From a virus (taxonomy: Duplodnaviria; Caudoviricetes), in the IMG/VR virus record IMGVR_UViG_3300033481_000001, positions 1 to 63,863 of that record: a stretch of 63,863 bases of DNA. One strand, given 5' to 3'. Position 1 is the first letter of the stretch, and each line of letters opens with the position of its first letter. Position numbers and translations under genes: made by a program. Below the pieces are notes generated by a model, which did not search any database, was not told where the DNA came from, and was given only the letters and a program-made list of their open reading frames with translations. Shown here one piece after another: positions 1-63,863 of the stretch.

Positions 1-248
1 GCTTGGACTTCCACGCCGCACACATGGCGCCGTTTACTGCAGTTCTCCACAAGGTGGTAAGCACGCGGCATCTCCTGCTTTCACCAAGCTTCGCGTCTTC
101 CGGCCAGTGCTTGCACGTCCAGCAACACCGCTTCGGCTTCGTCACTTGCGCACCTTCCCTTTCTTCGACGGTTCGCCTCTGCACGCGTCGCATAGCACGC
201 TGACCCCGTTCGTTTGCCACCCGTTCATGCCGCAGATGAGACTAACGC
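1..248. repeat. Terminal direct repeat, left copy (circular overlap)
   Basis: 1-248 matches 63616-63863; I see one mismatch (A at 121 vs C at 63736). Indicates a circular or circularly permuted complete genome. Confidence 0.95.
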
Positions 249-1046
249 GCGTGAAAGGATGCGCCCCGGGGATTTCCCTGCTGCATCGATCGCACACGAT
301 CCGGTAGGCAGTCACCTCGACGATCACTTGATCACCTTCCTCGCCGTCAGCCTGACGGCGTAGACCGATTGCCCAGATCTGCTAAGGTCCGATGCGACGC
401 GTTCGTTTGCAGCTGCGCAGTTCCTCTGTGTGAGCCCGATTGCATCGCGCGCATCGTTTGCGTTGACGTACACCGTCCGCTGCGCCTCGCCCTGGGACTC
501 GGCGAGCTGCCGGCGCAGGTCGGCGACTTCGCGCTGTGCCTGTTCTAGCTGCCGTTGCGTCTCGGCTAGTTCGGCGTCTAAGGCAATCTCTTTCGCAGTC
601 ACGGCTCACCTCCCAGCTTCCTAACGAGGGCGCGGAGCCGGTCAAGCTCGTCGGCGATGGCTGCTAAGTCATCCGGGCATAGCGCGCCAGTTCCCCAGTC
701 CTCTGCGGAAAGACGACGAATGAACGCCTCAACATCAGCCAGCCCAGGCTCGGGGTCGCGCGGTTGGAGGGCCTCCGCAACCGCCGCTCGCTCGAATGCG
801 TCGATGGCCTCGGATTTCACGCTCTGCACGTCTGGAGCAAACAACAGCGCCTTCCGCGCCTCGGCCTTCGTCATTTGCAGTCCCTCGCCTTTCTGTAAAT
901 CTCCTTCAGTTCTCGGCTGACGTCCTCATACGCCGCCTTCCACATCTCGGCACTTTCGTCCTTCAGTTTGAGCAGAATACGATTCGCGCGAATCTCAACG
1001 ATCCAACACAACAGGGCAGTCACGGCGAAGATCGCCATCGTCTCGG

Positions 1047-1544
1047 TCATGACCTGCCGCCTTTCGCTTCGATCGCCTTCCACGCCTTCGCCACCATGGC
1101 CAGAACCTTGCGCGCGTAGCGCTTGCTTCGCCCGCAGTGGCCCGAGTTGTACGCGCCAAGGCCGCTGACAAGGCCGCTGCACCAAACCTCGCAGAGCGCG
1201 AGCCAGCGCGCCCCAGTGTCGATGCAGGTTGCCGGGTCTCGAAGCTGCGCGCGCGTCCGTCCGTTCCGCGCTACACCATGCAGCTGGAAGGCGCACGACT
1301 CTCCGGCGGCTCCTCGCACGTCCATTCGGCAGTGGCTCTCAACGCGCATGATTGCCACCAGTCTGACAGGATGCTGCAGGTACCTCCGTGCCGACGCGTC
1401 CACGTGCGACGCTAAGCTTTCACTCCCCGGGCAGAGCGCAGACAGCGCGCGCTCAGTCGTGGTGGCAGCGTTCCCAGGCCGCACCGGCAGCACAACCATC
1501 AGCGCGGACCAGAAGATGGCCAGGATGATGAGGAACAGCTTCAT
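1047..1544 (-). CDS. Lytic transglycosylase (SLT domain) with N-terminal signal/TM segment
   Basis: LVAIMRVES catalytic Glu motif, CAFQL (GLMQ-like), CIDTGARWL, GLGAYNSG; hydrophobic N-terminus MKLFLIILAIFWSALMVV. Confidence 0.8.
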   Translation of the reverse strand: MKLFLIILAIFWSALMVVLPVRPGNAATTTERALSALCPGSESLASHVDASARRYLQHPVRLVAIMRVESHCRMDVRGAAGESCAFQLHGVARNGRTRAQLRDPATCIDTGARWLALCEVWCSGLVSGLGAYNSGHCGRSKRYARKVLAMVAKAWKAIEAKGGRS

Positions 1545-1900
1545 GGGACACGATATCCTTCCTCGCGACGTGCCTTCTGATCGCGCAGCCATTCGCCGAA
1601 CTTCATCGGCGGGTCTTCGTTGAGATACGCCTGGTATCGCTTCTGGCTGCGCGTGAGCCTCGGTGGTGGTGGACTGGACTCGCGCATCGCCAGCTTGCCG
1701 GACTCTGTGACCATGTATACATGCATGCCTCCGGTCAGATCGCCCATGCTTCCGCGATCGACCATCAGACCGTCTGCAATCAGAGCGTCAATGTCGACGT
1801 TTCCCTTGTCGCACACGTAGCGGTTTCGGTACTGGTCTCCTTGCCCGTGCTGGTCGACGCCTAGCGAGTGCTGCAGGATGTGCAGTTGGTTTGGGGTCAT
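1541..1900 (-). CDS. Hypothetical phage protein
   Basis: 119-aa ORF coupled to both neighbours by ATGA overlaps. Confidence 0.6.
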   Translation of the reverse strand: MTPNQLHILQHSLGVDQHGQGDQYRNRYVCDKGNVDIDALIADGLMVDRGSMGDLTGGMHVYMVTESGKLAMRESSPPPPRLTRSQKRYQAYLNEDPPMKFGEWLRDQKARREEGYRVP

Positions 1901-2391
1901 GGCCGGAACCCCTTCGCGGCGGCGGCGTTGAATTCGTCGGTGATCCGAACGACAGCGTCACCGAATTCCTGCGTTGCGACCGTCTTTGTGTCGCTGTCAA
2001 GCACCCGTTCCCACGCCTTCGCCCGCGCCAGAAGCTCACGCATGGTCTCCTCCGACACCACGCAGTCCTCTCCCGGCGCAACGGTGTCGTTCATGTTTTG
2101 CTCCATGCGCTCGATGTCTGCCATGGTCAGCATGCTAGTCGTCCCTCCCGTCGCCGTCGTGGCCGGCTGGACGGTGCGCCTCGGATAGGAGCATGGAGGC
2201 TTCGACGATGAAGTCACAATGCGAGTGTCCGTCTCCCAATCCATATGCCCACCTGTACCGAGGATTGTCCACGCTGACGACGTCGAAGCGAACACCGAAC
2301 ATGAGCGACGCCGCGCCAATAGACGCGCATGTTTCTTCAGCCATTACTAACGCCATCGCCGCGCGCTTCATCTCGGCCCGCGTGAGCGCCT

Positions 2392-2583
2392 TCATGGCCG
2401 CTTGCCTTTCGCGATCTCCTCGATCGCCTCTTCGATTCTCGCACGGCTCACCGGCCTGATCGGCTGGCCAGTCTCCCACCTGCGCACCGTGTTCGGCGCA
2501 ACCCTGGACTCCCCAGCGATGGCGTTGCGCTCTGCTGCTGTGAGCCGCTGCGGCACCACAAACGTGAACTTTTTCTTTCGCAT
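2392..2583 (-). CDS. Small Cro-like HTH DNA-binding protein
   Basis: AIAGESRVAPNTVRRWETG helix-turn-helix pattern; promoter directly upstream. Confidence 0.65.
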   Translation of the reverse strand: MRKKKFTFVVPQRLTAAERNAIAGESRVAPNTVRRWETGQPIRPVSRARIEEAIEEIAKGKRP

Positions 2584-2590
2584 GTCACCC

Positions 2591-2619
2591 ATGATGAATC
2601 AAGTTGGGGTGGATGTCAA
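2591..2619 (-). promoter_or_regulatory. Sigma70-type promoter, leaderless
   Basis: TTGACA-N17-CATCAT, then 7 nt to ATG at 2583. Confidence 0.65.
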
Positions 2620-3059
2620 GCGCTGATTTCCAGCTGCAGCGCCTTGAACGAGCACGTTATCTCGCACCCGAGCGAAGCCGCTAGGAACGTCACCAGACGC
2701 GCGTCCGGGAAGGCCTCGAAGACGAGCGTCAACTCCTCGTGCTCCTTGTCGTCCTTGCCCTTGACGGCGGCCGTTGCCTGCACGCCCTCGCAGTCCAGAA
2801 TCTCCGCATTGCCAGTGCCGGACAGCTCCGCCTTGGCGTGGTACGCGTCGATGGGGATTACGCACTTCTTGATGTCTCTGGCAGCCATCATATGCCACTG
2901 CTTCATCGCCGAGTCTCCGAGCCATTCAGCCGATTCGATGTCGAACGGCTTAACCAGCTCGAACCGCACGCGCCTGAGAATCGTGCTCGGATCGTCTGGA
3001 CTCTTGCGAGCGCGCAAAATGGCCGACTTGAGCACCGCTGAGAATCCGGCGTCTTTCAT
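2616..3059 (-). CDS. Hypothetical protein
   Basis: ORF from MKDAGF with protein-like composition. Confidence 0.6.
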   Translation of the reverse strand: MKDAGFSAVLKSAILRARKSPDDPSTILRRVRFELVKPFDIESAEWLGDSAMKQWHMMAARDIKKCVIPIDAYHAKAELSGTGNAEILDCEGVQATAAVKGKDDKEHEELTLVFEAFPDARLVTFLAASLGCEITCSFKALQLEISA

Positions 3060-3533
3060 GCCTACCACCACGCCTTGAAAGCTTCCTTGGTGACCTTCGC
3101 CGCGCCAAGTGCCGCCACGATCGCCACCGGGACGGTAAGCGTCGAACCCGCGTAGGCGTCGATTCGGTGGGCCTGCAGAGCAAGCCATCCTGCTGCCGTC
3201 CACGCTGCGGTAGAGACGCCGAGGATGAGTGCTCCGGCACAGACGCCGGCCAGCTTGTCGAGGATTCGTTCTGTCGTGGTCATGGTTGGGTCCTTTCGTT
3301 GGTTGTTTCTTCGAGCGCTTTGATCTCCGTTGCCCTAGGCAGCGCCCAGTCTCTTCTCCATAGCCGAGCAGCTTTGTCGATTGCATCATCAACGTCTGTG
3401 GCGGTGACGTCTAGGTAGGTCTGATTAACCTGCGCGATCCAAACACGATAGGGTTTGCCTTTCATGGATTGTGCCTTTCGTTGGTTGTCCATTCTGCGGT
3501 CAGTTTCGATCCGAAGTCCTGCGCGGCGCGGGC

Positions 3534-3866
3534 CTAGAACGGTGGCTCGTCGTTCTCACTCGGAAGCTCTGGCTGCTTCGCCGCATGCTTCCCGCCCACA
3601 ATCTCGATCGTTTCAGCCACCGCCTCGCCGAAAACCTTGCCGTTCCAGTCGCGGCCACCGAGCCTACCGGTAACTTCCACCATGTCGCCTTTCCCGCATT
3701 CCTTCGCCGTCTCGACCAGACGCCCGAAGGCTTTGATGGGTACGAGCTGGGGATACTGCCCGTCCGTCCCTAGAATCAGCGTGACGATCTCCTTCCCGTT
3801 CTTCGTGACGAAGGTGTCGGTTCGCTCGTAGGTTCCTCGAATCGTGAATGTATTCGTGTTGCTCAT
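3534..3866 (-). CDS. ssb: Single-stranded DNA-binding protein (OB fold)
   Basis: GDMVEVTGRLGGRDWNG strand pattern and acidic tail ENDEPPF. Confidence 0.8.
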   Translation of the reverse strand: MSNTNTFTIRGTYERTDTFVTKNGKEIVTLILGTDGQYPQLVPIKAFGRLVETAKECGKGDMVEVTGRLGGRDWNGKVFGEAVAETIEIVGGKHAAKQPELPSENDEPPF

Positions 3867-4339
3867 CGGTTCCCTTTCGTTTCGTTGGTGAGACTGTCAG
3901 CCAGTCGTCGCGCCGACAGGTTGTCGATCTCCGACACCTTCCGCAGCCCGTAGAAAATTGCCTGCACCGTCAGCCCGAACTCGCGAGCGAGCACAGCACG
4001 TGGAACGATTCGGATCAGCACCGCCCACGCCAGGTAGCGAACCTTCGCCGACTCGTGGTTGCGATCGTAGAACTCGGTGTAGTCGACGTGTCGGCGCGTG
4101 CATGCCCAGGTTCGCGCGGCATGCAGGACCTCAACCCAGTTGGCCGGTGCCTTCCAAGCCCCACTGAACTGGTTCGGGCGCTTGCGGTATCTGTGAGTAT
4201 GCGGCGCCTCTGGCTGCTCGCGCTCCTCCGTCTTGGCGAGCTCGTAGACGCGCGCCACGTGATCAGCTTCCGCTTTGGCCGAGTCTTCGGACATGCCGGA
4301 CAGGATGGCCTGCTCGTAGGCAACCGAGAAGGCGCTCAT
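3863..4339 (-). CDS. Protein with DnaA domain IV-like HTH
   Basis: VRYLAWAVL...LAREFGLTVQAIFYGLRKV resembles the DnaA C-terminal DNA-binding domain; lies in replication module. Confidence 0.5.
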   Translation of the reverse strand: MSAFSVAYEQAILSGMSEDSAKAEADHVARVYELAKTEEREQPEAPHTHRYRKRPNQFSGAWKAPANWVEVLHAARTWACTRRHVDYTEFYDRNHESAKVRYLAWAVLIRIVPRAVLAREFGLTVQAIFYGLRKVSEIDNLSARRLADSLTNETKGNR

Positions 4340-4866
4340 GCGTGTTCCCTTCGCATGTCTGGCCCTCCGCACACGATGAAGGCGCCATCTTCGTTAATCC
4401 GGCTGGCGATACGCTCCCCGTAACGCGCCTTGAATTCGGCCGGCCCAAGGTTCGTCGTCAAGCACGTCTTGCGCTTGCAGGCAAATCGCTTGCTGACGAG
4501 TTCCTCGAACGTGGCCAGGTATCGATCGCTGTTGTCCAGGTACTCCAACCCGAGGTCATCGATCACTAACGCATAGGCCCTTGCCGCCTTCCAGTATTGC
4601 TCTTGGTCATAGGCGTACCCGCGGGCGAGTTCTGCGGCCTGAATCCACATCCGATAGCCGTCGCGACTTCCGTGCATGGCCAGCCAGATCGCGGCTGCGA
4701 TAGACTTCCCAACCCCGGGAGGGCCGGATAGACAGAGCATATCCACCGGCCTGTAGATATCCTCTAGCGCTGCCGTAGCTTGCGGCTGCTGCGCGTTCTC
4801 CAGCGTCCTGGCAGGAACACCCACGGAAAGCAGATAGGCCTCTAGCTCGTCGTCTCGTTGGCTCAC
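4336..4866 (-). CDS. DnaC/IstB-like AAA+ helicase loader
   Basis: Walker A GPPGVGKS, Walker B LVIDDLGLE, LTTNL, YGERIASRI. Confidence 0.9.
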   Translation of the reverse strand: MSQRDDELEAYLLSVGVPARTLENAQQPQATAALEDIYRPVDMLCLSGPPGVGKSIAAAIWLAMHGSRDGYRMWIQAAELARGYAYDQEQYWKAARAYALVIDDLGLEYLDNSDRYLATFEELVSKRFACKRKTCLTTNLGPAEFKARYGERIASRINEDGAFIVCGGPDMRREHA

Positions 4867-5636
4867 AGCTTTACTTCTCCTGTCACCTTCGGTTGCTCTG
4901 TCGTGGCGCGGTAGTGGCCGTGGGAAACGTCGCGTGTCTGTAGCTGCTTCTCGAAAACCGGCACTTTCCAGAAGTCCTTGCGCAAGTACCGCGGCGCCTG
5001 CTGGATGAACTCCCCGCCGTCCTTGCGCTTCACGGATTCGACGTGAGCCATGATGGCAGGAGCGTATTCATCACCTGGCCATGCCTTGATTGCCTCCGGC
5101 TTGTTCACCCTTCGGTGAGCCGGGAAGGCAACCCAGAACGCTTCGAATGCGTCAGAACCAACCGCTGGCGCAGCCCGCTTCTTTCTGTTAGCGCTAACGT
5201 TAGCGCCAACGTTGGCGTGCCGATCTACTTCTTCTTCTACTTCTTCTTCTTCTCTGGATCCGGATCCGGAAGCCTTCTCGCGAACCTTCCGCATCAAGTC
5301 GCGTTGCTTCTCGTTGCGCCTACGATACGCGGCTACACCTGCACCAGAGCCTTCCACCCATTCGTGCAACACGTGTTCGCCGTTAGCGCTAACATCGACG
5401 TAACCGACTGCTAACAGTGCATCGAAACACTTCCCGCGTTCTCCCCTCCACTCTGCCGCGAACTCTATTTCGTCAGGAGTCATCTTCCCAAGGTTTCCGT
5501 CCGGTGCGTTTTCTGCCGCCCAGCACCACAGCGCAAGCACAGGTTCACCGGTCCCGAGCATCCGACGCAGCGCCATCGTTTTCCTGTGACGTGGCCACGA
5601 CGTGTAAAGTCGGATCCAAGGAACGGTCGTCACCAT
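4863..5636 (-). CDS. Phage replication initiator (O-like)
   Basis: WIRLY...LWCWAAEN N-terminal domain, acidic linker, FEAFWVAFP C-terminal domain; directly upstream of DnaC-like gene. Confidence 0.75.
   Translation of the reverse strand: MVTTVPWIRLYTSWPRHRKTMALRRMLGTGEPVLALWCWAAENAPDGNLGKMTPDEIEFAAEWRGERGKCFDALLAVGYVDVSANGEHVLHEWVEGSGAGVAAYRRRNEKQRDLMRKVREKASGSGSREEEEVEEEVDRHANVGANVSANRKKRAAPAVGSDAFEAFWVAFPAHRRVNKPEAIKAWPGDEYAPAIMAHVESVKRKDGGEFIQQAPRYLRKDFWKVPVFEKQLQTRDVSHGHYRATTEQPKVTGEVKL
5187..5220. repeat. Tandem 12-bp palindromic iteron-like repeats in initiator gene
   Basis: GTTAGCGCTAAC, GTTAGCGCCAAC, GTTGGCG in tandem; another GTTAGCGCTAAC at 5382-5393; adjacent CTT-rich tract. Confidence 0.55.
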
Positions 5637-5941
5637 CCACCCCCCAAAGCATCCGCGCACACAGCACCCAGGGGAAGGTGCGAGCGACCACGAGGGGAGG
5701 GGCGCGGATGCTTTCGATGGTGGACGATGTTCATGGTCGCTCGCAAGGACGATTCAAGCACATCACGGCCGCTTCGTCAACCGGGAATCGCGCGCCAGCC
5801 GACGGGCGCGTTCCCGTCTCTGTGCGCACTCTTGCAGGCGCTTGGCACGCCGGCAGCGGCTGGCGCGGTCTAGCATGCGCTGGAGTTTGGCGGCAAGATT
5901 GTCTGACACGACGTAGGACCATATCCACGGGCCGCGCATCA

Positions 5942-6949
5942 TCACCGCACCCCCGGCAGTATTTCCTGGCTCAGTCGCTTGGCGGCGATGGCACAATATT
6001 TTTCTTCTATCTCGATGCCGATGGCGCGACGTCCTAGGTTCTTGGCGGCGACGAGCGTCGTGCCGCTGCCCATGAACAAGTCGAGCACCGTGTCCAGCGG
6101 ACGAGAACTAACGCGCACCATTTGAGAAATCAATCCGATTGGCTTCTGTGCTGGGTGGAATCTGTTGCGCTCAATCGCGAAGCGCCACACGTCCCCCCAT
6201 TGGTCGTTTATCGACAGGAAGAACGGGCGGCGCAGGTCTTCGTACTCTCGGCGCAGGTCTTCGTACTCTCGGCGCAGGTACATGGTTGATCCAAGGAACT
6301 CGCGCATGGTGGCGTATTGCTCTGCTGTTGGGATGTTGAACCCAAGAAGCCAATTACTCACGCAACCGGTTAGCCCTCCGGTCTTCGACGGAAACAGGGA
6401 AGCGATCTGTTTGTTCGTCACGTCGGCGCGCGCGAATTCTTCACGCAAATAATCACCGATGATCGTGCGCTTGGTGTCTTCGCACTTATTCCAATATCCA
6501 CAAGCACCCTTGGCCTTTTCGTCTGCTTCTTTCTTCTCAGCAACGACAACGCGCTCTGTGTTGCTAGGCCAGTATGTACGAAGCGCGGTAACATCGATGC
6601 CTGACCCAGCCGCCCCTTTTCGACCATCGCCCTTGTCCCATACCGCCGAAGCGATGACCGAAAATCGCTTCGCGATCACTCCTTCTACACGAGACGAAAG
6701 CCTGGGCGATGCGAACGTGTAGAGAGTTCCATTATCGGACACGACCGGATCGACGAAAGCGAATACTCCATCAAGCCATTCCAAAAAGTCGGAGTCGCTA
6801 GACCACTGGTTGTCCCACTCCTCGTCTAGGACTCCGTTGTATGGAGGATCGGTGACAACTAACGAAACCTTCGTAAGCGTCGGCAGCACTTCCCGGCAGT
6901 CAGCGTGGTAGATGACAATCCCGGCATGGTCGTAGTACGGCTTTATCAC
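5942..6949 (-). CDS. N6-adenine/N4-cytosine DNA methyltransferase (beta order)
   Basis: VTDPPY, HPAQKP, VLDLFMGSGTT, IGIEIE. Confidence 0.92.
   Translation of the reverse strand: MIKPYYDHAGIVIYHADCREVLPTLTKVSLVVTDPPYNGVLDEEWDNQWSSDSDFLEWLDGVFAFVDPVVSDNGTLYTFASPRLSSRVEGVIAKRFSVIASAVWDKGDGRKGAAGSGIDVTALRTYWPSNTERVVVAEKKEADEKAKGACGYWNKCEDTKRTIIGDYLREEFARADVTNKQIASLFPSKTGGLTGCVSNWLLGFNIPTAEQYATMREFLGSTMYLRREYEDLRREYEDLRRPFFLSINDQWGDVWRFAIERNRFHPAQKPIGLISQMVRVSSRPLDTVLDLFMGSGTTLVAAKNLGRRAIGIEIEEKYCAIAAKRLSQEILPGVR
6228..6279. repeat. 21-bp in-frame tandem repeat (2.5 copies) in methyltransferase
   Basis: CGGCGCAGGTCTTCGTACTCT twice plus partial; encodes REYEDLR heptads. Confidence 0.9.
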
Positions 6950-8007
6950 GAGTCACCCCTCGTGCACCAAGCAATCTTGCGCAGAAGCTTGCACCGCGCG
7001 CAGGACGCCTGGCCTGGCCCGACACGGTTGCGACGGCAGCGTATGCACAGGCCGAGGGCGCGGCACGCCTTCATTCGTCGTCGCCAGTAGCGGCGAAGGT
7101 GCGCGAGCTGCGCGGGAGTGGAGGTCATTTCCGCGGCTCCTCTGGCGCCTGCTCGACGAGCAGGATTGCCCTTTCGATCGTGTGGCACAGATCGTCCATT
7201 CGGATAACCCATAGTTGGTCACTGTGCTTGCGCTGTTTCAAGCTTTCGCGAGCGTTGTCCAGCTTCTCCTCCAAGAGGGTTAGCAGCCATCGTTTCGTGG
7301 ACATTAGCGCACCTCCTCATACGTGATCTTGGCCTTCCCGTCTCGTCCGATGCACACCCAGAAGGCGCGATCGCAGACCTGGACAAACCATCCGCGTGAG
7401 TCCATCTGCTCGACGTGTAGCCACGGAGAGATCACCAGCTCATCGAACACGGAGCGATGAGATAGACGGTTCTCCTTCTGCGATGTCGACGTGCAGTCTA
7501 GGCTGACTACCTCGCCTTTGCGGTAGCCGCGCGGGCTGTAGTGCAGGATTCTCCAGTCTGAGCCAGGGGGAGCTTTCTTGGAGGTCACCGCGGTTCCTCC
7601 CTCGTGACGGTCCATCCGATTCCCTGGCGCCACTCCGCCCAGCGCGTTCCGTGGCTGGTCTCGGCTCGCCAGAGATGGCGGTCAATGCCTCCGCACCTCG
7701 CTACGTTCTTGCGGCCGTCGCTGGCCAAGATGACGATGTAGCCGGTGAGCGTCTTCACGCTCTGGATGCGCGTAACAGCGTCGTTCTCGTTCGGTGCGTC
7801 CATGTGGAATCGTGTCATGCTTCGCTTACCTCCGAGGACTCCGCCGGAACCGCCCCGGCTTGCACTTTCCATTTCAGGCTGCGAGTCCAGTAACCTTCTG
7901 TGGATCACTAGTCGTGTGTTGAAGCGACTTCGTCAGAAGGTCCCCACCGTTCGCACCATGCCGGCCGTGGTCGCCGTTTGCCTGGGTGTCAGGCGGAAGT
8001 ATTCTGG

Positions 8008-8358
8008 TTATTGCACCGCCTTCAGCGTCGGCTTCTTTGGTTTCTCCGCAATCGCATCGACGTCGATCGGGAACGTGGCCATCACGTCTCCGTAGACGTG
8101 CATCCGAATCACCGATGACCACGGCACGAAGGTCTTCCTCGGCTGCCGTTCGAATGACAGTGTAGCCGAGATGCCCTCGTCGGTTACCTCTAGGTCCGGG
8201 ATAGGAGTAGGCATGTTGTCTCCGTACTCCAATAGGACTCCATCGGAACGCAGGTGTTCCGATGGAAGGTCGAGCCCAGGCGACAAGATGGCGGTCACCA
8301 TGATCCTGTGTCCCTGGGCTAAGGCAGCCTCGAACAATGGACGCTTTAGCGAAATCAC
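8008..8358 (-). CDS. sspB: SspB-like ClpXP adaptor (stringent starvation protein B)
   Basis: IPDLEVTDEGISATLSFERQPRKTFVPWSSV core; C-terminal KPTLKAVQ resembling the ClpX-binding LRVVK tail; GTGA overlap with upstream gene. Confidence 0.8.
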   Translation of the reverse strand: MISLKRPLFEAALAQGHRIMVTAILSPGLDLPSEHLRSDGVLLEYGDNMPTPIPDLEVTDEGISATLSFERQPRKTFVPWSSVIRMHVYGDVMATFPIDVDAIAEKPKKPTLKAVQ

Positions 8359-9362
8359 TTGGCCGCGTCCTCTCCGGCCGGCAGCGGAGGGAACTCCTCG
8401 TCGAACTTGGCGCCGGCCTTGATGGCGAGTCCTGCTTTCGTAAGGTCTGCGTCGCTCAGGTTGCGGGCGAGAATGCGCGTCTCGGCCTCGACGGCGTCGA
8501 TGCCAGTGGAGAGCCCTACCAGGCGTGCGACGAGCTTGTTGACGGTTGGCTTCGGCGTGACAGCGGAGTCGCCGGCGGCCCATTTGGCCATCTCTTCACC
8601 AATGCTTTCGTCAAGCGACTTGTCACCCGCAAGTAGCTTCCGGAATTGTTCTGGGATGCGCGTCCATTCCTTTTCGCCAGGCTCATCGGTGTTGAGGCAT
8701 GGGCGCCCGTCGCTGCGTGGCTTGAGCAGGCACCTCGTCGGGAACTCGAAGATCATCTCGTCGCCGGTGATTGGCATGTAGCCAAGGTGCATCGGGTCCT
8801 GACCTCGCTGAAGCTTCAGCTTGTCCTTCGTGCGGAAGCAGCCGATGATTGAGATCGGCATTTGCAGCATGCCGTTGATCATGCGCCGTCGGTTCATCTT
8901 CGGTTTCTTCCACGCCAGCATCTTCACTCGCTCTGCCTTTCCCTGGTCGCCCTTGGACAACCGCTCCAGCTCTTCCTCGAACTGTTCGAGCACGCCTCCA
9001 ATTGACTCGTGTTCATGCGAGAACGAATCGACGATAGCCACGGTGACACCGTTCGCCGCGCAGTGCTCGACAGCCGCCAAGTAATCGAGGCTTCCGAACG
9101 GTGCCCCGAATGGTATGTGCAGGAAGTCGAATGTCCTGGGCGGATCTGCCTTTGCGCCAGGCACTGGAGCATAATGCCTCGCGCGCTCCGCCTCGGTGTC
9201 GATGACTCCGATCTTACCGCCGAACACCTTCGTGATTCCCGTCGCCAGGCGAAGGGCGCTCAGGGTCTTCCCCCCTCCGCTAGGCCCTCCCAAGGCTATC
9301 CACAGTGGCGTCTTCGTCCTGACGGCCTGGCGCATTTCAAACGTTCTAGAAGCTGACATCAC
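8355..9362 (-). CDS. RecA-superfamily ATPase (Sak4-like recombinase)
   Basis: GPSGGGKT, VIDTE, IVDSFSHEHE; next to exonuclease. Confidence 0.85.
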   Translation of the reverse strand: MMSASRTFEMRQAVRTKTPLWIALGGPSGGGKTLSALRLATGITKVFGGKIGVIDTEAERARHYAPVPGAKADPPRTFDFLHIPFGAPFGSLDYLAAVEHCAANGVTVAIVDSFSHEHESIGGVLEQFEEELERLSKGDQGKAERVKMLAWKKPKMNRRRMINGMLQMPISIIGCFRTKDKLKLQRGQDPMHLGYMPITGDEMIFEFPTRCLLKPRSDGRPCLNTDEPGEKEWTRIPEQFRKLLAGDKSLDESIGEEMAKWAAGDSAVTPKPTVNKLVARLVGLSTGIDAVEAETRILARNLSDADLTKAGLAIKAGAKFDEEFPPLPAGEDAAK

Positions 9363-9583
9363 TCGTCCCTCGCTAGCAGAAGGAAATCGTGTTCCGGATC
9401 AACCTTGCGTGGCCCCTGCCAAAACTGTGACCACAGCATCACCCTCGCGCATTCCCCAACGTCTGCGCAACCCTCTGTCCACACTTCCATGGTCTCGGGT
9501 ATCCCTGAAGCTATCTTGGCTTCCAGGGTATTGATCAGTTGTCGAATTGTCATCGACTTTCGGCTATCAGAAGCTGACGTCAC
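9359..9583 (-). CDS. Small hypothetical protein between 16-bp direct repeats
   Basis: 74-aa ORF bounded by AGAAGCTGAC(A/G)TCACT at 9348-9363 and 9569-9584. Confidence 0.55.
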   Translation of the reverse strand: MTSASDSRKSMTIRQLINTLEAKIASGIPETMEVWTEGCADVGECARVMLWSQFWQGPRKVDPEHDFLLLARDE

Positions 9584-10475
9584 TTGAACCTCCTTCGATC
9601 TGCTTTAGTTGCTGTTCCATGTCGTTGGCGATTGCCCACGGTGGCGCCTCGATGCGTGTAATCTGCGGCCCCGGCCACTTGCCAGACTTCAGGCACTGCG
9701 CCCAAGTCTCCTTCGCGCGTCGCCACTTGCGGCGGCCGAGCTCCATTAACTCCCCAGACAACGGAGCGGTAACCGGCGTGATTCCTTGCTCGACAAAGTG
9801 GAATTTGAATTCTACTCGACCGGCCAGCGACGGCAAGCATGTTTCGATGCCTTCGAGATACGCGGCTGCCTGGATGTCGTAGCCGTATCTGATGCACACG
9901 GTTCCGCTCGTCGCCGCGATGACGTTCTCGCAGGTTTTGAGGTCGTAGATCGTCGACGTTGCCGAGTGCCACGCGTCCACCCTAGCGCGGCACCAGATGC
10001 CTATCTCAGCGTCAAACCAGATGACGGTCAGCTCGCAGTCGCACTCGTTGAGCGGCACCTGGAAGCCGTCGATGATGACGGCCGCCTCGTCCTCGGCATC
10101 GCGCATTTTTCGAGCAAGCACCGGTATTGCTCCGCGCGCTCTCGCTTCCTTGCGCGCCGTCTGCGCGGCTTTCGTAGTCCAGTCATTCGCGTCCACCTCG
10201 ACGATCTCTGGCCCAACCCCATAGATCAGCTTGTGGCGAATCGAGCCAGCGTCCTTTGCGTCGCTGTCCTTGCTCTTGGCCTTGGCGCCCAGCCGAGGAT
10301 GCGCGCGCCACGCGTGCTGCGGAGACTTTCCAAGCAGGATGCCAGCCATGTGACTCGACAGCGACGGGGCTTCGCACGGATCGGCGTGGTAGTCGTCGTG
10401 GCCGACGCCGAGATGAATGCCAGCAGGAAGCCTCACAGCGACACCGCCAGCAGCAGCGCCAGGCCGAACGCGCAC
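9567..10475 (-). CDS. RecE/ExoVIII-like PD-(D/E)xK exonuclease (start uncertain)
   Basis: YHAD...LSSH, CRARVD, IYDLKT, YGYDIQAAAY. Confidence 0.88.
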   Translation of the reverse strand: MRVRPGAAAGGVAVRLPAGIHLGVGHDDYHADPCEAPSLSSHMAGILLGKSPQHAWRAHPRLGAKAKSKDSDAKDAGSIRHKLIYGVGPEIVEVDANDWTTKAAQTARKEARARGAIPVLARKMRDAEDEAAVIIDGFQVPLNECDCELTVIWFDAEIGIWCRARVDAWHSATSTIYDLKTCENVIAATSGTVCIRYGYDIQAAAYLEGIETCLPSLAGRVEFKFHFVEQGITPVTAPLSGELMELGRRKWRRAKETWAQCLKSGKWPGPQITRIEAPPWAIANDMEQQLKQIEGGSSDVSF

Positions 10476-13384
10476 GCGAGCCAGTCGAGGCGGGTCACTT
10501 CACCCTCACTGTCTTGGGGCCCCAGTAGGTTCCGTCGTCGAGTTTCCCGCAGATTTCGCTTGCCTTAGTGTAGACGTCATGCGGACGAGACACCGGGCCG
10601 ATCACGCGCACCTTCACCGGGCCGCGCTTGGTACCTGTAACGGACTTGCGTGGTACTATTTCGTAACAACCGACAGAAAACGTCTTCCACGTTGCGGAGT
10701 GGATAGCATGACCCGGAGCACACGCACCGTCAAATTCGTGTTTCATGTCGTTTCCTTTCTCGCGCCCCAGCCCGGGGCCTCGTGAGTTGCGATCCAGTCC
10801 TCGGCCTCGGATGCTTCGATGAACACGATAGGATCGCCGTCGTGATCGGACACCACTTTCCCTGTAGTGCGGTCTTCGATGTACCAGAACGAAGACTCGT
10901 CGCGCCGAATGAGGTAGCGCGCGTTGCGACTGATGAGCCTCGTCATGATGCTTCCTCCATGAGCAAATCGATCATCGTGTTCTCGGCAGCGTCGTTGGCC
11001 CAAGCGTGGCAGGCCGGGCACGGATCGACTCCGTAACCTAGATCGTGGCAGGCGTCGCACCGACTCGGGCCGCTCCGGTGGTCGTGCAAGGACGCGTGCG
11101 GCTTGTCGAACACCTCACGCCCGCACTTGCACCGACGGCGTTCAACGAGCCGGTAAGCCAGCAGCAGGTGCAGAAAGTCGTCTCCGACGTCTAGGATGAT
11201 CACTTGCCGTCCCTCACTTGACGAAGCAGAGCCGCCATCTTAGCGGCGCTGTGCCCGTCATTGTACGCCTTCATCGCTGGCCCCACCGCTTCCGAGGCTA
11301 CCGCCAGCTCGAATGCGTCGATGACAACGCGCATTTCCGCATCGCTGACAGATGATGCAATCAAGAATTCCAGCACTTCACGCGCCTCTGACTTTGTCAC
11401 CGAACCACCTCCAAGATTGCGTACCCGCGCGCCTCGGCCCACGAGCGAAGGACGACGATCTTGCTCTTGCCTCCGCAGTCCGGGCAGTAGCGGCCGAAGG
11501 ATATGTGGCCGTGCTGGCAGTGCGGGCAGCGGATGAGCACGTGTTCAAGCGCGCCTATCGGCTGCGGAAACAGAGCAGCGCCGACAAACGAGGCGGTCCA
11601 GTCGTCGCGCATCATGACGCCACCTTGGCCCATACGCCGACGCACGCGGGTTCCCAGCATCCCATCCCGACATCTCGTCCTGGACGAGCGTGAGCAGATA
11701 GCACGACGAACCGCATCGACGGGAACTGATACTCTAAGATCGAACCAGGCTCAGGCACGGATTCGTCAGCAGACAGTCGGATCGACCACGTCCCGTCTTT
11801 CATCTCGACCATGCTCTTAGTCACGACGACACCTCAGCCGATACCGCGACCAGCACCGACTCGGTCTCGCCGTACAGGTCGCAGGCCAGCATGTCGCCGA
11901 TCACGGCCTGGATGCGTAGGGAGAGCCTGAGGGCGGCTTCGCGGGCGCGCATCGCGCGGAGCACCCGGCGTCGGCTGCGCGGCTCGACTACCGTGCGCTC
12001 GGTCCACTCGTCGTCGAGCGATGTGAGGGCGGGGACTGTCTGTGTCTGGCGAAGCATCGTGTTGGTCATGACTTGGAGTAATGCAAGCCCGGGCCCAGTT
12101 CCAAGCATCTCGAAAGTAGTCGGTTTCATTGGGTTTCCCTTGTCACGATTCTGATCGGTTCCGAGGATTGTCATCCCTTCGAGCGGAGTTGGCGCAAGTG
12201 CTTGATTTTGCGGGGGCAATTTTCGTCAGCCTTTGCCGGCGAAGTGACGGGATTTGTCAGCGTCCCGTGTGTGGGACACCATGCTACGCGCAGGCCTTTT
12301 GGGCCGCACCAGCACACGGACCCCTTCAGGCCTTCAAGCATCTGCATCATATCGGAGTCTATGACGACGTCCACAGAGTGCAGCAGTTTGCCAGCACGCA
12401 GACGCGCCTGGCCGAGACATCGTGCGCACATCGGCATGCGCTGGTAGGTGGTCATTGTGCTGATGTCAGCGACGACAACAGCCGGCCGGCCGCACGCGCA
12501 GAGGAGAGTCACTTGATGTCCTTGAGCACGTCGGAGATGTCGAGCGCATGGTAGCGTAGGCCCATCTCAATCAGTGCATGGCGGACAGCGATCTCCGGGC
12601 GGCATCCGCACAGCAGAACCTCGAACGCGTACCGATTGGAGAATTCCTTGCGCAGCTTCCTGGTCACAAGCTTGCGCGCCATCTGCAGAGATACCCGATC
12701 GCCAAAGGTGAACGTCACGGCATCACCTCCTTTGCCGTCAGCTTGACGGCGTATTTCGTGTATCCCGTCCAGGTTTTCCTGCATTCGTTCACGCCAGCGA
12801 CTTCGATCGCCTTTGCGGCTATCTCGCAGGCCTCTTTCTCCGTCGTCGCCCATACGTACACCGTGCACCCTGGAGCCTTAGCTTCTGTCTCGTCGGCAGA
12901 CTTGAGCGGCATCAGAGCACCTCCTTCGCTACGTCAACGATTCCCATGCGCAGCACCTGCCCCCACGTCGGCTCTTGAGCCGGAAGCGCCGGCAGGTCCG
13001 TCTGCGTGACGTCGAGCCCGGCGCGGAAGTCGTCGATGTCGTATTCTCCGTCCATGCGCCGTCTCACGGTCATTGACTCAAACTCTAGTAGGTCCTCTTC
13101 TCGTCGAATTTCGCACGCGTCACATGGGCACGGTCTATCTCGTCTCGCAAACTCCGGGAACGGAGGCTCCGAGGCGTCGTGCGCGTCCACGAGTTCGGCA
13201 AGGCGCGCGTCCATGCTCGCGATCTGCACCCTGCCGGTGGTGTCGTCGTCAATCACTGACTCGACGATCGCGCCTTCGTCATCGGCGATCTCGCGGATGA
13301 TCTCGGTTGCCTCCCGGTCGCGCTCGGCCTGGGTAGGCCGGCTGTCGCGCAGGTCGCGGTACGTCTGCTCTCGGCGGCTGTGGC

Positions 13385-13798
13385 TCATCGTCGCACCTCG
13401 ATAACGTTCGGGTTCATCGTCGCGGCTTCCACCATTGGATCAATCCGCGCATGAGCGGCCCTAGGAATCGGCTCAAGGTCGTAGTATTCTCGCAGCTTCC
13501 CGGACAGTACGGCAAGCCACCCGGTGATGAGCATCTGCACGTCTGCGCGAGCCGTAACCGCTAGCAGTTCGTCGAGCTTGGCCAAAGCGTCGGTGACGCC
13601 CTGGCCACCAAGCTCCGGGAATCGCGCAAGCAAAACCGGCCCACATTCGTCGAATGCCCGCGGAAGCTGGTGCGTGAACAGTGAATCTCCGGTGAGATGG
13701 TTAAGCACGTCATATACTCCCTTGAATCCATCTGGAATCAGCATCCTTCCGGTCGTTACCGTGAGTACGTGGCCTAGGTGGAATCGCTTCGTCGCCAT
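13385..13798 (-). CDS. Conserved phage hypothetical protein
   Basis: LTVTTGRML...LFTHQLPRA resembles a recurrent phage family. Confidence 0.55.
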   Translation of the reverse strand: MATKRFHLGHVLTVTTGRMLIPDGFKGVYDVLNHLTGDSLFTHQLPRAFDECGPVLLARFPELGGQGVTDALAKLDELLAVTARADVQMLITGWLAVLSGKLREYYDLEPIPRAAHARIDPMVEAATMNPNVIEVRR

Positions 13799-14665
13799 GT
13801 TGTCTCCTTCGGGCGTCGCGCCCAGCAGGCCGCCGAGTCGTCGGCGAGCTGCCGCGCGCGAGGCGCTGGCGGTTCATCTGCCAAACCGCGTTAGCCAGGT
13901 CTGCGGGGTCAGCACCGCTACTGGCCGGCATGCGAGCGGCGCATCATCGCGATCGTCGTCTGGATCTGTGCGCTGCTCATCGATCGCTCTCTCCAGCGCC
14001 AGGACGTCGGCGTGCGTGTAGGTTACGCCGGTTTCCCTCCTGGCCTGGCGCAGGATCATCTCTGCGTGCCCACCGGTGAGCCCGAGCCGAACGGCATCGA
14101 CCGCCGTCGTGTCGATCTCCTTGGCGTCGAGCGTGTGCAGGTCAACCGCGGCGCACCGGATGCACTCCGCCTCGGTGAAGGTGATGGTTCCGCAGGTCAT
14201 CGTGACACCCCCAGCTTGCGCACCCCGCGCGAATGCAACGAATACACGCAGTCGTCAGCGCAGCGGATGGCCAGCACTGGCAGCCGCGAGCCGTCAGGCT
14301 GCGGCTCGAAGGCGCGTTCGCTGATGACAACGGTACCACGCGCCGTTCCGCGCGGGTACTTCTTGAAGCTGACGCGGTCGCCAGGGGACAGCTGATGGCC
14401 GCAGCAATCAACGGCAGGAGCGAACATTACAGCACCTCCGGGAGCAGGCCGTCGCACGATGTGGCGGCCATGTGTCTCGATTGCGCCTCAGCTCGCTCCA
14501 GACGGGCGATTGCCTCAACCTCGGCCTGCTGATAGCTACCGTGCTCGGTGGTGCGGTAGATGCCCAGGACTTGGTGCAAGCGGCCCATCTGGCGCACGCG
14601 GACGGTGCGGCCGAAGGCGCGGAACTCGGTGACGGTGGACTGGATAATGACGGTGGGATGCATGG

Positions 14666-14989
14666 CTAGCGCGCCTCCGTGACGTGGTTACTCAATACCA
14701 TCGCGATCCATTCGTCCTCTCCGTCCTCGCCTGCTCCGACGTGTGTAGCTCGCTCTTCCTCTGTCGCGATTATCGCGCTGATGCTCTTCTCGCCGTGACC
14801 GATCGCAGCCGCAACGCGGTGGAATCCATCCAGGATGTAGCAAGACTGCGAGATGATGATCGGGTCAGCGCCAAAAATCTCGGGGGCCACTCCATCCCAA
14901 TCGTCCGACAGAATGCGGCGTGCCTCGTCCAGGTGCGCAGGAGCGATTCGCGAAAGTCGAATGAAGCGAACCGTGTTTTGCGTCGTCAT
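14666..14989 (-). CDS. ParB/Srx N-terminal-like domain protein
   Basis: PIII...ILDGFHRVAAA motif; TTGAAT-N16-TAGAAT-N7-ATG upstream. Confidence 0.7.
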   Translation of the reverse strand: MTTQNTVRFIRLSRIAPAHLDEARRILSDDWDGVAPEIFGADPIIISQSCYILDGFHRVAAAIGHGEKSISAIIATEEERATHVGAGEDGEDEWIAMVLSNHVTEAR

Positions 14990-15141
14990 GAGATTCATTC
15001 TAGCCCGTCCATTCCGCGATTCAAGATAAATCAACATGACAACGAAAATAGTTCACTCCGAGTCAACGGCTTGGTTGCGGGCGCGTCATGTCAATAGAAA
15101 ACTGCTTGACACGTTACGTTTCCTATGCCCACACTTTGTCT

Positions 15142-15357
15142 ATGGGCCGCACAACGTCAACCGTCCGCTCCTGGGCGCAACCGCCCGGGGACGGGTGCGC
15201 GTGCTGCTCTTGTGACATTTGCCACGCGGACGACGAGCAGGCGCCCACCGTCCAGCCGGCGGCCGAACGCGTGCCAGAGCGCAAGCCCGTTCGCCAGGCG
15301 GTGTCTCTGCTCGAACTCCAGGAGCAGGTCTTCGGGGCCTGCCTCTGGGTTTACTGA
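15142..15357 (+). CDS. Small Cys-rich protein, probably leaderless
   Basis: TTGACA(15106)-N18-CACACT-N6-ATG; CACCSCDIC cluster. Confidence 0.5.
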   Translation: MGRTTSTVRSWAQPPGDGCACCSCDICHADDEQAPTVQPAAERVPERKPVRQAVSLLELQEQVFGACLWVY

Positions 15358-15866
15358 TCGCGTCGCGGAGCAGCAAGGTATAGCTTCCCCCTCACGACTT
15401 TCTGACGCGTCCATCCTGCCATTAGGTAGCAGTAGCCCGGGTTGCGTGATTGCACCTTGCGCGTGTCGATCTCGGTGCGAAGCTCGACGTCTGGCAAATT
15501 GCCGTACCGTCGTGTCCACTCGCGATAGGTGGAAGCAAGTGCATCGCGAATCAACTCAGACGATAGCCCTGCTCCGAGATTGCGAAAGAGCATGTTTCGC
15601 CATACCCACCGCGTCCCAGAGTCATCGCTTCCGGTGCGTCCTCGGCTGGCGCCTGTCCCACGTCGAGCAGGAGTCTTCTGCAGCACCACGGCCCACACAG
15701 CGTTTCCATCGTCGGTGACAAGGACGATCTCTCTGCCCACACCGGTGAATGTCTTCGATCCCGGGGTGCGCCTGGAATAGTGCGGCCCCTTCCCAGCGTG
15801 CTTTCCCATGCCGTCCACGACGTCGAGTGCTCGACGGTCAGACGATGACGATAGCAACCACGCCAT
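15351..15866 (-). CDS. Putative Mom-like/GNAT-fold DNA modification protein
   Basis: HYSRR, FRNLGAGLSSELI, SRNPGYCYLMAGW resemble Mom-related phage proteins; TGATG coupling. Confidence 0.5.
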   Translation of the reverse strand: MAWLLSSSSDRRALDVVDGMGKHAGKGPHYSRRTPGSKTFTGVGREIVLVTDDGNAVWAVVLQKTPARRGTGASRGRTGSDDSGTRWVWRNMLFRNLGAGLSSELIRDALASTYREWTRRYGNLPDVELRTEIDTRKVQSRNPGYCYLMAGWTRQKVVRGKLYLAAPRRDQ

Positions 15867-16231
15867 CACGCCCCCATCGCGGCCATGAACTCGTCCACCG
15901 TATCGTAGCAGGTGATCGCCGGAAGGTAGTGGAACACGTTGATGCGCGGTCCGACGAGCCGCAGGTGCAGCCCGTGGTGCATGGCCCACCCCGTTTCGAA
16001 GTCCTTGCCACCGCGGCCCGGCTCGTCGTCGGTGAAGAGCACGAACCATCCGGCGTGTTCGATGTCGACAAGGTCCTGCTCCGCGCATCTAGCTGGATGC
16101 TTTCCGATAGCAAGCCCTTCCTGCTCAAGCCACGTTGAGGTCACGACATGCCCGGAGGCACACAGTCTGTCTGCGTAGCCGCGGAGCTCGGCCTGGCGCT
16201 CGAAGCGGGCGGCTAGGTAGAGGGTGGACAT
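15866..16231 (-). CDS. Nucleoside 2-deoxyribosyltransferase-like protein
   Basis: LYLAARF, DLVDI, GGKDFETGWAM motifs. Confidence 0.75.
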   Translation of the reverse strand: MSTLYLAARFERQAELRGYADRLCASGHVVTSTWLEQEGLAIGKHPARCAEQDLVDIEHAGWFVLFTDDEPGRGGKDFETGWAMHHGLHLRLVGPRINVFHYLPAITCYDTVDEFMAAMGA

Positions 16232-16921
16232 CAGCGCGACTTTCTTCGCTGTAGTTCCGCGGCTCGCTTCCGCCTGCGCACATTCGACGATCGATCAAGC
16301 CGTCGCTGCATCCTGGCTTGCGCACTCTGCGTGGACCACCTCCACGTCGCCATCCAGATTTCACGCGGGCTGAGCACGGAGCACGAATAATCGCCGATCC
16401 CGAAGTCCATGCCGATGATCGTAGGCTTTGGCAATCTCATTTCGTAGCTGTAGCGCATGGCGTCTATTCTGTCATCTGACTGCTCGACGTGGTCACGCAG
16501 GTACGGCGCCGACAGCAACGACACCTCGGCGGCTGGAACCTGCACCATAATGGCGCGTCCTTCGGGAACCACGCCGAAGCGATCTGGCACGATGTCGAAG
16601 AGCGGCAGCAGCGGCCCCTTAGTTGCCGTCGCTTCCTTGGCCAGACGATCGAAATCTTCGGGACGAACCAGAACAGTGGCCATCAGAACAGCCTCCCTTG
16701 CTTGCTCTCCGCCGCCGCGACAGCGGCCCGAAGCTGCCGGGTAGCCTCGGCCTCGGACAGCGGTTGCGTGAGCCTGCAGACGTCGGCGATGAGGGCGGCG
16801 CGTTCCTCCCACTCGGCTAGGCACGATGCACATTCGATCATCGCTTCCTGATGACGCTGGCACGGACACTGCTCGCTCATCTTGCGCCCTAGCGGGCACG
16901 TCGCGCGGTATGGGTGCGTGT

Positions 16922-18511
16922 TCATATTGCTTCCCCCAAGAGCGAAAGTTGCTCAGGAGACCGGTGCGCCTCGGCCCATGCGATGCGGGCACGCGCGATC
17001 TCGCAGAAGTCGGGATCCTGCTCGATGCCGATGAATGAGTAACGTTCTAGAGCCGCCGCCTTTCCCGTCGATCCGCTGCCCGCGAACGGGTCCAGGATGT
17101 GCCCGCCGGCCGGCGTGATGAGCTTGCACAGGTAGCGCATGAGCGACGTGGGCTTTACGCAACAGTGATGATTGAGTCTCTCTTTCGCTCCACGGTTTCT
17201 TGGGTTGTTCCCACCGGGAGCGTCTGGATCACGGGATGGGTCTTGGCGTTTCGGCGCGCACTCTTCGGCGCTCCTTTCCCTCAGCCACGACTCTACGCAC
17301 GTGGCAAGGTCTGCACCTTCCGTACAGTGGCCACCCCTGCTTGCTGAGATACCAGTCCTGAGTTCCCACGGGCTTGAATTGGCCACACAGACCACATGGC
17401 TTCCACCATTCCCCGCCCTTCCAAACACATCCGCCATGCATCCGTTTGTGTGCCGTCGCGCTGATCGCTTGCAGGTTTCCAACCCTGTTGTCAAGCTTGT
17501 CACCGTTGATGTGATGGATTGAATAGCCGGATGGAACGGGTCCGTTGAAAGACTCCCACACCAGCACATGCTCCATGCGGACCCTTCTCTGTCTCGGATC
17601 GTAGACCCTTCTGTAACCCTTTGCGGAGACAGTCCCGTAACCGCCAGGAGCCGATGAGATAGGACCTCGTTTACCCATGACGGATCAGCATATGAAACTT
17701 GTAGATATCTGTCAAGCCCTTCCTCACGATCTGCGCGCGTCGCCTTGACGCCGTAGAAGAAACGGGAGGCGCTGCCGGTGTCGCCAAAGCCGAAACTGTC
17801 GCGCTCAGTCTCCTCTCCCTTTGCGCACGATTTGAACGCGCCGTTGTGCCTGATGCTGTCGGATCCATCGCTCTCCGGAAACAACGCCGCGATCTCGTCG
17901 CTGCCGTCGGTGATGAGGTTGGCTGGCCAGCGGCCACGATCGTGTTCGGCAACAACGGGACGGCTTCCATTGGTTTCCCCTGATCCGTATCGGCCACCAT
18001 TGCTCGCCTTTCCATTGCCACCGCCAGGAACGGTAGTTCCAGGATCAATGCGACACGCGTCGATGTTGAGCGCTCCTGTCGCGAACCGCTTGATGTTCGC
18101 CGCGACGGTACCGACGATCGGCTTGCGCAGGAGCCACCAGTCTTCCAACGCAGGCTTGAGCGCGGTTCCAATCCCGCCATCAAGGTTGAGCGACTTCGGA
18201 AACCCGGTTCCGAAGATGAACGAGACGCGGTCTCGCACCTCCCATCCGCCATTCTCCCAAGCTGTCGCAGTCCAGTGCGACGTGCGAGGCAGCGCCCAAA
18301 CCAGCGCATGGGCCCCAGGCTTTACCACTCGAAGACACTCGGACGCAACCTGCGCCATCCACGCGATCCAGTTGTCGCGCCCTCCCTTGTCCTTGTCCCA
18401 GGATTTGTTCATGAAGGCGATCCCTGCCGGTGGGTCGGTCACGATGGCGTCGAAGTAGTCGCCAGCGAACGTCGGCAGGACGGCCAGGCAGTCGCCGTGC
18501 AGGATGCTCAC
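16922..18511 (-). CDS. DNA methyltransferase (N6/N4 beta order) with ~150-codon internal insertion
   Basis: IVTDPPA, GFPKS, GRWPAN, ASRFFY, VKPTSLMRYL, ILDPFAGSGSTG. Confidence 0.88.
   Translation of the reverse strand: MSILHGDCLAVLPTFAGDYFDAIVTDPPAGIAFMNKSWDKDKGGRDNWIAWMAQVASECLRVVKPGAHALVWALPRTSHWTATAWENGGWEVRDRVSFIFGTGFPKSLNLDGGIGTALKPALEDWWLLRKPIVGTVAANIKRFATGALNIDACRIDPGTTVPGGGNGKASNGGRYGSGETNGSRPVVAEHDRGRWPANLITDGSDEIAALFPESDGSDSIRHNGAFKSCAKGEETERDSFGFGDTGSASRFFYGVKATRADREEGLDRYLQVSYADPSWVNEVLSHRLLAVTGLSPQRVTEGSTIRDREGSAWSMCWCGSLSTDPFHPAIQSITSTVTSLTTGLETCKRSARRHTNGCMADVFGRAGNGGSHVVCVANSSPWELRTGISASRGGHCTEGADLATCVESWLRERSAEECAPKRQDPSRDPDAPGGNNPRNRGAKERLNHHCCVKPTSLMRYLCKLITPAGGHILDPFAGSGSTGKAAALERYSFIGIEQDPDFCEIARARIAWAEAHRSPEQLSLLGEAI
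17229..17678 (-). CDS. HNH endonuclease nested out of frame in the methyltransferase
   Basis: EHVLVWESFNGPVPSGYSIHHINGDKLDNRVGNL plus CxxC...CxxC. Confidence 0.9.
   Translation of the reverse strand: MGKRGPISSAPGGYGTVSAKGYRRVYDPRQRRVRMEHVLVWESFNGPVPSGYSIHHINGDKLDNRVGNLQAISATAHKRMHGGCVWKGGEWWKPCGLCGQFKPVGTQDWYLSKQGWPLYGRCRPCHVRRVVAEGKERRRVRAETPRPIP
17687..17715 (-). promoter_or_regulatory. Intragenic sigma70 promoter for the HNH gene
   Basis: TTGACA-N17-TATGCT, 8 nt before HNH ATG. Confidence 0.8.
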
Positions 18512-18520
18512 GGCTTCCCC

Positions 18521-18724
18521 CTACGCAAGCTTGTCCTCGGCCGGCAAGAGCACCTTGCGAGCCGACGACACCGCATAGAGGGCGATCCACGTGGCTGGAC
18601 GCTCCTTTGCGCGGCGGGCGGCCTTGCGGATCATGGCGTCTTCGGTTGGCGTGAACCTCACCGAGTGGGTGCGGGAAAGAATCGTCGATGCTGGCTTGCG
18701 GGGACGGCCGATTTTCTTGGTCAT
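18521..18724 (-). CDS. Ribbon-helix-helix-like DNA-binding protein
   Basis: GRPRKP, then SVRFTPTEDAMIRKAA. Confidence 0.6.
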   Translation of the reverse strand: MTKKIGRPRKPASTILSRTHSVRFTPTEDAMIRKAARRAKERPATWIALYAVSSARKVLLPAEDKLA

Positions 18725-19416
18725 GCTTTCACCTCGAACTCGTGAAGGGCACCGTTCCTTCCGTCCTCGCTGACGACGAACATCGTTCCCACGTCGGTGC
18801 TATCGTTGACGAACATCTTGAGCCATTGGTCCTTGGTGGCCGTAAGGCTGGCGAACGTCGTCGCTTTCTTGGAGCACCACTCGGCTAGAGCATCTGCGGT
18901 TGCGAACACGGGAGACACCGGGCTTCCTTCGCTGCATGTCTCCCAGAGCTGGAAGCCATCGCCCGTTGGAGGTTCCTGTTCCGTCCATGCCTTATATTCA
19001 CCCTTCACCGCCGGATCGATTGCGTCGCCTCCGCACGTCTTGCAGATGCCCCACTTCTCAGGATCTAGTCCAGCCGCCTTGACGATTGCCTTGGTAGCCG
19101 ACCAACGATCGCATGCATCATGTCCGCCGAATGGAGAAGGGCTACGTCCTGCTAACCCAACCGACAACTCTGACATGTCGGATGACAAGGATGACACGCC
19201 TGCCTCTATCAACCACGGATGCACCGTCCCTCTCACGGAGTCATCACCCGCTATTAGAATTAGGTGAACAAGATGCTCTAGAGCACTCCCCGCAGCCGTC
19301 TGCCCATTCTCGCAGTCAGGGCACTTGCGGTAGTACGGATTCAGGTATCCTTCCCACACCTTGTTCATCGGCCAAGCGAAATCCATCGGTACACGCTTCA
19401 ACGTTCTGTGTCCCAT
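18721..19416 (-). CDS. Hypothetical protein with CxxC pairs
   Basis: GGAGG RBS; CPDC and CKTCGG. Confidence 0.7.
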   Translation of the reverse strand: MGHRTLKRVPMDFAWPMNKVWEGYLNPYYRKCPDCENGQTAAGSALEHLVHLILIAGDDSVRGTVHPWLIEAGVSSLSSDMSELSVGLAGRSPSPFGGHDACDRWSATKAIVKAAGLDPEKWGICKTCGGDAIDPAVKGEYKAWTEQEPPTGDGFQLWETCSEGSPVSPVFATADALAEWCSKKATTFASLTATKDQWLKMFVNDSTDVGTMFVVSEDGRNGALHEFEVKA

Positions 19417-19435
19417 GCTTCCTCCATTCACGCGG

Positions 19436-19464
19436 ACGGTAGCACGCCTAGATTTGAGTTTCAA
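19436..19464 (-). promoter_or_regulatory. Leftward sigma70 promoter
   Basis: TTGAAA-N17-TACCGT. Confidence 0.6.
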
Positions 19465-19498
19465 GAAACTTTTTATGGCTGGTGTCTATGACGCAATT

Positions 19499-19607
19499 GT
19501 AGGACTCCGTCCTACGCAACCATGGGAATTTGTCCTACAAGGTTGCGAGAAATCGTCCTACATCCAGGCAAGCGCTTGTCCTACAAGAACTTGGGCCAAC
19601 GTCCTAC
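19499..19607. repeat. GTCCTAC array with 23-bp period
   Basis: Copies start at 19509, 19532, 19555, 19578, 19601; inverted copy at 19499-19505. Confidence 0.9.
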
Positions 19608-19773
19608 GCAACGATCGGAATCTCACCGACTTTCTCAACGCGCCGCAATGCTATAGATCGGCAGATATGGGATCTATGGATTACTACGATCTCCGAGGGA
19701 TCCGAGAACGAGTCAAGCACTTGCCGAGTCGCTCTAGGCGACCGGCCCTAGGGGTTCGTGGTAGGATGAAGGC

Positions 19774-19923
19774 ATGACCGACCTGTTCACCGATCCGAAG
19801 CCCGTTCCACCGAAGCCGCGCGAGCCGCTCCCGCCCGACAGCCCGGGAAACCGCTGGGCGCGAGACTGGCGCGGGACGCCGACGAACCTCTGGGGCCTCC
19901 GCAAGGGCGAGGACGGCCGGTGA
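19774..19923 (+). CDS. Small leaderless hypothetical protein (49 aa)
   Basis: TGG-TAGGAT-N6-ATG; GTGA overlap with next ORF. Confidence 0.55.
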   Translation: MTDLFTDPKPVPPKPREPLPPDSPGNRWARDWRGTPTNLWGLRKGEDGR

Positions 19924-20132
19924 TCTGGTCCATCCGCATCGGCAACATGTTCGGCGAAACGTCAACCTTGGTGAGCGCCGACATGGACGGACTCACCTGC
20001 ACCGAATGCGGTCGCGTCGCCCGGGCGTGCCTGGGGCTGTCCGAGGCGCTGTGCGATCGGTGCTGCGAGCGGCACCTGAAGATCGGGAAGGTACGGGACG
20101 AAGTCTACTCGCTGCCGACCGTCAAAGAATAG
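19920..20132 (+). CDS. Small zinc-finger-like protein
   Basis: CTEC...CDRC. Confidence 0.5.
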   Translation: MIWSIRIGNMFGETSTLVSADMDGLTCTECGRVARACLGLSEALCDRCCERHLKIGKVRDEVYSLPTVKE

Positions 20133-20135
20133 TCG

Positions 20136-20164
20136 TTGACTGAATCCTTGCATCATGGCACCAT
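20136..20164 (+). promoter_or_regulatory. Sigma70-type promoter
   Basis: TTGACT-N17-CACCAT. Confidence 0.5.
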
Positions 20165-20170
20165 CTAATC

Positions 20171-20269
20171 TCACCCTGGGAGGCTTCGGCTGGCTCAGGA
20201 GACAAAACCTCTAGATGGCGAAAGCCGCTAAGTCACGGGCCTCGGAGAAATCCGGGGCTTTTGTCTTTT
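20171..20269 (+). ncRNA. Candidate small structured RNA
   Basis: Intergenic; UUCG, GAAA and GAAA tetraloop hairpins; lies between a promoter and a terminator. Confidence 0.5.
20239..20269 (+). terminator. Intrinsic terminator
   Basis: GCCTCGGA-GAAA-TCCGGGGC followed by TTTTGTCTTTT. Confidence 0.75.
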
Positions 20270-20276
20270 CTGGGTC

Positions 20277-20305
20277 TTGACAGCGCAAGAAACTGTGCCC
20301 ACGAT
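20277..20305 (+). promoter_or_regulatory. Sigma70-type promoter
   Basis: TTGACA-N17-CACGAT. Confidence 0.6.
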
Positions 20306-20373
20306 TACGGTGCAGTGCTGACAACAAAAGACGAGCCCATCCCGGGCGAAAGGCGCTGCGGAGGAGTGTCCGC

Positions 20374-20664
20374 ATGTCCCGAGCCGTTGCATTCGCGATC
20401 GTTCTTCTGAGCGCAGGTACCGCTTTCGCCCGTCCGCCGATCCTTGGCGTCTACCGCATGCCCGAGACGGTGATCGAGTGCGGGAAGAACTGCCGAGAGC
20501 GTGTTCGGCTGGCGCGAACCATGGACGACATCGCCGCCGGCAAGCTGAAAGTCTGCCGCTACGCCGAGGAGAAGGCCATCTGGGTGCGGCTCAAGCGTGG
20601 CACCGGAGACGAGTGCTGGCGGGTAGCGATTCCGCAAGGGCGGCTGACGGGATGGCGAAGGTAG
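20374..20664 (+). CDS. Exported hypothetical protein
   Basis: GGAGGAG RBS; signal peptide ending AFA. Confidence 0.6.
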   Translation: MSRAVAFAIVLLSAGTAFARPPILGVYRMPETVIECGKNCRERVRLARTMDDIAAGKLKVCRYAEEKAIWVRLKRGTGDECWRVAIPQGRLTGWRR

Positions 20665-20921
20665 CAACCTGCCAGGCCTGCGGACACGCGGCGCACGCCG
20701 GGAAATGTCCTCACCTGACACGATTCGGGCGAGGCTGGATGATCTGCCAGTGCGGAGCACGCGCACCGGTTAGCCGAGTCGACCAGCAGGCCATCGCCAA
20801 CGCGTTCGACGTGCTGCGCAGGTGCCTGCTTTCTCCGGCACGAGAACGCGAGTCTCGCGCCTACGGGGACCGCGTCCAGCTCGCCGTCTGCGGGCGTGTC
20901 TGCAATCCGACGGTGTGCTAG

Positions 20922-21582
20922 CTACCATTCTCCGCGCAAGTATTCCTTGAGACGCCAGCGCCGTCCTGTGACGTGATCTGTGACCTGCCCGTCCTGCTCG
21001 CGGATGGTTCGCCGCTTGTCTCCGCGGGCTCCGCATCCGAGTTGTGCTTTGCGGGTTGCCGCCTCTCCGCCTGCCGCTGCGGATTCCTTGGCGTCGAGCA
21101 GTCGCGCTCGCAGGAGAGCAATCGCGGTGGCTCGGTTCTGCGTCTGCGATCGCTCAGACTCGCACCTGACCATGATTCCGCTCGGTCGGTGCCAAATCTG
21201 CACGGCGCTGTTGACCTTGTTCCGGTTCTGCCCACCGGGGCCACTCCCACGGCATGCCTGCCAGTCTAGGTCGCTGTCGCGAAGTACCACCTCCGTCGGA
21301 CTAGGCTCGCGTAGGACTGCTACCGTGACGGTGCTCGTGTGAATCCTCCCACGTTTCTCGTTCGGAGGAACTCGCTGCCATCGGTGGCCGCCGGCTTCGT
21401 CGCGGAATACCTGATCGGATCCTGTGCCAGTGAACTGCGCGACGATTACCCCAGGCCGGTCGCTGACGATCGCTGCGTCAAAGACACCTCTTGGCGGCCA
21501 GGCGCAGGTAGATGCCTAGCTGCTCGCGAACCAGTCCCTTGGCGTCGTCACCACCTTCGGCCGCGTGAATTTCGATCAGCAT
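20922..21582 (-). CDS. RF1-like class I peptide chain release factor lacking domain 1, joined by +1 frameshift (34+185 = 219 aa)
   Basis: ORF1 MLIEIHAAEGGDDAK...KRCL-TGA; the +1 frame gives EAGGHRWQRVPPNEKRGRIHTSTVTVAV, GSGPGGQNRNK, ERSQTQNR, VTDH. Confidence 0.92.
21477..21492 (-). promoter_or_regulatory. prfB-type +1 programmed frameshift site
   Basis: AAG AGG TGT CTT TGA C versus E. coli prfB AGG GGG TAT CTT TGA C. Confidence 0.88.
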
Positions 21583-21588
21583 GCGGAT

Positions 21589-21617
21589 ATTCTATCCCAT
21601 CAACCGTTCTATGGCAA
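21589..21617 (-). promoter_or_regulatory. Dedicated leaderless promoter of release factor gene
   Basis: TTGCCA-N17-TAGAAT-N6-ATG. Confidence 0.8.
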
Positions 21618-21826
21618 CCGCGACCCGCACCGGGCGCACCACGTATCGCCGTCTTCGTTGTGCTTGTGGGCGCCTTCGTGATCGCATGCAAGCAACGCCT
21701 GGCGGTGCTCCTCGACGAGCTTGCGCCAACCACGATCGACGTCAGCTGGCTTGGGCGGCTCCTCGTCGTGGGTGAGAATCTTCGCGAACTTCTTGCGTAG
21801 CTTGTCCTGCCAGTAGTCAACCTCGC

Positions 21827-22168
21827 TCATGCTACCTCCGATGGAATCACGTCCCGAACCGACGCACGGCTTCGAGATGCACGTGTCCTTCTCGCCCACT
21901 CCTCGGCCTGCGCTCGGTTTTCCAAGCGGACGATCGGAGAGCCGCGCCAGCGCGCTCGCAGCTCAAGCTGTGCCGGCGTGTACGTCGCCTTGGCGTCGCT
22001 CTTGACTTCGATCAAGTCGGTGACTCCCCAAAGCCCGACGAGCAGATCGCTCATCCCGCCGCCCACCGCTGACATGTCGAGCACCGAGAAACCGAACGCT
22101 TCGAGCGTCTTGGCCACCTCACCGTGGGTGGCGTCGCGCTTTTGTCTGCGAGCGAAACTGGCGTGCAT
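21827..22168 (-). CDS. VRR-NUC-like PD-(D/E)xK nuclease / resolvase
   Basis: KRDATH, GGGMSDLLVG, LIEVKS, TPAQ. Confidence 0.8.
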   Translation of the reverse strand: MHASFARRQKRDATHGEVAKTLEAFGFSVLDMSAVGGGMSDLLVGLWGVTDLIEVKSDAKATYTPAQLELRARWRGSPIVRLENRAQAEEWARRTRASRSRASVRDVIPSEVA

Positions 22169-22311
22169 CTACACCCCCATGTAATGCGTGGCCTTCTTGT
22201 CCGGCAGGCACGCGCGCTTCCACTTTCCGCCGACGGCGCGAACCTGCTCGCACTTCGGGCAGTGCTCCCATTTCCCAGAAACGGGCACCGGCTTGGCGTG
22301 CTTGGCGGTGG

Positions 22312-22575
22312 TCATCCGTGCCTTGCCTTGATCCATGAGCCAAGCAACGACGCCAGGACTGACGCAATCGACACCATGACGGGAAGCGCCCACTTCCAGA
22401 ACCCAAGCACGGCAGTTTGTTTCACCTGCTCGATCTTGATCGTTTCCATCTCGGCCCTCATTTCTTCTATTTCCTTGCGCACCTTGCACGCGGGACCGCT
22501 CGGATCGTTTTCGCAGAATCGCATGTGCTCAGCGTCTGCTTCGCCGGAATACGAGTCTCGGTGGTTGGTGCTCAT
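22312..22575 (-). CDS. Coiled-coil plus C-terminal TM protein (possible lysis protein)
   Basis: EIEEMRAEME coil then WALPVMVSIASVLASLLGSWI. Confidence 0.55.
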   Translation of the reverse strand: MSTNHRDSYSGEADAEHMRFCENDPSGPACKVRKEIEEMRAEMETIKIEQVKQTAVLGFWKWALPVMVSIASVLASLLGSWIKARHG

Positions 22576-22620
22576 GTTGTCAGGTACTCCTCGGCCCGTC
22601 CAGGGCCGTGCTACGGTTGG

Positions 22621-23328
22621 TTACGAAATCAAAGCCAGGTCGCTCCTCAGCTTAGCCAAGTCAAGTCCGCACGGCGCTGGCCGATCTGGCATCAGCACAG
22701 CATAGGCCTCGTCGCAGTAGCGCGCACGGAATGCCGGCGTGAATGCCTGCCGAATCCCCCAGGTGTTCACCACTCCAAGCCCGGGCGACGTCGCGAACTG
22801 GTAGACGGCGTGGCCGCCAAGCATTGGAGCCTGCGGATTCGTGGCATCCCAGATGTCCTGCCCCTCGATCGTAGCCGGAAGACGGAATCCGAGAATCACC
22901 CCGCCGAAGAGCGCCACCGCGGCGTCGATGTGCTCGACCGCGACGCTGACGAACGCCTCTATGCGCACCCGGCAGATCCCATCGTTGCGCCACTGCTTGA
23001 GGACGTCGAGCAGGTAGGCGCCCTGGTCGGTGCTAGGGTCGTCTGGCCTCCATCCCGTGGCTCCGTAGGCGTCGAGAATTCCGGCGGCCGTGACGGGCGA
23101 GGGAATGCCGGCCAGCTTGCTCGCCAACGTGATGGCGTGCCCTGGGGCCGCGTACGCGCAGTCGCCGAAGTTGTCGTTGCCGAGCGGGTCACCGTCCCAC
23201 GAGTGCAAGCCGTCCTGCCAGTCGACAGCGGCGGGAACCTTGGGTAGCGCCTCGGTGACAAGGTAGCGCTCTAGGCGCAGCGTTCTTCCGTCGACCTTCG
23301 CGGGAAGTTTGCCGAGCTTGCCGATCAT
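22621..23328 (-). CDS. Papain-like (C1-type) cysteine peptidase, candidate endolysin
   Basis: VDW, GDCAYAA, GGHAVY, VNTWG give a Cys-His-Asn triad. Confidence 0.75.
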   Translation of the reverse strand: MIGKLGKLPAKVDGRTLRLERYLVTEALPKVPAAVDWQDGLHSWDGDPLGNDNFGDCAYAAPGHAITLASKLAGIPSPVTAAGILDAYGATGWRPDDPSTDQGAYLLDVLKQWRNDGICRVRIEAFVSVAVEHIDAAVALFGGVILGFRLPATIEGQDIWDATNPQAPMLGGHAVYQFATSPGLGVVNTWGIRQAFTPAFRARYCDEAYAVLMPDRPAPCGLDLAKLRSDLALIS

Positions 23329-23726
23329 CACCTGTACCCTACTTTCTTGGAGGCCAACCACGTCCTGGCCGCTTCGTCTACCGTGACGTCATCTGGCCCA
23401 GGCTGGCCGGCCAGCACGCGACGATTCGCGAGATGCCCCTGTAGCCTCACCTCGCACGCCACCGAGTCGACATGGTAGCTATTCGTCAGCCCCACGAGGC
23501 AAGATGACGTCGCTTCGCCCACGAGGCATCTCCTCACCGGCGTGATGAGCTGAGATGCCTCGGATTCTACCGCTGGAAGTTCGCAGTTGATTACGGCACC
23601 GTCGAAGACGTCGGTCGGCGATGGCCCCGGCGGGTCGGGAACCGGGACGGGCGTGGAGCATGCGTAGTCGAGCGTGACGAGCAGGCCGAGCAGCGTGCCC
23701 AGCAGGATGGACTTTCGGGTGTTCAT
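23328..23726 (-). CDS. Putative lipoprotein/exported protein
   Basis: MNTRK, hydrophobic stretch, YAC, Pro-rich linker. Confidence 0.55.
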   Translation of the reverse strand: MNTRKSILLGTLLGLLVTLDYACSTPVPVPDPPGPSPTDVFDGAVINCELPAVESEASQLITPVRRCLVGEATSSCLVGLTNSYHVDSVACEVRLQGHLANRRVLAGQPGPDDVTVDEAARTWLASKKVGYR

Positions 23727-24020
23727 TTTGGTCGCGCTCCTTTCGATCTTCATTGCTCACCTTCAGGGAAGTGCAGGCGTTGAGCCGTCTCTGCTCGCAG
23801 CCAAGCGATGGCGTTCTGCTCCGTGACCTGCCCAATCTCACGGAGCCGCTTTCCATGAGCCGCCACCCACATCTCTTGCGGGCAGAGTCCGCCACGCTCG
23901 GCGAGTCGCTCCAACGTCTGCCCGTGGTTGTCTTCCGCCTGCGCTCGGAAGCGCTCGGCAAATGCCCAGGGGACCGAACGTGGCATCTCTGCGCGGGTCC
24001 CTTGCTTGAGGACTGGGAAC

Positions 24021-24125
24021 CTACTCATACCGGCGTTTCTCCATCGCAGCGGCGAACCATGCCATCGCTGCGCCGAGCGGGACGGCCACCGCCATGACGG
24101 CTATGACGACGAAGAGGCGCTTCAC
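24021..24125 (-). CDS. 34-aa single-TM peptide
   Basis: MKRLFVVIAVMAVAVPLGAAMAWFAAAMEKRRYE; overlaps both neighbours. Confidence 0.5.
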   Translation of the reverse strand: MKRLFVVIAVMAVAVPLGAAMAWFAAAMEKRRYE

Positions 24126-24318
24126 GGCGAACCCCCGAGTTCGGCGATACGCTTCCTCAGCTCGGCGATCTCAACCTTCATCCTATCGACAACCGACACC
24201 TCGGCTCGCAGGCGTAGGATCTCGGCCACGAGCAGCTCACGCGCCCTGTCCCCGAGCCGCTTCGTGTACGGCGGGTTGCGCAGTTCGGCGATTGCCTCGT
24301 CGATCTCCCTGAGCAGGT

Positions 24319-24579
24319 TCACTTGCCCGCATCCTTCGGCTCGTCAGTCTCAGGTATGGGCAGAGCATCGATCCCAGCATCGAGCTTCGGCCGTGCACGA
24401 TTCCAACCAGCGGCCAGCGTGGTCAGCATGCCGATCGTCGCCCCGACCTTCCCCTCGGTAGAAAGCCCGAGCGTCCCCCACCACGTCAGCACGATTGCCA
24501 GCGCAGCGAAGACGACGCCAACGACGGTGACGAGCGCGTGAAGACGGGCCTTGGTTGGTCGGAATCGTGTCAGGTTCAT
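24319..24579 (-). CDS. Putative holin (2 TM)
   Basis: Two hydrophobic helices and charged tail; follows tail genes; AGGAGG RBS. Confidence 0.6.
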   Translation of the reverse strand: MNLTRFRPTKARLHALVTVVGVVFAALAIVLTWWGTLGLSTEGKVGATIGMLTTLAAGWNRARPKLDAGIDALPIPETDEPKDAGK

Positions 24580-24591
24580 TGCGTGTACCTC

Positions 24592-25617
24592 CTATATTTC
24601 CCGTGAGACATGGATCTTCGTGTAGCTACCCTGCCCGCCAGAAAGCAAATCTCCGCCCCAGCTGTTGGCGTCGACGCTGAACAGATGCACCTTACCGTCG
24701 ATGACGAGCACGCCTGGGTTCTCTCGGCAAACGGTGCCATCAACGCCAGCCACAAGCACCGGGTTGTCTGGGTCCTTGTGGATGGTTTCGATGTCATAGG
24801 TCCATGCCCAACCGACGCTGAAACGGTTTCCGCTTGCGGCCTGGTATGGGAACTCCCACCGCCCGTTTCGGTAGATCTTCTGGCCGATCGGCAGCACGCA
24901 TTTGCTGTCCCACTCTCCATCCGCTCCGATGTCGAGCGCATGCGCGCCCGTCGGTATCGTCCATGCGAGCCCATCCACCGAATCTGCCCAAACCCCATAG
25001 TATCCATCTCCGTGGACGCCGTTGATGTAGAGAGCTCGCCAGCCTGCGCCCGTGTCCTCCGGCGTCCAGATGAGCGCATCGTTGAGCCACTCACCGGCAG
25101 GGTCTACCAAGATCGGGTTTCCAGCGTACGGAACGAGCGCGCTTGGCAAATCTTCGATCGCCGTGCCGATGGGAGCGATGCTCACGAGCATTGAGCACTT
25201 GCTCGTCGCTGTCCCAGCGCCGTAGCGATATAGCCTCGTCGAGCCGTCCGGCATGCGGATGATGTTCCCCGCCGCCACCCACATATCATTGATGGTTCCC
25301 TGCGAGCCGGTGTACGCCAGCGACGTATCGCTGACAATTTCCCACGGGCCTAGCGGAAGATTTGCGCGCAAACATCGGTACAGGTCAATCTCGAATGATC
25401 CAGCCGGATATGGGCCCGGGCCCGGATCGCGCGTGATCGTGGCGTAGACGTACGCGCCGCCCCAGTCAAACAGCTTCATGTCTTCGAGCTGTGCAGCAGC
25501 AAACCTAGCCGTCTCACCGCTCGTTGTGATGTAGCCGAGATACTCGAACCTCGGATGCGTGATCTTCTTGGCGGCCCAGTAGGCTGCGTTCGGCTCGTAG
25601 CTTCCTGCACCTATCAT
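24592..25617 (-). CDS. Five-bladed beta-propeller glycoside hydrolase-like protein
   Basis: YAGNPIL and DNPVL blade motifs, SVDGLAWT Asp-box-like motif, ENPGV. Confidence 0.65.
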   Translation of the reverse strand: MIGAGSYEPNAAYWAAKKITHPRFEYLGYITTSGETARFAAAQLEDMKLFDWGGAYVYATITRDPGPGPYPAGSFEIDLYRCLRANLPLGPWEIVSDTSLAYTGSQGTINDMWVAAGNIIRMPDGSTRLYRYGAGTATSKCSMLVSIAPIGTAIEDLPSALVPYAGNPILVDPAGEWLNDALIWTPEDTGAGWRALYINGVHGDGYYGVWADSVDGLAWTIPTGAHALDIGADGEWDSKCVLPIGQKIYRNGRWEFPYQAASGNRFSVGWAWTYDIETIHKDPDNPVLVAGVDGTVCRENPGVLVIDGKVHLFSVDANSWGGDLLSGGQGSYTKIHVSREI

Positions 25618-26645
25618 AGCGTCCTCGCAGCGCCAAGCCGGTAGTTGGTCGATAGGTACGTGTCTGCGGAGATGTGCAAGATCGTCACCCGTCCGTCATC
25701 CTCTTCGAGCAGGTACGGATCTTCGACAGCACCGGCATCCCATTTGCCAGGCCTCGGAGAAAGCACTGGGTTCCCAGGCATCTCAACCCAAGTGAAGTAG
25801 TCGAGCGAACCGAACGCGCCGATATGCCAGGTGCTCCCCGTGAATCCCTGGGTGAGCATGTAGTATCCAGAGCCGCGCTGAACAATGCCGCTCGTCGGGT
25901 GGATGCCGAGCGGACGCCACGTGCTGCCAGGATGCGGAACCATGCACATTCCACGATTTGTCCATGAGAGCATGTCGGTCGACGTCTTGTGGCCGCACCT
26001 CCAATACTCTCCCGTGATACCGGTCTTTGCCCCACCGTAGAAGCAATGCCCTAGTCCGTCTGGCGTCTTGTCTGGGTAGACGGTGATCTCGTTGTGGATT
26101 GACAGATCGTCGAATTCGCCAGCAGTACCCAGCGGAATGATCGGATTTCCGGCATACGGCACCCAGTCGCCAGGACCACCCGGGAAGTTGGCGGCCGAGC
26201 AGAACGCCACGCAACCGAGATCGCTCAGACCGCTCGCCAGCGAGTGGTAGTCCATGCGCCATGACAGATTGGCAAGCTGCTGTACCCGTGGCGTGGCTAC
26301 GATCAGATCGTCCACTCCCTCCTGCTTACCCGGCGCGAAAATAGGATTGTCTCCGCACCGTTCTGGAGTCCCGAGCGGAAACTGCGCGCGCGGCCAGCGC
26401 ATCCAGCCGATCTGCAAGTTCATGGCGCTAGTGAACGCCGCATAAAACATGTAGACGTAGCCGCCATGGACAACAAGCGATCCGCCTTCTGGCCCTGTCC
26501 CCTCCCACGCGTCTACCGGCCCAACTACATAGTTGTCAGACAGACGCTCGAACCCTCTCGCGTATGGGTTGTTTACCGCGAGTTCTGCTGCCAAGTCGAC
26601 GTGCTTGGCTGCCCAGTAAGATTGATTTGGCTCGCGGCCGATCAT
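25614..26645 (-). CDS. Five-bladed beta-propeller glycoside hydrolase-like protein (GH32/43/130-like fold)
   Basis: DNPIF, GNPII, GNPVL repeats; TSTDMLSWT, SLDYFTW, VEDPYL. Confidence 0.7.
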   Translation of the reverse strand: MIGREPNQSYWAAKHVDLAAELAVNNPYARGFERLSDNYVVGPVDAWEGTGPEGGSLVVHGGYVYMFYAAFTSAMNLQIGWMRWPRAQFPLGTPERCGDNPIFAPGKQEGVDDLIVATPRVQQLANLSWRMDYHSLASGLSDLGCVAFCSAANFPGGPGDWVPYAGNPIIPLGTAGEFDDLSIHNEITVYPDKTPDGLGHCFYGGAKTGITGEYWRCGHKTSTDMLSWTNRGMCMVPHPGSTWRPLGIHPTSGIVQRGSGYYMLTQGFTGSTWHIGAFGSLDYFTWVEMPGNPVLSPRPGKWDAGAVEDPYLLEEDDGRVTILHISADTYLSTNYRLGAARTL

Positions 26646-27424
26646 GTCCTCACGAATCCAACGATCGGATCGTCCAGCGTCACGTCCACGTAGTGGGTGA
26701 GGACGCCGCGAACGCCTAGCCTGCACGCTGTCGCCGGGAAATACGTCGTTGTCGTCGTCTGGGCAATGGTAGCGCCATCGCGCTGAACTGTGAACGTTGT
26801 TCCGTCGAACACCATCAACCAGTCATGCATGACTCCGTTGGCAACAGCAACAGATGTGACGATCGGGTTGTTCAACCCGTTCTGCATGACGACCATGTTC
26901 GCGTGGTCGCCATACGAGTAGTACTCCCCGAGCATCAAATTCTCTGTTGCAGCGTCGTTTACCAAGCCGAAAAGCCCCATTCGGTAGGTGTCCGTACCGC
27001 TCGGGGTGAGATACGCTGCACGCCAAGCGATGGCCCAATGGCTAGTTTTTGGCGCTTGGATGATTGGATCGCTGACCCACAGAAACGAATCGTGGTCACC
27101 GTCGGTGAGCCGCAACCCTCCGCCTTCGATCGCGGCTGGCGCTACTCCAGTTGGATCGGCGTGTGCGAGGGCTTGCAGCGACACCCGACGAGCACCAGTC
27201 AACGCAGAGTCAAGGGCCTGCATGCGCTCGATTTGCAGACCGTCCCAGCCGATGCCGACAGATGCTAGCGCAGATAGCGCCTGCTGCTTCGTCGCGCTGC
27301 TGAGCTCGCCGTCAATCGTCGGGGTGGTGAGCGCGAGTCCAGTCGCTGATCCGTTCGACGCGTCGACCTTGCCGGCCAACACAGCATCGGATGTCCCATG
27401 GATGATTACGCCTGCGGTTCCCAT
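26642..27424 (-). CDS. Tail-associated protein with beta-sandwich (lectin-like) domain
   Basis: HDWLMVFDGTTFTVQRDG pattern; position in tail module. Confidence 0.5.
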   Translation of the reverse strand: MGTAGVIIHGTSDAVLAGKVDASNGSATGLALTTPTIDGELSSATKQQALSALASVGIGWDGLQIERMQALDSALTGARRVSLQALAHADPTGVAPAAIEGGGLRLTDGDHDSFLWVSDPIIQAPKTSHWAIAWRAAYLTPSGTDTYRMGLFGLVNDAATENLMLGEYYSYGDHANMVVMQNGLNNPIVTSVAVANGVMHDWLMVFDGTTFTVQRDGATIAQTTTTTYFPATACRLGVRGVLTHYVDVTLDDPIVGFVRT

Positions 27425-27433
27425 GGTGCCTCC

Positions 27434-27811
27434 CTATGGCGTGTCAGCTGTTCCGGATGGAACCACCGCAGTCCCGCCTGCACTGTTCGCGAATCGGCCA
27501 CGCTGGTAGCTGTTGGCAGCCTCAAAGTAGATGGTAGTCGAGTTTGCCGATCCTGCCGGTTGCGATGGCGCTGAGTAGGCCGAACTCGGGTAGGTGTCGA
27601 TATTCCCGGTGTCAACTCCGGTGGTCGGGTTGCGATCGTTGGTTCCCTCGACGGTCCACGTCCCGGTAACGTTACCGTCCCATGCGAACTGGAACGACAC
27701 TTTTGCGCCTGGGCACGTGCGAAACCACTGAGTCACGCGGGTGCCAGCCATCGTGGCAGACGCCAGCCCGGTCGCCGGGTCGTAGAATTCCATCTTTGTT
27801 TGGGTGCTCAT
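27434..27811 (-). CDS. Small beta-rich putative virion protein
   Basis: TWTVEGTND motif; tail module. Confidence 0.55.
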   Translation of the reverse strand: MSTQTKMEFYDPATGLASATMAGTRVTQWFRTCPGAKVSFQFAWDGNVTGTWTVEGTNDRNPTTGVDTGNIDTYPSSAYSAPSQPAGSANSTTIYFEAANSYQRGRFANSAGGTAVVPSGTADTP

Positions 27812-27872
27812 GACAAGACCTTTCGGTTACGGGTTGGTGAATCATACCACGATGGCAGTCGAAAACGATGGG

Positions 27873-28226
27873 CTAAGTGCCTGCGCACAGGCTGTTTACT
27901 AGGGTCACGTAGGCGCTTTTGGCCGCCAGAAAGGCGGCCGGTGCCCCCGCCACCGTAGACTGCATGGCAAGCGCTGCCTGACACGCCAAAACCCGCGCCG
28001 CTTCCGTGGTCTGGACGGCAGCCATAGCAGCATCGACCTGCGCCTGGGGAGCGTTCGGAGAATTGGTCAGCGTCTCGTAGTTGGTGACGGCGGTCGCGTG
28101 GGCAACCGTCGCCTGCCCGGCGGCATCGTTCGCTGCTTGCAGCTGGGCTGCCCCCGTGCGCTTGGTGGTCCCGGTCGCGAACATCTCGGCCCGTGCTGCG
28201 TCTACTTGTGCTTGAGTCGTTGGCAT
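27873..28226 (-). CDS. Ala-rich helical hypothetical protein
   Basis: AGGAG RBS; internal QAQVDAA repeat. Confidence 0.6.
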   Translation of the reverse strand: MPTTQAQVDAARAEMFATGTTKRTGAAQLQAANDAAGQATVAHATAVTNYETLTNSPNAPQAQVDAAMAAVQTTEAARVLACQAALAMQSTVAGAPAAFLAAKSAYVTLVNSLCAGT

Positions 28227-28236
28227 GATGGTTCTC

Positions 28237-30456
28237 CTACTGTTTCTTTAGCGCTTGGATGCGCAGATGCGTTACTACGATGCCGGCCCGCGCGGTCGTG
28301 CTTTGGTTGGCCGTTGCGTACCAGATCGTGGGGTAGAAATCCGTGGCGGCGATGCCGCCAGAAAGGCCCGATTCGTCTGCGCTGGTCGAACCAGCATAGG
28401 TGAGACCGCTCGTCGCAGGCCACCCGCTGGACCAGCTGCCATAGTAGTTCTCGACGTGGCGGCTTCGGACGTGGAAGACGGAGACATCGGTCCACGCGCC
28501 GCCGGCACCGCCGGTCTGCCAGTTCTTGGCCGTCGCATCCGCCGTGTTCGGAGCCGTGTTCATCTGACGATGCTGGCAGTAGTTGCTGGTGCAACTGCTC
28601 GTGTAGATGAACTGCTGGCGTATGCGGAATCCGAGCGTCGAGACTCCGCCGTAGTCGTTGGCATTGAAGGAGAACCCGACGATCGCCCGCTCGTTCTCCG
28701 CCGCGAACGTGGCAGCCGGATAGGCGCGCACCCAGATCATCATCTCGTAGGCGTTCGACGCTGGCGCCATTGCCACGAGGCCATACCCACCGCCATAGTT
28801 GGTGTCTAACGCGCAGCCGACGAGCGGAGCCGTCAGGGTGTTACCCGAGTCGTTGACATTGGTCGTGTTCGTCGTGATGACTAGCCCTGTCCCGTTCTGG
28901 ATCGCGAATGTCGTAGCGTTCGCAGCGTTGCTGACGTAGCAATACTTGCTGTCTAGCGACCATGCACCGTTGGATGCCGAGGAGTTGTCCAGGGCCGTGT
29001 AGTCGACCTCGTATAGCGTGGTCCAAAGCTGGGTCGTGGCCGTGTCGGCGAGCGTGGCAGTAGCCGCTGAGCCAGCGGTCGTCACGTGCAGGACTGGCCC
29101 ATCCGCTAGGTTGACAGACGTCGCCGTGGCCGTGGCCGTGCCGGTCGTGAAGTTGCCGTTTGCCGGGTCAACGGCAATGGTCCCTGTCGGCGTCCGGGAG
29201 TCGCTGAGGCGCGGGTCTGCCGCATTGACGATCTTGCTTGAGGACGTGCTGGTGTCTGTCCCCGTTCCCTCGACTGCCGTCCAAGGCACGTAGCTGCTGG
29301 ACAGCGATCCAATAGTCAGCGGGGTGTGGACGTGCGAATAGTGGGCCGTCCCGTTGTGGGTAAAATAGAGCGTCCTGGAAGCCGCTGAATCCGTCTTGGC
29401 GAAGTACTTGACCACTAGCCTATCTGTCGAGTTTACGATGAATGCCGATTGGGTAACCGACAGCTGCTGGGCAGTCACAGTAGTATCGTCGATGTCGCCC
29501 GTGGTAGTGTTGAAAAGCTCAGTCTCCGATCCACCGGATGTCCGCTTGTACACGCGCACCACGATCTCGTTGACGCCTGCCGTGCTGCTGGCGTACCGCC
29601 AGAGATCGAAGTACCAGTCCCCCTCGGCCCAGTAGGTGGTGCCAGGGTAGCCGGGCAGCGTGATGTAGCCTTCGATGAGAACCTCACCGTCCCCTACCAC
29701 GACGCTCTTTGAGTCGATCTGCTCAACTACTCCCGTGTCTGGAATCTGCAGGAGTCTGTTGTATCCTGAGCCGCCGCTGTCCACGCCATCGTCTAGATAC
29801 AGATTCCCGCTTCCGACGGTGAGCGAGTCCAGCTTCGCCTTATCGTCAACGGACATCAGCCCATGGGTGCCGGTGACGGCGTCTGCGATCTGGTCTCCGC
29901 CCGTGTAGTGGGAAGCCGCGTGGCTCGCTAGCCAGTCGGTGCCGATCTTTGAGTCCGTCCCGGCGCACGGGATGGCACCAGATGCTGCGGCGGTGGTGCA
30001 TAGGTCGGTCTGGGTCAGCGTCCAGGATCCAGAAATGGCGTGGGTCTTCGTCCCACCAGGCATCACGGTAGTGTCCAGGTGCGTGTGCGTGTTGGCCGAG
30101 TAGGCGGTAAGCGTCGGGAGCCAGCCCGTGTCGATCTTGCCGTCCGTACCAGCGCATGGGATGAGCCCGCCACCGCTCGACGTTGCACATAGATGCGTCT
30201 GCGTGAGCGTGTTGGTGTCGGTCGAGACCCATGTCAGGGTGCCGCCTGGGGTGACGAGCGTTAGGGTAGCTACGCCGGTGGAGGTCGAAGTCGCCGTGCT
30301 GGTCGGGATGAGATTCGAGCTGATCTTTCCAGACGGACAGGATACGCGCACCACCTCTGGAATGCAGGCCGCCGCGATCGCGTCTCGCGCCATGAGCGCA
30401 ACCAGCGCAACGAGCACAAGCAGTGCAATCAAAACCAAGATCCTGAGAGATCTCAT
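28237..30456 (-). CDS. Tail fibre-like protein with signal peptide
   Basis: GLMSVDDKAKLD and DPRLSDSRTP fibre motifs; Thr-rich; hydrophobic N-terminus ending AIA. Confidence 0.75.
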   Translation of the reverse strand: MRSLRILVLIALLVLVALVALMARDAIAAACIPEVVRVSCPSGKISSNLIPTSTATSTSTGVATLTLVTPGGTLTWVSTDTNTLTQTHLCATSSGGGLIPCAGTDGKIDTGWLPTLTAYSANTHTHLDTTVMPGGTKTHAISGSWTLTQTDLCTTAAASGAIPCAGTDSKIGTDWLASHAASHYTGGDQIADAVTGTHGLMSVDDKAKLDSLTVGSGNLYLDDGVDSGGSGYNRLLQIPDTGVVEQIDSKSVVVGDGEVLIEGYITLPGYPGTTYWAEGDWYFDLWRYASSTAGVNEIVVRVYKRTSGGSETELFNTTTGDIDDTTVTAQQLSVTQSAFIVNSTDRLVVKYFAKTDSAASRTLYFTHNGTAHYSHVHTPLTIGSLSSSYVPWTAVEGTGTDTSTSSSKIVNAADPRLSDSRTPTGTIAVDPANGNFTTGTATATATSVNLADGPVLHVTTAGSAATATLADTATTQLWTTLYEVDYTALDNSSASNGAWSLDSKYCYVSNAANATTFAIQNGTGLVITTNTTNVNDSGNTLTAPLVGCALDTNYGGGYGLVAMAPASNAYEMMIWVRAYPAATFAAENERAIVGFSFNANDYGGVSTLGFRIRQQFIYTSSCTSNYCQHRQMNTAPNTADATAKNWQTGGAGGAWTDVSVFHVRSRHVENYYGSWSSGWPATSGLTYAGSTSADESGLSGGIAATDFYPTIWYATANQSTTARAGIVVTHLRIQALKKQ

Positions 30457-31934
30457 ACTACCGATCCTCCTGTGTAGCGGAAATATGGAGTCCCTCCGCT
30501 GTTGGCGATGTACTTCAACTGCAGCTCTTCGCCTGCTGGAATGGTGAACGAGTCGAGGTAGCTTCCCTCGCTGTATGGCCCGCGGATGGGGACCAGCCCG
30601 GTGGCGCCGAGCCCCGTCACTTCGGTTTCAGCTACGAACGTGATCGACATCGGCTCGCCGTCGGCAAATCCCGTGTTCTGGATGCCGACAAGCGGGCCTG
30701 CTCCAGTCGCGCGCAGGTTGCGATATGCCCCGAACCCGGTGATCTCACCGTCGGCAATTGCCACGTCTGTGAACCCGGCTCCGCCGGTCCCGATGGTTGT
30801 CTCATCAACGCCGAGGTAGTCGATGCGCATCCGGTGGACGGTGATAGGACCGACGTTGCCGTTGCCAGCGCAGGCGAAGTAGATCGTCGGGTAGAAGGCT
30901 GTCGAAATCATGCCGCCAGCCAAGTCGACGCCGGATTGCAGGATGCTCGAACCGGCGAACGTCAGAGCTGACCGAGCGGGGAATGCGCCGTCCACGCTGT
31001 CTCCAAAGTAGTTGTCGACTTGGTAACCAGGGCGAACGTGGAACACGAACACGTCATGTTGTGGCGACTCGTCGTGGTTCCACGAGTGCCAGGACTCGGT
31101 GCCGTTGTTTGGGCTCGTGTTGTGCTGCATGTGCTGCTCGAACGTGGCCGTGTTGTTGTAGCCGCTGAACTGCCGGCAACGCCAGTTAAGCAATGGGTAG
31201 ATGGCTCCCGTAACGGTTGCTGAGTACACGAACCCGACGATGATTCGATCGTAGCTTCCGCTCTGGAACGAGTCCCACGTTGCCCGCACCCAGATCCACA
31301 TGTCGAGCTGGCTGTACGAATCCGGGGCGAAGACGTCCGTGAGCCTGTCGATATATGCCGACAGCGCCGGGGCCGACAGCAGCGTTCCGGCGTCGTACGT
31401 CGCCTTGTTCGGCTGGAGTTGAATACCCTCACCAGCGGTGATCTGGGAGACTTGGGCGTTGTCATAGTTCATCAGGCCCCAAACCGATCCTGCACCGTCG
31501 CCAATGTCATACCAGCCGTCGTCGTCGAAGTCCATCGGGTCAAGCGCGGCGAAGTTGCATTCGTAGGCTGTCCGCCAAACTAGCCCGCTGCTGGTGACGC
31601 TCCCACCGCCAGTCGACGGCCACATGCGTGACCAGTCGTTTAGCCCATCGCCGTTTTTGATCCAGATGGCGACGGGGACCTCGGTTGTCGGAGTGAGCTG
31701 CCACGCGATCGACTGCATTGGGTACGGTGTCGAACCCGTGATGTAGTGCGGGTTCACCGTCGGGTCATCGTAGAAGTCCACCCAGTGCTGCTCGTAGTAC
31801 GGATCGAGAGCGTTGCAGATGGCCCGCCAAATCCGGTGCTTCCGCTCATCGAGCGTTCCGGTGGTGACGTCCAATGGCGGGCTGTTCAGCGCATCCGCTA
31901 CAGCGTCGCCTATCAGGTCACCACGATCGCTCAT
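30453..31934 (-). CDS. Tail fibre/receptor-binding protein
   Basis: Follows baseplate genes; shares a domain with 28237-30456. Confidence 0.7.
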   Translation of the reverse strand: MSDRGDLIGDAVADALNSPPLDVTTGTLDERKHRIWRAICNALDPYYEQHWVDFYDDPTVNPHYITGSTPYPMQSIAWQLTPTTEVPVAIWIKNGDGLNDWSRMWPSTGGGSVTSSGLVWRTAYECNFAALDPMDFDDDGWYDIGDGAGSVWGLMNYDNAQVSQITAGEGIQLQPNKATYDAGTLLSAPALSAYIDRLTDVFAPDSYSQLDMWIWVRATWDSFQSGSYDRIIVGFVYSATVTGAIYPLLNWRCRQFSGYNNTATFEQHMQHNTSPNNGTESWHSWNHDESPQHDVFVFHVRPGYQVDNYFGDSVDGAFPARSALTFAGSSILQSGVDLAGGMISTAFYPTIYFACAGNGNVGPITVHRMRIDYLGVDETTIGTGGAGFTDVAIADGEITGFGAYRNLRATGAGPLVGIQNTGFADGEPMSITFVAETEVTGLGATGLVPIRGPYSEGSYLDSFTIPAGEELQLKYIANSGGTPYFRYTGGSVV

Positions 31935-31936
31935 CC

Positions 31937-32605
31937 CTAAATTCCGATGATGGTCACGTGCGCCGCGCCGTAGTCGTCGACGCTTTCAGCGAAGGTTAGC
32001 TCGATGACGTTGGCACTGACGATGCGTCCTGTGAGACTTGGCGACAGGCCTGCACCTCCGACGGTGGTAGAGAGCGCCTGCATGTGTTGAGCGGTTGTCA
32101 CGAACGCAGTAGCACCTGCTAGCGTCACCTGCACATCGCCGGCAGATGAGATATCGACCCCGGACAGCACGAAATGCACGTGTTTTTTCCCGCCGACGTA
32201 TTCGACGGTAGCGGCGCCGATCGTTCCTCGCCCAGGGGTAATGCTACCGGCAGGCGTATCGGCTCCTTCGCCGCCCCACTGCTGCCAGTAGGAAGCGTTC
32301 GACGGGGCGATACCCGTGCTGTTGTTGGCGCCAATGCGTCGGTATACGAGAGCGTCAGTCCACTGCACCGTATCGCCAAGTCGGTAGGTCTCGGTGGCGT
32401 CGTAGTCAGGAATCCCGCGCGCGATGAGGTAGCTGGCGATGGCATCGCATTTGTTCAAGATCCAATTCATCCACGAGAACGGCGGGCAGGCACTCGCGGC
32501 CGTCCATCCGTTTAGCTTGACGGCTCCGGGATCTTCGATTCCCGTAGGCCCTGCTGGAGCGGTTGACGCCCAGACGGCCGAGATTGCTGGTTTGAGGCTA
32601 CTCAT
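31937..32605 (-). CDS. Tail fibre (baseplate-proximal)
   Basis: GW...PPFSWMNWILN...RGIPDYDATETY N-terminal fibre motif. Confidence 0.8.
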   Translation of the reverse strand: MSSLKPAISAVWASTAPAGPTGIEDPGAVKLNGWTAASACPPFSWMNWILNKCDAIASYLIARGIPDYDATETYRLGDTVQWTDALVYRRIGANNSTGIAPSNASYWQQWGGEGADTPAGSITPGRGTIGAATVEYVGGKKHVHFVLSGVDISSAGDVQVTLAGATAFVTTAQHMQALSTTVGGAGLSPSLTGRIVSANVIELTFAESVDDYGAAHVTIIGI

Positions 32606-32606
32606 G

Positions 32607-33332
32607 TCAAAAACTCCTGGCCCAGTGGCCGGTTGTGGATGCTGGGTCTTCGTTGAACCCGAGTCCGCCCGTCACGAGCGCAACGCCAGGGTCATCCGAT
32701 GAGCTGAAGCAAAAGCTTCCCGTGTCGAACCAGTACGTCGCGAGCAGGACGCCATCCGGGCGAGGTAGCAAGGCTCCCTTGATCATCGAGATGCCGCCGG
32801 TGATGGCGAATGCACCCTCTTCCCACGAGTACATCGCTCGACCGATCGCGATCAATACAGTCATCGGCTGGACTTCGCTGATGATGATGAGTGGGTCTGC
32901 CGGAGGCACCGTCACGAGGTCAGGCATCACGAGCTGGATCGCGTACAGAAGTTGCGGGATGGTCCCGCCCTTCACGGTGTTGCGATAGATCTTCGCACGA
33001 ATCAAGCGGATGAACTGCGCATCGGCCAAGTCGATGGAAGATCCATCGGCAGCAGGCACCTTGTTCGTCATCCCGACGAGACGCCCGATGCCGAGGAGCT
33101 GCGCACCGGTGGCCCCCGAAGTGTTCGGCGTGTTCGCTGAGCAGTCGTCGTCGATGTTGTAGAAACGTGCGATCTTCTGAAACATCAACTCCATGTCGTT
33201 GGCGAGGTCGTAGATTCCCGTCAGAAGCGCGATGAACTTCGGGCTGTTGACGTACTGGCCGATCAGACGCCCAAGCCCCTGCGTGGCCGTGTCCGCAACC
33301 GTGCCGATGTAGTCGATCGTCGTGGACGTCAT
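32607..33332 (-). CDS. Baseplate wedge protein (DUF2612-like)
   Basis: QYVNSPKF, ATGAQLLGIGRLVG, LIRAKI. Confidence 0.8.
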   Translation of the reverse strand: MTSTTIDYIGTVADTATQGLGRLIGQYVNSPKFIALLTGIYDLANDMELMFQKIARFYNIDDDCSANTPNTSGATGAQLLGIGRLVGMTNKVPAADGSSIDLADAQFIRLIRAKIYRNTVKGGTIPQLLYAIQLVMPDLVTVPPADPLIIISEVQPMTVLIAIGRAMYSWEEGAFAITGGISMIKGALLPRPDGVLLATYWFDTGSFCFSSSDDPGVALVTGGLGFNEDPASTTGHWARSF

Positions 33333-33333
33333 G

Positions 33334-34611
33334 TTATCCAGTCACCGCTATGGTGATGTCCGTGATGTTGGCATAGGTCGCGAACGGGATAGGCAGGCTT
33401 GCGGGCGAAACGGTCCAGTTCGAGCCTGCGTCAGCGCTGAATTCGAGCCAGACAAGGTCGAACCCTGGCACTGTGTTGATGAACGAAGCGACAACGTCAG
33501 TCCAAGAAAGGGTCCCGTTATCGTCGCCACCGATCGCGATGTTCGGTTTCCCTGTGTCCGCGTTGGTGCCAGCCGCCCATGCCGTGATCGCCGCCTCGAT
33601 CTGGTCCGCACCGTCGGCAGGCCAGTTGTAGCGCCTGGCCACGTTGATCCGAATCATCACGTCGGTGGCCGTGGCGAGGTCGTAGTTGATCGTGTGGGAG
33701 ATTCCAACCGAGTCAACTGGGTACTTCGTCGTGGTCCCGACGGTGCCGCAGCCGTTGCCCTTCAGAGTGAAAATCATGTTGGCAACCGGATCGTCGTCGT
33801 CTCCGGTTTCGGCTGGGTCGGCTGCTCCGCCTGGGGTCACCTTGAGGATCGCTCGAATGCTGTTGGCAGCGATGACGCCAGGGGAAGAGACGGCTTGCGG
33901 TAGGTTGTTCTCGTAGACGACGCAGTCGAGCACTCCGGTGAGCGCCTTGAGCGCAGCCTGCATGCCATCGGTCATGCCCTGCGATGCGATGGCGACGCTC
34001 TGCTGCCGCCTGATACGCCCGTTGGGGTCTCCCTCGACTAGGTAACCAGACACGCCCACCGCGTTCGTGACGGCCGTCCAGCCATCGTCTGGTGTCGTGA
34101 TCGGCGTGATGATCTCGGTGAGGGTAGCCGCTGGCACCGTCCCGCTTGCGGCTGGCCCGATGGTCTGGCAGCGGAGCGTTCCCGTAGCCGTCCCGGTGCC
34201 GCCGATCGTGATTTCCGCGATGGGCGACCACAGAGTAGCATCGAGCGTTGAGCGCACCACCGAGGTGATCGGGATGACAGTGCCATTCGAGCCGGTGAAC
34301 GTGGCGGGCGCTGAGCTGTAGCTCGCTGGGTTGCGAGAGATGCCGGTTAGGTACATCAGCGCTGACAGCATCGCACCGGTAGCTGCGTTGGGGTTTGCGA
34401 TTCCCTGATATGTGTCGTATGCGATCGCGTTCAGGTCGTCGAACATCTCGGCGATCCCGCCGATCATCTGGCCATCCGGGCTGCGAGGGTCGATGTCGAT
34501 GTCCGAGCCGAACACCGATTGCCAAAGCGTGTTGAGCTCCGCGATGATGGAAGTCATGGGCGCGCGCGTGAACCCAGCCGACGCGATCTGGCTGCTGAAT
34601 AGGGTGCTCAT
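33334..34611 (-). CDS. Baseplate J-like protein
   Basis: SPDGQMIG, NPNAATGAML, VYEN. Confidence 0.88.
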   Translation of the reverse strand: MSTLFSSQIASAGFTRAPMTSIIAELNTLWQSVFGSDIDIDPRSPDGQMIGGIAEMFDDLNAIAYDTYQGIANPNAATGAMLSALMYLTGISRNPASYSSAPATFTGSNGTVIPITSVVRSTLDATLWSPIAEITIGGTGTATGTLRCQTIGPAASGTVPAATLTEIITPITTPDDGWTAVTNAVGVSGYLVEGDPNGRIRRQQSVAIASQGMTDGMQAALKALTGVLDCVVYENNLPQAVSSPGVIAANSIRAILKVTPGGAADPAETGDDDDPVANMIFTLKGNGCGTVGTTTKYPVDSVGISHTINYDLATATDVMIRINVARRYNWPADGADQIEAAITAWAAGTNADTGKPNIAIGGDDNGTLSWTDVVASFINTVPGFDLVWLEFSADAGSNWTVSPASLPIPFATYANITDITIAVTG

Positions 34612-35000
34612 CAGATGATCCCTTCCGAAATGGTGAAGGTGGTTCCGGTGTCAAGCCTGCCCTTGACGGTGCAAGTGGCTGCGCGCGTGGTGTGATTGAA
34701 ACTGATCGTGAAGGACGTCAGCGAGTGCACGCCGTCGACGCGCAGGATGGCCGCCTTGACCATGGCCTCGGCGTAGGGCAGATCGGCCGGCATCGGGCCG
34801 AGGATGGGCTTCTCGCCGGTGTTGGAGTTGCGCACCCAGGGGACGCCTTTGGTGGCGTCGAGGAACCACTCGCCAAGCTGAAAGCGAAGCTCACAGCGAA
34901 TCGTCTGCACGGTGGCATCGTCTCCGGTGAGGAAGTCGGCCATGCCGTGCCCCCCGGTGATGTCGTCGTCAGCGTCGAGTCGTCTGCAGATGAGAGCCAT
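34611..35000 (-). CDS. Baseplate wedge/sheath initiator
   Basis: LGEWFLDATKGVPW. Confidence 0.8.
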   Translation of the reverse strand: MALICRRLDADDDITGGHGMADFLTGDDATVQTIRCELRFQLGEWFLDATKGVPWVRNSNTGEKPILGPMPADLPYAEAMVKAAILRVDGVHSLTSFTISFNHTTRAATCTVKGRLDTGTTFTISEGII

Positions 35001-35758
35001 CAGAATTTTCCAGCATGCACGCTAGCGCTGCCGCAACCAAGGAATCCATGCGTCAGTCCGAGTATGGGGCATGCGTCAGCAGCGGTAACCACTCCAGTTG
35101 TCATCTGGACAGCCGCAGCCGCTCCACCGGGAACATTCAGCGTAACCTTGCCGGATGTGGCCATCACCTCGATGTTCCCTGTCTGAGACGTAGCCGTGAT
35201 GTCACCCGAAGCCGTAGCGGCGATGCTTCCCTCTTGGGAAGTCACCGCGATGTCGCCCGAGGTGTCAATCTTGACCACTGATTTGCCGTCCAGCGATCTC
35301 AACTCTACCGCATCGGTGGCTAGGTTTGCCACCACTTTCCCGAGGGAAGCGGCGCCAACCTGAGCAAACGCATCCGAGAGATCGTGCGTGCGGAACTCGG
35401 ACGGCGGCTGCGTCCCTCCCTTGGCGTGCCAGTTGTCGATCGCGCGTTCCGAGAAGTGCAGAAGGCACTCGTCGCCAACCGCGATCGGGAACGTCAGGAC
35501 GAACCCGCCCCCGCGTGGAAAGACCACCGGCACATCGAACAGCCTGGGCAACTCCTTGAATCCTTCGCCGCGGAAGAACCGCTGGATGCATGGCTGGACC
35601 GAGGCCGTCTGGTTGGCGGCGTCGAAACTTTTGATGATTCCAGGCATGGACGTATGGATTTCGTTCCGGCTGCTCTCGATGTGCGCGCGGATGCCGGCGT
35701 CATCGTCACCGGCTGCGGCTTCCTCGAACTGGCGGCGGGAAAGAAGGTCCATGGTCAT
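35000..35758 (-). CDS. Baseplate central spike (gp138-like)
   Basis: DVPVVFPRGGG, GDECLL, RTHDLSDA. Confidence 0.85.
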   Translation of the reverse strand: MTMDLLSRRQFEEAAAGDDDAGIRAHIESSRNEIHTSMPGIIKSFDAANQTASVQPCIQRFFRGEGFKELPRLFDVPVVFPRGGGFVLTFPIAVGDECLLHFSERAIDNWHAKGGTQPPSEFRTHDLSDAFAQVGAASLGKVVANLATDAVELRSLDGKSVVKIDTSGDIAVTSQEGSIAATASGDITATSQTGNIEVMATSGKVTLNVPGGAAAAVQMTTGVVTAADACPILGLTHGFLGCGSASVHAGKF

Positions 35759-35767
35759 GATGCATTC

Positions 35768-36781
35768 CTACAAGATATCGCCGTCTGGCGTGGTTGACTG
35801 AGGCAATCCCTTGATGCTCGGGATAGGAGAGTCGAGCGCGACGCACTTGATTTCGGACGTCCAGTCCTGCCCGCGCGTGTCTCCGACGATGTGGACAGCA
35901 TACACCTTGTAGATTCCGTCTGGGTCTGTCCGCACCGGGCGCTTCGGCCCATGCAGCTTGCGCTTCTGGCTTGTCAACTGCGCCTTGAGGTGCTTCATTT
36001 TCACCTCGTTGTTGAGAAGCCATAGCTTCGAGCCCGGGATGATGCGCGGGTCAAACATCACCTTCATGCCGATGCCCTTGTCGTTCACCTCTGGCGCACC
36101 GAGAAGCCCCGTTTCCGACGACACCATGAGCGCCTCGTTGGGCAGCGTGGAGTCGACGGGAACCATGATGAGTTTGCCGTCTTGGATGGACCACTCGGCG
36201 TCGTTGTTCTTTGCGACGCGATCGAAGAAGTCACGCGCGTTGCCCGAGAAGGTGCGGGCTCGTCCGTGCTTCTTGTTTATCGTCTTGCCAGAGACATGCC
36301 CGAGCGTCGTGGCCTGGAAGGTGGTCAACATCTTGCGGATGGCGTCCGCATCGCTGGCCCCGGCTGCCAAGGTGAAGTTGACGAGGGCTCCGTGGAAGTC
36401 CTTGTCACCGTCGCCGCATTCGAGCACCACGAGGCGATCGTTGCCGTCGCGGTATGCGTTGGCGTACTTGATGTTTCCCCTGAAAAACAGCCGCGTGTTT
36501 CCCTGGTAGCCACCCTGCAGGATGACGTCGTTGAACTCCTTCATCACCATCCGCTCGTGCTGCTCGTTCATGTTGTAGATGGTGATGCTGGCGACGTTCG
36601 GCGTTCTATACGACGTTTTTGTGATGTCGAACTTGATTCGCAGGCCTGCCTCTGCACCCACCTGCTGCTCAATGAGCAGGCCCGTAGACGGAGACACGTT
36701 GCCATCGCCGTTCTTGCCAATGAGCAACTGGCACGTGCGCAGCCACTTCGGTGACTGGGTGCCTGTCCAGGTGAGCGTCAT
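35768..36781 (-). CDS. Baseplate hub protein
   Basis: ITIYNM, WSIQDG, ETGLLGAP, GDTRGQDW. Confidence 0.82.
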   Translation of the reverse strand: MTLTWTGTQSPKWLRTCQLLIGKNGDGNVSPSTGLLIEQQVGAEAGLRIKFDITKTSYRTPNVASITIYNMNEQHERMVMKEFNDVILQGGYQGNTRLFFRGNIKYANAYRDGNDRLVVLECGDGDKDFHGALVNFTLAAGASDADAIRKMLTTFQATTLGHVSGKTINKKHGRARTFSGNARDFFDRVAKNNDAEWSIQDGKLIMVPVDSTLPNEALMVSSETGLLGAPEVNDKGIGMKVMFDPRIIPGSKLWLLNNEVKMKHLKAQLTSQKRKLHGPKRPVRTDPDGIYKVYAVHIVGDTRGQDWTSEIKCVALDSPIPSIKGLPQSTTPDGDIL

Positions 36782-37131
36782 ATGTACGACTCCCCGGGTG
36801 CAAGGAATACAACAACCACACGCACGCCGAAGTCGTCCGGGCCAGCGTCCACCGATTGCAGCAGCCTGCCCTCTGCCTCTTCGGCTGCCGTAGCCGTCAA
36901 GTCAACGGCGTACATCGAGCCGATGCCGAGTCCCCATGGCGCGAGCAGATCGCATCCGACGAGCACGGGAACCCCAGCGACGAGAACTTCCCCGGTATCG
37001 GCCAGCGACAGATCGAAGGACCACGTCAGGTTGCGCTCATTCCAGTTGGTGAGGAACTCGTATTCCACCCCGTCCAACATCGCGGTGAACTGCGTGTTCG
37101 GGTCTGATGTGAATGGTACGATCTGCATCAC
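36778..37131 (-). CDS. Small baseplate protein
   Basis: WNER...WSFDL...GVPVLVGCDLL. Confidence 0.75.
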   Translation of the reverse strand: MMQIVPFTSDPNTQFTAMLDGVEYEFLTNWNERNLTWSFDLSLADTGEVLVAGVPVLVGCDLLAPWGLGIGSMYAVDLTATAAEEAEGRLLQSVDAGPDDFGVRVVVVFLAPGESYI

Positions 37132-37769
37132 GCACCTACTCCGAACATGCTCGACAGCGTGGACTTGATCGCCTTCGTCTTGTTCGCGTCTGGCTCCTGT
37201 GCGTCCTTCTTTCCCGCGTCGTTCTTCGGCGCTGCCTGATGCTTCTTCGCCTTGTTCCCGCGCGGCGGGTAGATGACGGATGCCGTGGTGGCAAACTGGA
37301 CTTGCCGAAGTTGGAGCTTCGCGCGCAGCACGCCGGCCGTGTCCTTCGTTTGCTCGACGTCGCCAGACGCGATCATCATGTTGACGTACGTCTTGAGCCC
37401 GGTAACGACGTCAAACACGGCGAACGACTTCGCCTTCTCGACGATGTACGCCCAAGCGTTGACGCTGCGGCGAACGTTGCCCGAGCCTGCCCCCGTCCAC
37501 GTCGTGGCGAGCTGGTAGGCAGGCGTTCCCTCAGCGTCCATGAGGAGCGGCGTATCGCTGACGGTGACCTCCATCTGGAGGGTGTCAGGCTTGGCATACG
37601 CGTGATCGGCCATGCTGACGCCAGTCTCGACGGGGTTCTCCGTGATAGCGATCTCGATGTGATGGCTCTCCTTGATCACGGCATCGAACACCGCCACCTC
37701 GGCAAGCCCCGTCAGCTCGTCGGTGCCGAAGTTGAACGCGCGTTGGATGATTGCAGTCTGGGCCATCAC
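37128..37769 (-). CDS. Baseplate/tail tube initiator protein
   Basis: ESH...TENPVETG...DHA. Confidence 0.8.
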   Translation of the reverse strand: MMAQTAIIQRAFNFGTDELTGLAEVAVFDAVIKESHHIEIAITENPVETGVSMADHAYAKPDTLQMEVTVSDTPLLMDAEGTPAYQLATTWTGAGSGNVRRSVNAWAYIVEKAKSFAVFDVVTGLKTYVNMMIASGDVEQTKDTAGVLRAKLQLRQVQFATTASVIYPPRGNKAKKHQAAPKNDAGKKDAQEPDANKTKAIKSTLSSMFGVGA

Positions 37770-39487
37770 CGCACCCCCGACTGGCCGTTGCGTGTCTGAT
37801 CTCGCGACTTCCCGCGCGTCTGCCGCTGGATCTCCTTGATGAGCAACTCGCTGTGCTTGCGCGCGACTTCCGGCGAATCAAGGTTCCCGGCTGCGTTGAA
37901 GTGAATGTCGCCGAAGTGAAATTCGTTCTTTTCCAAGCCTACGCCTGTTCCCCACGTGCCGACGCCCTCCGGCCGCTGGTACATGCCAGGCGGAACGGTG
38001 ACAGCCGACGGAGCAGGCTTCCTGGCAAGCCAGGATGGATTCGTCTCGTCTTCGAGCCCGAGCCATGGCTTGCCGAACCCTTCGTTCACCCGCTGCTGCT
38101 GCTCGCGGATGCTCTTGGACGTGGCCATCTTCCCGCCGGTCATCCCGCCGAATACCTGCCCACCGGTAGTCCATCCCAGCGCCACGCGTACGGGTAGAGG
38201 GAGATCGTTGTACCAGTTCGCCACCGTGTCATAGAACCCATTCCACAGCTCTTCCCACCACTGCTTGAGAGGGTTCCACGCATCACGCAGGCTCTGCGCT
38301 GCGATGACGAGTCCACCGATGCCAGCGACGAGCAGGCCAAGCGGCCCGCTGCCAGTCGCCAGAGCTACTGCCGAGGATCCCAGGACGGCAAGCGCTCCCT
38401 TTGCCACTTCAACGGCATAGGGGAACTTCGTGAGCAGCCAGCCCGTGACGCTCGTTCCGCCCTGGTAGAAGATCCAGAGGTCTTCTGCGACGAGCGCGAA
38501 CGCGGCGATGAGCCCACCGGTGAGGATTCCACGGATGCCACCAAGGCCAGCCTTCAACGCCTCGGCTGCTCCCGCCCCCGTCTTGAGCTTGGCGGCCACG
38601 TTCCCGATCTGCGCGCCCCATTCCATGAACATCGCGCCATATTTGTGCGCGTAGAAGACACCAAAGATCGCGAGGATCTTCCCGGAGTGCTCCCATAGCA
38701 GCTTGGCGACTTCAACCACCTTCGTGATCGCGTGCTGAATCTTGGCGATGTTGTCGCTGTTCTTCGTCCACTCGATGAACCGCTTGAGCAGATCATTCAC
38801 CGTCGGCATGAGCGCCACGGCAATGCGAGTCTTGAGCTTCGTCACCGAGTCGCCGGCCTTGCGGAACAGCTTCTCGGTCGCGTCGGCGTTCGCATAGTCC
38901 TGCTCGGCGAATGGATTGGCCGCCATCGCCTCGGCGCGCAGTCGCTCGAAGTTGGCGCGACCTTGGGAAAGCAGGTAGATCGTCGCCGGGTCGAAGCCTA
39001 GCCGACCGCCCAGAGCGTTGCGCTGTGCGATGGTCGGCAGCTTCGCCATACGGTCGGCAACATCGCCGAGCAGCTGCTCAGTCGTCTTGACGTTCCCGTT
39101 CGCGTCCTTCACCGAGATACCGAACTTCTGGAAGAGCATGCGCCCACGGCCGACGCCCATGGCGGCCTGCCCGGCCATGCTGGTCAGCGATCGCAGGGCT
39201 CCTTCCATCGCTTCCAGCGAGGAATCGTTCTCTCTCGCAACCTTGCCCAAGGCATCCACGGATCGAGCTGAGATGCCCATTTGCTCGCTGAAATTCTGGA
39301 TTCCACCCATGCGCTCGGCGGCGCTCTTGACCATGTGCTCGATGCCGTAGACGGCGCCAGAGATGGCACCGGTGATTCCCAGGGCCATGCCCTTGGCCTG
39401 CTCCGCCATCTTGGCGAAGCCTTCCAGGCCTTTCGGATCGATCGAAAATCCGAGGCGGATCATCAGGCTGTCGAGCAGGGTCGGCAT
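37766..39487 (-). CDS. Tape measure protein
   Basis: Ala/Gly-rich helical, hydrophobic segments; follows chaperones. Confidence 0.88.
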   Translation of the reverse strand: MPTLLDSLMIRLGFSIDPKGLEGFAKMAEQAKGMALGITGAISGAVYGIEHMVKSAAERMGGIQNFSEQMGISARSVDALGKVARENDSSLEAMEGALRSLTSMAGQAAMGVGRGRMLFQKFGISVKDANGNVKTTEQLLGDVADRMAKLPTIAQRNALGGRLGFDPATIYLLSQGRANFERLRAEAMAANPFAEQDYANADATEKLFRKAGDSVTKLKTRIAVALMPTVNDLLKRFIEWTKNSDNIAKIQHAITKVVEVAKLLWEHSGKILAIFGVFYAHKYGAMFMEWGAQIGNVAAKLKTGAGAAEALKAGLGGIRGILTGGLIAAFALVAEDLWIFYQGGTSVTGWLLTKFPYAVEVAKGALAVLGSSAVALATGSGPLGLLVAGIGGLVIAAQSLRDAWNPLKQWWEELWNGFYDTVANWYNDLPLPVRVALGWTTGGQVFGGMTGGKMATSKSIREQQQRVNEGFGKPWLGLEDETNPSWLARKPAPSAVTVPPGMYQRPEGVGTWGTGVGLEKNEFHFGDIHFNAAGNLDSPEVARKHSELLIKEIQRQTRGKSRDQTRNGQSGVR

Positions 39488-39488
39488 G

Positions 39489-39671
39489 CTACTCCTCTGG
39501 CTTTGGCCGAGCGGCCTCGAAGCGCCGAAGCATCTCGGCTTCCATGTCTAGGGCCTCGTGCATGTCCATCAGCTGACACACGTCGTACGTCCCTGGCCCC
39601 GTCTGGGTGAGTTGCCAAAGCTGGCAGAGGGGCGGGTTTCTCAAGATGGGCCTCCAAATCCACCCGTTCAC
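39489..39671 (-). CDS. Tail assembly chaperone C-terminal extension (gpT-like)
   Basis: WIWRPI...MHEALD; its frame is open back to the slippery site. Confidence 0.7.
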   Translation of the reverse strand: MNGWIWRPILRNPPLCQLWQLTQTGPGTYDVCQLMDMHEALDMEAEMLRRFEAARPKPEE

Positions 39672-39700
39672 GTTGTCCGACGTGACGGGTTGTACACCGT

Positions 39701-40111
39701 TCAGGTCTTGCTCTGGGGCTGGGACTTTTGAAGGAGCCCTTCTCCTAAAGGGCCGAGGTTATGCTTGATCGCGGCGATGAAGACCTCCCAGATGTCCTTG
39801 GGACGATCGGCGAAGTCCTCGTTGATGTCTCGGAACGGCTTCCCGTCGATGCGGACATACTGGAACAGCATGTTCATCAGACGTAGCAGCTCTGCGTGGG
39901 TGAGGTTTTTGGCGATGCCGCCTACGACGTCGGCCAAGCCAAGCGCCACGGCCTCAGCGAGCTTCCCAGCGCCAGCCGCGGTGATGGCCGAAATGTCGAT
40001 GTTGCCAGCAACGCGAGCGATGGAGAGCTCCAGGTCGAGAGCCTCCGTCGCCGCGCAGCGGTGAATCTCGATCGTGCGACTGCCGATGCTGATTTCCGTC
40101 TTGGAGATCAT
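39701..40111 (-). CDS. Tail assembly chaperone (gpG-like)
   Basis: Between tube and tape measure genes. Confidence 0.8.
   Translation of the reverse strand: MISKTEISIGSRTIEIHRCAATEALDLELSIARVAGNIDISAITAAGAGKLAEAVALGLADVVGGIAKNLTHAELLRLMNMLFQYVRIDGKPFRDINEDFADRPKDIWEVFIAAIKHNLGPLGEGLLQKSQPQSKT
39746..39752 (-). promoter_or_regulatory. -1 frameshift slippery heptamer C CCT TTA
   Basis: X XXY YYZ in correct phase; -1 frame open into 39489-39671. Confidence 0.75.
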
Positions 40112-40113
40112 GG

Positions 40114-40578
40114 TTAGCCCAACGCCTCAGCCAGCGACGTCGCCATGCCGGTGAAGGGAGGATCGCCGAGGATGAACGTCCCGTTTTCTAGCACGAAGAC
40201 CCACTCGACCACGCCCGCCTTGGCGCCGCGGACATAGTCCGGATGCTTCTTGACGTAGCCGACGGTCGTGCCCACCGAGTCAAGCCGGTAGGTATCCGCC
40301 TGCTCGACGGTCACCGGGACGAAGCTCTCCAAGAAGTCCTCAGCCGAGGTGATCTTGTTCAGGTAGCCGTTGCTCGGGCTGGTCTGCTGCAGCTTGATCG
40401 TCACCTCGACGGACTTGTCAGCGCTCAGGCTGATGGCCATGTGGCCGTCAACGCCAACCTCGTCGCTCGCATTGTCCACTCGGCGCGACACCTTGAAGGC
40501 ATCGTCACCCGGTGCGAAGTTCGTCAGCGGAACGTTGTTGACCGTCGTCAGACTCTTGCGCCAGTCATAGAATTTCAT
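40114..40578 (-). CDS. Tail tube protein (DUF3277-like)
   Basis: VGVDG, LQQTSPSNGYL. Confidence 0.85.
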   Translation of the reverse strand: MKFYDWRKSLTTVNNVPLTNFAPGDDAFKVSRRVDNASDEVGVDGHMAISLSADKSVEVTIKLQQTSPSNGYLNKITSAEDFLESFVPVTVEQADTYRLDSVGTTVGYVKKHPDYVRGAKAGVVEWVFVLENGTFILGDPPFTGMATSLAEALG

Positions 40579-40598
40579 GGGTGCTTTCTCCTTCTCGG

Positions 40599-41738
40599 TT
40601 AGCGCTGGAAGATGATAGTCGGGGCCAGGTACTGGAGAGCACCTGCGCCGACGATTGCCGTGGTGATGGCGGGGGCTTTGCGGGCGGCTCGGTCGGCAAC
40701 CGTCATGGTCGAGACGGGCTGAGCGTAGGAGTACCAGCCCTTGTCCACCCAATCGCCCATCACAAGCGTCCCAAAGCCTGGGAAATTCCAGTAGCCAGGG
40801 GCGATGAGCCCGTTGCGCACTGCCTTGTTGAGCGTCGACTTGGCTGCGTTCACCAAGATCTGGCTGCCCTTATCCGTGGCGGGAATGCGCTGCGAGCGGA
40901 TGCAGTTGAGGTAGTCCACCTGCATGTTGGCGACGAGCCAGTCAAGCGCCATGCCCTCGTCTTGGAAGCGGCCATCCGAGGCAAGTCCACGCTGGAGCAT
41001 CTCGGTGGTGCCAAATGTCGTGTAGACGTTGCCGTTCCACCCAACCGTGCTGCCATCGGTCTTGCCGCAGATGCGGTCAAACTGCGTCTGCGTGAGCGTC
41101 GATGAGCCGATCCCGGTGAAGTTGGCCATCAGCGCCGTCTTGAGAGAGTTCGGCTGGTCGTACTGAGTCGTCAGGTAGAACGCCATAGCAGCGGCGTGGA
41201 TGTTGGCGCCGGAGTCGCTGGCAGCGTCGCTGTACAGGCCGAAGCTGCGCGCGTAGTTGACGGCGCTCGCCTCATACAGCATGTTCGTCGGGGTTCCCGC
41301 CGGGGACAGGCAGTCTGCTTCCTGGGTGCAGAAGAAGAAGCGACGGCCAACCGACTGGCACCAGCCGTTGATGATCTGCTGATTCGCCGCCGACACGTCG
41401 GAGACGGTGGCCACGCCGTAGAACGCGGGGTCTTCATCCACGCAGGCCGCGATGGCCTCGGCGTAGGTCTCGGTGTCCGCCTTCACGCCGACCTTGAGCG
41501 ATGCCGGGGTGAAGTCGTTCTGGCCGAAGTACATCGCCGCGAACGCCTTGAGGACGGTGTCCGTCGTGTACTCCGCTGCCAGGTCGGTGTAGTTCGTGAA
41601 CTCTTGGACGCGCCCGTTGCCGGGGATCGCCGTCTCATGGGTGAGAACCAGCCCGATGCTGAAATTCGGCGCTGCTTGCGGGGTTGCCGTGAGCACCAGA
41701 GTGATCGGAGCGATGTTGTTGAGTGAGAGAGTACTCAT
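40599..41738 (-). CDS. Tail sheath protein (DUF3383-like)
   Basis: NGNVY, G.FQDE...DWL, IPATDKG, DRAARKAP, AGAL. Confidence 0.88.
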   Translation of the reverse strand: MSTLSLNNIAPITLVLTATPQAAPNFSIGLVLTHETAIPGNGRVQEFTNYTDLAAEYTTDTVLKAFAAMYFGQNDFTPASLKVGVKADTETYAEAIAACVDEDPAFYGVATVSDVSAANQQIINGWCQSVGRRFFFCTQEADCLSPAGTPTNMLYEASAVNYARSFGLYSDAASDSGANIHAAAMAFYLTTQYDQPNSLKTALMANFTGIGSSTLTQTQFDRICGKTDGSTVGWNGNVYTTFGTTEMLQRGLASDGRFQDEGMALDWLVANMQVDYLNCIRSQRIPATDKGSQILVNAAKSTLNKAVRNGLIAPGYWNFPGFGTLVMGDWVDKGWYSYAQPVSTMTVADRAARKAPAITTAIVGAGALQYLAPTIIFQR

Positions 41739-42361
41739 TGTGTCACCTCAATTGGGAAAATGTCTGGTGTCGTCTGCCCGGGTTGCGCAGCTCGAACCTC
41801 GGCAGCCAGAGATCCGAACGATTCGAGCAGGAACTGCTCGCGGTTCACAATCACGAAAGTCATGTCGACTCCGCCACGGTCTTCCCATACGGCGCTGTCG
41901 ACGAGCGCGCCGACGTCGCGGGGAGCGGCGGAATCCTCCAGGCCAAGCCCCATGCGCTCCATCAACTCCATCATGGCGCTGGACGCAAGCACGGTGTCGA
42001 GGCGCGCCGCCTTGTCGACGGCGGAGAGCCCAAACTTGGCATGCCCAGCAGCATCCTTGGCCGGCGATGCGTGCCGAAAGAACTGGATCGACGCCGTGAA
42101 CTTGTAGACGTTCTCGACGTCTTCCAGCACCTTCGTGCTGTTCACCGTCGGATCGTCCTCGTAGGTTACCGACCATGCACCGAAGTCCGACGTCGGCCCA
42201 GCGATGATCTTGACCGTCGCAAACTCGCTCATCTCGTCGCCCGTAGGATACGCCTGCCCAGCCGGCCGCACGCTGTTGGCCGCCATGCTGTAGGCCGTGC
42301 CGACGAGCACCCGCACGAGGTACGAGCAGGCATCACCGAAGGACGGGGGAAGGTATGCCAT
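41735..42361 (-). CDS. Tail completion/neck protein
   Basis: Synteny and ATGA coupling. Confidence 0.7.
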   Translation of the reverse strand: MAYLPPSFGDACSYLVRVLVGTAYSMAANSVRPAGQAYPTGDEMSEFATVKIIAGPTSDFGAWSVTYEDDPTVNSTKVLEDVENVYKFTASIQFFRHASPAKDAAGHAKFGLSAVDKAARLDTVLASSAMMELMERMGLGLEDSAAPRDVGALVDSAVWEDRGGVDMTFVIVNREQFLLESFGSLAAEVRAAQPGQTTPDIFPIEVTQ

Positions 42362-42732
42362 TACGTTCCCACCCTGTTGTGAATTCTCTGGGCCAGCGCC
42401 TTCGTCATGCCGTGCAGGCCGAACGCCTGGACGTGCAGCACGCGGTAATGAGCGCCAGCTGAGTCGACGAGCAGATCGGGCAAGGTCGAGGTCGTGCCAA
42501 CGCTGATCTCGCCGGCCGTGAAGAACGCCTGCACGTCGGCAAGGCGCGTTCCCTCTGGGAGCAGGTTCGCATCTGCCGTTGCCGCCGGCTGTACGATGCC
42601 AGTCATCACCAGATCGGTATAGGTCGGCGTCGCAAGGCCAGCGTTGGCTAGCGTGACGGCTGGGCGCTTGCGGGTGAACGTGGTGCCGCCCAAGTCGTAG
42701 TCACTCATCAGGTCGGTGACGTCGATTCGCAT
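42361..42732 (-). CDS. Head-closure/neck protein
   Basis: GIVQPA...LLPEG.R motif. Confidence 0.72.
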   Translation of the reverse strand: MRIDVTDLMSDYDLGGTTFTRKRPAVTLANAGLATPTYTDLVMTGIVQPAATADANLLPEGTRLADVQAFFTAGEISVGTTSTLPDLLVDSAGAHYRVLHVQAFGLHGMTKALAQRIHNRVGT

Positions 42733-43205
42733 CAGGCCACCTTCCCGCCGGCAGGCTCGATGACGTACGTCACGGCCTGTCTGAGGTTTCCGCTATCCAG
42801 CAGCGGCTTAGAGCTTCCCTTGCGCGCGATCGTCGCGGGCTTCAGCGGCTCGAAGGTTCCGACGGTGAACTCCCGCTTGACTTCGCCAGCCGCTACCACG
42901 CCAAGCTGCTCAATCGCCTGCTCGACTGTTTTCTGCCCGAGCACGACGAGCCTCAAGTTGGCGGCATTCAACCGCTCGAACTTCGGCATGCCTCGCCGAA
43001 TGCCAGCCCGGATGAACGAACGCTCGGGGATGTTGTTCTCGGGCGAGCCGAACTCGTGGACGGCCGCGATCATCGCCAGCGACGTCCCGTCAGGCTCAGT
43101 CTTGCCAGCAGGAACCCCCACCATGACGGCTCGGTTGGCGTCCTGCATTCGCTCACGCAGTGCCTTCAGCCCGGGGAAGTCTCCGCCGATGACTGTTGGC
43201 TTCAT
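42732..43205 (-). CDS. Virion morphogenesis (neck) protein
   Basis: HEFGS, IPERSF, TIARKGSSKPLLDSG. Confidence 0.8.
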   Translation of the reverse strand: MKPTVIGGDFPGLKALRERMQDANRAVMVGVPAGKTEPDGTSLAMIAAVHEFGSPENNIPERSFIRAGIRRGMPKFERLNAANLRLVVLGQKTVEQAIEQLGVVAAGEVKREFTVGTFEPLKPATIARKGSSKPLLDSGNLRQAVTYVIEPAGGKVA

Positions 43206-43375
43206 CCGATCACCGCCGAACCAATCTGCACGATTCCATTCGACACGCGCGCAGAGCCGATGAACTGCGAACAAGGCGGAGCGGCTGGCGCAGCTTGAAT
43301 CACCGGAGGAGGGGTAGCGCAGGGTAGCGTTTCCGATGCTTCGAGCCGTCGTTCTTTGCGCGTCTTCTTCTTCAT
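43202..43375 (-). CDS. 57-aa hypothetical protein
   Basis: MKKKTRKERR...; ATGA overlaps at both ends. Confidence 0.55.
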   Translation of the reverse strand: MKKKTRKERRLEASETLPCATPPPVIQAAPAAPPCSQFIGSARVSNGIVQIGSAVIG

Positions 43376-43740
43376 ACGCCAACCGCTCCGCCCAAACCAA
43401 TGCGGTCGCGCAGGGCCGCGTACTCTCGCCCGTAGCTCGTGAGCAAGTACGGGTCCTCGGCCTGCTTGTTGAGAATCTGCCCGTCGAATCCCATCCCGAC
43501 GGGGCCCACGTGCTTCTCGCTGACGTTTCCGGTATCAACCTGCAGCCCCTTGGCCTGCCTCGCCTTGCTGATGACGATCTTGTGCGCGACGAAGCAGGCC
43601 AGCCCTTCAAGGTACCGAGTCCCCCAACGGACGACATCGAAGTGAGTGACAGCAGCATCCAAGAACTTCTGGATATAGCTGCCGTCAAGCGCATCGAAGT
43701 CGCCGTCGGGCCAAAACGCTTTGAACTCGGTAGGGGTCAC
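43372..43740 (-). CDS. Head-tail adaptor (DUF4054-like)
   Basis: FVAH...TSYGREY. Confidence 0.82.
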   Translation of the reverse strand: MTPTEFKAFWPDGDFDALDGSYIQKFLDAAVTHFDVVRWGTRYLEGLACFVAHKIVISKARQAKGLQVDTGNVSEKHVGPVGMGFDGQILNKQAEDPYLLTSYGREYAALRDRIGLGGAVGV

Positions 43741-43748
43741 GTGATGTC

Positions 43749-44972
43749 CTAGGAGGCTGGGTCCCCGTAGGCGCAGTTGTCGAGGTAGTACATCGACTTG
43801 GCGAAGAGCAGCTTCGGAGCGGTGTAGCGGTACCGGCCAGGCACCACAATGTCGGTGTTGCGCGGCTGGGGAGCGAGGAACGTCAGAGGCAGCGGGATGT
43901 GCATCACGAGCCGCTCAGGATTCTTCGAGTAGAACACCACGCGCGAACTGGTCGTTCCCACGTTGGTCCCTGCGTGCGTGAGAACACCGGCGTAGCTGAG
44001 CGAGCTTCCCGCGGCCGTGTTCACGGCGCCGGCAGTCGTCAGATCGTCGGGGATGCCGTGGAACTGAATGTCGATTCCACCGACCAGCTTGCTGACGTTG
44101 TTTGCCTTGACGTACTCCAGAACCGTCATCGGCGTTGCGATCGTCACGCCACCCGTGGTGACAGTGACCATGCGGCTCGACAGGTAGCTGAGGAGCTTCA
44201 ACGGCATCGCGATGTCAGTCACGAAGTCGTTGGTTCCGGTGTTTTCGTACACCGCTGCGATCGGCTTGGTGATGTCGTCGATGATACCGAGCACGCTGGT
44301 GCCGTCGTAGTTCCACGCGCCAGTAGTAGCCGCTACGGGAGTCACGCCAGCCTGATTCCATAGGCCTTTCTGACCGGTGCGGGTGTCTCCCTTGAGAGCC
44401 ACCATGTTCAGGTGACGCTTGTACGCGTTCAGCGCGGCGGCCATACGCATTTCCGAGAGAGGACGCTTGAGCTGTGCGCTCTCGATCAGCTCTTGGATGT
44501 CGTAGTGGTAGCCGATCTTCCCGCCCTTGACTTCGATCACGACACGGTCGAATCGCGCATCCGCGAACGGCATGTCGGTCGAATCGGGGGCAGCGATGTC
44601 AGCAACACCAACATCGTCGTAGACCTGGGTCTCGACGGTGGTCGCCCACGGTGGAGCCTCGAATGACAGCGGCATCACCTTTTCGTAGATGACCGGGTTA
44701 CGGTGCTTCTTCAGCATGTTGGCTTCCGTGTACGCCAGCTGGCTGACGTTCCACGCGAGCGGGTCGGTGCTGTCGAATGCGCCCTTGCGCGGCTGGGGGA
44801 ACAGACCGCCGTAGGCCTTCAGAGCCGCGTCGATCTGGTTGTAGCGAGTTGCCTTGCTTCCGGTCAGGGTCACGTTCTTGGGGTGGCCATCGGAACCGCA
44901 AACGCGGATGACGACGGCATCCTCCACCTGTCCGGTCTTGGCATCGGTGACTGTCTTCCTCTTGAGCAACAT
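43749..44972 (-). CDS. Major capsid protein (DUF2184-like, HK97 fold)
   Basis: GYHYDIQEL, ALKGD...GLWN, PLPLTFLAPQ. Confidence 0.88.
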   Translation of the reverse strand: MLLKRKTVTDAKTGQVEDAVVIRVCGSDGHPKNVTLTGSKATRYNQIDAALKAYGGLFPQPRKGAFDSTDPLAWNVSQLAYTEANMLKKHRNPVIYEKVMPLSFEAPPWATTVETQVYDDVGVADIAAPDSTDMPFADARFDRVVIEVKGGKIGYHYDIQELIESAQLKRPLSEMRMAAALNAYKRHLNMVALKGDTRTGQKGLWNQAGVTPVAATTGAWNYDGTSVLGIIDDITKPIAAVYENTGTNDFVTDIAMPLKLLSYLSSRMVTVTTGGVTIATPMTVLEYVKANNVSKLVGGIDIQFHGIPDDLTTAGAVNTAAGSSLSYAGVLTHAGTNVGTTSSRVVFYSKNPERLVMHIPLPLTFLAPQPRNTDIVVPGRYRYTAPKLLFAKSMYYLDNCAYGDPAS

Positions 44973-45000
44973 GATGTTTCTCCTTTTTCCGTGTTGCCGA

Positions 45001-45573
45001 CTAGGAAGTCAGCGTTGCGGTGGGCTGCTGCCCAATGATTTGAACAACGCCTACTGCACCTTGCAGGCAGGCAAACTTCCACTTGTGGCCGGTCATCAGG
45101 ATACGGGTCGTGCCGTTGGCAATTCCGCCCTTGGTGCCGCCCAGGTTCGTGGTCCCGTGCGCCCACGCGTACGGAGTCGAGAGCGCCAAGACAGCGTCAT
45201 CCTTGCGCACATCTTCGGCCGCAACCACGTTGACCTCGCCGAGCACGTAGATGCCCAGCTCCTCGCCGGACTTGTAGCCGATCACGTTCGTCGGCAGGGT
45301 GGCGCTCATCTGGGGCAAGCGCGAGGTGATGCCGCGGATGGTCTGCGAGCCGTTCGTCGCCGAGAAGGGGACGATCGTTTGCTCAACGGAGCCGTCAGCG
45401 ACGGCAACGCCGAAGTCAACGGTGCCGAGGCCATCGACGCCGCCGGCCGCGTTCACGGTCCCAGCAGTGCCAGCATTGACGAAGGTCGTGAGGGCGAAAG
45501 CCCCATCCCCGTGGCGCGTACCGGGCAGACCTGCATCGAGTTCGTAGCCGCCAGTGGTGTCAAGAATACTCAT
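45001..45573 (-). CDS. Head decoration/cement protein
   Basis: VDFGVAV; between protease and capsid genes. Confidence 0.7.
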   Translation of the reverse strand: MSILDTTGGYELDAGLPGTRHGDGAFALTTFVNAGTAGTVNAAGGVDGLGTVDFGVAVADGSVEQTIVPFSATNGSQTIRGITSRLPQMSATLPTNVIGYKSGEELGIYVLGEVNVVAAEDVRKDDAVLALSTPYAWAHGTTNLGGTKGGIANGTTRILMTGHKWKFACLQGAVGVVQIIGQQPTATLTS

Positions 45574-45594
45574 GATGTTTTTCCTTTTCCTGTG

Positions 45595-46758
45595 TTACGC
45601 GTCCGCCTGGGCGTCGCTGGCGACGTCGTCGCCGAAAACTTCACCGTCGCCACCGAGGGCGCTATCATTGCCGGTCAGGGTGCGGGCAACCGCCGCATCT
45701 TGGGCCGCGAGTTCGCGCTGCCGCGGGAGAGCAAGCAGAGTAGTGAAGGCGCCGATGATCTGCGCGTCGCTTGCCTTCTCGATGCCGTCGGCGCCGAAGA
45801 TGCCAGCGCAAACGACCTTGTTCAACTCGTCGCCACAAGCCGCAACGATCGCAGCCTTGCGGATGTCGGCAGAGCTGCCCTTCAGCTCGATCGAGGGCGC
45901 CAGCTTCTTCGCGCCGTCCAGCACCTGCTGCCGCTCGGCCACGAGGGCGTCAACGTCGACGGCTGTCACCTTGGCGATCTTCGTCGTCAGGTCGGCGATC
46001 TGAGCGTCCTTGGCAGCGATTGCCGCTTTGACGGTGGTCAACTCGGCGTCCTTGGCCGCGAGCCGCGCCTTGGCCTTGTCCACTTCCTCGTCGAAGTCCT
46101 TGACCACCTGGTCGCGGTCCGCCGCCAAGCGGGTGATGTGGTTTTCGATGACGTCTGCCGCGGTCTCTTCGAGCTCGTACCGGGGCAGGCCGTCCACTGC
46201 GAGTTTCCTTGTGCTCATGTGGTTCTCCTGTTCATCTCCAATGCGGCAAACAGGGCCGCCCCTGGGAACGTCCACGATTGCGACGTGGTCGCCCAAAATG
46301 TCTCGTTGGTAGCCGTCGAATCCCTCGCCGGGAGTCAAGTCGAGGGAGAAGCTGTAGCCGCAGGACAGCGCGCCCTTGCCCTTGACCACCTTCTCGACCA
46401 TGCGGCCGTCTTTGATGATCGTGTGGCCACCGAGCAGCTCACCGTCTTGCTTGCCGATGTCACGCACTTCGCCCTTGGCCACGAGCGCCCAGTTGCGCGC
46501 CGTCACGCCTTCGGTCGGGTGGCCGTCGGTAACCGGGACATTCTCGAAGCTTGCCACCGTCTCAGGACGGAACACCTCGTCGGCCGTGCGCATGAGGCGG
46601 ACGATTGCCTTCGGATCTCCGTCCAAGCCAAGCTCACCGCGTGTGTACGTCTGCACGCCGGTGCGTCCGATGACCGCCGGAGCGCGAAGATACCCTTGGT
46701 TGGTGATCTCGCGCTTCGTGACGGCGAGCAGATCGTGAACGACACAACGTTGACTCAT
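45595..46758 (-). CDS. Prohead protease/scaffold (DUF2213-like)
   Basis: RTGVQTY, VTDGHP, LSCGY, HVAIV..PRGG, C-terminal coiled coil. Confidence 0.88.
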   Translation of the reverse strand: MSQRCVVHDLLAVTKREITNQGYLRAPAVIGRTGVQTYTRGELGLDGDPKAIVRLMRTADEVFRPETVASFENVPVTDGHPTEGVTARNWALVAKGEVRDIGKQDGELLGGHTIIKDGRMVEKVVKGKGALSCGYSFSLDLTPGEGFDGYQRDILGDHVAIVDVPRGGPVCRIGDEQENHMSTRKLAVDGLPRYELEETAADVIENHITRLAADRDQVVKDFDEEVDKAKARLAAKDAELTTVKAAIAAKDAQIADLTTKIAKVTAVDVDALVAERQQVLDGAKKLAPSIELKGSSADIRKAAIVAACGDELNKVVCAGIFGADGIEKASDAQIIGAFTTLLALPRQRELAAQDAAVARTLTGNDSALGGDGEVFGDDVASDAQADA

Positions 46759-47240
46759 TTCTTCCCCATGATTTCGGCGTTGTGCTCTGCCGCTATCTTC
46801 GGGTCATGCCAGGCTTGCGCATACCTAGACACCTTCCCCTGCTTCACCAGTTGCTTTGCCGCGCCCTCATGTTTGCTTGCAAGTTCTGCGGATTCTGATC
46901 TTTGAGCAGGTGACAACTGAGTGAACGCGGATACGTTTCTGTGGCTAGCAGCTGCCTCCATGTGCGCGTGATAAATCCGATCCGGTTCTGCGTTCGATTT
47001 CTCCAGACTTTCCGCCCTTTGCGACAGTTCGTGAGCGAATTCCTTCCCTGCTTCTGGAAGTTTTCCCCACCCACTCGAACTTCCAGAGCCGCCTCCGCTA
47101 CTCCCTGCCCCACCTCCACCGCTCCCAAACTTCCCGTCTGGGTCTCTCGGCTGATCTGGATTCCAGTCCAGCGCTTTCGCGAGATGCCCAGCACGCGGCA
47201 CCCCGTCCCTTGCTAGTCGCTTGTAGAATGAGACGTCCAT
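46755..47240 (-). CDS. Putative internal head protein
   Basis: WNPDQPRDPDGKFGSGGG motif and Gly linker. Confidence 0.6.
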   Translation of the reverse strand: MDVSFYKRLARDGVPRAGHLAKALDWNPDQPRDPDGKFGSGGGGAGSSGGGSGSSSGWGKLPEAGKEFAHELSQRAESLEKSNAEPDRIYHAHMEAAASHRNVSAFTQLSPAQRSESAELASKHEGAAKQLVKQGKVSRYAQAWHDPKIAAEHNAEIMGKK

Positions 47241-47243
47241 GGG

Positions 47244-47633
47244 TTACTTCCCCTCGGCGTTCATCCGCGCGTGGATGGCTTGAATCTGCGGGAGCGGCAT
47301 GCCAGCGCAGCCACCGCCGTCGTTCATGTGCTGGTACAACGACATCGCGCCGCTCTTGTAGGCGTCCATGGCTTCCTGGTGACGGCCAGCGCCTTCGAGC
47401 ATCTGCCCGCGCTGCATGTGCGCGTCTGCCGCGAGGGCGTGATTGCGCGTGAGCGCGTGCGCCTGGGCCTTGGCGGTGAGGACGGCAACCATCGTGCCCA
47501 GCTCTTCGAGGTCTTCCAGCTCTTCCTCCTCGGAATCTTCCTGGTCGATGGCGTGCACCGGGAAGGCGCCCAAGAGGTTCTTCGCGTTCGCGTTTCCGTC
47601 GGCGGCAAGCCGTCGGTAGAGTTCGTTTTTCAT
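47244..47633 (-). CDS. Hypothetical head-module protein
   Basis: ATGA coupled; N-terminus similar to neighbour. Confidence 0.6.
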   Translation of the reverse strand: MKNELYRRLAADGNANAKNLLGAFPVHAIDQEDSEEEELEDLEELGTMVAVLTAKAQAHALTRNHALAADAHMQRGQMLEGAGRHQEAMDAYKSGAMSLYQHMNDGGGCAGMPLPQIQAIHARMNAEGK

Positions 47634-48538
47634 GCGGCATTCTCCTTGTCTGCTTGCTGCTCGGCTTGCACGGCTTCCAGTTCGAGCGCTTCCATGTCGA
47701 TGACTGGGATGGCAACGCACCGGCAGTTGATTGCCTCGCCTGGGTTCACCGGCTCATCGTCGATGATTGGCGGGTCATCCCAACGGAACTCTTTCCCATC
47801 AACCGCCGCGTGGCTCTCCCGCACGCGCTCATCCTGGCTCGTGCTCCATTCGTACTTCTCGATGCCAACCTGCTGCTGGCGCTCCTGGTTGAACGCCGAG
47901 TTCATCTTCGCCGTCTGATCGCGGGCGATGAGCTTCGCGCGGCTTTCGGTGACGTCCCCGTCATGCTGAATCTGCTCGACGAGCGACTCCCAGCGCACGC
48001 CCTCCGTCCAGCTGTTTGACACCGTCTCGATCACGCGGCCGAAGTACTGCTCAGTGATAGACTTGATCAGCGCAACGTTGGCCTGGATAGCCTCGCGCAT
48101 GGAATGCAGCAGGGGCCCGTTGGCGTGTAGGACGCGCGAGACATCGACGCCCACCGCCTCGCGGATGACTCGCGCCAGACGTGCGTCCACGCTGTCCCGG
48201 TTGGCCTCTGCTGCGATGCCGGCCATCTTCTTGGCCCAGACATCTAGGTTGCCAAGCTTGCGAGCAGCCGCGCGCAGGTGCGCGAAGATATCAGGCGGGG
48301 CCGAGTCGGTAATGAAACCATCGGACGTCGGCGCCCGCCAATGAACCTTGACGTCGGCCATGGCGGCATCGACCAGCCGCCGGCAGTGACGCACGAGCGA
48401 GAGAAGCGCAGCCTTGTACCCGAGCTCTGCCCGAGCGTTCGGGACTACCGGCCGAAGTCGCCTCTGCTGGCGTGCATTCCCGTGGCGTTTTCGATGACCG
48501 CGGTTTGCAGATGCCAAGAGGGCGATATGTAGCGCCAC
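47630..48538 (-). CDS. Head morphogenesis protein (Mu F / SPP1 gp7)
   Basis: LIARDQ, DERVRESH, PGEAINCRC. Confidence 0.92.
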   Translation of the reverse strand: MALHIALLASANRGHRKRHGNARQQRRLRPVVPNARAELGYKAALLSLVRHCRRLVDAAMADVKVHWRAPTSDGFITDSAPPDIFAHLRAAARKLGNLDVWAKKMAGIAAEANRDSVDARLARVIREAVGVDVSRVLHANGPLLHSMREAIQANVALIKSITEQYFGRVIETVSNSWTEGVRWESLVEQIQHDGDVTESRAKLIARDQTAKMNSAFNQERQQQVGIEKYEWSTSQDERVRESHAAVDGKEFRWDDPPIIDDEPVNPGEAINCRCVAIPVIDMEALELEAVQAEQQADKENAA

Positions 48539-48544
48539 GCACAG

Positions 48545-48634
48545 ATAATGGACACGTACAGGTTGCCACGGCAATACACTGCATTAGGACATGAGATATA
48601 AGGTATTGACATTGCGATAAAGTCGTGCCACTTT
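48545..48634. promoter_or_regulatory. Back-to-back divergent leaderless promoters
   Basis: Minus: TTGCCG-N18-CATTAT-N6-GTG(48538); plus: TTGACA-N17-CACTTT-N6-ATG(48641). Confidence 0.7.
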
Positions 48635-48640
48635 CGTCGC

Positions 48641-48841
48641 ATGGACGAAACGCAGCATGTCCCTCCACTGACCACCGAAGAGCACGAAGCAATCAAGGCG
48701 CTCGTCGCCCAGAGCGGCTACGCCAAAACGGCGCGCAGGATACGTGTCAGCTATCATGTTCTCCTGCGCGCGATCGGCGGGCTCGGATTGCGCGACGGTA
48801 GCGTGCTGATGATTCGGAGAGGCTTGGCGGGGAACCCGTAG
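48641..48841 (+). CDS. Small HTH-like regulator
   Basis: GYAKTARRIRVSYHVLLRA. Confidence 0.55.
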   Translation: MDETQHVPPLTTEEHEAIKALVAQSGYAKTARRIRVSYHVLLRAIGGLGLRDGSVLMIRRGLAGNP

Positions 48842-48843
48842 CA

Positions 48844-49590
48844 ATGGCCGTCGATCTCTACATGTTGTGCTTCCCACGCGACTACCCATGGCTGACGTAC
48901 TACCTGCGATCAGTCGACAAGTACGCGCGCGTGTTCTTCCGCGAACTGGTGCTCGTCATCGAGGAACAGGACCCTCCGCCCAAGAAGTTGCCGGGCTACG
49001 TCCGCATCGAGCGATGCCGCAACTACCGCGGAACCGACGTTGCCGGGTACGCCGGCCAGGCCATCGAGTGCCTACGCGCTCACGAGCGCACGGATGCCGA
49101 CGTAATCTGGTTCGCCGAGGCTGACACGCCATTCATCCGGTACATGTCGGCGTGGCCGACGCGCAAGCCTCCGTTGGTGTACCTGCCCTGGGACAAACTC
49201 GGGCCTGAGAAGAGCGGGCTCGGCGACCCTGGCGCTACCATCTGGCGGGAGCGCACAGAGCTGCTCACCGGGCTGAAGGCGAAGGTGCACACCACGCTGT
49301 GGCCTCCGTTCGTGTACCCTAGGTGCGTGGTTGAGAAGGCGTGGGATCAAGTTGGTGGAGAGCATCCACTGCGCGAGTATTCAAGGGTGCACGGCTCGAT
49401 CAACCAGCACGACATCCTGGGGACCGTGGCACTCAAGTTCTTCCCTGGCAAGATGCAAGCGTACAGCGGAGCCACCCAGAAGCTGCGCGACAAGATACCG
49501 CGCCCGGTGGTACGCCACTACTGGATGAAGCGCGATCCGAAAGATCCAGAGATTCAGGCTCAACTCAGGAAGGACGGAATCATCACATGA
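48844..49590 (+). CDS. GT-A-like glycosyltransferase
   Basis: TDADVIWFAEAD (DxD-like); paralogue of 51607-52314. Confidence 0.65.
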   Translation: MAVDLYMLCFPRDYPWLTYYLRSVDKYARVFFRELVLVIEEQDPPPKKLPGYVRIERCRNYRGTDVAGYAGQAIECLRAHERTDADVIWFAEADTPFIRYMSAWPTRKPPLVYLPWDKLGPEKSGLGDPGATIWRERTELLTGLKAKVHTTLWPPFVYPRCVVEKAWDQVGGEHPLREYSRVHGSINQHDILGTVALKFFPGKMQAYSGATQKLRDKIPRPVVRHYWMKRDPKDPEIQAQLRKDGIIT

Positions 49591-49615
49591 AACAGTCAAA
49601 GGAGGATGAGTAACC

Positions 49616-49861
49616 ATGCTGACAAACTGCCATAGAAAGAATATCTGCTTCGAGGGCAAGCTCGACGACCTTGACGGTCAGGCGATCAGGAAAGATCCAC
49701 ACGGATTCGGGTGGAGCGTGGCAGCGATGGACAATTGCCAACATGGTTCGCACGAGTCTTTAGAGTTGAGATTCTGCCGCGAATTCTGCGAGGGACTGCG
49801 AGCGCTAGGGCTCAAGGCCGGCGCGGGTCAGCGGCTGCGCGTGACCGTCGAGGTGCTGTAG
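49616..49861 (+). CDS. Hypothetical protein
   Basis: GGAGG upstream; in plus-strand operon. Confidence 0.5.
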   Translation: MLTNCHRKNICFEGKLDDLDGQAIRKDPHGFGWSVAAMDNCQHGSHESLELRFCREFCEGLRALGLKAGAGQRLRVTVEVL

Positions 49862-49863
49862 AC

Positions 49864-50175
49864 ATGGCGACAAAGCATCCAGGCCCGTGGAAGGTATTCG
49901 GCGGCGAGCGAACCGAGGCAATCCTTGACGGCAACGGCGACATCGTCGTGCAGGCGAGGCCGCTTGAGGGCGGACGGGCTGTGCTGGAATTCGGGAGCGA
50001 TGATGCGCGCAACCAGATACTGAACGCGCCAAAGGTGTTTGGTTACTTGGAGAAGTTGGTAGTCGCATGGGACAATGAAAAAGCAAATGATTTCTTCCGC
50101 GCCTTGAAGGATGCAAGAACTCTGTTTGATGAGGAAACGCCAGTCCTCATCGCGCGCCTTGAGGAGACGACATGA
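49864..50175 (+). CDS. Hypothetical phage protein
   Basis: HPGPW...ILNAP phage motif. Confidence 0.55.
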   Translation: MATKHPGPWKVFGGERTEAILDGNGDIVVQARPLEGGRAVLEFGSDDARNQILNAPKVFGYLEKLVVAWDNEKANDFFRALKDARTLFDEETPVLIARLEETT

Positions 50176-50293
50176 AGTGGGACAGTTTCACAACCGGATT
50201 CGTAACTGCATGCGTTGCCCAAGTTGTGCTTTTGTTCCTACGCGGCTTCTTTGGTGCTGCATGGGCAGATTTCAAGCAGTGGAGGAGAAGACG

Positions 50294-51079
50294 ATGAAGT
50301 TCATTCGCGGCACTCTTCCCGGCCTCGAAGGACAGCACGATATCGCCGTCCTCGAAGGCGACACCCACATCTGCAAGTGGATTGCCGAGCACGGCAGGCT
50401 CGACCAGGACGCCAACATGTGGCCGCGCATGGAGCAGCTCGGGCTCATCAACCGCGAGTCAGTGGTGTACGATCTCGGCGCCTACGTTGGCGACTGCACG
50501 GCCTGGTATGCGGCGCGGGCAAATGCCGTGGTGGCGTTCGAGGCGTACGGCGACGCATGCGAGTGTCTCGACCACAACATGGCACCATACATCGAACGAG
50601 GAAATTCTCAGGTGTTCATCGTCCGTAGGCCAGTCGGCAACGATGAGCCAACAATGGCCGATGAGTACAAGAACTATCCGAGCATGCCGGAGAAGCGCGA
50701 GGAAGAGAACAAGGCTTCGCGCAGCATTGTTATGTGCGATCGCTGGATACCAGGAGAGCCAGTCTACACGCTTCGCATCGACGACTTGCTCAAGTGGAAG
50801 CCGGAAATACCACCGCCCACATTCATCAAGCTGGACATCGAGGGATGGGAGGTTCGCGCCTTGCTCGGCGCCGCGGAAACCATCCGCGCCCACCGGCCCG
50901 TCATCCTGTGCGAGGCCAACCGCGCCGCGCTTGAGCGCGCAGGTTCGAGCCTGCAGGAACTGCACGGGTTGATGGTAGGCTTCGGCTACCACATGGTGGA
51001 CTTCTACACCGGCGAAACGTGGCGCCCGAACAACGACGTTGCGTGCTGCGACTTCTTGGCTACTCCGTGGAAACTCTGA
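50294..51079 (+). CDS. FkbM-family SAM methyltransferase
   Basis: YDLGAYVG, VAFEA, FIKLDIEGWEVRALLGA, RPVILCE. Confidence 0.9.
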   Translation: MKFIRGTLPGLEGQHDIAVLEGDTHICKWIAEHGRLDQDANMWPRMEQLGLINRESVVYDLGAYVGDCTAWYAARANAVVAFEAYGDACECLDHNMAPYIERGNSQVFIVRRPVGNDEPTMADEYKNYPSMPEKREEENKASRSIVMCDRWIPGEPVYTLRIDDLLKWKPEIPPPTFIKLDIEGWEVRALLGAAETIRAHRPVILCEANRAALERAGSSLQELHGLMVGFGYHMVDFYTGETWRPNNDVACCDFLATPWKL

Positions 51080-51088
51080 AAGGAACGA

Positions 51089-51478
51089 ATGAGCACACAC
51101 CCGAATGTGATCCTGTACGCTGTCGTAACCGTTGACGGGACTGCTCGCAAGACGATGCGGTCAATCCTCGACGAGGCTGGATGCGGTGAAGGAGACGAGA
51201 TCGACGTCATCACCGGGAAGCGACGGGTGTCTCTCGGAGACAAGGTGCTGCTTGCCGTCGTTCCACTCGTCATGGAAGAAGACTATGACGAAGGCTGGCA
51301 GATTGGCGCAAAGGAAGGATGCCTAGTCTTCCACGACCTGGTTACCTACGGCTATGGCGAGTCTCTTAGCTGGGATGAGCTGTCGGCCAAGAAAGAGGCG
51401 CTCGAAGCATGGTGCCGTGGCATCTGCGAGCGACACAAGTGCACCTTCGAGATTCGCGTGTCTGCGAACTACTGGTAG
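51089..51478 (+). CDS. Hypothetical protein
   Basis: AAGGA RBS, 129 aa. Confidence 0.65.
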   Translation: MSTHPNVILYAVVTVDGTARKTMRSILDEAGCGEGDEIDVITGKRRVSLGDKVLLAVVPLVMEEDYDEGWQIGAKEGCLVFHDLVTYGYGESLSWDELSAKKEALEAWCRGICERHKCTFEIRVSANYW

Positions 51479-51606
51479 AGTGTGAAAGGAAATGACGTGA
51501 TCGTGTACAATTCCGAACGAACCGAGAAACTGATTGGCCTGCTTGCAGGTATGGCGCTTGGCGTGCTCGCCGGGATTGCGCTGCTGACCATTCTCGCTGG
51601 GTAACC

Positions 51607-52314
51607 ATGGCCAAAACCGTCGACATCTTCGTCCGCACGTACATCAAGGACTACGCGTGGCTGCGCTACCTATGGCGCTCGATGCTCAAGCACGGCGTGA
51701 CCGGGTTCCGCCGAATCGTCATCGTGCACCCGCCCGGGCAGTACGCGCCTGAGCCGCCACCGTTCCCGCACGTCATCGTCGCCGAGGATAGGACGTACTC
51801 GAACGACTACTACGGCCAGATGATCACGAAGATGCGCGCTGCCGAGTACACGGATGCGGACGAGGTCGTGTACCTGGACAGCGATTGCGTCTTCATCTGT
51901 CCGGTGGACTTCCAGACGTGGAAGGCGCCGCTCCTCACCACGCCATGGGATGAAGTCGGATCGGCCATCTGCTGGAAAAGCGCCGTTGAGACGATGCTCG
52001 GCTTCGTGTCGCCGTTCGAGACGATGCGCGGGTTCCCGTTCTCCTACCCGAGCGATTTCATCGCCGAGGTGATGGCGCACGTCGGTGGAGTCGAGCGCCT
52101 CGTCAGGATGATCGATGCGTGGGTGCTACGTCCTGGGCATCACCCGATCATCGAGTTCGACGCCCTTGGGAACTACGCCGTCATGCGGTGCCCAGAGCGC
52201 TTTTGGATCGTGCCGACGGGCCCGGGCATGCCGCCTTCGGTGATCAAGCAGTTCTGGAGCTGGGGCGGGTTCACGACTGCCGTGATTGAGGAACTGGGAA
52301 GGATGGGACTGTGA
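51607..52314 (+). CDS. GT-A-like glycosyltransferase
   Basis: YTDADEVVYLDSDCVF DxD motif; EFDALG; QFWSWGG. Confidence 0.75.
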   Translation: MAKTVDIFVRTYIKDYAWLRYLWRSMLKHGVTGFRRIVIVHPPGQYAPEPPPFPHVIVAEDRTYSNDYYGQMITKMRAAEYTDADEVVYLDSDCVFICPVDFQTWKAPLLTTPWDEVGSAICWKSAVETMLGFVSPFETMRGFPFSYPSDFIAEVMAHVGGVERLVRMIDAWVLRPGHHPIIEFDALGNYAVMRCPERFWIVPTGPGMPPSVIKQFWSWGGFTTAVIEELGRMGL

Positions 52315-52468
52315 CCCAACTCCGATTCGGTGCCATGCTATCGCTTTGGGCATGGTACGTCACGGTTGCATTCTTTAGCCCGACTGGCGTTGCGTTTTTC
52401 TGTTGGATCACTGGTATCTCTGCCCTCATCGCTGCATGCTTGCTTTCCGTCCAACGTCTCGGTGACAA

Positions 52469-53428
52469 ATGACCAAGCCACGCCCACTCAAACCAATCCC
52501 ACTCCCGCCCGTCCTGAGCAAAGGACGTCGGCACAAGCACATGATCGAAAACCACCCCATGGGCGTGACGGTAGCGGCCAACATGGCGATCGAGGATGCT
52601 CGCAGGCGCATGGTGCTCGAACACCACCCGATGAAGCTCGGCATTGCGATCCAGTTCTGGAAGGGCGACAAGGCGGAAGCGCTCAGGCTGGCTAGATTCC
52701 TCGCCGACCTTGAGCCGCATCACCGAGGAGATGTGCTGCTCATCCTGGCCAGCCGATTCGACATCCCAGAGACCGACCAGGACGTGCGCGACGCTGCTTT
52801 CTACTGCGGGCGCAAGTTCGCTACCACGCACCTGCGCAGCGGGCGCATCGCCGAGGGCCACCCGGCCGGCTGCTTCGGCCTTTGGGCTGGCACGGCGGAG
52901 CGTTGCTACGAGCTCTATTCCGAGAAGGGATGGCCGCTAGAAAACGTGCTTTTCGTCGAGGCAGACGGCGTGCCGACGCGCTTCGATTGGATCGACTGGT
53001 TCAAGTCGCTGCACCAGAAAAACCTGGACTCCGGCAGCAGGATCACCGGCTATCGCATGGAGGGAAGCCGAGACTACCCACCGCACATCAACGGCTCGCT
53101 CTGCATGCACATGAGCGCGTGGCCAGACTACCCAAGCCTCCACCGGTGCCCTGGCAACCAGGCATGGGACTGCTTCCATGGTCAGGTCCTGCTTGGCGAG
53201 GCTGGACGATCTCCTGGTGTCTGCAACCTGTACGGGGCCCACGACTTGAGCATGTCTGTGTTCAAGACGCTCGCGCGTGACTACGCGTGGGTGTCCAGCG
53301 TGAAGGATGAGAGTGCCTGGGAATGCGCGCAGACGCTCTTGCCTAAGAACTGGAAGAAGCTCGCGAAGACCGTCCAGCCACCCAAGGCAACGCCAGGACT
53401 GCGCAATGCGCTGGCGAGGAAGCGGTAG
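52469..53428 (+). CDS. Putative glycosyltransferase-like protein
   Basis: GHPAGC, LFVEADGVP, HINGS. Confidence 0.6.
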   Translation: MTKPRPLKPIPLPPVLSKGRRHKHMIENHPMGVTVAANMAIEDARRRMVLEHHPMKLGIAIQFWKGDKAEALRLARFLADLEPHHRGDVLLILASRFDIPETDQDVRDAAFYCGRKFATTHLRSGRIAEGHPAGCFGLWAGTAERCYELYSEKGWPLENVLFVEADGVPTRFDWIDWFKSLHQKNLDSGSRITGYRMEGSRDYPPHINGSLCMHMSAWPDYPSLHRCPGNQAWDCFHGQVLLGEAGRSPGVCNLYGAHDLSMSVFKTLARDYAWVSSVKDESAWECAQTLLPKNWKKLAKTVQPPKATPGLRNALARKR

Positions 53429-54067
53429 GTGCAAACACTCCGCATCCTGCACAACCTAGCCCGCACGGGCGGCACCATCATCTCTAGGTGCCTCGCCTGC
53501 ATGGATGGCGTGGCGTTGCTGTCGGAGGTCCACCCGACGCTAGGCGGCCCATGGAACGATGCCAGCACGCAGGCGCGCGACTGGTACGGCGTCGAGGTGC
53601 CAGCTGGTCTGCCTTTCGTCGACACGATCGCTGCTCTTGAGGAAGCATTCCGCTCGCGCGGGATGACGCTTGTCCTGCGCTCGTGGGACCACGTCGACTT
53701 CGTGCCGAGCAGCCACAACCAGACTCCGGCCATGCGTTCCACAATCGTTGACGCGCTAGACGCACGCTTCTCATTGCTGCGCGCCAAGGTCGAGCGCGAA
53801 GACCGACTCGCCCAGCTTGCTAGCCTAGAGAAGTTCGGCGAGCCATGCGGCGCGCTTGCCTTCGCCCGCGGGCTGGTCGAATTCTCTTGGATGGACGTGC
53901 CAGGCACCACATACGAACGCTTCCTAGAGCGCCCAGGCTTCACGCTGGAATGGTTGTGCAGCGTCCTCGCCTTGCCCTTCGATCGTGCCTGGGAGAGCAA
54001 GTGGCAGCGCTACACGCACGTCACAGGTGACATCGAGAATCAGCTAGCCAAGACGGCCATCGGGTGA
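53429..54067 (+). CDS. Sulfotransferase
   Basis: HNLARTGGTIISRCL PAPS-binding loop, LLSEVHP, YERFLERP. Confidence 0.8.
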   Translation: MQTLRILHNLARTGGTIISRCLACMDGVALLSEVHPTLGGPWNDASTQARDWYGVEVPAGLPFVDTIAALEEAFRSRGMTLVLRSWDHVDFVPSSHNQTPAMRSTIVDALDARFSLLRAKVEREDRLAQLASLEKFGEPCGALAFARGLVEFSWMDVPGTTYERFLERPGFTLEWLCSVLALPFDRAWESKWQRYTHVTGDIENQLAKTAIG

Positions 54068-54150
54068 TACGATTTCAGGTGTTCCAACTTGTGACCCCGC
54101 TAACAAGCTCGATCGCATGTGTTCCTCCCTTCCTTGGCTCCATCACGCGG

Positions 54151-54220
54151 GCGCCATCCCAGGACCGGCTTAGCCCGGTGTGATTCGCGAGAGTCACCTA
54201 AGGCGCAGAACCCTGGGGAT
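54151..54220. ncRNA. Candidate pseudoknotted structured RNA
   Basis: Outer stem, two inner hairpins and loop complementarity in a convergent intergenic gap. Confidence 0.35.
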
Positions 54221-54229
54221 TTCGCTCGT

Positions 54230-54940
54230 CTAGACGTTTGCGATCTTGTGCAGGCGGAAGTTGCAGTCGAGCACGGTGATGTCGGTTTTGTTCGTCTTGT
54301 TCGCGACCTTAGCCCAGACGCGATCTCCTGCGGTTACCGTGATCGGCCCGTTCGCGATGGGCGCTGCGGTTGCCCCTGCGATCTCGATGGATGACAGTGT
54401 GTTTATGGCCTCTGTCGTCTCGACGCTGATCACGAACTGGAACAGCTTCGCCGATGCCGATGCGGTGGCGCAAATTCGGAACTGCGCCTCATAGATTCCG
54501 TCTGAGCCCTCGCCAGCTCGAAGGTGAGCAGGTACCTTCACCAGCCCAGACGATGCCCCCGCGCCCGCCGCGTACGGGATGTCGTCGCAGAAGAAATCCG
54601 TCTCGCTGATCCGAGTGACCCGAGTCGGCTTGTCATGCAACGCGCTGTTCATGTTCACGAGCATCACAAGATCGCCATCGATGAGTAGGTGAGCGGTGGA
54701 GCAGTTCACCCGCAGACGTGGTGCTCCGTTTGCCTCGCTGGCCACGTTTGCGCAGATCCTACCTGGGTTGAACGTCCATCCTACCAGCGTCCCGGGCAGG
54801 ATGTCGTCTGCCGACGGGGACATCAACCCGTGCCACACGTCCTTTACGACGATGCCGAAAGCATAGGAGCGGGCAGCGCTGTAGAACTCCCCTACTCTCG
54901 GGGTCCACGCATTGCGTACAGGTACACCAGCGATTCCCAT
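54230..54940 (-). CDS. Beta-rich putative virion protein
   Basis: GGGAGG RBS; follows portal; AHLLIDGDLV. Confidence 0.6.
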   Translation of the reverse strand: MGIAGVPVRNAWTPRVGEFYSAARSYAFGIVVKDVWHGLMSPSADDILPGTLVGWTFNPGRICANVASEANGAPRLRVNCSTAHLLIDGDLVMLVNMNSALHDKPTRVTRISETDFFCDDIPYAAGAGASSGLVKVPAHLRAGEGSDGIYEAQFRICATASASAKLFQFVISVETTEAINTLSSIEIAGATAAPIANGPITVTAGDRVWAKVANKTNKTDITVLDCNFRLHKIANV

Positions 54941-54997
54941 CGAAAACCTCCCTACACATGTCACCTGCACCGAGCAGGTTTCGTACTGCTGCTTGTA

Positions 54998-56581
54998 CTA
55001 CGCGGAACCCTTGGCGGCTGGTGCGATCTCTTCCTCGATAGGTTGGATCGCCTTAGCCGGCTTGCCGAATTGCCCGCCCTGCGCGGCCATGGCCTCTGCA
55101 TTCGCGTCTTCCTGCTCCTGCGCGGCCTCGGCCAGCTCGGCAACCTGGTCCACCTCTTCCTGTGTGACCGTCGTGTAGACGTTGAGTTCCTTGTTCTCGC
55201 GCGCGACGGTAGCGGGTGACACGATGCCATCCTGCAGCCGAATGTGGTCGGCATTGGCCCGGTTCAGGTTGATCGTGCTCTTCTCCACGTCCGACGCCTG
55301 CCAGAGCGGGCGATACTGGATCGTGAACCCAGGCGGCAAGTAGCCGAACTCGTGGCGGGCGACGCATTCAAGCAGGGCAAGGTGGTTCGGCTTGAGCTCC
55401 GTCTCACGCGCCGCCGAGATGTCATCGTAGTAGTTGCGTTGGCTCGCGTCTCCGGTGGCGTTCAGGCCGGACGGCTCATCGCCGAACAGCACCGAGACGG
55501 GGTAGCCCGTCGAGCCGGCGACTTCCTTCATGGCCTTCTCCCAAATCTTGTCCAGGCCGGCGAACGAAAAAGTCAGCTGCTTGTGCTCCTCGGTGTCCTT
55601 GTCGAATACCCAGAGGTTGTACATCGAGGCGAGGCGCGCAGATGCGGCGTACCGTGCGCCCATCGCTGCCGCGCCTTCCGAGTCGGCTAGCTCCCGCGCC
55701 GCTCCCTTGGCCATCACGACGTCTTGCCGAGCCTTCGGAATGAGCGCCGAGATCGCCCCGGTCATCGATTCGTACTGCTTGAGTGAGTCCACGAGCACCT
55801 GCAGGATACTGTCGTGCCAGCCGCCATTCGCGCGCCAGGTCCACCACGGAATCTTCGCGCCGTCGAAGCGCACGCAGCGCGACCAGTGCACACGTTGGCC
55901 CATCAGCCCGCCGTCGCTGGACAGGATGTGAAATTCTGGGCTGCCGCAGTTCGGGTTTTCGCTCCCGTCTGGGGCCATCAGCTGCTCATCCATCACGCCG
56001 TCGTGAGCAGCCCGCCAACGGTCGTAGACGCGCAGGAACGCAAGCCCGCCTTTCTTGATGCCAGAGTAGTCGATCGCTCCGTCCTTGATCGGCAACGGGT
56101 CGGTGAGCAGCTGCCCCTTGATGCCGATCACGATGACGCTACCGCCAAAGAGCCGCGACCACTTGAGCGCCTCCAAGATCTTCTCGTCGACCTTGAACCG
56201 CAAGGCGCTCTGCCGTAGCTGGTCGGCCTGGGTCTGCTCGTCGCCTTTCTTCTCGCCCATCCCCTCCCAAATCGGGTCCCAACCCGCTCTCAACATGTCG
56301 TGCGGCTTCTTGTCGATGATCTTTTTCGCCAGCCAGCTCGACCGGTGAACGTTCATCAGCGATTGCCAGTTCTCGGTGAGCGCAACCATCCACTCCGTGG
56401 CCGTCGTCGGATCGTTCGCGCCGCCCTGGCCGGTCATCCAGTTGACGATGCCGTCGAAAGCAACCTTGCCGCCTGGGCCGTAGCATGGCTCGGATGATGC
56501 GGACTCATCGCGCGTTACCGTCGGCGCTGGCACATCGGTAACTGTCTCTTGCTTGCGTCGTAGGAATCGCGGAATCCACAT
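54998..56581 (-). CDS. Portal protein (DUF1073-like)
   Basis: SWLAKKIID, RLFGGS, HWSR, LFGDEPSGLNATG...NYYD, PLWQ. Confidence 0.92.
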   Translation of the reverse strand: MWIPRFLRRKQETVTDVPAPTVTRDESASSEPCYGPGGKVAFDGIVNWMTGQGGANDPTTATEWMVALTENWQSLMNVHRSSWLAKKIIDKKPHDMLRAGWDPIWEGMGEKKGDEQTQADQLRQSALRFKVDEKILEALKWSRLFGGSVIVIGIKGQLLTDPLPIKDGAIDYSGIKKGGLAFLRVYDRWRAAHDGVMDEQLMAPDGSENPNCGSPEFHILSSDGGLMGQRVHWSRCVRFDGAKIPWWTWRANGGWHDSILQVLVDSLKQYESMTGAISALIPKARQDVVMAKGAARELADSEGAAAMGARYAASARLASMYNLWVFDKDTEEHKQLTFSFAGLDKIWEKAMKEVAGSTGYPVSVLFGDEPSGLNATGDASQRNYYDDISAARETELKPNHLALLECVARHEFGYLPPGFTIQYRPLWQASDVEKSTINLNRANADHIRLQDGIVSPATVARENKELNVYTTVTQEEVDQVAELAEAAQEQEDANAEAMAAQGGQFGKPAKAIQPIEEEIAPAAKGSA

Positions 56582-56584
56582 GGG

Positions 56585-57994
56585 TCACCTCTTGCGGAAG
56601 TAGCTGGCGGGGCCGGGTTCTTCGAGCAGGTGTCGGAAGGCTCCTGATAGCGCATCTACGGCATCGTCGTGCACCTTCGGATCTGGGAACGCCTCAAGCT
56701 GACCGAAGAACTGGTCATTCCATGGCCCCCTAACGACGTCGATGTGCTGGTGCTGCCACTGGGCCGCACAAGGTTCCGCCCGGGTTTCCTTGTCGCCAGT
56801 CTCGCGCTCTGCATAGACGTCGCTGCCGGCAAGATCAAGAATGTAGCTGTCTGCCTGGTCCTTGCCGGCCTGGGCTGGGTCCTGGGGGACACCGACGGAA
56901 CACCTTTCGCCATCGTCCTTGGCAACCCGCTGGATGAGTGCGCGCACTTCTCCAGATCGCTTCCGTGCGAACTCGGCATGCAGCACCACGAATCGCCCAT
57001 CAGGATAGCGCCCAAGCTTCACGCCGCATGTCCAGTCCGGATTCTTGTTCGTCTCGGTCGGCTCGCTGGCAGCCAAGTCCCACCGTCGAGTTGACGCCAC
57101 GACGTTTGAGGGAGCCACGTCGAGCATGTGGACGTCGCTCTTCTTGAAGTAGCTGCCCGACGAAGCGCGCACCTTCCAGTTGCCTTCGAGTAGGCGCGCT
57201 CGATTGACGCGAGTCATTGCGAGCAGCTTCCCGCGGTAGCGCGGATCTTTGTCCACCATACGCGGGTTGTCGTCGAGGGTGCCCGGGATGAAGGTCAGAC
57301 TCTGCACGTCCATCGCCGTCAGCCCGCTTCCAGGCGGAACGGTGGCGAGCACCTCGCGCCTGCTGCTCCCCCACACCATTTCGCCGTCGATGCGCGTGAA
57401 GTAGCGCAGCTTCCCGGCTCGTTCCTTGATGGGGAAGCCAGTCTCTTGGTCAATCCACCACTCGATCAGCTTCGCCACCCACGAGTCAGGGTCAGGGTTG
57501 CACGTCGCGAGCGTGTAGGGCTTGATGCCGCAGCCTGAGCGGTTGCGCGATTGCAGGTACCAGAACTGAGAATCCAAGAAGTGCGTCAGCTCGTCGAAGA
57601 TGAGCAGCGCTATCTGCGACCCCTGCTTGTGATAGACCGTGTTCTCATACTGCAGGTGATCCATCGAGATGCGCGCACCCGATGGCCATCGCCACTCGGC
57701 CGTGTGCTCAAGCGGCTTCGCGCCCATGGGCAGGTACAACTTGACGCTTTCATCCCACAAGCCGCCCTGGTCGCGAATTTCTTCCATCGAGCGCCGGAAG
57801 AACGTGCAGCGGAAGTCTGGCAGGTGCACCCACTTCACCGGGGCGAGGAGCTCGGCGTACGACTTGCCAGAACCGCCGGCGCCACCTCCTATCGTGATGT
57901 CTGCTGGAGATGACAGAAATCGAGTCTGAAACCCTGGCTGTGGGCCGACGACGATCTCTCCGTCGTCACTTCGAGCTGTCGCTTGGCTCGCCAT
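56585..57994 (-). CDS. terL: Terminase large subunit
   Basis: GGAGGSGKS, IFDELTHF, TCNP, WDLA, HDDAVDA. Confidence 0.95.
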   Translation of the reverse strand: MASQATARSDDGEIVVGPQPGFQTRFLSSPADITIGGGAGGSGKSYAELLAPVKWVHLPDFRCTFFRRSMEEIRDQGGLWDESVKLYLPMGAKPLEHTAEWRWPSGARISMDHLQYENTVYHKQGSQIALLIFDELTHFLDSQFWYLQSRNRSGCGIKPYTLATCNPDPDSWVAKLIEWWIDQETGFPIKERAGKLRYFTRIDGEMVWGSSRREVLATVPPGSGLTAMDVQSLTFIPGTLDDNPRMVDKDPRYRGKLLAMTRVNRARLLEGNWKVRASSGSYFKKSDVHMLDVAPSNVVASTRRWDLAASEPTETNKNPDWTCGVKLGRYPDGRFVVLHAEFARKRSGEVRALIQRVAKDDGERCSVGVPQDPAQAGKDQADSYILDLAGSDVYAERETGDKETRAEPCAAQWQHQHIDVVRGPWNDQFFGQLEAFPDPKVHDDAVDALSGAFRHLLEEPGPASYFRKR

Positions 57995-58409
57995 CGTCTG
58001 GGTCCGGGTCGTCTGGACCCCTGCCGTTGTCTGGAAGGTACGCAACAACGCGCAGTGGAGCCCCATCCTGCCCGCTTAGTTCAACTTGCTGCTTTGCCTT
58101 CCCAGCCTTCTGCTCGACGAGCAGCTTACGATCGCCAGCCCCCTTGATGCCGGGAATCAGCGCGGTCTGATACGCGGCCATCAAGACGTTCTGGAATCTC
58201 GTCTGAGGCTTTCCAGCCTCGGCAGGTTCGTCCAGAAAAGCAGCGATCAGCGACTGGGCGCGACGCCATCCGTTGACGCCTTCCCTGTTTCCGGTCTCAC
58301 CTGGCTTGAACGCGTTGCGCCTGAGAGCCTCACGTGTTGCTGGATGGTTGCCTCGGCCAGAAGTGTCAGCAACCCCGTCGCTGCTTGGGTGCAATTCGTC
58401 TTCTGCCAC
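57966..58409 (-). CDS. terS: Terminase small subunit
   Basis: FKPGETGN, GKAKQQVELSGQDGAPL; TTGACT-N17-GACGGT-N6-GTG upstream. Confidence 0.75.
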   Translation of the reverse strand: MAEDELHPSSDGVADTSGRGNHPATREALRRNAFKPGETGNREGVNGWRRAQSLIAAFLDEPAEAGKPQTRFQNVLMAAYQTALIPGIKGAGDRKLLVEQKAGKAKQQVELSGQDGAPLRVVAYLPDNGRGPDDPDPDDGEPSDSSK

Positions 58410-58483
58410 ACCACTACCGTCCCCCATCTGCCACGCCTAGTCAACACTGTGCCATGTGACAAGCGATAGCTTACGTATTGGGA

Positions 58484-59206
58484 CTACCAGCAATAACGCG
58501 GTTTCTTGCCGAGGTGCGCTTTCGCGGTGTTCTCGGTATCCTCGCTTACGGAACTCGCGTCACCGTTTGGCATCAAAGTAGGCACGCTTACAATCTTGCC
58601 ATTTCGCCTCACCGTCGGATCAACAGATTTCTCTTGACACCAAGATGGAACGGTGCGTGTAATTTTCCCACGTGCGCGTGCAGAAGATCTCGGCTTACTC
58701 CTGCCTCTGAATTGCGAAGCAGCTAACGCACACGGTGGAGGGAAGTCATCCCATGCATCGTGAGCAATCGTTGACGCCAATAACGCCGCTTTGGCTCGCT
58801 TGATGTCGTCCCACCCTGTGCCGAGTTCGGCGCGTTCTCCACCGGCATCGATGTTGAGAAGATCGCCACGGGCACGGAACCACGCTATCCACTGCATTTC
58901 GCAGACCTGCCAGTCTCTAACCACGTTCTGCAGCTTCACGATCTCGGGACGCAATCCGCACCTGCGCAGGTCGGAAAACCATGCTCTCGTTCGCGAATTC
59001 GTTGGCCTGCGAAGATGCCAATCAAGCCTGAATTGCAGCGACTTGTTGGTGACGCCGACGTAGCGGACGGTGAGATCGCGCGGGTCAACTAGCGCATACA
59101 CTTTGAGAGCGCGTCCGTTGTTTGCCGATACGACGGGCACACGCGAAAGCTCGACGAAGTTGGTTGTCACGACGTCTATTCTACTCCACTTCCCGTCGCT
59201 GGCCAC
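58484..59206 (-). CDS. GIY-YIG endonuclease
   Basis: VYALVDPR...RYVGVT...R..H, E.QWI, LLNIDAGG. Confidence 0.85.
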   Translation of the reverse strand: MASDGKWSRIDVVTTNFVELSRVPVVSANNGRALKVYALVDPRDLTVRYVGVTNKSLQFRLDWHLRRPTNSRTRAWFSDLRRCGLRPEIVKLQNVVRDWQVCEMQWIAWFRARGDLLNIDAGGERAELGTGWDDIKRAKAALLASTIAHDAWDDFPPPCALAASQFRGRSKPRSSARARGKITRTVPSWCQEKSVDPTVRRNGKIVSVPTLMPNGDASSVSEDTENTAKAHLGKKPRYCW

Positions 59207-59670
59207 TTCATCCGATGCTACATCCGCCTGATGTCTTCGAGCATCTCCGGCGGTATCGGCGTTGTCGGCACGTCACGCCATTCGCTCCCGTCCACGATTC
59301 GCTGGAGTTCCTCGATGGTTCTGGCCAGCCTAGCCGCTACCGCTTCCGCCCGTTTGATCGTTTCTTCCACCTGCATCTCCTTCCTCGCTGTCCCTTCGTT
59401 TCGTGCGCACCACCTCGCGCGTCGTCTTGACCAGGCGCCACTCGACGATGGAACGATTCATCTGCTGGTCTCGCTCCGGTGATGTCGTAGCCGCTAGGAA
59501 TGCCTCCGTCGGAGCACAAGGGTAGCTGTAGTGTTTCCACGAGCTGTCATCGTCGGTGCGGTACTCGATGGCCCATGTGATCTCGATGTTCAACCACCTG
59601 CAGACATCGCACGTGTCGTTTCCGCACACTATCGGGATAGTGATCTCTCGACGTTCCACTCTACCGTCGC

Positions 59671-61542
59671 TCACTTGGCACCGTCCTTCCCCGCGTTCTT
59701 CGCGTCCAGGCACGTGTAGCAGTTCCCGCGCTCGTCCTGCTCGTGGCCGGCGTGCTGGTTTGACTTCACCGATCGTCGCCAGTTCCGGTTCACATGGTCG
59801 CAGAAGTACGGCCCAAGGCGATCTGGTATTCCTTCGGTGCGCACGAAGAAGAACCGGTGTTTCCCAACCGTGTTGAACGCTTCCACTTTCGCCAGTACCC
59901 ATGGAGCATCATCGTCCGGCTCGACCTCGACCTGCTCGCCGATAGCAACGCGGCCGTCGTCGTGGCCGGCGTGCGGGTCGGCTGGCTGGTCGAGGTGAAG
60001 GATGGCGCGCATGGTGTTGCACGTCAAACAACTTTTGCTATGAGGCAGCGGTAAATGGTCCCACGCCAGCCGTCGCAGCTCCGCCAGTTCGCGCGCTGCC
60101 GTCCCCTCTGCCTGCTTGCTTCCGCATGTTCCAAGCGCTACGGCGAGAGCCGAATCGGACGAGTCACGCTCAGCCTTCAGCCGCGCGATCTCCGCCGCCT
60201 GCTCGTCGCTCTTTCGGCGCAGGTCGAGCACGTCCTGGTAGGCCACCGACCACCCGTAATCACCCTGCTTCGCCGGCTCTTTCGAGTCCCCTCCGTTGGC
60301 CACGACGCTACATCCTGCGAGCTGCACGGTGAGTTGTTCGATGCGCTCTCGCTGCTCGTCAGACTCGTCCATCTTCATTTCAACTGTCAATTCAAGGTCG
60401 TGTATGCGACCTGCCTGCTCGTCGAGCTTCTTGTCCGCCCACTGCTTCCATTCGTCTCGCTCGCGGGTCAGGCGCTCGACCTGCTGCTTGAGGTCGCGGA
60501 TCTCCACCTGGTAGTCGACGGCTAGCTTGTTCGCTTCCTTGGCGACGTGCTCTGCGCTGCCTAGCTTGGTTTTCAGTCGCTCGACCTCCGCCTGCAGCCG
60601 CTTGGCCGTTCCATGCCAGCTCGTGTGGCTGACGTCCTCGCTGGCTGTCGGATGCGCGCCGAGGTGGGCGAGGACGGCGCTGGAGTACCTGACCGCGTCG
60701 ACCTTGGCCCATTCGCCAACTCGTCCTGGCGCCGGATAGATTACGCCGTACACCTCTGAGCACAGCGGCTCGATTACCTTCGCCAGCTCCTCCACCGTCG
60801 GCAGCTTCGCGGGCTTCACCTTCTCGCGCTGTCGTTTGATAACCATTTCGACAAGCTTCCTTGGTTGCGGGCGTCCGTAGCTATCCGAAATTCTCCAATC
60901 GGCCAACACCTTGTCGATCTCCGCCTCGCTCAGCGGCTCGACGGCCAGCGCGGGGGATGGCTGCTCACTTATCGCCTCGGTGTGCCGGCGAACTTCATCC
61001 GCGGCCTTGCGCTCGACTGCCTGCATGGCAGGAGCTATCAGCTGCTCGTCAGGCTTCGCTTCCGCCTTCGCGCCGGGGCCGCAGGCGGAGAGCTGCTGGC
61101 ACGCCCAATCCTCCACCGGCGCCCAGGCCAAAACCTGATCTACAGACGTCCACCTGGCGGCGCGTTTTCCTTTGGCGAACTCCAGCAATTCTGCCAGCGC
61201 CTCGCGCCGCCCCTCCAGCTTTGCGGCGGGCAGCAGCTTGGCGTGCACCCACCTGACCACCTCGCGCCACTGATTCGCCTCTCCGGGATGTGGATTCTGC
61301 GTACTCGCGCTGCTGGACCACACGCCGGCCATCTGTCCCGCCTGGCCGTCGATGTCGGGGGCGGCGGGCGACATGTGCGCGTAGTCGGCGACGGCGATTT
61401 GCGGACAGAGCAGCTCGCGGGCCTTGCTCCCAAGCCGCGCGGCTTCGACGTCTCCGAACCAAGATCCATCCCATGCTTTGCGCAGTTCGCGTCCAATCTC
61501 CTTGTCGCTCATCTGCTGTCCCTCGGTCTTCTCGGTGGTCAC
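59671..61542 (-). CDS. Large mosaic coiled-coil hypothetical protein
   Basis: Heptad-rich centre; GTGA coupling. Confidence 0.7.
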   Translation of the reverse strand: MTTEKTEGQQMSDKEIGRELRKAWDGSWFGDVEAARLGSKARELLCPQIAVADYAHMSPAAPDIDGQAGQMAGVWSSSASTQNPHPGEANQWREVVRWVHAKLLPAAKLEGRREALAELLEFAKGKRAARWTSVDQVLAWAPVEDWACQQLSACGPGAKAEAKPDEQLIAPAMQAVERKAADEVRRHTEAISEQPSPALAVEPLSEAEIDKVLADWRISDSYGRPQPRKLVEMVIKRQREKVKPAKLPTVEELAKVIEPLCSEVYGVIYPAPGRVGEWAKVDAVRYSSAVLAHLGAHPTASEDVSHTSWHGTAKRLQAEVERLKTKLGSAEHVAKEANKLAVDYQVEIRDLKQQVERLTRERDEWKQWADKKLDEQAGRIHDLELTVEMKMDESDEQRERIEQLTVQLAGCSVVANGGDSKEPAKQGDYGWSVAYQDVLDLRRKSDEQAAEIARLKAERDSSDSALAVALGTCGSKQAEGTAARELAELRRLAWDHLPLPHSKSCLTCNTMRAILHLDQPADPHAGHDDGRVAIGEQVEVEPDDDAPWVLAKVEAFNTVGKHRFFFVRTEGIPDRLGPYFCDHVNRNWRRSVKSNQHAGHEQDERGNCYTCLDAKNAGKDGAK

Positions 61543-62027
61543 TTGCTGTCCCCCTTCGCCGTTACTGACAAATTTCGGAATCTCTCGACCTGTGCATCCG
61601 TCTCGGCGACGGCCTGCCGCCATGCTGAACGCGCCTGGGCCACGAACGAATCCTCTCCCTGCTGCGGACTCCCTACCAGGATGCGAGCAGCTTCCGCCTT
61701 GAGCTGGGTTGCGACGAGAACAAGCAGCGCGGACTCGCACCGCCATCGTCGCTCGCGTTCTGCCTGTTGCCGCTCGTCCATGGCGGACGTCTTCTCTCGC
61801 TTCGTCTTCTTGGTGGTCATCGGGCTTGCTCCCTTCGCTGCTCTGCTTGAGCGCATGCCATGGCGAACTCGACAGAGCCGCCCTGCTTGATCGTTCGGTA
61901 GTACTCACGCCGGGCGCGGATGCTCAGGTCTTCGTAGTTGGCGGGTGCCAGAATTTCCCCGTCTCTCGGCTGTTCACCTTCGGCCAGCAGTCGCACCTCT
62001 CCTCGCTCGTTCATCGTGTCCGTCCTT

Positions 62028-62291
62028 TCACGTTCTTCTCCATTGCTGAATCGTCATCATGTCGTCGGTGTCCATTCCCTCGTCTTGCCGCTGCCGAAAG
62101 CATCCCGTGCACAGCACCGGGCCGCGCGCGACCTCACCGCCGCAATCGTGGCAGAACCCGAGCGCGCGCTCCCGCTCCCGGCTGACGGCGCGGTCGATCT
62201 CGCGGACGATGTGGTCAAGCTCCCAGTCCTGCACTGGCCAGCCCCTCGCGCACAGCCGCTTCCGCAGCGCCTCGCGGTCAGCGCGCTTCAC
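62028..62291 (-). CDS. Small zinc-finger protein
   Basis: REIDRAV...CHDC...CTGC. Confidence 0.6.
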   Translation of the reverse strand: MKRADREALRKRLCARGWPVQDWELDHIVREIDRAVSRERERALGFCHDCGGEVARGPVLCTGCFRQRQDEGMDTDDMMTIQQWRRT

Positions 62292-62469
62292 TCGGCACCT
62301 TCGCGTTTCACAAATAATATCCTTCCTTTTCCTCGATCAAACATCGGAGATCCAAACTCCTTCGCCGAATTTGCTAATATTTCTTCCGCCTCCGACAGAG
62401 TGTCACACTCAATAGACTCCAAAAGATTCTTCCATCTTCCGTTAATCATCTCTTGAAACACAAACATAT

Positions 62470-62703
62470 TCACCACCCTCCGCGCCTTTGCATGCACTGT
62501 TTGCACAGTAATGGATTATCTACACCGTGCAGCATTTCACTGCAACAATCAAAACAGATGCCGAGTACCAGCGGTCGCGCCCGCTCCCGTCGCACCGCCC
62601 TGTCGACCTCTCTTGCTACTAGCTTGCAAACTCCCTCGTTGCTCGCCTCCCAGTCGGTCGCGCGGATTCGGGCGAGCAGCGCATCGCGGTCAGCCTTGCG
62701 CAT
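62470..62703 (-). CDS. Small zinc-finger protein, paralogue of 62028-62291
   Basis: REVDRAV...CFDC...CKQC; GGGAGG RBS. Confidence 0.6.
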   Translation of the reverse strand: MRKADRDALLARIRATDWEASNEGVCKLVAREVDRAVRRERARPLVLGICFDCCSEMLHGVDNPLLCKQCMQRRGGW

Positions 62704-63615
62704 TCGTATCCCTCCCGTTGCATTGCTTGCTCGCAGCTCGAATCGCTCGCAGCTTAGCGATGGCGAGTTCCGTTGTCGGGCAACATCCGGCCAGATATTC
62801 ATACATCCCGCCAAAGTCCTTCCCGAACCTCTCTTCATCGTAGCCGATCACAGGATCTGGCGCTGACCATTCATGCTCAGGACCTTGGCCTTCTGAGAAA
62901 CGCAGGCGTCCGTGCTTGCGGCCTAGAAACCTCGTCACGTCTTATCCTCCGTCCAGTCGTGAGCCCACGCTGCCAAGAACTCGTCGTGTGTCATGCGGAT
63001 CATCGAGCCCCATTCGTGCCCTGGACGCCACGACACGAAGTACACCTGCTCATCGGACACCATGTCGATGCGCAGGAGAGCGCCGTCGGCTCGCTCGAAC
63101 ACCGCGCCCTCGTGGAATTTCTCTGGCAGTTTCATTCGCGAGCCCCTTGATGCCAGTGCCCATCGCCCTCGTATGCCCATCGCGGGTGAGCCGCTCGGCA
63201 GATCCCCCACGCCGTCCATGGCCACAGCATGACGCCTTCCCATCTGCGAAAGACGATTCCGAAGAACAGGCAGACCATCGCGGTGTAACGCTTCACTTCG
63301 TCCCCTTCTGCAGCACGACGCGCCTGCGGTTGAGTTCTCGCACGATGTCCTCGGCTCTATTTGCCTCAGCAGCCAGGTGAAGCACAAGCACGCAGATATC
63401 ATCGAACGTAATAGCATCGGCGTACCCATCGCGCGCATGAACCCTCCACCGCCTGAACGGCGCCGGCTTGCGCTTTTCCTCTCTTGCGTGTTCGTCGCAG
63501 CGAAAAGAACCCGCCGGGGATCTCCACGTGGCTTGCCTGAAACACGTTTCATTCGTGCAGACAAGCCTGTCTCCGGCGATCCTGCGCCACTTCGGCGCCG
63601 GCTTGCGCGCGGTGC

Positions 63616-63863
63616 GCTTGGACTTCCACGCCGCACACATGGCGCCGTTTACTGCAGTTCTCCACAAGGTGGTAAGCACGCGGCATCTCCTGCTTTCACC
63701 AAGCTTCGCGTCTTCCGGCCAGTGCTTGCACGTCCCGCAACACCGCTTCGGCTTCGTCACTTGCGCACCTTCCCTTTCTTCGACGGTTCGCCTCTGCACG
63801 CGTCGCATAGCACGCTGACCCCGTTCGTTTGCCACCCGTTCATGCCGCAGATGAGACTAACGC
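63616..63863. repeat. Terminal direct repeat, right copy
   Basis: Matches 1-248. Confidence 0.95.

Follow-up and report, generated by a model that had tools for sequence, protein, structure and literature searches.

The window, by which we mean the whole stretch of 63,863 nucleotides that was analysed, carries on its minus strand a DNA methyltransferase ORF, and an HNH nuclease ORF lies inside it in another frame of the same strand (Table 1). The N6_N4_Mtase profile (PF01555) of Pfam matched the methylase in two stretches (E 1.7e-23; 84.1 bits against a cut-off of 26.7), the best of which covers residues 440–506 of the 529-aa protein. The methylase is also similar to PHROG 67, DNA methyltransferase (E 5e-54), and its sequence matches in the PDB were beta-class methyltransferases, including CcrM (6PBD) and M.RsrI (1EG2). 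The order of its motifs (IV...X-I) is that of the beta-class N6/N4 enzymes, with DPP.. in the N-terminal part and H..VKP and DPFAGSGS in the C-terminal part. A Shine-Dalgarno-like GGGGGA was found by eye 4–5 nt 5' of the GTG start codon. PHROG comparisons of the window ORFs neighbouring the methylase were uninformative, except for one match to a family of unknown function.

Table 1. Features of the methylase locus, with positions in the window
Feature	Position	Strand	Description
DNA methyltransferase ORF	16922..18511	-	529 aa, GTG start, readable throughout the insert (ORF list and Pfam)
Native methylase N part	17711..18511	-	Motif IV DPPA, FPKS, target-recognition region, SRFFY...ADREEGLD
Native methylase C part	16922..17254	-	PKRQ...NHHCCVKP (motif X variant), DPFAGSGST (AdoMet motif I), stop codon
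Inserted cassette	17255..17710	-	~450 nt; unconserved linker of ~150 residues in the methylase frame; boundary ambiguous by ~9 nt
HNH nuclease ORF	17229..17678	-	149 aa, in the +2 frame with respect to the methylase; CxxC...CxxC zinc ribbon in addition to the HNH core
TGA in the HNH frame	17685..17687	-	Three codons before the ATG; shuts the HNH frame upstream
-35-like hexamer TTGACA	17710..17715	-	CTT GAC, the Leu-Asp codons of the native GLD motif, and one further base
-10-like hexamer TATGCT	17687..17692	-	17 nt from the -35-like hexamer; the HNH ATG follows after 8 nt

The closest methylase relative that we found, L085 (2498–3637; 379 aa, 73% identical), lacks ∼150 codons between ...ADREEGL(D/E) and PK(R/Q)... 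and gives a precise empty allele. Because these codons are missing from L085, the insert was placed at about 17255–17710, with an ambiguity of about 9 nt at its boundary since RYL aligns with AFL. The two native parts are 70% (N part) and 84% (C part) identical to L085 (tblastn), and the dN/dS of these flanks between the window and L085 is 0.29. A related metagenome contig from a wetland run also spans the site with about 447 nt less; the runs matching the stretch were four DNA runs of one study, which contained only parts or relatives of it, and no RNA run matched. The HNH ORF takes up all of the insert but ∼33 nt, and its terminal 26 nt (17254–17229, including the stop codon) are native methylase sequence beyond the insert. 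The insertion site is a loop with the conserved motif ER.xGLD on one side and N.H(P/S)TVKP on the other. We examined 28 insert-free methylases, and in the 20 where both motifs were found, the loop from RFFY...ER.xGL to H.TVKP varied by about 0–45 residues.

We modelled the 529-aa protein with AlphaFold2 using a 22-row alignment. The mean pLDDT was 55.7, and outside the catalytic core the model was too poor to place the loop. Nearly all of residues 268–444, which include the insert DNA read in the methylase frame, had pLDDT below 50. The native target-recognition region (149–254) was also of low confidence, so that the model cannot show the loop clear of the active site.

The 149-aa ORF was recognized by the HNH_3 profile (PF13392; E 1.9e-16, 59.9 bits against a cut-off of 24.8) and also matches HNH families of PHROG. 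Residues H37, H55, H56, N64, N68, H77, C84, C95, C98 and C125 are invariant in 26 HNH relatives, and the AlphaFold2 model of the HNH-frame product had a mean pLDDT of 90.5. Its top PDB fold match was I-HmuI (1U3E), a weak one (E 0.011, with none at or below 0.001), and the second was Hpy99I; a PDB sequence search gave chance matches only (E 0.2 and 0.37). Among 50,697 phage records, tblastn with the HNH found no match at E ≤ 1e-8, and when the limit was relaxed to E ≤ 1e-3 the matches were all to remote HNH genes, no more than 36% identical. We rejected a frameshift that would join the N part of the methylase to the HNH, because the HNH frame is closed by a TGA 9 nt 5' of the ATG. In the relatives too, the open stretch in the HNH frame begins only a few codons upstream. 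The two claims from which the preliminary description of this locus started, that the methylase frame stays open through a segment of ∼150 codons and that this segment encodes an HNH nuclease in another frame of the same strand, both held.

We looked for signs that the insert is removed as protein or as RNA. At E ≤ 0.01, Pfam found N6_N4_Mtase as the only domain in the methylase ORF and no intein domain. In the host frame the insert starts with ...GLD-RYLQ and ends with ...EECA-PK, with neither a Cys/Ser start nor a His-Asn end. An intein was rejected on these grounds (no Hint domain, no intein termini, host-frame residues unconserved), and the loop must therefore remain in the protein. An Rfam scan of 16000–19500 gave no match at E ≤ 0.5 and two chance-level matches (E 0.58 and 0.7), so that a group I or group II intron with a conserved ribozyme core was not recognized by Rfam. 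As the insert is almost wholly HNH coding, there is no space for such a core outside the ORF. The preliminary description had likewise seen no intein termini or intron core.

In the window alone, the open methylase frame is within chance. The probability of an open frame was 0.25 by synonymous shuffling and 0.29 when codons were redrawn from the window's usage, and the case rests on the relatives. We assembled 55 loci with a match of 105 aa or more to the HNH; 30 of them are embedded in a methylase gene and 25 are not. The embedded loci had a single methylase-frame stop in 3857 codons, compared to 299 stops in the third frame. This lone stop is a TGA in locus L022, where TGA encodes Gly; the methylase frame is thus stop-free in 29 of the 30 loci, and in all of them when code 25 is applied to L022. 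On the other hand, every one of the 25 non-embedded relatives has at least one stop (76 stops per 3167 codons). The nine embedded loci with a GC content of 0.44 or less had 11–18 third-frame stops each, yet their methylase frame was open. Since the embedded set spans GC 0.39–0.64, the contrast between embedded and non-embedded loci is conservative. Free-standing relatives served as the control in place of synonymous shuffling, which is a weak null (in L007 it gave an open frame with a probability of up to 1.0), because within-gene shuffling keeps a codon and residue make-up that constraint has already shaped.

In a tree, the 23 distinct embedded HNH sequences grouped together in a single clade supported at 100/99, whose internal branches are long, and the free-standing sequences were its sister groups. 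Being one clade, the embedded sequences are not independent samples; the argument from stops is one of expected accumulation over the observed divergence and not of 30 separate events. Over the insert, dN/dS in the HNH frame was 0.12–0.29 in those 7 of 10 pairs whose dS was not saturated. In the methylase frame it was 0.64–1.50, and the amino-acid identity in this frame equalled that of the third frame. Sequence comparison thus shows that purifying selection within the insert acts on the HNH frame only. These values, together with the low pLDDT, agree with the earlier impression that the segment is non-protein-like in the methylase frame. For the methylase domain downstream of the insert, dN/dS among insert-bearing alleles was 0.05–0.35 in 9 of 10 computable pairs (0.70 in the pair L007/L009; an eleventh pair was saturated), which shows, as judged by substitution rates, that this domain is under purifying selection. 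Likewise, the comparison shows that across the insert the methylase frame has been kept stop-free throughout a deep clade while its residues have not been conserved. The same insert also occurs in L005 and L006, where the methylase is split between three ORFs and a stop is present at HPT*TVKP; the host gene is thus not intact in every carrier.

Could the insertion have inactivated a methylase that is now decaying, its frame open by chance in a sequence of 58–60% GC? The window-only probabilities and the fragmented genes of L005 and L006 would fit such a course, and so would two deviant motifs of the window's enzyme. Motif IV of beta-class methyltransferases is defined as (D/S/N)PP(Y/F/W), with an aromatic residue. 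This residue is absent from the window, L085 and L086, which read DPPA, while the other 19 of the 22 aligned sequences read DPPY; the activity of the methyltransferase is uncertain for this reason. Motif X reads HCCVKP in the window, and the preliminary description had raised this as a possible sign of inactivity. HCCVKP is not linked to the insert, because the insert-free L085 deviates as well (HATVKS). The DPPA variant, too, is common to the window and L085. The flank dN/dS between these two, the purifying selection on the C-terminal domain of insert-bearing alleles, and the absence of host-frame stops from 29 of 30 embedded loci, including the nine of low GC, all count against decay, which we regard as the least probable of the explanations considered.

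Group I introns commonly carry homing HNH genes. The insert could accordingly be a self-splicing or otherwise removed RNA element that went unrecognized, its open frame being a fail-safe or a coincidence. Unorthodox phage introns that standard models miss are reported in the accessible portions of PMC11855218. However, no Rfam family matched, and the insert consists almost wholly of a promoter and an ORF. Moreover, if the RNA were spliced, selection would have no cause to preserve, in a deep clade of such varied GC content, an insert that is stop-free and divisible by three in length. Host-frame residues that are unconstrained yet stop-free are what translation through the insert predicts. We therefore consider a removed RNA element very improbable.

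Next to the 5' junction of the insert, a promoter-like TTGACA-17-TATGCT occupies 17715–17687 of the minus strand; it matches at 10 of 12 positions and ends 8 nt 5' of the ATG at 17678, as first described. One promoter-like site per 4.5 kb in the window alone equals the shuffle expectation (1.0 ± 1.1). Among the embedded loci, however, TTGACN-N16-18-TAnnnT was found at the junction in 19 of 25, compared to 6 of 1045 background windows, with the -10 element conserved as TAnnnT at the correct spacing. The choice of CTT GAC for Leu-Asp creates TTGAC in 19 of 25 insert-bearing loci and in none of five insert-free alleles encoding GLD. These observations show conservation of a putative sigma-70-type promoter at the 5' junction. 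Across the relatives, this site and the open host frame both exceed chance by far. The distance from the -10 element to the HNH ATG in relatives is 5–8 nt, or 29 nt with a GGAGG Shine-Dalgarno sequence. In the window, the position of the putative -10 element predicts a leaderless or nearly leaderless HNH mRNA.

Carriers of the window-type cassette are uncultured viruses and MAGs of several phyla. All full-length HNH relatives examined lie inside or adjoin an N6_N4 methylase gene: 30 are embedded, and 11 (tblastn) plus 6 more (Pfam) are immediately 3' of the methylase. Free-standing HNH genes located just 3' of a methylase are the probable origin of the lineage. The word "overprinted" used for the HNH in the preliminary description is misleading, since the nuclease gene was imported and has free-standing relatives, and what was kept open is the host frame across it. 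In L022, the same HNH family lies out of frame within an intein at HP|TQKP of a ParB-methylase, and more distant HNH_3 ORFs lie out of frame in terminase inteins. Embedded HNH genes may interconvert with the free-standing state 3' of methylases and with an intein state at HPT(Q/V)KP. Two or three such inserts were seen in single methylase genes of L117, L009, L034 and L005.

The constant company of methylases, together with the HNH having its own putative promoter, would also suit a nested nuclease–methylase partnership, which had been mentioned as another possibility at the outset. Here, as in a restriction-modification-like or addiction module, the methylase would protect the DNA that the HNH cuts, and nesting would ensure joint inheritance and expression and would not serve homing. 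HNH-type restriction enzymes exist, and Hpy99I is the second fold match. A cognate nuclease, however, would need a specificity matching that of its methylase. The HNH of the window is 76–77% identical to that of L004 while the methylase flanks are only 26% (N) and 55% (C) identical, and the target-recognition parts are very different. The insertion point lies between the coding motifs that are best conserved in the gene, which is typical of homing sites. The out-of-frame position of the same family in the L022 intein, and of more distant relatives in the terminase inteins, are classic homing contexts, and I-HmuI, the top fold match (E 0.011), is a homing enzyme. On this evidence the partnership is less likely than homing, and we regard it as improbable.

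We therefore favour, as likely, the reading that the insert is an unspliced homing-endonuclease cassette seated in a length-variable methylase loop, the host frame having been kept stop-free by selection. The proposal that a homing-type HNH spares its methylase by using a tolerant loop is supported by all the comparative evidence that we gathered. Indirect evidence for mobility and homing comes from the presence or absence of the insert among close alleles, the closest methylase being empty, from an HNH that is more similar between the window and L004 than the methylase flanks are, and from I-HmuI as the top fold match. The cassette would consist of a promoter and a 149-codon HNH_3 gene and would be spliced neither as RNA nor as protein. 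The methylase would be translated straight through the insert into a functional 529-aa protein with a disordered loop of ∼150 residues, and the junction promoter would drive a separate transcript, leaderless or nearly so, for the HNH. The nuclease would then cut insert-free methylase alleles of co-infecting relatives, and repair would copy the cassette in, while stops arising in the host frame would be removed by selection against loss of the methylase.

We compared this arrangement with known systems. Free-standing phage homing endonucleases, such as the T4 seg/mob genes (intronless homing), resemble the window's gene, as does I-HmuI, in being small HNH proteins with a DNA-binding extension and having their own expression signals; the gene of the free-standing enzymes is also at or beside its presumed target gene. 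They differ in that they lie between genes or split them (as in L005), whereas the window HNH lies inside an unbroken ORF. Out-of-frame homing endonucleases borne by inteins share with the window a nuclease in another frame of host-translated sequence. However, their host-frame sequence is removed by protein splicing, and the window has no Hint domain.

The closest parallel is the ShiLan domain, an HNH concealed in another reading frame of mycobacteriophage DNA methylases (Arsenault, Gosselin & Gogarten, Genes 2025, PMC11855218; earlier papers on the ShiLan-type system are PMC9957025 and PMC12613952). GenBank annotates phage Violet gp57 with 'HNH endonuclease domain out of frame', and we found the ShiLan-type insert again in Violet gp57 and SG4 gp70, with a shuffle probability of an open frame of 0.001. 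As far as the accessible text of PMC11855218 goes, the two systems share an N6_N4-type phage methylase as host, a host frame without stops, and an HNH in the other frame of the same strand. They also share the absence of intron or intein signatures, an in-frame product predicted to be disordered, a disjunct distribution among related methylases, and a proposed leaderless translation. The view that the locus is an alternative to introns and inteins is thus supported as to the arrangement but not as to its novelty, since the same source has published it for mycobacteriophage methylases.

The differences are as follows. The window HNH is unrelated to ShiLan (BLASTP E 0.14 against the Violet ORF; PF13392 in the window, PF01844 in Violet), and its insert lies in the GLD|HPTVKP loop instead of after FPKS. 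The HNH frame relative to the methylase is +2 in the window and +1 in Violet. We found no sigma-70-like promoter in Violet, whereas the window family has a conserved one. ShiLan is hosted by mycobacteriophages, and the window family by the uncultured viruses and MAGs described above. In the accessible text of PMC11855218, the strings 'promoter', 'metagenom' and 'purifying' do not occur. According to the same portions, Pacc40 gp60 has a second, unrelated out-of-frame ORF of 160 aa (HNH/AP2-like) in a divergent methylase. Similar free-standing genes adjoin the methylase in related phages, a parallel to the free-standing relatives of the window HNH, although the Pacc40 host is a helicase–methylase fusion, unlike that of the window. 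The Pacc40 ORF and the window HNH are not closely related, because the 50,697 phage records gave no match at E ≤ 1e-8.

Homing endonuclease genes usually spare their host gene by residing in self-splicing introns, in inteins or between genes. The 2025 mycobacteriophage report, in its accessible portions, proposes a fourth way, a harmless loop coded out of frame, based on a few related phages (PMC11855218). The window and its relatives place this on a broader comparative footing of dozens of uncultured viruses and MAG contigs, with measurable selection against host-frame stops. What is new here, as judged from sequence comparison, is an HNH family unrelated to ShiLan, at another site, outside actinophages and with its own putative promoter. 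The conserved promoter suggests a possible expression route for a hidden HNH gene. The locus also reveals an annotation trap, in that over-long 'methylases' conceal a nuclease gene, and it offers test material in the form of small nuclease cassettes with a putative promoter of their own and of a loop of beta-class methyltransferases that tolerates insertion.

More tentatively, and with somewhat less than even confidence, we propose that homing endonucleases may have, beside introns and inteins, a third lifestyle that is stable and selected, namely dual coding without host-frame stops. It would use a self-sufficient cassette whose -35 element is made from recoded host codons and whose mRNA is leaderless or Shine-Dalgarno-led. 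It would have persisted through deep divergence, in viruses of several bacterial phyla, over GC contents of 0.39–0.64 and even in a host where TGA encodes Gly. The methylase genes with multiple inserts suggest that this enzyme family may be a preferred substrate of the dual-coding strategy.

The methylase gene of the window and the nuclease gene inside it (listed in the table) both lie on the minus strand of a 63.9-kb IMG/VR virus record with a CheckV completeness of 71%. The 529-aa ORF also matches PHROG 67 'DNA methyltransferase', and its C-terminal part resembles solved beta-class enzymes, e.g. CcrM and M.RsrI. Ten PHROG HNH families are matched by the 149-aa ORF, and its HNH_3 match bears out the preliminary description of a nuclease encoded in another frame, on the same strand, of an open methylase gene. 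The ORFs flanking the methylase in the window gave no informative family match.

Coordinates of the features discussed (L-numbers are the viral or MAG loci compared with the window, with positions counted within each locus)
Feature	Position	Strand	Remarks
Window, DNA methyltransferase ORF, 529 aa	16922-18511	-	Pfam N6_N4_Mtase, E 1.7e-23, two stretches
Window, HNH ORF, 149 aa	17229-17678	-	frame +2 in methylase; Pfam HNH_3, E 1.9e-16
Window, insert	about 17255-17710	-	missing from L085
Window, promoter-like TTGACA-17-TATGCT	17715-17687	-	sole match in 4.5 kb
Window, motif IV codons of methylase	18425-18439		reads DPPA
L001, hidden HNH, 201 aa	1896-2501		frame +2, near FPKS site; PF13391/PF01844; GC 0.50
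L005, methylase region	570-3727		invaded by three HNH genes
L005, first HNH	1181-1744		out of frame, host frame open
L005, second HNH	2077-2706		free-standing, splits methylase gene
L005, third HNH	2983-3441		window's family, then host-frame stop at HPT*TVKP
L036, HNH ORF	2659-3369		inside long ORF 1217-3523
L117, HNH genes in 926-aa methylase	1021-1479, 2197-2607		HNH-region GC 0.40

Two insertion-free homologues support the insertion proposed at this site. The closest methylase found, that of L085 (379 aa; 73% identical to the window's overall and 84% in the C part), lacks ~150 codons between ...ADREEGL(D/E) and PK(R/Q)..., and a wetland metagenome contig of 1924 nt (~87% identity) spans the site with ~447 nt less. 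As joints below 95% likeness were assigned to other organisms in this comparison, we take the contig to come from a related virus whose site is empty. The HNH ORF overshoots the insert by 26 nt, its stop lying in native methylase sequence. A TGA 9 nt upstream of its ATG closes the HNH frame, and the HNH therefore starts at its own ATG; a frameshift fusion of methylase to HNH was ruled out by the same codon. The loop holding the cassette is flanked by two of the gene's most conserved motifs. The spacing from SRFFY..K....ER.xGL to N.H(P/S)TVKP ranges from close to zero up to ~45 residues among 20 insert-free methylases (those of the 28 examined in which both motifs were found); thus the cassette sits in a loop naturally variable in length, in keeping with the tolerant loop suggested from the sequence.

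Judged from the window by itself, the open methylase frame is not beyond chance: with the HNH protein fixed, synonymous shuffling left it open 25% of the time, and redrawing codons from the window's usage did so 29% of the time. We scanned with the HNH protein as a pattern (80 viral loci and 30 from bacterial or archaeal genome assemblies) and counted stops in the 55 loci, window included and near-duplicates kept, that match at least 105 aa of it. The 30 embedded loci, with the HNH inside a methylase gene, have a single methylase-frame stop in 3857 codons, compared to 299 stops in the third frame. The corresponding frame is interrupted in all 25 non-embedded loci, with 76 stops in total over 3167 codons. 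The proposed avoidance of stops across insertion-bearing relatives is therefore observed (29/30 embedded loci stop-free versus 0/25 non-embedded). In nine embedded loci of GC 0.39-0.44, the third frame has 11-18 stops and the methylase frame none.

An HNH tree was made from 53 sequences, among which 23 embedded and 21 non-embedded ones are distinct, leaving out L015 and L022, which have stops in the HNH frame. A single clade (100/99) takes in every embedded sequence plus two free-standing ones, and its sister groups are free-standing genes. The embedded set is therefore one old lineage rather than 30 independent events; it has diverged to ~41% identity, with synonymous sites saturated, and a host-frame stop was never fixed.

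L022 is the sole embedded locus with a methylase-frame stop. Code 25 (TGA=Gly) is apparently in use on this viral contig: its HNH (3001-3456) has 8 in-frame TGA codons, each at a conserved Gly position, and table 25 opens both the HNH and a 712-aa ParB-N6_N4 methylase (1649-3787). An intein-like insert interrupts HP|TQKP in this methylase, with a Cys start and a His-Asn|Thr end (Pfam Intein_splicing 25.9 bits, under the 35.8 cut-off); the window's HNH family is out of frame inside it.

Between embedded pairs, dN/dS in the HNH frame is 0.12-0.29 (7 of 10 pairs; dS was saturated in three), and the same DNA read in the methylase frame gives 0.64-1.50. Amino-acid identity of the insert in the methylase frame equals that of the third, meaningless frame. 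Therefore, the host-frame product of the insert would be a passenger linker whose sole constraint is the absence of stops. AlphaFold2 models agree with this reading. The HNH frame is modelled at a mean pLDDT of 90.5 (26-row alignment); the best PDB match is I-HmuI (E 0.011, probability 1.00, 71 columns), with no fold match at E <= 0.001. In the 529-aa model the catalytic core scores 80-96 and residues 268-444 almost all fall below 50; since the native target-recognition region, too, scores under 50 in this shallow-alignment model, the placement of the loop is not readable.

Downstream of the insert, dN/dS in the AdoMet-binding C-terminal part is 0.05-0.35 in 9 of 10 computable insert-bearing pairs (L007/L009 gives 0.70; an eleventh pair is saturated), and the flanks of window and L085 give 0.29. 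The preliminary description had pointed to HCCVKP as a possible sign of an inactivated methylase. The odd motif is not tied to the insert: L085, which has none, reads HATVKS there. Motif IV is DPPA in the window, L085 and L086, and DPPY in the remaining 19 of the 22 methylases aligned; the same three share an extra segment, GRD(N/H)W(I/V).W(M/L)A. The DPPA methylases are a conserved subclade of putative enzymes, and the odd motifs are features of that subclade and not consequences of the insertion. A counter-example is L005 with its near-duplicate L006, whose host gene, invaded three times, is left as three ORFs, with the host-frame stop right after the window-family insert.

One promoter-like match in 4.5 kb is no more than shuffles yield. 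The pattern TTGACN-N16-18-TAnnnT nevertheless recurs: of 25 embedded loci, 19 have it at the junction, versus 6 of 1045 other stretches of 110 nt taken from these loci, which supports the junction promoter proposed earlier. Its -35 element consists of the Leu-Asp codons, CTT GAC, of the native GLD motif; the five insert-free alleles encoding GLD have CTC GAC, CTA GAC, CTA GAT (twice) and TTG GAT, with TTGAC in none. In ten other loci, as in the window, the -10 stops 5-8 nt short of the ATG, and a leaderless HNH mRNA is therefore predicted for them. The distance is 29 nt in five loci, where GGAGG comes after the -10. The ShiLan-type insert of phage Violet shows no such promoter, nor does Escherichia phage BUCT618.

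The closest HNH to that of the window, in L004, is 76-77% identical, with methylase flanks only 26% (N) and 55% (C) identical; the window's closest methylase (L085) is empty, unlike the one carrying the closest HNH. Free-standing HNH relatives lie ~90 nt downstream of methylase genes on MAG contigs, those of Planctomycetota among them (11 loci by tblastn; by Pfam, 6 of 7 further upstream ORFs are ParB_N + N6_N4_Mtase). It is therefore plausible that an endonuclease gene beside its target gene moved into it. The tight association of HNH relatives with methylase genes is also the main support for a rival reading, a nuclease-methylase partnership; we rate this rival lower because similar nucleases occur in methylases with dissimilar recognition regions. 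From these comparisons, the window's methylase gene probably holds an unspliced, dual-coding homing cassette.

Other hidden HNH genes were also observed. Methylase ORFs L117:56-2836, L009:1155-3158 and L034:1772-3628 each span two separate out-of-frame HNH_3 genes without a stop; the second HNH_3-like ORF of L009 (24.6 bits, just below the 24.8 cut-off) and of L034 occupies frame +1 close to the FPKS site. L001:1483-3345 (BUCT618, OM735461.1) is a 620-aa 'site-specific DNA-methyltransferase' whose hidden HNH (synonymous-shuffle P(open) = 0.022) is not annotated in the record. Out-of-frame HNH_3 ORFs lie elsewhere in the N6_N4 methylase genes L045:1970-3673, L049:2081-3574 and L065:2579-4303 (between query residues 162 and 183 in the first two, near 103-120 in L065, where the N-terminal part of the methylase reads in another frame). 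L134:1307-3703 (799 aa, Thiobacillus MAG contig), L057, L063 and L073 are further loci whose HNH_3 core match has no stop in the frame that follows the HNH frame. L036, L038, L041, L042, L044, L048, L051 and L058 have out-of-frame HNH_3 ORFs of 174-264 aa in long ORFs that match Intein_splicing/Hint and stay open across the HNH; 5 of 6 such host ORFs scanned also match terminase large-subunit families. Published out-of-frame intein endonucleases include EndoVII-like ones (actinophages) and the dnaX intein.

The feature described at the outset is real and was correctly read; as a kind, it is not new. In mycobacteriophage methylases, PMC11855218 (2025) showed the ShiLan domain to be a stop-free insertion whose third frame encodes an HNH of 195 aa, with both intron and intein signals absent; the paper also describes a second case, Pacc40 gp60, and proposes leaderless translation. 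PMC9957025 and PMC12613952 are two further papers. The GenBank note of Violet gp57 reads 'HNH endonuclease domain out of frame'. The window's HNH (PF13392) is non-homologous to that of ShiLan (PF01844; BLASTP E 0.14), and the insertion site and frame relation differ. We found no close relatives of the window's element among 50,697 phage records, and the words promoter, metagenome, purifying and Escherichia are absent from the text of PMC11855218. The window's element is a fresh case of the arrangement described in 2025, to which we add stop-avoidance statistics, selection that differs by frame, the promoter at the junction and a breadth of hosts.
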